A DNA stretch of 10,893 nt from an uncultured Pseudomonadota bacterium. Its GTDB lineage: Bacteria; BMS3Abin14. This document shows, one piece after another, positions 1-10,893 of this stretch. Both the position numbers and the translations under genes were made by a program. The stretch covers positions 19,918-30,810 of the forward strand of contig CAYVSA010000019.1 in the NCBI GenBank assembly GCA_964454175.1, read 5' to 3'. How positions within the stretch are numbered: position 1 is the stretch's first letter; the number at the start of each line of letters is the position of its first letter. Under the pieces are notes generated by a model that worked only from the letters and a program-made list of their open reading frames with translations, made no database searches and was not told the DNA's origin.

Positions 1-21
1 AATATAATAATATATTAATAT
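1..21. promoter_or_regulatory. AT-only inverted repeat, possible repressor operator/promoter of the DUF2892-MMPL operon
   Basis: AATATA-ataa-TATATT (1-16) overlaps the palindrome ATATTAATAT (12-21), about 40 nt upstream of the start codon. It is truncated by the window edge. Confidence 0.3.
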
Positions 22-61
22 CACAACACGCTAATAACAACCCCACACAATGGAGGAACAA

Positions 62-265
62 ATGAATATCGATCGAACTGTTTTCGCGTTTGCCGGATCA
101 ATGATCATGATCAGCCTGATTCTGGGCTACTTCGTAAGCCCTTACTGGCTGCTGCTGGCAGCTTTTGTGGGTCTCAACATGTTTCAGGCAGCTTTCACCC
201 GTTTCTGCCCAATGGCTATTTTCCTCAAGAAGCTCGGCTTAAAGCCGGGCGAAGCATTCAAATAG
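62..265 (+). CDS. DUF2892 / YgaP-like small inner-membrane protein (67 aa)
   Basis: Two hydrophobic helices followed by 'FVGLNMFQAAFTRFCP', the typical DUF2892 pattern with its conserved Cys-Pro. GGAGG at 52-56 lies 5 nt before the ATG at 62, so 62 is preferred over the ORF-track start at 50. Confidence 0.85.
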   Translation: MNIDRTVFAFAGSMIMISLILGYFVSPYWLLLAAFVGLNMFQAAFTRFCPMAIFLKKLGLKPGEAFK

Positions 266-277
266 GCGGCCTTCCCC

Positions 278-2932
278 ATGATGATCCTTTCTAAAACCGG
301 GGCCCAACGGCCCAGGGCCACATTCCGTGTTGTCTGCATTATCAGCATCCTGCTGGTTCTGCTGGTTGCACTCCCCACATTGATGCCGGGGCCATTTTCA
401 TTTCTCCATCCCCTGGCAATCGACACAGATCCGGAGAACATGCTCGAAGCCCATGAACCGGCCAGGGTTTTTCACAACCAGATGAAGAGCGAATTCGGCC
501 TCTATGACATGGTCGTGGTTGGAGTCATCGACACAAAACATCCTGACGGCGTGTTCAATGTTGATACTCTGCGCAATGTTTACAACCTGACTGAATACGC
601 CCGCACTCTCCAGTGGGAGAAGAACGGCATCAGCCAGGGAGTGATCGGAGTGGACCTCATAGCTCCTTCCACGGTGGACAATATTGAGCAGGCCGGACTG
701 GGCACTGTGCGTTTCCAGTGGCTAATGAGTTCCCCGCCCGAGACAGAAAAGGAAGCCCGGGAGATAGCAGACAAGGCAAGCCGCATTCCATTTCTTGATG
801 ACACCCTTATCTCGAAAGACCGTAAGGCCCTTGCCCTTTACATACCGATCACATCCAAGGACATCAGCTACGAGGTTGCCTCAATGCTGAAGGACAAGCT
901 GGCTTCCTTCTCTGGAAGTGAGGAGTATCATATAACCGGTCTACCCATTGCCCAGGACCAGTTCGGGATAGAGATGTTCAAGCAGATGGCTATTTCTGCG
1001 CCCCTGGCAATGCTCCTTATCTTCGGACTTATGTGGCTATTCTTCCGCCACGTGAGATTGATAATCTCACCAATGATAGTAGCAGTTTTCTCCGTCATCG
1101 ATACCATGGGGCTTCTGATTGCCAGCGGCAATACGATTCACATCATGAGTTCCATGATACCCATTTTTATTATGCCCATTGCGGTACTGGATGCGGTCCA
1201 CATACTTTCTGAGTTTTTCGATCGCTACCCACAGATCCAGGACCGGGAAAAAACACTTAACCTGGTGATGGAAGACCTTAACAAACCAATGTTGTTTACC
1301 TCTTTGACTACAAGCGTCGGTTTCGCGTCCCTTACTCTGACACCAATACCACCCGTGCAGATTTTTGGCCTGTTCGTAGGGCTTGGGGTCATATTTGCCT
1401 GGATCCTGACTGTTACGCTGATCCCGGCTTACATCATGCTGATGCCCGAATCGTCTCTGGCTGGGTTCGGCAATCCCCATGAGTATAACGAAGAAAAAGG
1501 GACCTCCCTGCTCGCCCGTTTACTGGCCGGGACTGGTAGGTTTGCTTTTAACAGGGTCAAGCTCATTCTCGTATCCCTCCTGATATTTGGAGGCGTTGCA
1601 GTGTACGGCATCACTCGGATCCAGATAAACGACAATCCTGTAAAGTGGTTCACCAGCAGCCACGAGATACGCATTGCAGACAGGGCGCTTAACGACCGAT
1701 TCGGCGGAACTTACATGGCATATTTGACCCTTTCTGCCGAAAAGACCAATGAGGGATCTGCTGATGCGGTTAATTACCTCAGGGCAAAACTCACTGCCAT
1801 GCCCGATCAGGTGGCAAAACCACTGGTTGCAGCTTTTGACAAAGATATCGCTGCCGGCCTTACGATAAATAAGGACATCATTGCGGACCTTTCCGACAGA
1901 GCGCAGAAGTTGCAGGACGAGGCGATTGACGATGCTTCATGGGACGCCTGGGATAGTGCTCTCCTTTCCCTCAGCAAACTCGCCCAGAAAGACGAGATAT
2001 TCAAGAAGCCGGAACTGCTTCACTATGTCGAACGACTTCAGGAATACCTCGCAGAAACCGGCCTTGTGGGCAAAAGCAACAGCCTTGCCGACATCGTAAA
2101 GACCGTTCACAGGGAACTTCTCCTGGGTAAGGACGAGGAGTTCAAGATCCCGCAGACGTCTGCCGCTGTGGCCCAGACCTTGATCACATATCAGAACAGC
2201 CACCGCCCCCAGGATCTGTGGCACTTTGTGACCCCCGACTACACCCGGACCAATCTCTGGCTTCAGCTCACCAGCGGCGATAATGTTGATATGAAACGTG
2301 TGATAGATGCCGTTGACAGCTTTTTCAGCAAAAACCCACCGCCTGCCCCGCTGAACTACGATTGGTTTGGACTCACCTATATCAACGTGATATGGCAGCA
2401 AAAGATGGTCTCTGGAATGCTCAACGCGTTTCTCGGCAGTTTTTTGATCGTGCTCGCCATGATGGCATTTTTGTTCCGCTCATTCTGGTGGGGGCTCCTC
2501 TCCATGGTCCCCCTCACGATGACGATAATCATGATCTATGGGCTCATCGGACTTATCGGGAAAGACTACGACATGCCCGTGGCGGTCCTTTCATCGCTGA
2601 GCCTCGGGCTTGCCGTTGACTACGCAATACACTTCCTGGCCCGCAGCAGGGCTCTGAGGGAGGAGCATCAGTCCTGGAGGGAAACAGCAGCAGCCGTGTT
2701 CGGAGAACCAGCCCAGAGCATTACGCGGAATGTGATCGTCATTGGCGTAGGATTCCTGCCCCTGCTGGCGGCTCCCCTGGTACCTTACAAGACGGTGGGA
2801 GTGTTCATATCGGCGATTCTCGTACTGGCTGGCGTCGCCACGCTGATAATCCTGCCTGCGCTGATAACTCTTTTTGAAAAACGCCTGTTTAAAGGATTTG
2901 ATCCCACTGAAGGAGAAGGTGAAGGAACATGA
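278..2932 (+). CDS. MMPL-family / RND-superfamily inner-membrane transporter (884 aa)
   Basis: Two repeats of one TM helix, a large periplasmic loop and five TM helices. RND-type acidic TM motifs 'IAVLDAVHIL' and 'GLAVDYAIHFL' are present, plus 'PMLFTSLTTSVGFASL', typical of MMPL domains. The exact start is uncertain because the RBS is weak. Confidence 0.9.
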   Translation: MMILSKTGAQRPRATFRVVCIISILLVLLVALPTLMPGPFSFLHPLAIDTDPENMLEAHEPARVFHNQMKSEFGLYDMVVVGVIDTKHPDGVFNVDTLRNVYNLTEYARTLQWEKNGISQGVIGVDLIAPSTVDNIEQAGLGTVRFQWLMSSPPETEKEAREIADKASRIPFLDDTLISKDRKALALYIPITSKDISYEVASMLKDKLASFSGSEEYHITGLPIAQDQFGIEMFKQMAISAPLAMLLIFGLMWLFFRHVRLIISPMIVAVFSVIDTMGLLIASGNTIHIMSSMIPIFIMPIAVLDAVHILSEFFDRYPQIQDREKTLNLVMEDLNKPMLFTSLTTSVGFASLTLTPIPPVQIFGLFVGLGVIFAWILTVTLIPAYIMLMPESSLAGFGNPHEYNEEKGTSLLARLLAGTGRFAFNRVKLILVSLLIFGGVAVYGITRIQINDNPVKWFTSSHEIRIADRALNDRFGGTYMAYLTLSAEKTNEGSADAVNYLRAKLTAMPDQVAKPLVAAFDKDIAAGLTINKDIIADLSDRAQKLQDEAIDDASWDAWDSALLSLSKLAQKDEIFKKPELLHYVERLQEYLAETGLVGKSNSLADIVKTVHRELLLGKDEEFKIPQTSAAVAQTLITYQNSHRPQDLWHFVTPDYTRTNLWLQLTSGDNVDMKRVIDAVDSFFSKNPPPAPLNYDWFGLTYINVIWQQKMVSGMLNAFLGSFLIVLAMMAFLFRSFWWGLLSMVPLTMTIIMIYGLIGLIGKDYDMPVAVLSSLSLGLAVDYAIHFLARSRALREEHQSWRETAAAVFGEPAQSITRNVIVIGVGFLPLLAAPLVPYKTVGVFISAILVLAGVATLIILPALITLFEKRLFKGFDPTEGEGEGT

Positions 2933-3723
2933 AAAACCTGATCATTACACTAGCAGCCGCTGCTGCGATAATATCTCTTTCCGGTCCAGCTTTTTGTATG
3001 GACGCTAAAGAGGTCGTAGCCAGGGCAAATCATGCATCCTACTATCAAGGCAAGGACGGCAAGGCCTCGGTGCACATGTCCATCGTCGACGGCGAGGGAC
3101 GGGAGCGAACCCGGGATTTTGTGATCATCAGGACGGATGTTGATGACAAAGTGGATACCGAGCAGAAGTTCTATGTTTTCTTCAGGCGGCCCGCTGATGT
3201 CTCCAGGACAGCTTTTATGGTGTGGAAGCACCCGGGCGCGGATGACGACCGATGGATGTACCTGCCGGCCCTCGACCTGGTAAAAAGGATAGCTGCCAGC
3301 GATGAGCGGACCAGCTTTATGGGTTCTCACTTCTTCTACGAAGATGTATCCGGCAGAAACCCGGAAGAGGACGAGCACAAACTTGCCGAGACTACTGAAA
3401 ATTTTTTCGTTCTGGACAGTACACCCAAGGACAGGAGCAAGGTAGAGTTTGCCCGCTATCGCACCTGGATACACAATAAGACCTTCATTCCTGTCAAGAG
3501 TCAGTTCTTTGACGATTCCGACAAACCCTACCGATCATACGAGGCTCTGAAGGTTGAAACGGTCGATGGCTATCCCACAGTTACGAAATCCCGTATGAGC
3601 GACAGCCGCATTGGCGGGCAGACCACAATTGACTACCGAAATGTAAAGTATGATATCTCCTTGCCGGACAATATTTTCACCGAAAGGTATTTGAGAAATG
3701 CACCTCGTAAATACCTTCGCTAG
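2929..3723 (+). CDS. LolA-like 'outer membrane lipoprotein-sorting' periplasmic protein (264 aa)
   Basis: N-terminal signal peptide (MKNLIITLAAAAAIISLSGPAFC) and family motifs 'DDDRWMYLPALDLVKRIA...SFMGSHFFYED' and 'IFTERYL'. ATGA overlap with the MMPL stop codon, preceded by a purine-rich RBS (GAAGGA). Confidence 0.85.
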   Translation: MKNLIITLAAAAAIISLSGPAFCMDAKEVVARANHASYYQGKDGKASVHMSIVDGEGRERTRDFVIIRTDVDDKVDTEQKFYVFFRRPADVSRTAFMVWKHPGADDDRWMYLPALDLVKRIAASDERTSFMGSHFFYEDVSGRNPEEDEHKLAETTENFFVLDSTPKDRSKVEFARYRTWIHNKTFIPVKSQFFDDSDKPYRSYEALKVETVDGYPTVTKSRMSDSRIGGQTTIDYRNVKYDISLPDNIFTERYLRNAPRKYLR

Positions 3724-5137
3724 ATCTACGGCCGTATTATTGGTCCTCTGTCTCATGCTGTCTGCGGGGGCTGGTGGCGCCCTCGCAGATGAGCCTGAGC
3801 TGCCTGCCGGCCTGTTTGGGGGGTCATCACCCTCCGGCTCTGACACCGGGACAGAGCCAGGGCTCCCATCCGGCCTGGGAGATATAGGGACAGGTAAGGC
3901 CACAGACCGTGATGCGGTGTCAGAGCAAAACATTCCCACCGATTTCCAGGGCTTTGAAGAAGCCCGTTTTGGACTGCGTACCGGCAATGACCCGGATCAG
4001 GCCGACGCTGTTCTCAGGGAAACCAGGGTTCAGCTGTCGTTGGGGAAAGACGGGGAAACTACAACTTACCGTCTCACTGCCGACCTGCTCTACGACGGAC
4101 TGGCAGAGGGATTAAAAGTCGACCTTGACGAAGGAACGGGATGGATCGACATCAGGGAAGCAAGTATTCTCATTAGAGCTGCTGTCTGGGCCGACATCAA
4201 GGCAGGCAGACAGATATTAACCTGGGGAACCGGAGATCTCATTTTTATAAACGATCTGTTTCCCAAGGACTGGAACTCCTTTTTCTCCGGCCGGGATCTT
4301 GAGTACCTCAAGGCGCCCTCAGACGCCGTGAAAGTTTCCGTGTTCAGCGAGTCCGCGAACCTTGATATCATCTACACACCCGTGTTCGACCCCGATCGTT
4401 TCATCGATGGTCGTCGAATATCGTATTACAACTCTTCACAGGGCGCTGTGGTGGGCAGAAGTGTACCTGTCCTTACTGACAGGCCAAAGGACGCTTTCGA
4501 GGACGACGAGATCGCCCTTCGCCTCTACCGTAACCTTGGTTCCTGGGAAGCGGCCCTGTACGGCTACCAGGGGTTCTGGAAGAGTCCTAACGGGAGTGAC
4601 CAGACAACGGGACTATCCATTTTTCCCCGCTTAACCGTCCTCGGAGCAAGTTTCAGGGGGCCTGCCGCGGGCGGGATCAGTCACGCAGAGATCGGATACT
4701 ACAACAGCAAAGACGATGGAAACGGGAGCGACCCCTTCATCCGAAACAGCGAATGGAGAGTTCTGGTGGGTTTTGAGAGGGAACTAATGTCGGAACTCAC
4801 AGGCGCATTCCAGTATTATCTTGAGCATATGGCTGATCACAACGCCTACATCGCCGCACTTCCCAGCAGTTCGCCGGCCAAGGACGAGAACCGCCACGTT
4901 ATAACCCTGCGGCTCACACGCCTCCTCATGCACCAGAATTTGATATTGTCCCTGTTTAACTTTTACAGCCCTGGTGACGAGGATGGCTATCTCAGGGCAG
5001 GCGGTACATATAAGGTGTCGGACTCCTGGCAGGTGGATGCCGGCGGTAATTTCCTTTACGGAAAAGAAAATCATACCTTTTTCGGACAGTTCCAGGACGC
5101 CTCCAACCTGTATGCCGGCCTCAGGTACAGCTTCTAG
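3698..5137 (+). CDS. Probable outer-membrane beta-barrel protein (DUF1302-like neighbourhood), hypothetical
   Basis: Signal peptide ending ...GALA-D, a Pro/Gly-rich linker, the 'DIKAGRQILTWGTGD' motif common in such porin-like barrels, alternating amphipathic strands and a C-terminal aromatic BAM-type signal (LYAGLRYSF). The start overlaps the upstream gene by 26 nt and is uncertain. Confidence 0.7.
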   Translation: MHLVNTFARSTAVLLVLCLMLSAGAGGALADEPELPAGLFGGSSPSGSDTGTEPGLPSGLGDIGTGKATDRDAVSEQNIPTDFQGFEEARFGLRTGNDPDQADAVLRETRVQLSLGKDGETTTYRLTADLLYDGLAEGLKVDLDEGTGWIDIREASILIRAAVWADIKAGRQILTWGTGDLIFINDLFPKDWNSFFSGRDLEYLKAPSDAVKVSVFSESANLDIIYTPVFDPDRFIDGRRISYYNSSQGAVVGRSVPVLTDRPKDAFEDDEIALRLYRNLGSWEAALYGYQGFWKSPNGSDQTTGLSIFPRLTVLGASFRGPAAGGISHAEIGYYNSKDDGNGSDPFIRNSEWRVLVGFERELMSELTGAFQYYLEHMADHNAYIAALPSSSPAKDENRHVITLRLTRLLMHQNLILSLFNFYSPGDEDGYLRAGGTYKVSDSWQVDAGGNFLYGKENHTFFGQFQDASNLYAGLRYSF

Positions 5138-5199
5138 CTCCTGGATCACCAGAGTAAAATTAGCTGCCCCTGGACTAATTGCAGAGTGGTGTTCGAACA

Positions 5200-5283
5200 A
5201 ATTGTTTACGTTGGACGTTGGTCGTTGGACGTTGGACGGTGAATTGTTCACGTTGGACATTGGACGTTGGGCGTTGGACACTG
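5200..5283. repeat. Heptamer (ACGTTGG) tandem tract nested in a 42-bp direct duplication
   Basis: 5200-5241 is aattgttt-acgttgg-acgttgg-tcgttgg-acgttgg-acggtg. 5242-5283 is aattgttc-acgttgg-acattgg-acgttgg-gcgttgg-acactg. Read directly from the sequence. Confidence 0.95.
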
Positions 5284-5421
5284 TCTTACGGTGTCAGAGC
5301 AAAAACTCCTAAAGTTCCGACCACATTGTCACAACTTCCTTCACAATGCGCCTTCCCAAAGGTAAACGGCTGGTGATAGATTGTAATGGATACTCGATCA
5401 AGGCCTGCCCTGGAGAGGTGC

Positions 5422-7032
5422 ATGGAAAGAACAAAAATCCTGAAAAAATTAAAGCGGGATGAACCGTTTGATCTATTGGTCATCGGGGGTGGTGCGACCG
5501 GATGCGGAGTCGCGCTTGACGCCGCAAGCAGGGGCCTTTCAGTCGCGCTTGTGGAAAAGAACGATTTCGGAGAGGGCACAAGCTCCAGGAGCACCAAATT
5601 ACTTCACGGAGGTGTGAGATATCTCGAGATGGCCGTGAAGCATCTCGATCGCAGCCAGTATCATCTTGTTAGAGACGCGCTCAGGGAACGGGACATTCTT
5701 CTCAGAATTGCCCCTCACCTGTCCCGCCGTATTTCACTGGTAACACCCATCTATAAGTGGCTGAAAGTACCCTACATCTTCGCAGGCCTGAAGATTTATG
5801 ACCTCCTGGCGGGGACCAAGGGGATCGGGCAAAGCAGGTTGATGGGGTCCAAAAACGCCCTGAAACGCTTCCCCATGCTTCATGCCGAGGGTCTGAAGGC
5901 TGGTGTTTTATATTACGATGGTCAGTTCAACGATGCCAGAATGGTCATCTCCATTGCCCTGACCGCAGCAAAGTACGGAGCTATTATAGCAAATCACGTA
6001 GACGTTACAGGCTTTATCAAGAAGGGAACAACTTTAACCGGAGCAGTTGTAACTGACTCAATAACGGGAGAGTCATGGGATATAACCGCCAGGACAGTCG
6101 TCAATGCGACTGGGCCTTTTACTGACATTATTAGAACAATAGACGAACCTGCATGCCGGCCGATGCTCAAAGTAAGCTCGGGTATCCACATTGTACTCGA
6201 TAAAAAATTCGCCCCGCCGGATACGGGGCTGCTTATACCGAAGACTGAAGATGGCAGGGTACTGTTCGTATTGCCCTGGGAAGGACATGCCCTTGTGGGC
6301 ACTACTGACGAACCTGCACAGGTGTCAGAGCACCCGGAACCCACAGATGATGACGTTTCGTATCTTATACGTCACCTGAGGCGTTACTTTGATATTCAGG
6401 TGTCAGAGCAGGACGTCAAATCGGTCTGGTCGGGCCTGCGGCCCCTGATCTTCGACCCAAAGGCATCGGATACTGCAAAGCTCACAAGGGATCACGTAAT
6501 TGAAAGAAGCAGATCCGGGCTTGTTACTATCGCGGGAGGGAAGTGGACTACATACCGTAAAATGGCCCAGGACACCGTTACCTTCATCGTAAAGCATTCC
6601 GGCCTTACCCCAACAAACAGGTGCTGCACCCACCGGATACCATTGATCGGGGCTGAAAAATACAGGCAGGATGGTCCTGATCTGCTGACCGCTGAATTCG
6701 GAATCGATCCACCTGTATCACGCCATCTGTACAGAGCATATGGTGATCGCGCAGATAAAATCGCAGAAATAGCTTCCAATGGATTTTCGGAACGTCTTTT
6801 TCCGGATCACCAGTATCTGGAAGCGGAAATTGTTTATGCCGCCAGGGAGGAAATGGCTGTGAGATGTGTGGATGTCTTGTCAAGAAGGACGTCAATGGCT
6901 CTGCTTGACAGGGCAGCTGCTGCCAGGGCCATACCCAGGGTCGTTGACCTGATGGCTGAAGAGCTTGGATGGAGCCGCGATCGTTGTCATCGTGAAACCG
7001 TAATTGCAGAAGAAAGGATCAAAGTTCTGTAG
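5422..7032 (+). CDS. glpD: FAD-dependent glycerol-3-phosphate dehydrogenase/oxidase
   Basis: FAD-binding motif 'DLLVIGGGATG', plus 'GTSSRSTKLLHGGVRYL', 'WSGLRPL' and 'GGKWTTYRKMA', all hallmark GlpD motifs. GGAGAGG precedes the ATG at 5422; the alternative start is 5386. Confidence 0.92.
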   Translation: MERTKILKKLKRDEPFDLLVIGGGATGCGVALDAASRGLSVALVEKNDFGEGTSSRSTKLLHGGVRYLEMAVKHLDRSQYHLVRDALRERDILLRIAPHLSRRISLVTPIYKWLKVPYIFAGLKIYDLLAGTKGIGQSRLMGSKNALKRFPMLHAEGLKAGVLYYDGQFNDARMVISIALTAAKYGAIIANHVDVTGFIKKGTTLTGAVVTDSITGESWDITARTVVNATGPFTDIIRTIDEPACRPMLKVSSGIHIVLDKKFAPPDTGLLIPKTEDGRVLFVLPWEGHALVGTTDEPAQVSEHPEPTDDDVSYLIRHLRRYFDIQVSEQDVKSVWSGLRPLIFDPKASDTAKLTRDHVIERSRSGLVTIAGGKWTTYRKMAQDTVTFIVKHSGLTPTNRCCTHRIPLIGAEKYRQDGPDLLTAEFGIDPPVSRHLYRAYGDRADKIAEIASNGFSERLFPDHQYLEAEIVYAAREEMAVRCVDVLSRRTSMALLDRAAAARAIPRVVDLMAEELGWSRDRCHRETVIAEERIKVL

Positions 7033-7057
7033 CATGCAAATTCCCGGAAAACATATG

Positions 7058-7945
7058 TTAACCTATGTTAACTTTGTCCACGTTAACACCTTGCCTGGCC
7101 TGTCTGAATGCCAGCAAGCTGTGACACATAAGTGTTATCAGCAACAAACTTCCTCCCACAGCCGTTTCCAGGGCGGGCTTCTGACCAACAACCAACCAGA
7201 CCCAAAGCGGACCGAGAACTGTCTCAAGCAGCAGTATGAGACCGACTTCCGGCGCCGGTATCAACCTTGGTGCTATTGTCATTATTACAAGGGGAACGGG
7301 CAGAACTATGGTCCCCATTAACAACAAGGGTATGACGTCACCTCGGCTTATACTGACAGCTCCAGCCAACGGTAAAACCACGACAGCACACAATAACCCT
7401 CCAATTCCTGCGGCCGGGATCATGCTCACCCCGCGAAAGACCCTGACAATAATAAAATTAAGTGCCATGGAAAGGGAGGTCACCAATGCAAGAAGATCGC
7501 CGGCCATGGAACCATGGCCTGCACTACCCCACATGAGGATCACGATCGATAAAAGACCTGCGCATGCTGCTACCCATGTTCTCGTCGGCACAAGTTCTCG
7601 GAGCAAAAGCCTGGAAAGCACAGCTGCAAAAAGCGGGGATGCGGCAACGATCACCAATGCATTTGCGGCCGTGGTAATTGTTACAGCGGCAACAAAAGAT
7701 ATTGTGGAAGTAGCGATCAGGATGCCTACAACAACCCCACCGATACCTATCCCGGTTAGCTTCTTGAGTGTGTCAAGCCTGTAAACTGTTATCATACCGG
7801 CGAATATGGTGAGTGCAATCAGGCTGCCCCTCCAGAAAAGCAGGGTCCACCTGTCTGCAGATACAAGGTAAATGAGGAGCGTATCGGGGCTCAGGACCAG
7901 TACACCCAAAAACATCAACAAGACCCCGCGAAGATAATCCGTCAT
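7058..7945 (-). CDS. EamA/DMT-family transporter
   Basis: About 10 hydrophobic helices in two repeats, with 'APRLIPAPEVGLILLLETVLGPLWVWLVVGQKP', a typical EamA C-terminal motif. The start is either the ATG at 7945 or the TTG at 7963. Confidence 0.88.
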   Translation of the reverse strand: MTDYLRGVLLMFLGVLVLSPDTLLIYLVSADRWTLLFWRGSLIALTIFAGMITVYRLDTLKKLTGIGIGGVVVGILIATSTISFVAAVTITTAANALVIVAASPLFAAVLSRLLLRELVPTRTWVAACAGLLSIVILMWGSAGHGSMAGDLLALVTSLSMALNFIIVRVFRGVSMIPAAGIGGLLCAVVVLPLAGAVSISRGDVIPLLLMGTIVLPVPLVIMTIAPRLIPAPEVGLILLLETVLGPLWVWLVVGQKPALETAVGGSLLLITLMCHSLLAFRQARQGVNVDKVNIG

Positions 7946-8091
7946 AGATTTATCATATATCAAATTTCACGTCTTTGATAATAGCAGAGCTCATATCCAT
8001 GTTGTCAGAACAAAACAGTTGATCCCCATCTGAGTATCACCTGCAAAGAACCTTGTCTTGTTGGAGATCTGTTTTTCTCTTATACCGGAGA

Positions 8092-8982
8092 TTATTTCTT
8101 CGATTTATTCTTTACCGGCTCTGATACGAAGGTAGTATCTTTGCGTTTCACTCCTACAGGGATTTCATATTCACACGGTACTTTCGTTTGACAAAGACCG
8201 CATCCAGTCACTGAAGTGCCAAACTTTTTGGCCAGGGCTTTGAAGGGAGGCCCGTAAGTGTATTTCATACAGCGGGCCTTATCGTGCCCATCAATGGAAA
8301 TTGCTCCTACGGGGCACCTTTTTATACACTCTCCGCACTCCTTACCCATACACGTCAGGCAGTTCTCGCGGTAATCCCAGTATGGAAATTCCGAAGGTTC
8401 CATTACAATATTTGTAACTACACTTCCACACCTGTGGGCAATTCCTCTTGGGGTAATCAGCCCTCTGTTCAGACTGAACGTACCTAGTCCCGCAGCATAG
8501 GCAATGTGGCGTTCGGACCACCTGGATGCCAATCCGACTTCTGGGTCTGTCACCCTGGACCACGCCTCAAGGAGTACGGGCGCAACGGCGGTGCCGCCCT
8601 GCTTAATCAGGAACTCTTCAACCAGCCTTCGCAGCTCGTCGTTGAACTGCTCTCCAAAATCCCTCGTTTGGGCCCATTCACGCGAGGGAAACTTATCCTG
8701 TTCCCTGTTGCTGTGGCGGGTCCGTTCCGTGATGGGAAGTATCCAGGAAACTACAGTACCCCCAAAGGGCTCTTTCGAATTTGTGAACATTTCCAGGACC
8801 CTGGCGGGTGTCCAGTGGAATGGGCCTATTAATTTAGTGTACTCATCGAAAAGCTGATTATTTACAGAAGCAAATCCCACTAAAGGTGATTCGAAGTAGC
8901 AGGTTCCATCAGTATTTCGGTTGCCGGGGTGGTTTCTGACGTACTCTTCGATCTTTTGTTTGACGAGACTTTTAATATTCAT
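8092..8982 (-). CDS. Epoxyqueuosine reductase (QueG)-like 4Fe-4S protein, probably corrinoid-dependent
   Basis: 'WSERHIAYAAGLGTFSLNRGLIT' matches the QueG/reductive-dehalogenase-type segment. Two Fe-S Cys groups follow: C..CGECIKRCP and C...GCGLCQTKVPC. The true substrate cannot be determined from the sequence. Confidence 0.75.
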   Translation of the reverse strand: MNIKSLVKQKIEEYVRNHPGNRNTDGTCYFESPLVGFASVNNQLFDEYTKLIGPFHWTPARVLEMFTNSKEPFGGTVVSWILPITERTRHSNREQDKFPSREWAQTRDFGEQFNDELRRLVEEFLIKQGGTAVAPVLLEAWSRVTDPEVGLASRWSERHIAYAAGLGTFSLNRGLITPRGIAHRCGSVVTNIVMEPSEFPYWDYRENCLTCMGKECGECIKRCPVGAISIDGHDKARCMKYTYGPPFKALAKKFGTSVTGCGLCQTKVPCEYEIPVGVKRKDTTFVSEPVKNKSKK

Positions 8983-9109
8983 ATTGTACTAACACCAGGA
9001 AATCCCCCGCGATTAACACAACACGTGGCAGAGGGCGATAACATTGTAGATCCAGCGCCATGATACCCAGTGTCAAAGCAGGTACCAGGTATCAGATCAT
9101 ATAATATGC

Positions 9110-9553
9110 TCATTGCTCTGACACCGTGTATCCGGGCCAGTTAGCCCCGGCTGCGCCAGCAAGGTTATCACCCAGTTTTTTAACTATCCTGACGGGCAGA
9201 TCCTCTGTTTTTCTGAAGCGCAGCTCCAGGACTTTGAATTTAAAGATCTTTTTTTCCATGATCGTTATGTCACGCCATGGCACGAACATAGGTGAGTGCC
9301 CGGGACGGAACATAAAGAACATTGCCAGGTAAAGTCCTCTGGAGTCGGCTCCTATAGTTGCGCAGCCCTTATATCCCATACCCAGGCGAGTAGTAAGGTT
9401 CTGGAATCGCCAAACCTTTCCTGCAAAGCCGCCAGTGTGAGGGTACTGAACCGCCATCCTTGCCCATCCAGTGAGACGTGATACAAGAAAAATTACAACA
9501 ACCCACAAGACGAGGAAAAACAATACAAAATCTTTTGGTGTAAAGGATTCCAT
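9110..9553 (-). CDS. Hypothetical membrane-anchored protein (147 aa)
   Basis: N-terminal TM helix followed by a soluble beta-rich region ('GLYLAMFFMFRPGHSPMFVPWRDI'). The ATG-started ORF fills the gap and is co-oriented with its neighbours. Confidence 0.65.
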   Translation of the reverse strand: MESFTPKDFVLFFLVLWVVVIFLVSRLTGWARMAVQYPHTGGFAGKVWRFQNLTTRLGMGYKGCATIGADSRGLYLAMFFMFRPGHSPMFVPWRDITIMEKKIFKFKVLELRFRKTEDLPVRIVKKLGDNLAGAAGANWPGYTVSEQ

Positions 9554-9619
9554 AACATCTATTTAGCCGTTTTTTTCGAGAAAGGGAACAATTTGATAGC
9601 CAAATTGCAAAGAGAGTTC

Positions 9620-9667
9620 ATAGTGTCTGACACCAATCATAAGTGCTCTGACACCAATCAGACACCA
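9620..9667. repeat. Imperfect ~20-bp tandem duplication built on the dispersed motif
   Basis: atagtgtctgacaccaatc / ataagtgctctgacaccaatc / agacacca, in the divergent intergenic region between the hypothetical gene and the ychF-like gene. Confidence 0.85.
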
Positions 9668-9842
9668 CTCGGAACTAACTCGGGGGTTGTCGAGCCGGGA
9701 AAAAGGTGGTAAAGACCTGTAGCCAATTTGGATATATGGCGACAAGTAAAGACGAATACTTAACAGAGAGCAGTTAGCAAGTCAGAGATCTCCATTTTAA
9801 ACTGGAGACGGCTTACTACCGGACGCAAAAGAGAGTTAAATC

Positions 9843-10893
9843 ATGAAGATCGGTCTTGCTGGTTATTCCGGGGCAGGAGTGACAACGTTCCTGGCCCTTC
9901 TTTCCGAGGACCCGGAGCTTGTAAACAGCCACGGGCGCCCCGAATTACGTTCCATTACTGTCGACGATCCCAGGCTGGATCGGCAGGTCGAATTTTATCA
10001 TCCCAGGAAGATAACCCCTCTGCAGGAAGAGATATTAGAACTCGGTGACCTGCGGCCCCAGGAGGGTGGCGGTCTGCGCAAAGAGACACTGGCACGGTCT
10101 GCGGGCCTGGACGCCCTGGTACTGGTACTGCGCGGCTTCGACGCTCCTGTGTCTTCAAGATGCCGTGATGCCAAGGAACTTGCAGAGGAACTCGAATCCC
10201 TCCTGCAGGAATTCGCAATTGCTGATCTCATACCCATTGAGAAACGCCTTGAGCGGCTTTCAAAAGAGGGAAAACAGTCCTCACCTGAGGCAAACCTGCT
10301 TAACAGGATCAGAGACAGTATTGAAAACGGTGTCCCCACGAGAATGATGGGACTTACTTGTGATGAATTAAAGGCCCTCTCTGGATACAATTTCCACACT
10401 CTAGTGCCGTTGACAGTTGTCACAAACGTTGGAGCGGAAGGCGCCAAGTGTGTACATTACCCGGACCTGGCCAAGAAGTGCAAACTTGAAGGCGCGGCTT
10501 ATATTGAGATCCCTTCCCTGGCGGAGTTCGAACTGCTTGAGATCCAGGAGGGAGAAAGAGCTCCCTTCCTGGAAGATCTTGGCATCACTTCACCGGCAAG
10601 GGAACGTTTTATGAAAACCGTGTTCGAGCAGCTTCACATTGCCACTTTTTTCACCGTCGGAGAAGACGAGGTACATGCCTGGGCTATCACCGAGGGAACA
10701 CCCGCCGTAAAAGCCGCGGGTAAAATCCACTCTGACCTGGAACGGGGCTTTATCAGGGCTGAAGTTATCTCGGGAGAGGAGTGTCTAGCTCTCGGCGGCC
10801 TGGAAAAGGCTAAGAAAGCCGGCAAGCTGCGCATCGAGGGCAAGGATTATATAGTGCAGGATGGCGAGATCTTCCACGTCAGGTTCAACGTTT
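9843..10893 (+). CDS. ychF: YchF/Ola1-family (DUF933 / TGS C-terminal domain) protein with degenerate nucleotide-binding motifs; stop codon cut by the window edge
   Basis: Absent from the ORF track because no stop lies in the window. My translation from the ATG at 9843 is open for 350 codons: MKIGLAGYSGAGVTT...DDPRL...FFTVGEDEVHAWAI...AAGKIHSDLERGFIRAEV...GKLRIEGKDYIVQDGEIFHVRFNV. This is the canonical YchF C-terminus. It may be a paralog rather than the housekeeping ychF. Confidence 0.85.
   Translation, partial: MKIGLAGYSGAGVTTFLALLSEDPELVNSHGRPELRSITVDDPRLDRQVEFYHPRKITPLQEEILELGDLRPQEGGGLRKETLARSAGLDALVLVLRGFDAPVSSRCRDAKELAEELESLLQEFAIADLIPIEKRLERLSKEGKQSSPEANLLNRIRDSIENGVPTRMMGLTCDELKALSGYNFHTLVPLTVVTNVGAEGAKCVHYPDLAKKCKLEGAAYIEIPSLAEFELLEIQEGERAPFLEDLGITSPARERFMKTVFEQLHIATFFTVGEDEVHAWAITEGTPAVKAAGKIHSDLERGFIRAEVISGEECLALGGLEKAKKAGKLRIEGKDYIVQDGEIFHVRFNV

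Follow-up and report, generated by a model that had tools for sequence, protein, structure and literature searches.

The 12-mer GGTGTCAGAGCA of an uncultured Pseudomonadota bacterium: a probable cognate repeat of TIRYT-type Y1/HUH transposase genes

The 10,893-nt stretch of DNA that was analyzed, hereafter called the window, contains an MMPL-family transporter gene (278–2932), a DUF1302-like gene (3698–5137), glpD (start at 5386), an ORF at 9110–9553 and, divergent from the latter, ychF (9843). A first-pass annotation had reported six exact and two one-mismatch copies of a 12-mer, GGTGTCAGAGCA, on both strands, within several genes and in intergenic DNA. A motif scan bore this out: copies were localized to the MMPL-type, DUF1302-like and glpD genes, to ORF 9110–9553 and to two intergenic regions, and the core GGTGTCAGAG does occur eight times, as claimed, since the six exact and two one-mismatch copies account for it. 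The one-mismatch copies, GGTGTCAGAGTA (1333–1344, minus strand) and GGTGTCAGAGCC (3836–3847, minus strand), lie antisense within the MMPL-family transporter and DUF1302-like genes, respectively. The latter gene also carries an exact copy in the sense direction (3916–3927, plus strand), which reads xxG GTG TCA GAG CAx (V-S-E-Q) in the frame given by the coordinates. An intergenic exact copy (5290–5301, plus strand) lies 85 nt 5' of the glpD start, and immediately before it come an array of TTGGACN heptamers (about 5205–5279) and ACTGTCTTAC; contig C90 has the same composite 5' of a response-regulator gene. Within glpD itself, the scan placed exact copies at 6321–6332 (site 1) and 6399–6410 (site 2), both on the plus strand. 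Further along the window, an exact copy at 9114–9125 (minus strand) overlaps the last codons and the stop of ORF 9110–9553 (...V S E Q stop) and is faced by two degenerate copies with two mismatches each (9069–9080 and 9088–9099, plus strand). Between this ORF and ychF lies a tandem trio on the minus strand (9623–9666), composed of the head-only unit GGTGTCAGACAC (9623–9634), an exact copy (9644–9655) and the degenerate head GGTGTCTGA (9658–9666), the first two members being 21 nt apart. The head-only unit and the degenerate head had been overlooked in the first reading.

With the three two-mismatch sites (8001, 9069 and 9088), the window holds 11 matches at up to two mismatches, whereas 200 shuffles that preserve dinucleotides gave 0.95 ± 1.01 and not one of them reached 11; the over-representation of the 12-mer is thus real. 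No Rfam family was found in the window. Enrichment extends to the remainder of the source genome, G000 (2.17 Mb), where 45 exact copies were counted in 2,174,552 bases and the word read backwards, as a control, gave none. The density originally proposed, one copy per 1–1.5 kb, holds locally only; genome-wide it is approximately one per 48 kb, the window having six of the 45 exact copies in 0.5% of the genome. The counts of exact, one-mismatch and two-mismatch copies are 45, 39 and 199, against approximately 0.26, 9 and 154 expected by simple arithmetic, so that exact copies are commoner than those with one mismatch, and a longer form, GGTGTCAGAGCAAA, is the commonest 14-mer of the genome (26 copies).

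The exact copies are spread over 19 contigs, with 20 clusters of at least two sites, and at least 32 of the 45 are intergenic although 87.5% of G000 is coding. A direct partner within 60 nt was observed for 24 copies and an inverted partner for two; of 24 spacings between direct neighbors, 12 are 18–25 bp. The population is dispersed and mostly intergenic, and comprises solo copies, direct pairs 18–25 bp apart and small arrays, in places that differ between genera. Information is limited to the 12-mer, and the spacers of paired copies diverge. The word has a conserved 8-nt head, GG(T/G)GTCAG, and a tail, AGCA. Of 22 partial units, 15 retain exactly 8 nt (10 of 14 when the ambiguous array L055 is left out). 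Six copies are situated no more than 150 bp from a contig end, and such terminal zones account for 1.9% of the genome; the repeats break the G000 assembly. An adaptor or assembly artefact was rejected because the word is present in closed genomes and isolates, has lineage-specific spacers and stands in GC-matched flanks. Ends of Tn7, Mu or IS21-type transposons were likewise considered and set aside, as the 64 neighboring ORFs scanned yielded no transposase domain, whether DDE, rve or of another type.

Comparison with relatives indicated that the glpD sites are not insertions. At site 1 the encoded (E/Q)VSEH context is ancestral; the glpD of G011 has the exact word at the same place, and the glpD of G014 and one G003 paralog have it there with one mismatch. 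At site 2, G000 has GTG TCA GAG CAG where relatives have, for example, GTA TCC GAA TCG, changing QVSES to QVSEQ (Ser to Gln). The G6PD gene of G000, on the other hand, contains a copy within a 33-bp in-frame insertion that is missing in all 11 relatives. The word is absent from the G6PD loci of these 11 relatives and from the glpD flank, upstream region included, of every relative; copy positions are non-orthologous between genera.

Tandem forms of the identical word were found in 33 records from many phyla, with GC contents of 31–75%; 21 of these are single-locus records, some of which may be chance tandem repeats containing the word, and they were counted as support only where a Y1 gene was found. 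The Salinispora, Streptomyces and Mycobacterium records checked had no Y1 match. Exact copies adjoin a Y1/HUH "RAYT-like" gene in five of 15 distant genomes (G041, G042, G044, G049 and G053). In the closed 9.5-Mb genome G042, 18 of 19 exact copies fall within 5.3 kb that hold a 237-aa Y1 gene, and in the closed 4.4-Mb genome G041, a 228-aa Y1 gene has seven of the 17 copies 119–371 nt upstream and, after its stop, an inverted copy with one mismatch. In G044, a 221-aa Y1 gene is flanked by copies on either side and contains the word at its 3' end as well, and the word at up to one mismatch is present in six of eight Y1 loci of G049 and two of six of G053. Five other genomes of the 15 have Y1 matches with no adjacency among the matches listed; these include G045 with its 77 copies and G043, in which two long arrays are more than 240 kb from any Y1 match listed. 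The remaining five have no Y1 match at all. Overall, GGKGTCAGAG was located within 700 bp of 19 of 38 TIRYT-like genes, where arithmetic assuming equal base frequencies gives an expectation of approximately 0.006 per locus.

The array-flanked proteins are 191–306 aa in length. In NCBIfam they come closest to "REP-associated tyrosine transposase", scoring 55–73 bits, under the cut-off of 80, and their Pfam match is Y1_Tnp. All possess NH[VYF]H, and all except the 191-aa G053 protein possess Yxx(x)N(P/M): the pairs are NHVH and YIELNP in G041, NHVH and YIELNM in G042, NHYH and YIPRNP in G044, and NHFH and Y[LV]HANP in G049, while in the G053 protein NHVH was observed and no Y motif was picked up. 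Weak HTH-like tails occur in several of the longer head-flanked paralogs and proteins of family f1, to which G000 belongs. When eight longer members were scanned, the tails of four gave weak Bac_DnaA_C, HTH_23 and Sigma70_r4 matches; the three shortest proteins gave no match to a tail domain. The array-adjoining enzymes are only 24–33% identical to one another, whereas the word beside them is identical from Planctomycetota to Acidimicrobiia and Myxococcota. Variation in the repeat was seen to accompany variation in the enzyme, in that a 48%-identical paralog, G042_b, is flanked by GGTGACAGACT, the G004 gene by GTTAAGTTG and the G012 gene by GGGGTCAGGCCGGG.

A TIRtron is a TIRYT gene together with its flanking repeats. 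Judged by motifs, length, profile matches and tails, the enzymes described above fit subclass 2.1 of the TnpA-Y1 proteins, that is, TIRYT. In Quentin et al. (2018; PMC6006769), this subclass is equated with TIRYT and characterized by NHVH or NH[YF]H, YIELNP or Y[IV]HLNP-like motifs, a median length of 238 aa and a C-terminal HTH-like tail, and REP-like sequences are stated not to have been found near its genes. TIRtrons and the TIR repeat families associated with TIRYTs were described by Di Nocera, De Gregorio and Rocco (2013; PMC3733652). The 8-nt head GGTGTCAG agrees at seven of eight positions with the TIRtron consensus GGGGWSAS as given in both papers, and a variant present in 12 copies in G000, GGGGTCAGAGCA, agrees at all eight. 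The initial impression that the motif had not been described therefore holds for the exact 12-mer, which was not found in print (the matching papers listed, judged by title and abstract, dealt with eukaryotic or unrelated subjects, and none with bacterial repeats), and does not hold for its head.

As TIRtrons are portrayed in these papers, the likeness extends to a Y1/HUH enzyme of about 190–330 aa with NH[VYF]H and YxxxNP, several members having an HTH-like tail, to genes bracketed by repeats whose head fits GGGGWSAS, as seen for the exact word in five of the 15 distant genomes, to repeat families of moderate abundance in some genomes, occurring as singles, dimers and clusters, and to gene presence and repeat abundance that are not simply correlated. 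Unlike the long inverted repeat of those accounts, the repeat reported here is a sharp 12-mer, mainly in direct tandem with lineage-specific spacers. It differs further in that the exact 12-mer is common to many phyla beside enzymes of 24–33% identity, and in that G000 combines a repeat population with a truncated gene only.

The state of the enzyme in G000 and its relatives deserves separate mention. A Pfam scan of G000 for Y1 genes gave no match, and a tblastn search using the array-flanked proteins identified only an internally truncated TIRYT gene on contig C103. This remnant is bracketed by GGGGTCAGGTC at 2230 (plus strand) and 2671 (minus strand), a tail differing from that of GGTGTCAGAGCA, of which no copy at up to two mismatches is nearby. 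Since only a truncated TIRYT gene between GGGGTCAGGTC repeats was recovered, the enzyme for the G000 copies is either unassembled or lost. Elsewhere in family f1, Y1 genes have flanks that share the head, namely GGTGTCAGAGAC in G010 and GGGGTCAGAGCA/GGGGTCAGAGTT in G001; among 12 Y1 loci of the family, none has an exact copy and one has a copy with one mismatch. Y1 presence does not track the word count within the family, as G001 has two Y1 genes and no copies, and G014 and G008 have 16 and seven copies and no Y1 match.

The proposal that the motif was REP-like was supported insofar as the suggested search for RAYT transposases did lead to RAYT-like (TIRYT) genes flanked by the word in distant genomes. 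As in the REP/REPIN–RAYT systems (TnpA-REP of Escherichia coli, REPINs of Pseudomonas), short extragenic repeats accompany a low-copy domesticated Y1 transposase that they flank, copies occur occasionally in frame within genes, and repeat and enzyme variants co-vary. However, the word is not a classic REP, because it has no hairpin and no GT[AG]G foot: no secondary structure is predicted for GGTGTCAGAGCA alone, direct reading of the sequence revealed neither GTAG nor GTGG at either end, and the folding energy of the 52-mers surrounding 43 copies is -3.2 kcal/mol, compared with -4.2 for 400 random intergenic 52-mers. Nor is it a REPIN, given the two inverted versus 24 direct partners; palindromes and inverted doublets are lacking, and the copy number is far below that of typical REP families. 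The IS200/IS605 elements (IS608, ISDra2) belong to the same catalytic superfamily (HUH plus Tyr), and in these, too, short specific sequences beside the ends set the cleavage points; they differ in that they have subterminal hairpins, lack terminal arrays of either inverted or direct type, and are present in multiple copies with near-identical transposase genes.

Taken together, we consider it likely that GGTGTCAGAGCA serves as the short repeat cognate to Y1/HUH transposase genes of the TIRYT type (TnpA-Y1 subclass 2.1). These genes for single-strand-DNA tyrosine transposases belong to a little-studied family that is spread over many bacterial phyla. By analogy with REP/RAYT and IS200/IS605, the Y1 enzyme would recognize the word, cut and rejoin single-stranded DNA at or beside it, and thereby seed new copies in trans. 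Local "stutter" could then enlarge the arrays, with the joint mostly after base 8, and now and then a copy would insert in frame where a protein loop tolerates it; as for G000, the enzyme may be unassembled, or may have been lost to leave an orphan repeat population. Several observations stand against this reading: G000 yielded no intact TIRYT gene, the family-f1 Y1 loci contain no exact copy, Y1 presence and word count do not go together within the family, and ten of the 15 distant genomes showed either no adjacency among the matches listed or no Y1 match. The glpD copies also look substitution-like and are hence not obviously the product of a cut-and-paste or copy-in mechanism. To our knowledge, all Y1 transposases studied so far recognize hairpins, and the word forms none. 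A search of the literature found no biochemical assay of any TIRYT. A bolder version seems to us less likely than not: the 12-mer may have served since ancient times as the recognition word of an HUH/Y1 clade that is as yet unstudied, kept unchanged in six or more phylum-level lineages as the enzymes drifted apart to 24–33% identity, and this clade, in contrast to every characterized Y1 transposase, may work on non-hairpin direct-repeat arrays, cut after base 8 and write copies as array "stutter" and in-frame patches in protein loops. On this view the G000 population may persist without an intact enzyme, which would mean either action in trans from an unassembled gene or exaptation of the arrays by the host.

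The arrays might instead have been exapted, the word now being bound by a DNA-binding protein that is either the host's own or domesticated (e.g., through the HTH tail of a TIRYT-derived protein), with pairs two helical turns apart that act in regulation or local nucleoid structure and are kept by selection and not by transposition. Such a site would be in keeping with information confined to the 12-mer while the spacers diverge, with direct spacings of 18–25 bp, with the substitution-like glpD copies, including the Ser-to-Gln change, and with a word that is identical beside such divergent enzymes. Many copies also adjoin stress or redox genes, among them msrA, msrB, G6PD, IDH, a DsbA-like gene, usp and csp. 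We nevertheless regard exaptation as improbable: positions are unconserved between genera, as noted for the G6PD loci and glpD upstream regions, the word at up to one mismatch is missing from all 19 regulator loci, orthologous or paralogous, many copies lie between convergent genes or past terminators, where no promoter is expected, and orientation relative to the neighboring genes is inconsistent. Copies between convergent genes also speak against a function in promoters or leaders; the consensuses of sigma-54 and ECF promoters, RfaH ops, the NusB/E boxA and the DnaA box were compared with the word as well, and none aligned without gaps or with the right spacing.

A particular reader of the word was suggested by contig C90 (6.6 kb), the densest cluster, on which nine of the 45 copies surround msrA, msrB and a regulator–kinase pair. 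OmpR-type regulators bind direct repeats, and one copy lies 29 nt upstream of the ATG of this OmpR-family regulator, so the word could be its operator and define a stress regulon. Homologues of the regulator (E ≤ 1e-40) are present in 12 of 15 relatives; their 19 loci are those devoid of the word at up to one mismatch, and the regulator was rejected as the reader because orthologous loci lack it. Moreover, in G001 a regulator of 63% identity is present and the word is absent, G002 has 17 copies and no regulator match, and the identical word occurs in phyla far beyond the regulator's reach. The operator reading is largely refuted already, and we think it very unlikely.

One candidate put forward in the first-pass annotation was a new dialect of DNA-uptake signal, which would spread through biased uptake and recombination. 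Like the DUS of Neisseriaceae and the USS of Pasteurellaceae, the word is short, asymmetric and over-represented, occurs on both strands and can sit within ORFs; it also has more exact than one-mismatch copies, and point changes made glpD site 2, as they do for uptake sequences. The reading is unsupported, and to us scarcely credible, because the density, one per 48 kb and not about one per kb, is about 50-fold lower, the copies are strongly clustered in direct tandem, and the identical tandem word spans many phyla while uptake dialects are lineage-specific; the word is also linked to transposase-like Y1 genes. A chromosome signal that is polarized by replichore or tied to the terminus, like Chi, KOPS, Ter or matS, would suit an asymmetric and over-represented word. 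It can be given next to no weight, as the copies are few and clustered and, when dnaA was taken to mark the origin in two closed relatives, the preferred strand does not flip between arms (+10/-3 and +4/-2 in G010; +2/-4 and +4/-7 in G002).

These findings remove the tempting interpretation of a new uptake dialect and assign the commonest long word of the genome to a named class of selfish or domesticated DNA, the TIRtron/TIRYT class, for which no bench study was found. Direct arrays devoid of hairpins are unexplained by known Y1 mechanisms. The word also breaks short-read assemblies and can enter housekeeping enzymes such as G6PD by in-frame insertion. For annotation, the head GGKGTCAG together with a Y1 gene provides a practical marker of such systems.

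The 12-nt word GGTGTCAGAGCA is present in the window in six exact copies, at 3916, 5290, 6321 and 6399 on the plus strand and at 9114 and 9644 on the minus strand, and in two copies with one mismatch (1333 and 3836, both minus strand); three further sites carry two mismatches. The 11 sites at up to two mismatches compare with 0.95 ± 1.01 in shuffled sequence (n = 200), none of the 200 shuffles reaching 11, and the over-representation reported in the first-pass annotation is hence real. The copies lie within an MMPL-type transporter gene, a DUF1302-like gene, glpD, the end of the ORF at 9110–9553 and two intergenic regions. Between divergent genes, the 9644 copy forms a tandem trio with a copy reduced to the 8-nt head of the word, GGTGTCAG, namely the head-only GGTGTCAGACAC at 9623–9634, and with a degenerate head at 9658–9666. 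No Rfam family was matched in the window.

The assembly of the host genome (2,174,552 bases in 135 contigs), in which the window is C19:19918–30810, contains 45 exact copies, 29 on one strand and 16 on the other, and none of the same word read backwards. The density is 1 per 48 kb, and the figure of 1 per 1–1.5 kb noted earlier is true only locally. Observed sites with zero, one and two mismatches number 45, 39 and 199 versus approximately 0.26, 9 and 154 expected at equal base frequencies; the excess thus peaks sharply on the exact word. Information stops at the edges of the 12-mer, except for a weak A-A-T preference on its 3' side. The top-count 14-mer of the genome is GGTGTCAGAGCAAA, the remaining top words being heptamer-type tandem repeats (TTGGACG/TTGGACA, GAAACCA and GGAACCT are among the commonest 12–14-mers). 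An array of TTGGACN heptamers followed by ACTGT(C/T)TTAC lies directly 5' of the word upstream of glpD (window 5205–5289), and the same arrangement recurs twice, across a gap of Ns, upstream of a response-regulator gene on contig C90 (L008: 3245–3307, 3447–3462).

On a crude gene map with 87.5% coding sequence, 29 of the 45 copies are intergenic. A response-regulator ORF was predicted too long at its N-terminus and takes in three of the 16 'coding' copies; the intergenic share is therefore at least 32 of 45. Neighboring sites less than 200 bp apart form 24 direct, four convergent and four divergent pairs, with spacings of 18–25 bp in 12 of the 24 direct pairs; in paired copies the word is exact and the spacers differ. 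The outermost 150 bp of the contigs, 1.9% of the genome, contain six of the 45 copies, and C11, C27, C100 and C90 are contigs whose ends stop in arrays. The assembly is therefore interrupted by the repeat, and the true number of copies is at least 45. On contig C37 (13744–14894; L004), an ArsR-family HTH gene stands between inward-facing arrays of three plus-strand copies and then six minus-strand sites, some of them head-only units with a period of 15; the arrays are upstream of a gene for a SAM-methyltransferase.

With each prokaryote species represented by one genome, a search for pairs of the word 6–25 nt apart identified 65 loci in 33 records, 12 with several loci and 21 with one; part of the latter may be chance tandem repeats. 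The multi-locus records were an Acidimicrobiales MAG (14 loci), an unclassified MAG (6), a Leptospirales MAG (5), a Sandaracinaceae MAG (3) and, with two loci each, two Ca. Uabimicrobium genomes, Ca. Spongiihabitans and others. The GC content of the loci ranged from 31% to 75%, and spacers were lineage-specific, with arrays repeating every 19 or 22 nt in Uabimicrobium and every 12 nt in the Acidimicrobiales MAG. Interleaved with the tandem copies were head-only units. Counted over the whole genome, copies numbered 17, 19, 26, 57 and 77 in five of these genomes.

Scanning 127 ORFs flanking these arrays revealed IS200-like Y1 domains directly beside them in two (2 of 65 loci). In one closed genome of 9.5 Mb (G042), 18 of 19 copies lie within 5.3 kb containing a gene for a 237-aa Y1 protein; in another (G041), a 228-aa Y1 gene has seven copies just upstream and an inverted, one-mismatch copy after its stop codon. 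The Acidimicrobiales MAG has a 221-aa Y1 gene with the word on both sides; the 3' end of the gene itself contains copies of this word (L147:5782–5817), so that the C-terminus reads VSEQVSEQVSEQ, with VSEQVSEQVSEQVSDE in the terminal stretch of the protein. Ten further distant genomes gave Y1 matches in five and none in five. The word at up to one mismatch was found in six of eight Y1 loci of the Sandaracinaceae MAG and in two of six in G053; none of the loci returned for G043, G045, G046, G051 and G054 had the two adjacent. Among 38 collected genes resembling TIRYTs (tyrosine transposases of TnpA-Y1 subclass 2.1), 19 had GGKGTCAGAG within 700 bp, where ~0.006 is expected per locus. Most commonly, the repeats on the two sides of the gene faced inward, each with its head away from the gene. 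At least eight TIRYT-like matches (L161, L163–L168) come from the Sandaracinaceae MAG; seven have ORFs of 305–322 aa, and the two compared were 83% identical. Arrays of the word stand at the ends of most of these genes, and the set resembles an active multi-copy element more closely than it does a lone domesticated gene. Ca. Uabimicrobium sp. HlEnr_7 (G043) has 31 Y1-family matches, mostly of ~250 aa, none of them within 240 kb of its two long arrays, which contain 7 and 16 exact copies.

The Y1 proteins match Pfam Y1_Tnp, and their best NCBIfam match is 'REP-associated tyrosine transposase' at 55–73 bits, under the cut-off of 80. All contain NH[VYF]H, and Yxx(x)N(P/M) is likewise present except in a 191-aa protein of G053; weak HTH-like tails were seen in four of eight longer members scanned. 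According to Quentin et al. (2018; PMC6006769), subclass 2.1 of TnpA-Y1 comprises exactly such enzymes, is equated with TIRYTs, and had no REP-like sequences found near its genes. Di Nocera et al. (2013; PMC3733652) describe TIRYT genes flanked by inverted repeats with a common GGGGWSAS; some genomes have moderately abundant families of these repeats, as singles, dimers or clusters. The head of the word agrees with that consensus, as given there, at seven of eight positions, and GGGGTCAGAGCA, with 12 copies in the host genome, fits it fully. Paralogous enzymes carry related but distinct words, as with GGTGACAGACT in G042, which stands beside a paralog of 48% identity; among the enzymes that have the exact word at their flanks, identity is only 24–33%. 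Our literature search found no biochemistry of TIRYT enzymes or of TIRtrons (a TIRYT gene with its flanking repeats).

A Pfam scan detected no Y1 gene in the host genome; tblastn with the array-flanked proteins yielded one TIRYT-like gene, on contig C103 (E = 7e-13). The HUH motif survives in it as HYHLL, but homology stops after ~75 residues, before the tyrosine region. Inverted copies of GGGGTCAGGTC at 2230 (+) and 2671 (−) bracket this remnant (C103:2230–2682), which measures ~450 bp end to end and adjoins a zinc-dependent alcohol-dehydrogenase-like gene. The remnant is thus a TIRtron that has undergone an internal deletion and whose repeats differ in the tail. Closest to it are ~290-aa Y1 proteins of the same family of genomes (~50% identity), and Y1 genes of that family have flanks sharing the head: GGTGTCAGAGAC in G010, GGGGTCAGAGCA/GGGGTCAGAGTT in G001 and GGGGTCAGGCCGGG in G012. 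The exact word occurs in 13 of the 15 other family genomes, spread over several genera (0–27 copies each), and at none of 12 family Y1 loci; the presence of a Y1 gene does not track its copy number. Of 25 genomes from outside the family, four contain the word once and the others lack it.

The first-pass annotation had listed a REP-like element, to be checked against RAYT genes, among its alternatives. The enzyme side of that proposal held, as the word adjoins RAYT-like (TIRYT) Y1 genes; membership in the classic REP/REPIN class did not. Whereas classic REPs form hairpins and inverted doublets, folding of 52-mers gave no hairpins at the word (mean −3.2 kcal/mol versus −4.2 for random intergenic 52-mers), and the partner within 60 nt is inverted for two of 45 copies and direct for 24. 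Of 22 partial units, 15 are exactly 8 nt long (10 of 14 when one ambiguous array is left out); the conserved head has the same length, which points to a joint after base 8 of the word.

An operator role for an OmpR-type regulator was also considered, the densest cluster being on C90 around msrA, msrB and an OmpR-type regulator-kinase pair, with one copy 29 nt upstream of the regulator ATG. Homologs of the regulator are present in 12 of 15 relatives, but the 19 loci concerned all lack the word even when one mismatch is allowed, and G001 possesses the regulator and no copies; the regulon was rejected. The word is also absent from all 11 relatives' G6PD loci, and in no relative does it lie upstream of glpD; copy positions are thus lineage-specific, which argues against conserved operators. 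A replichore-polarized chromosome signal finds no support in two closed relatives, in which strand preference showed no flip between replichores (dnaA as origin proxy).

At C20:24428–24472 (L003), within the G6PD gene, a 33-bp in-frame insertion (EICSDTSEKDG...) in a variable loop, missing from all 11 relatives' orthologs, contains an antisense copy; another copy of the word in this gene occupies the variable loop next to it, and a third is substitution-like. Comparison with relatives' glpD showed that neither of its two copies is an insertion: site 1 has an ancestral (E/Q)VSEH context, with the exact word at the same place in G011, and site 2 reads GTG TCA GAG CAG versus, e.g., GTA TCC GAA TCG in relatives. 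Elsewhere, the linker of an AMIN/DUF3108 protein has two sense copies 21 nt apart (C8:6490–6522; L009), which make up a seven-codon tandem duplication (…ELVSEQT ELVSEQ…). On C90 (2758–3021; L008), two antisense copies encode FALTP twice in an ORF of 87 aa whose start resembles a signal peptide and which lies upstream of a partial msrA-like ORF (2179–2544); the region may be a broken second msrA.

Based on the adjacency, the co-variation of enzyme paralogs and words, and the fit to the published consensus, we assign the word to TIRYT-class enzymes. The known mechanism does not account for the substitution-like glpD copies or the absence of hairpins. The only TIRYT gene found in the host genome is the internally deleted C103 remnant. 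The word is most likely the cognate repeat of TIRYT-class Y1 enzymes, and by REP/RAYT and IS200/IS605 precedent such an enzyme would seed its copies.
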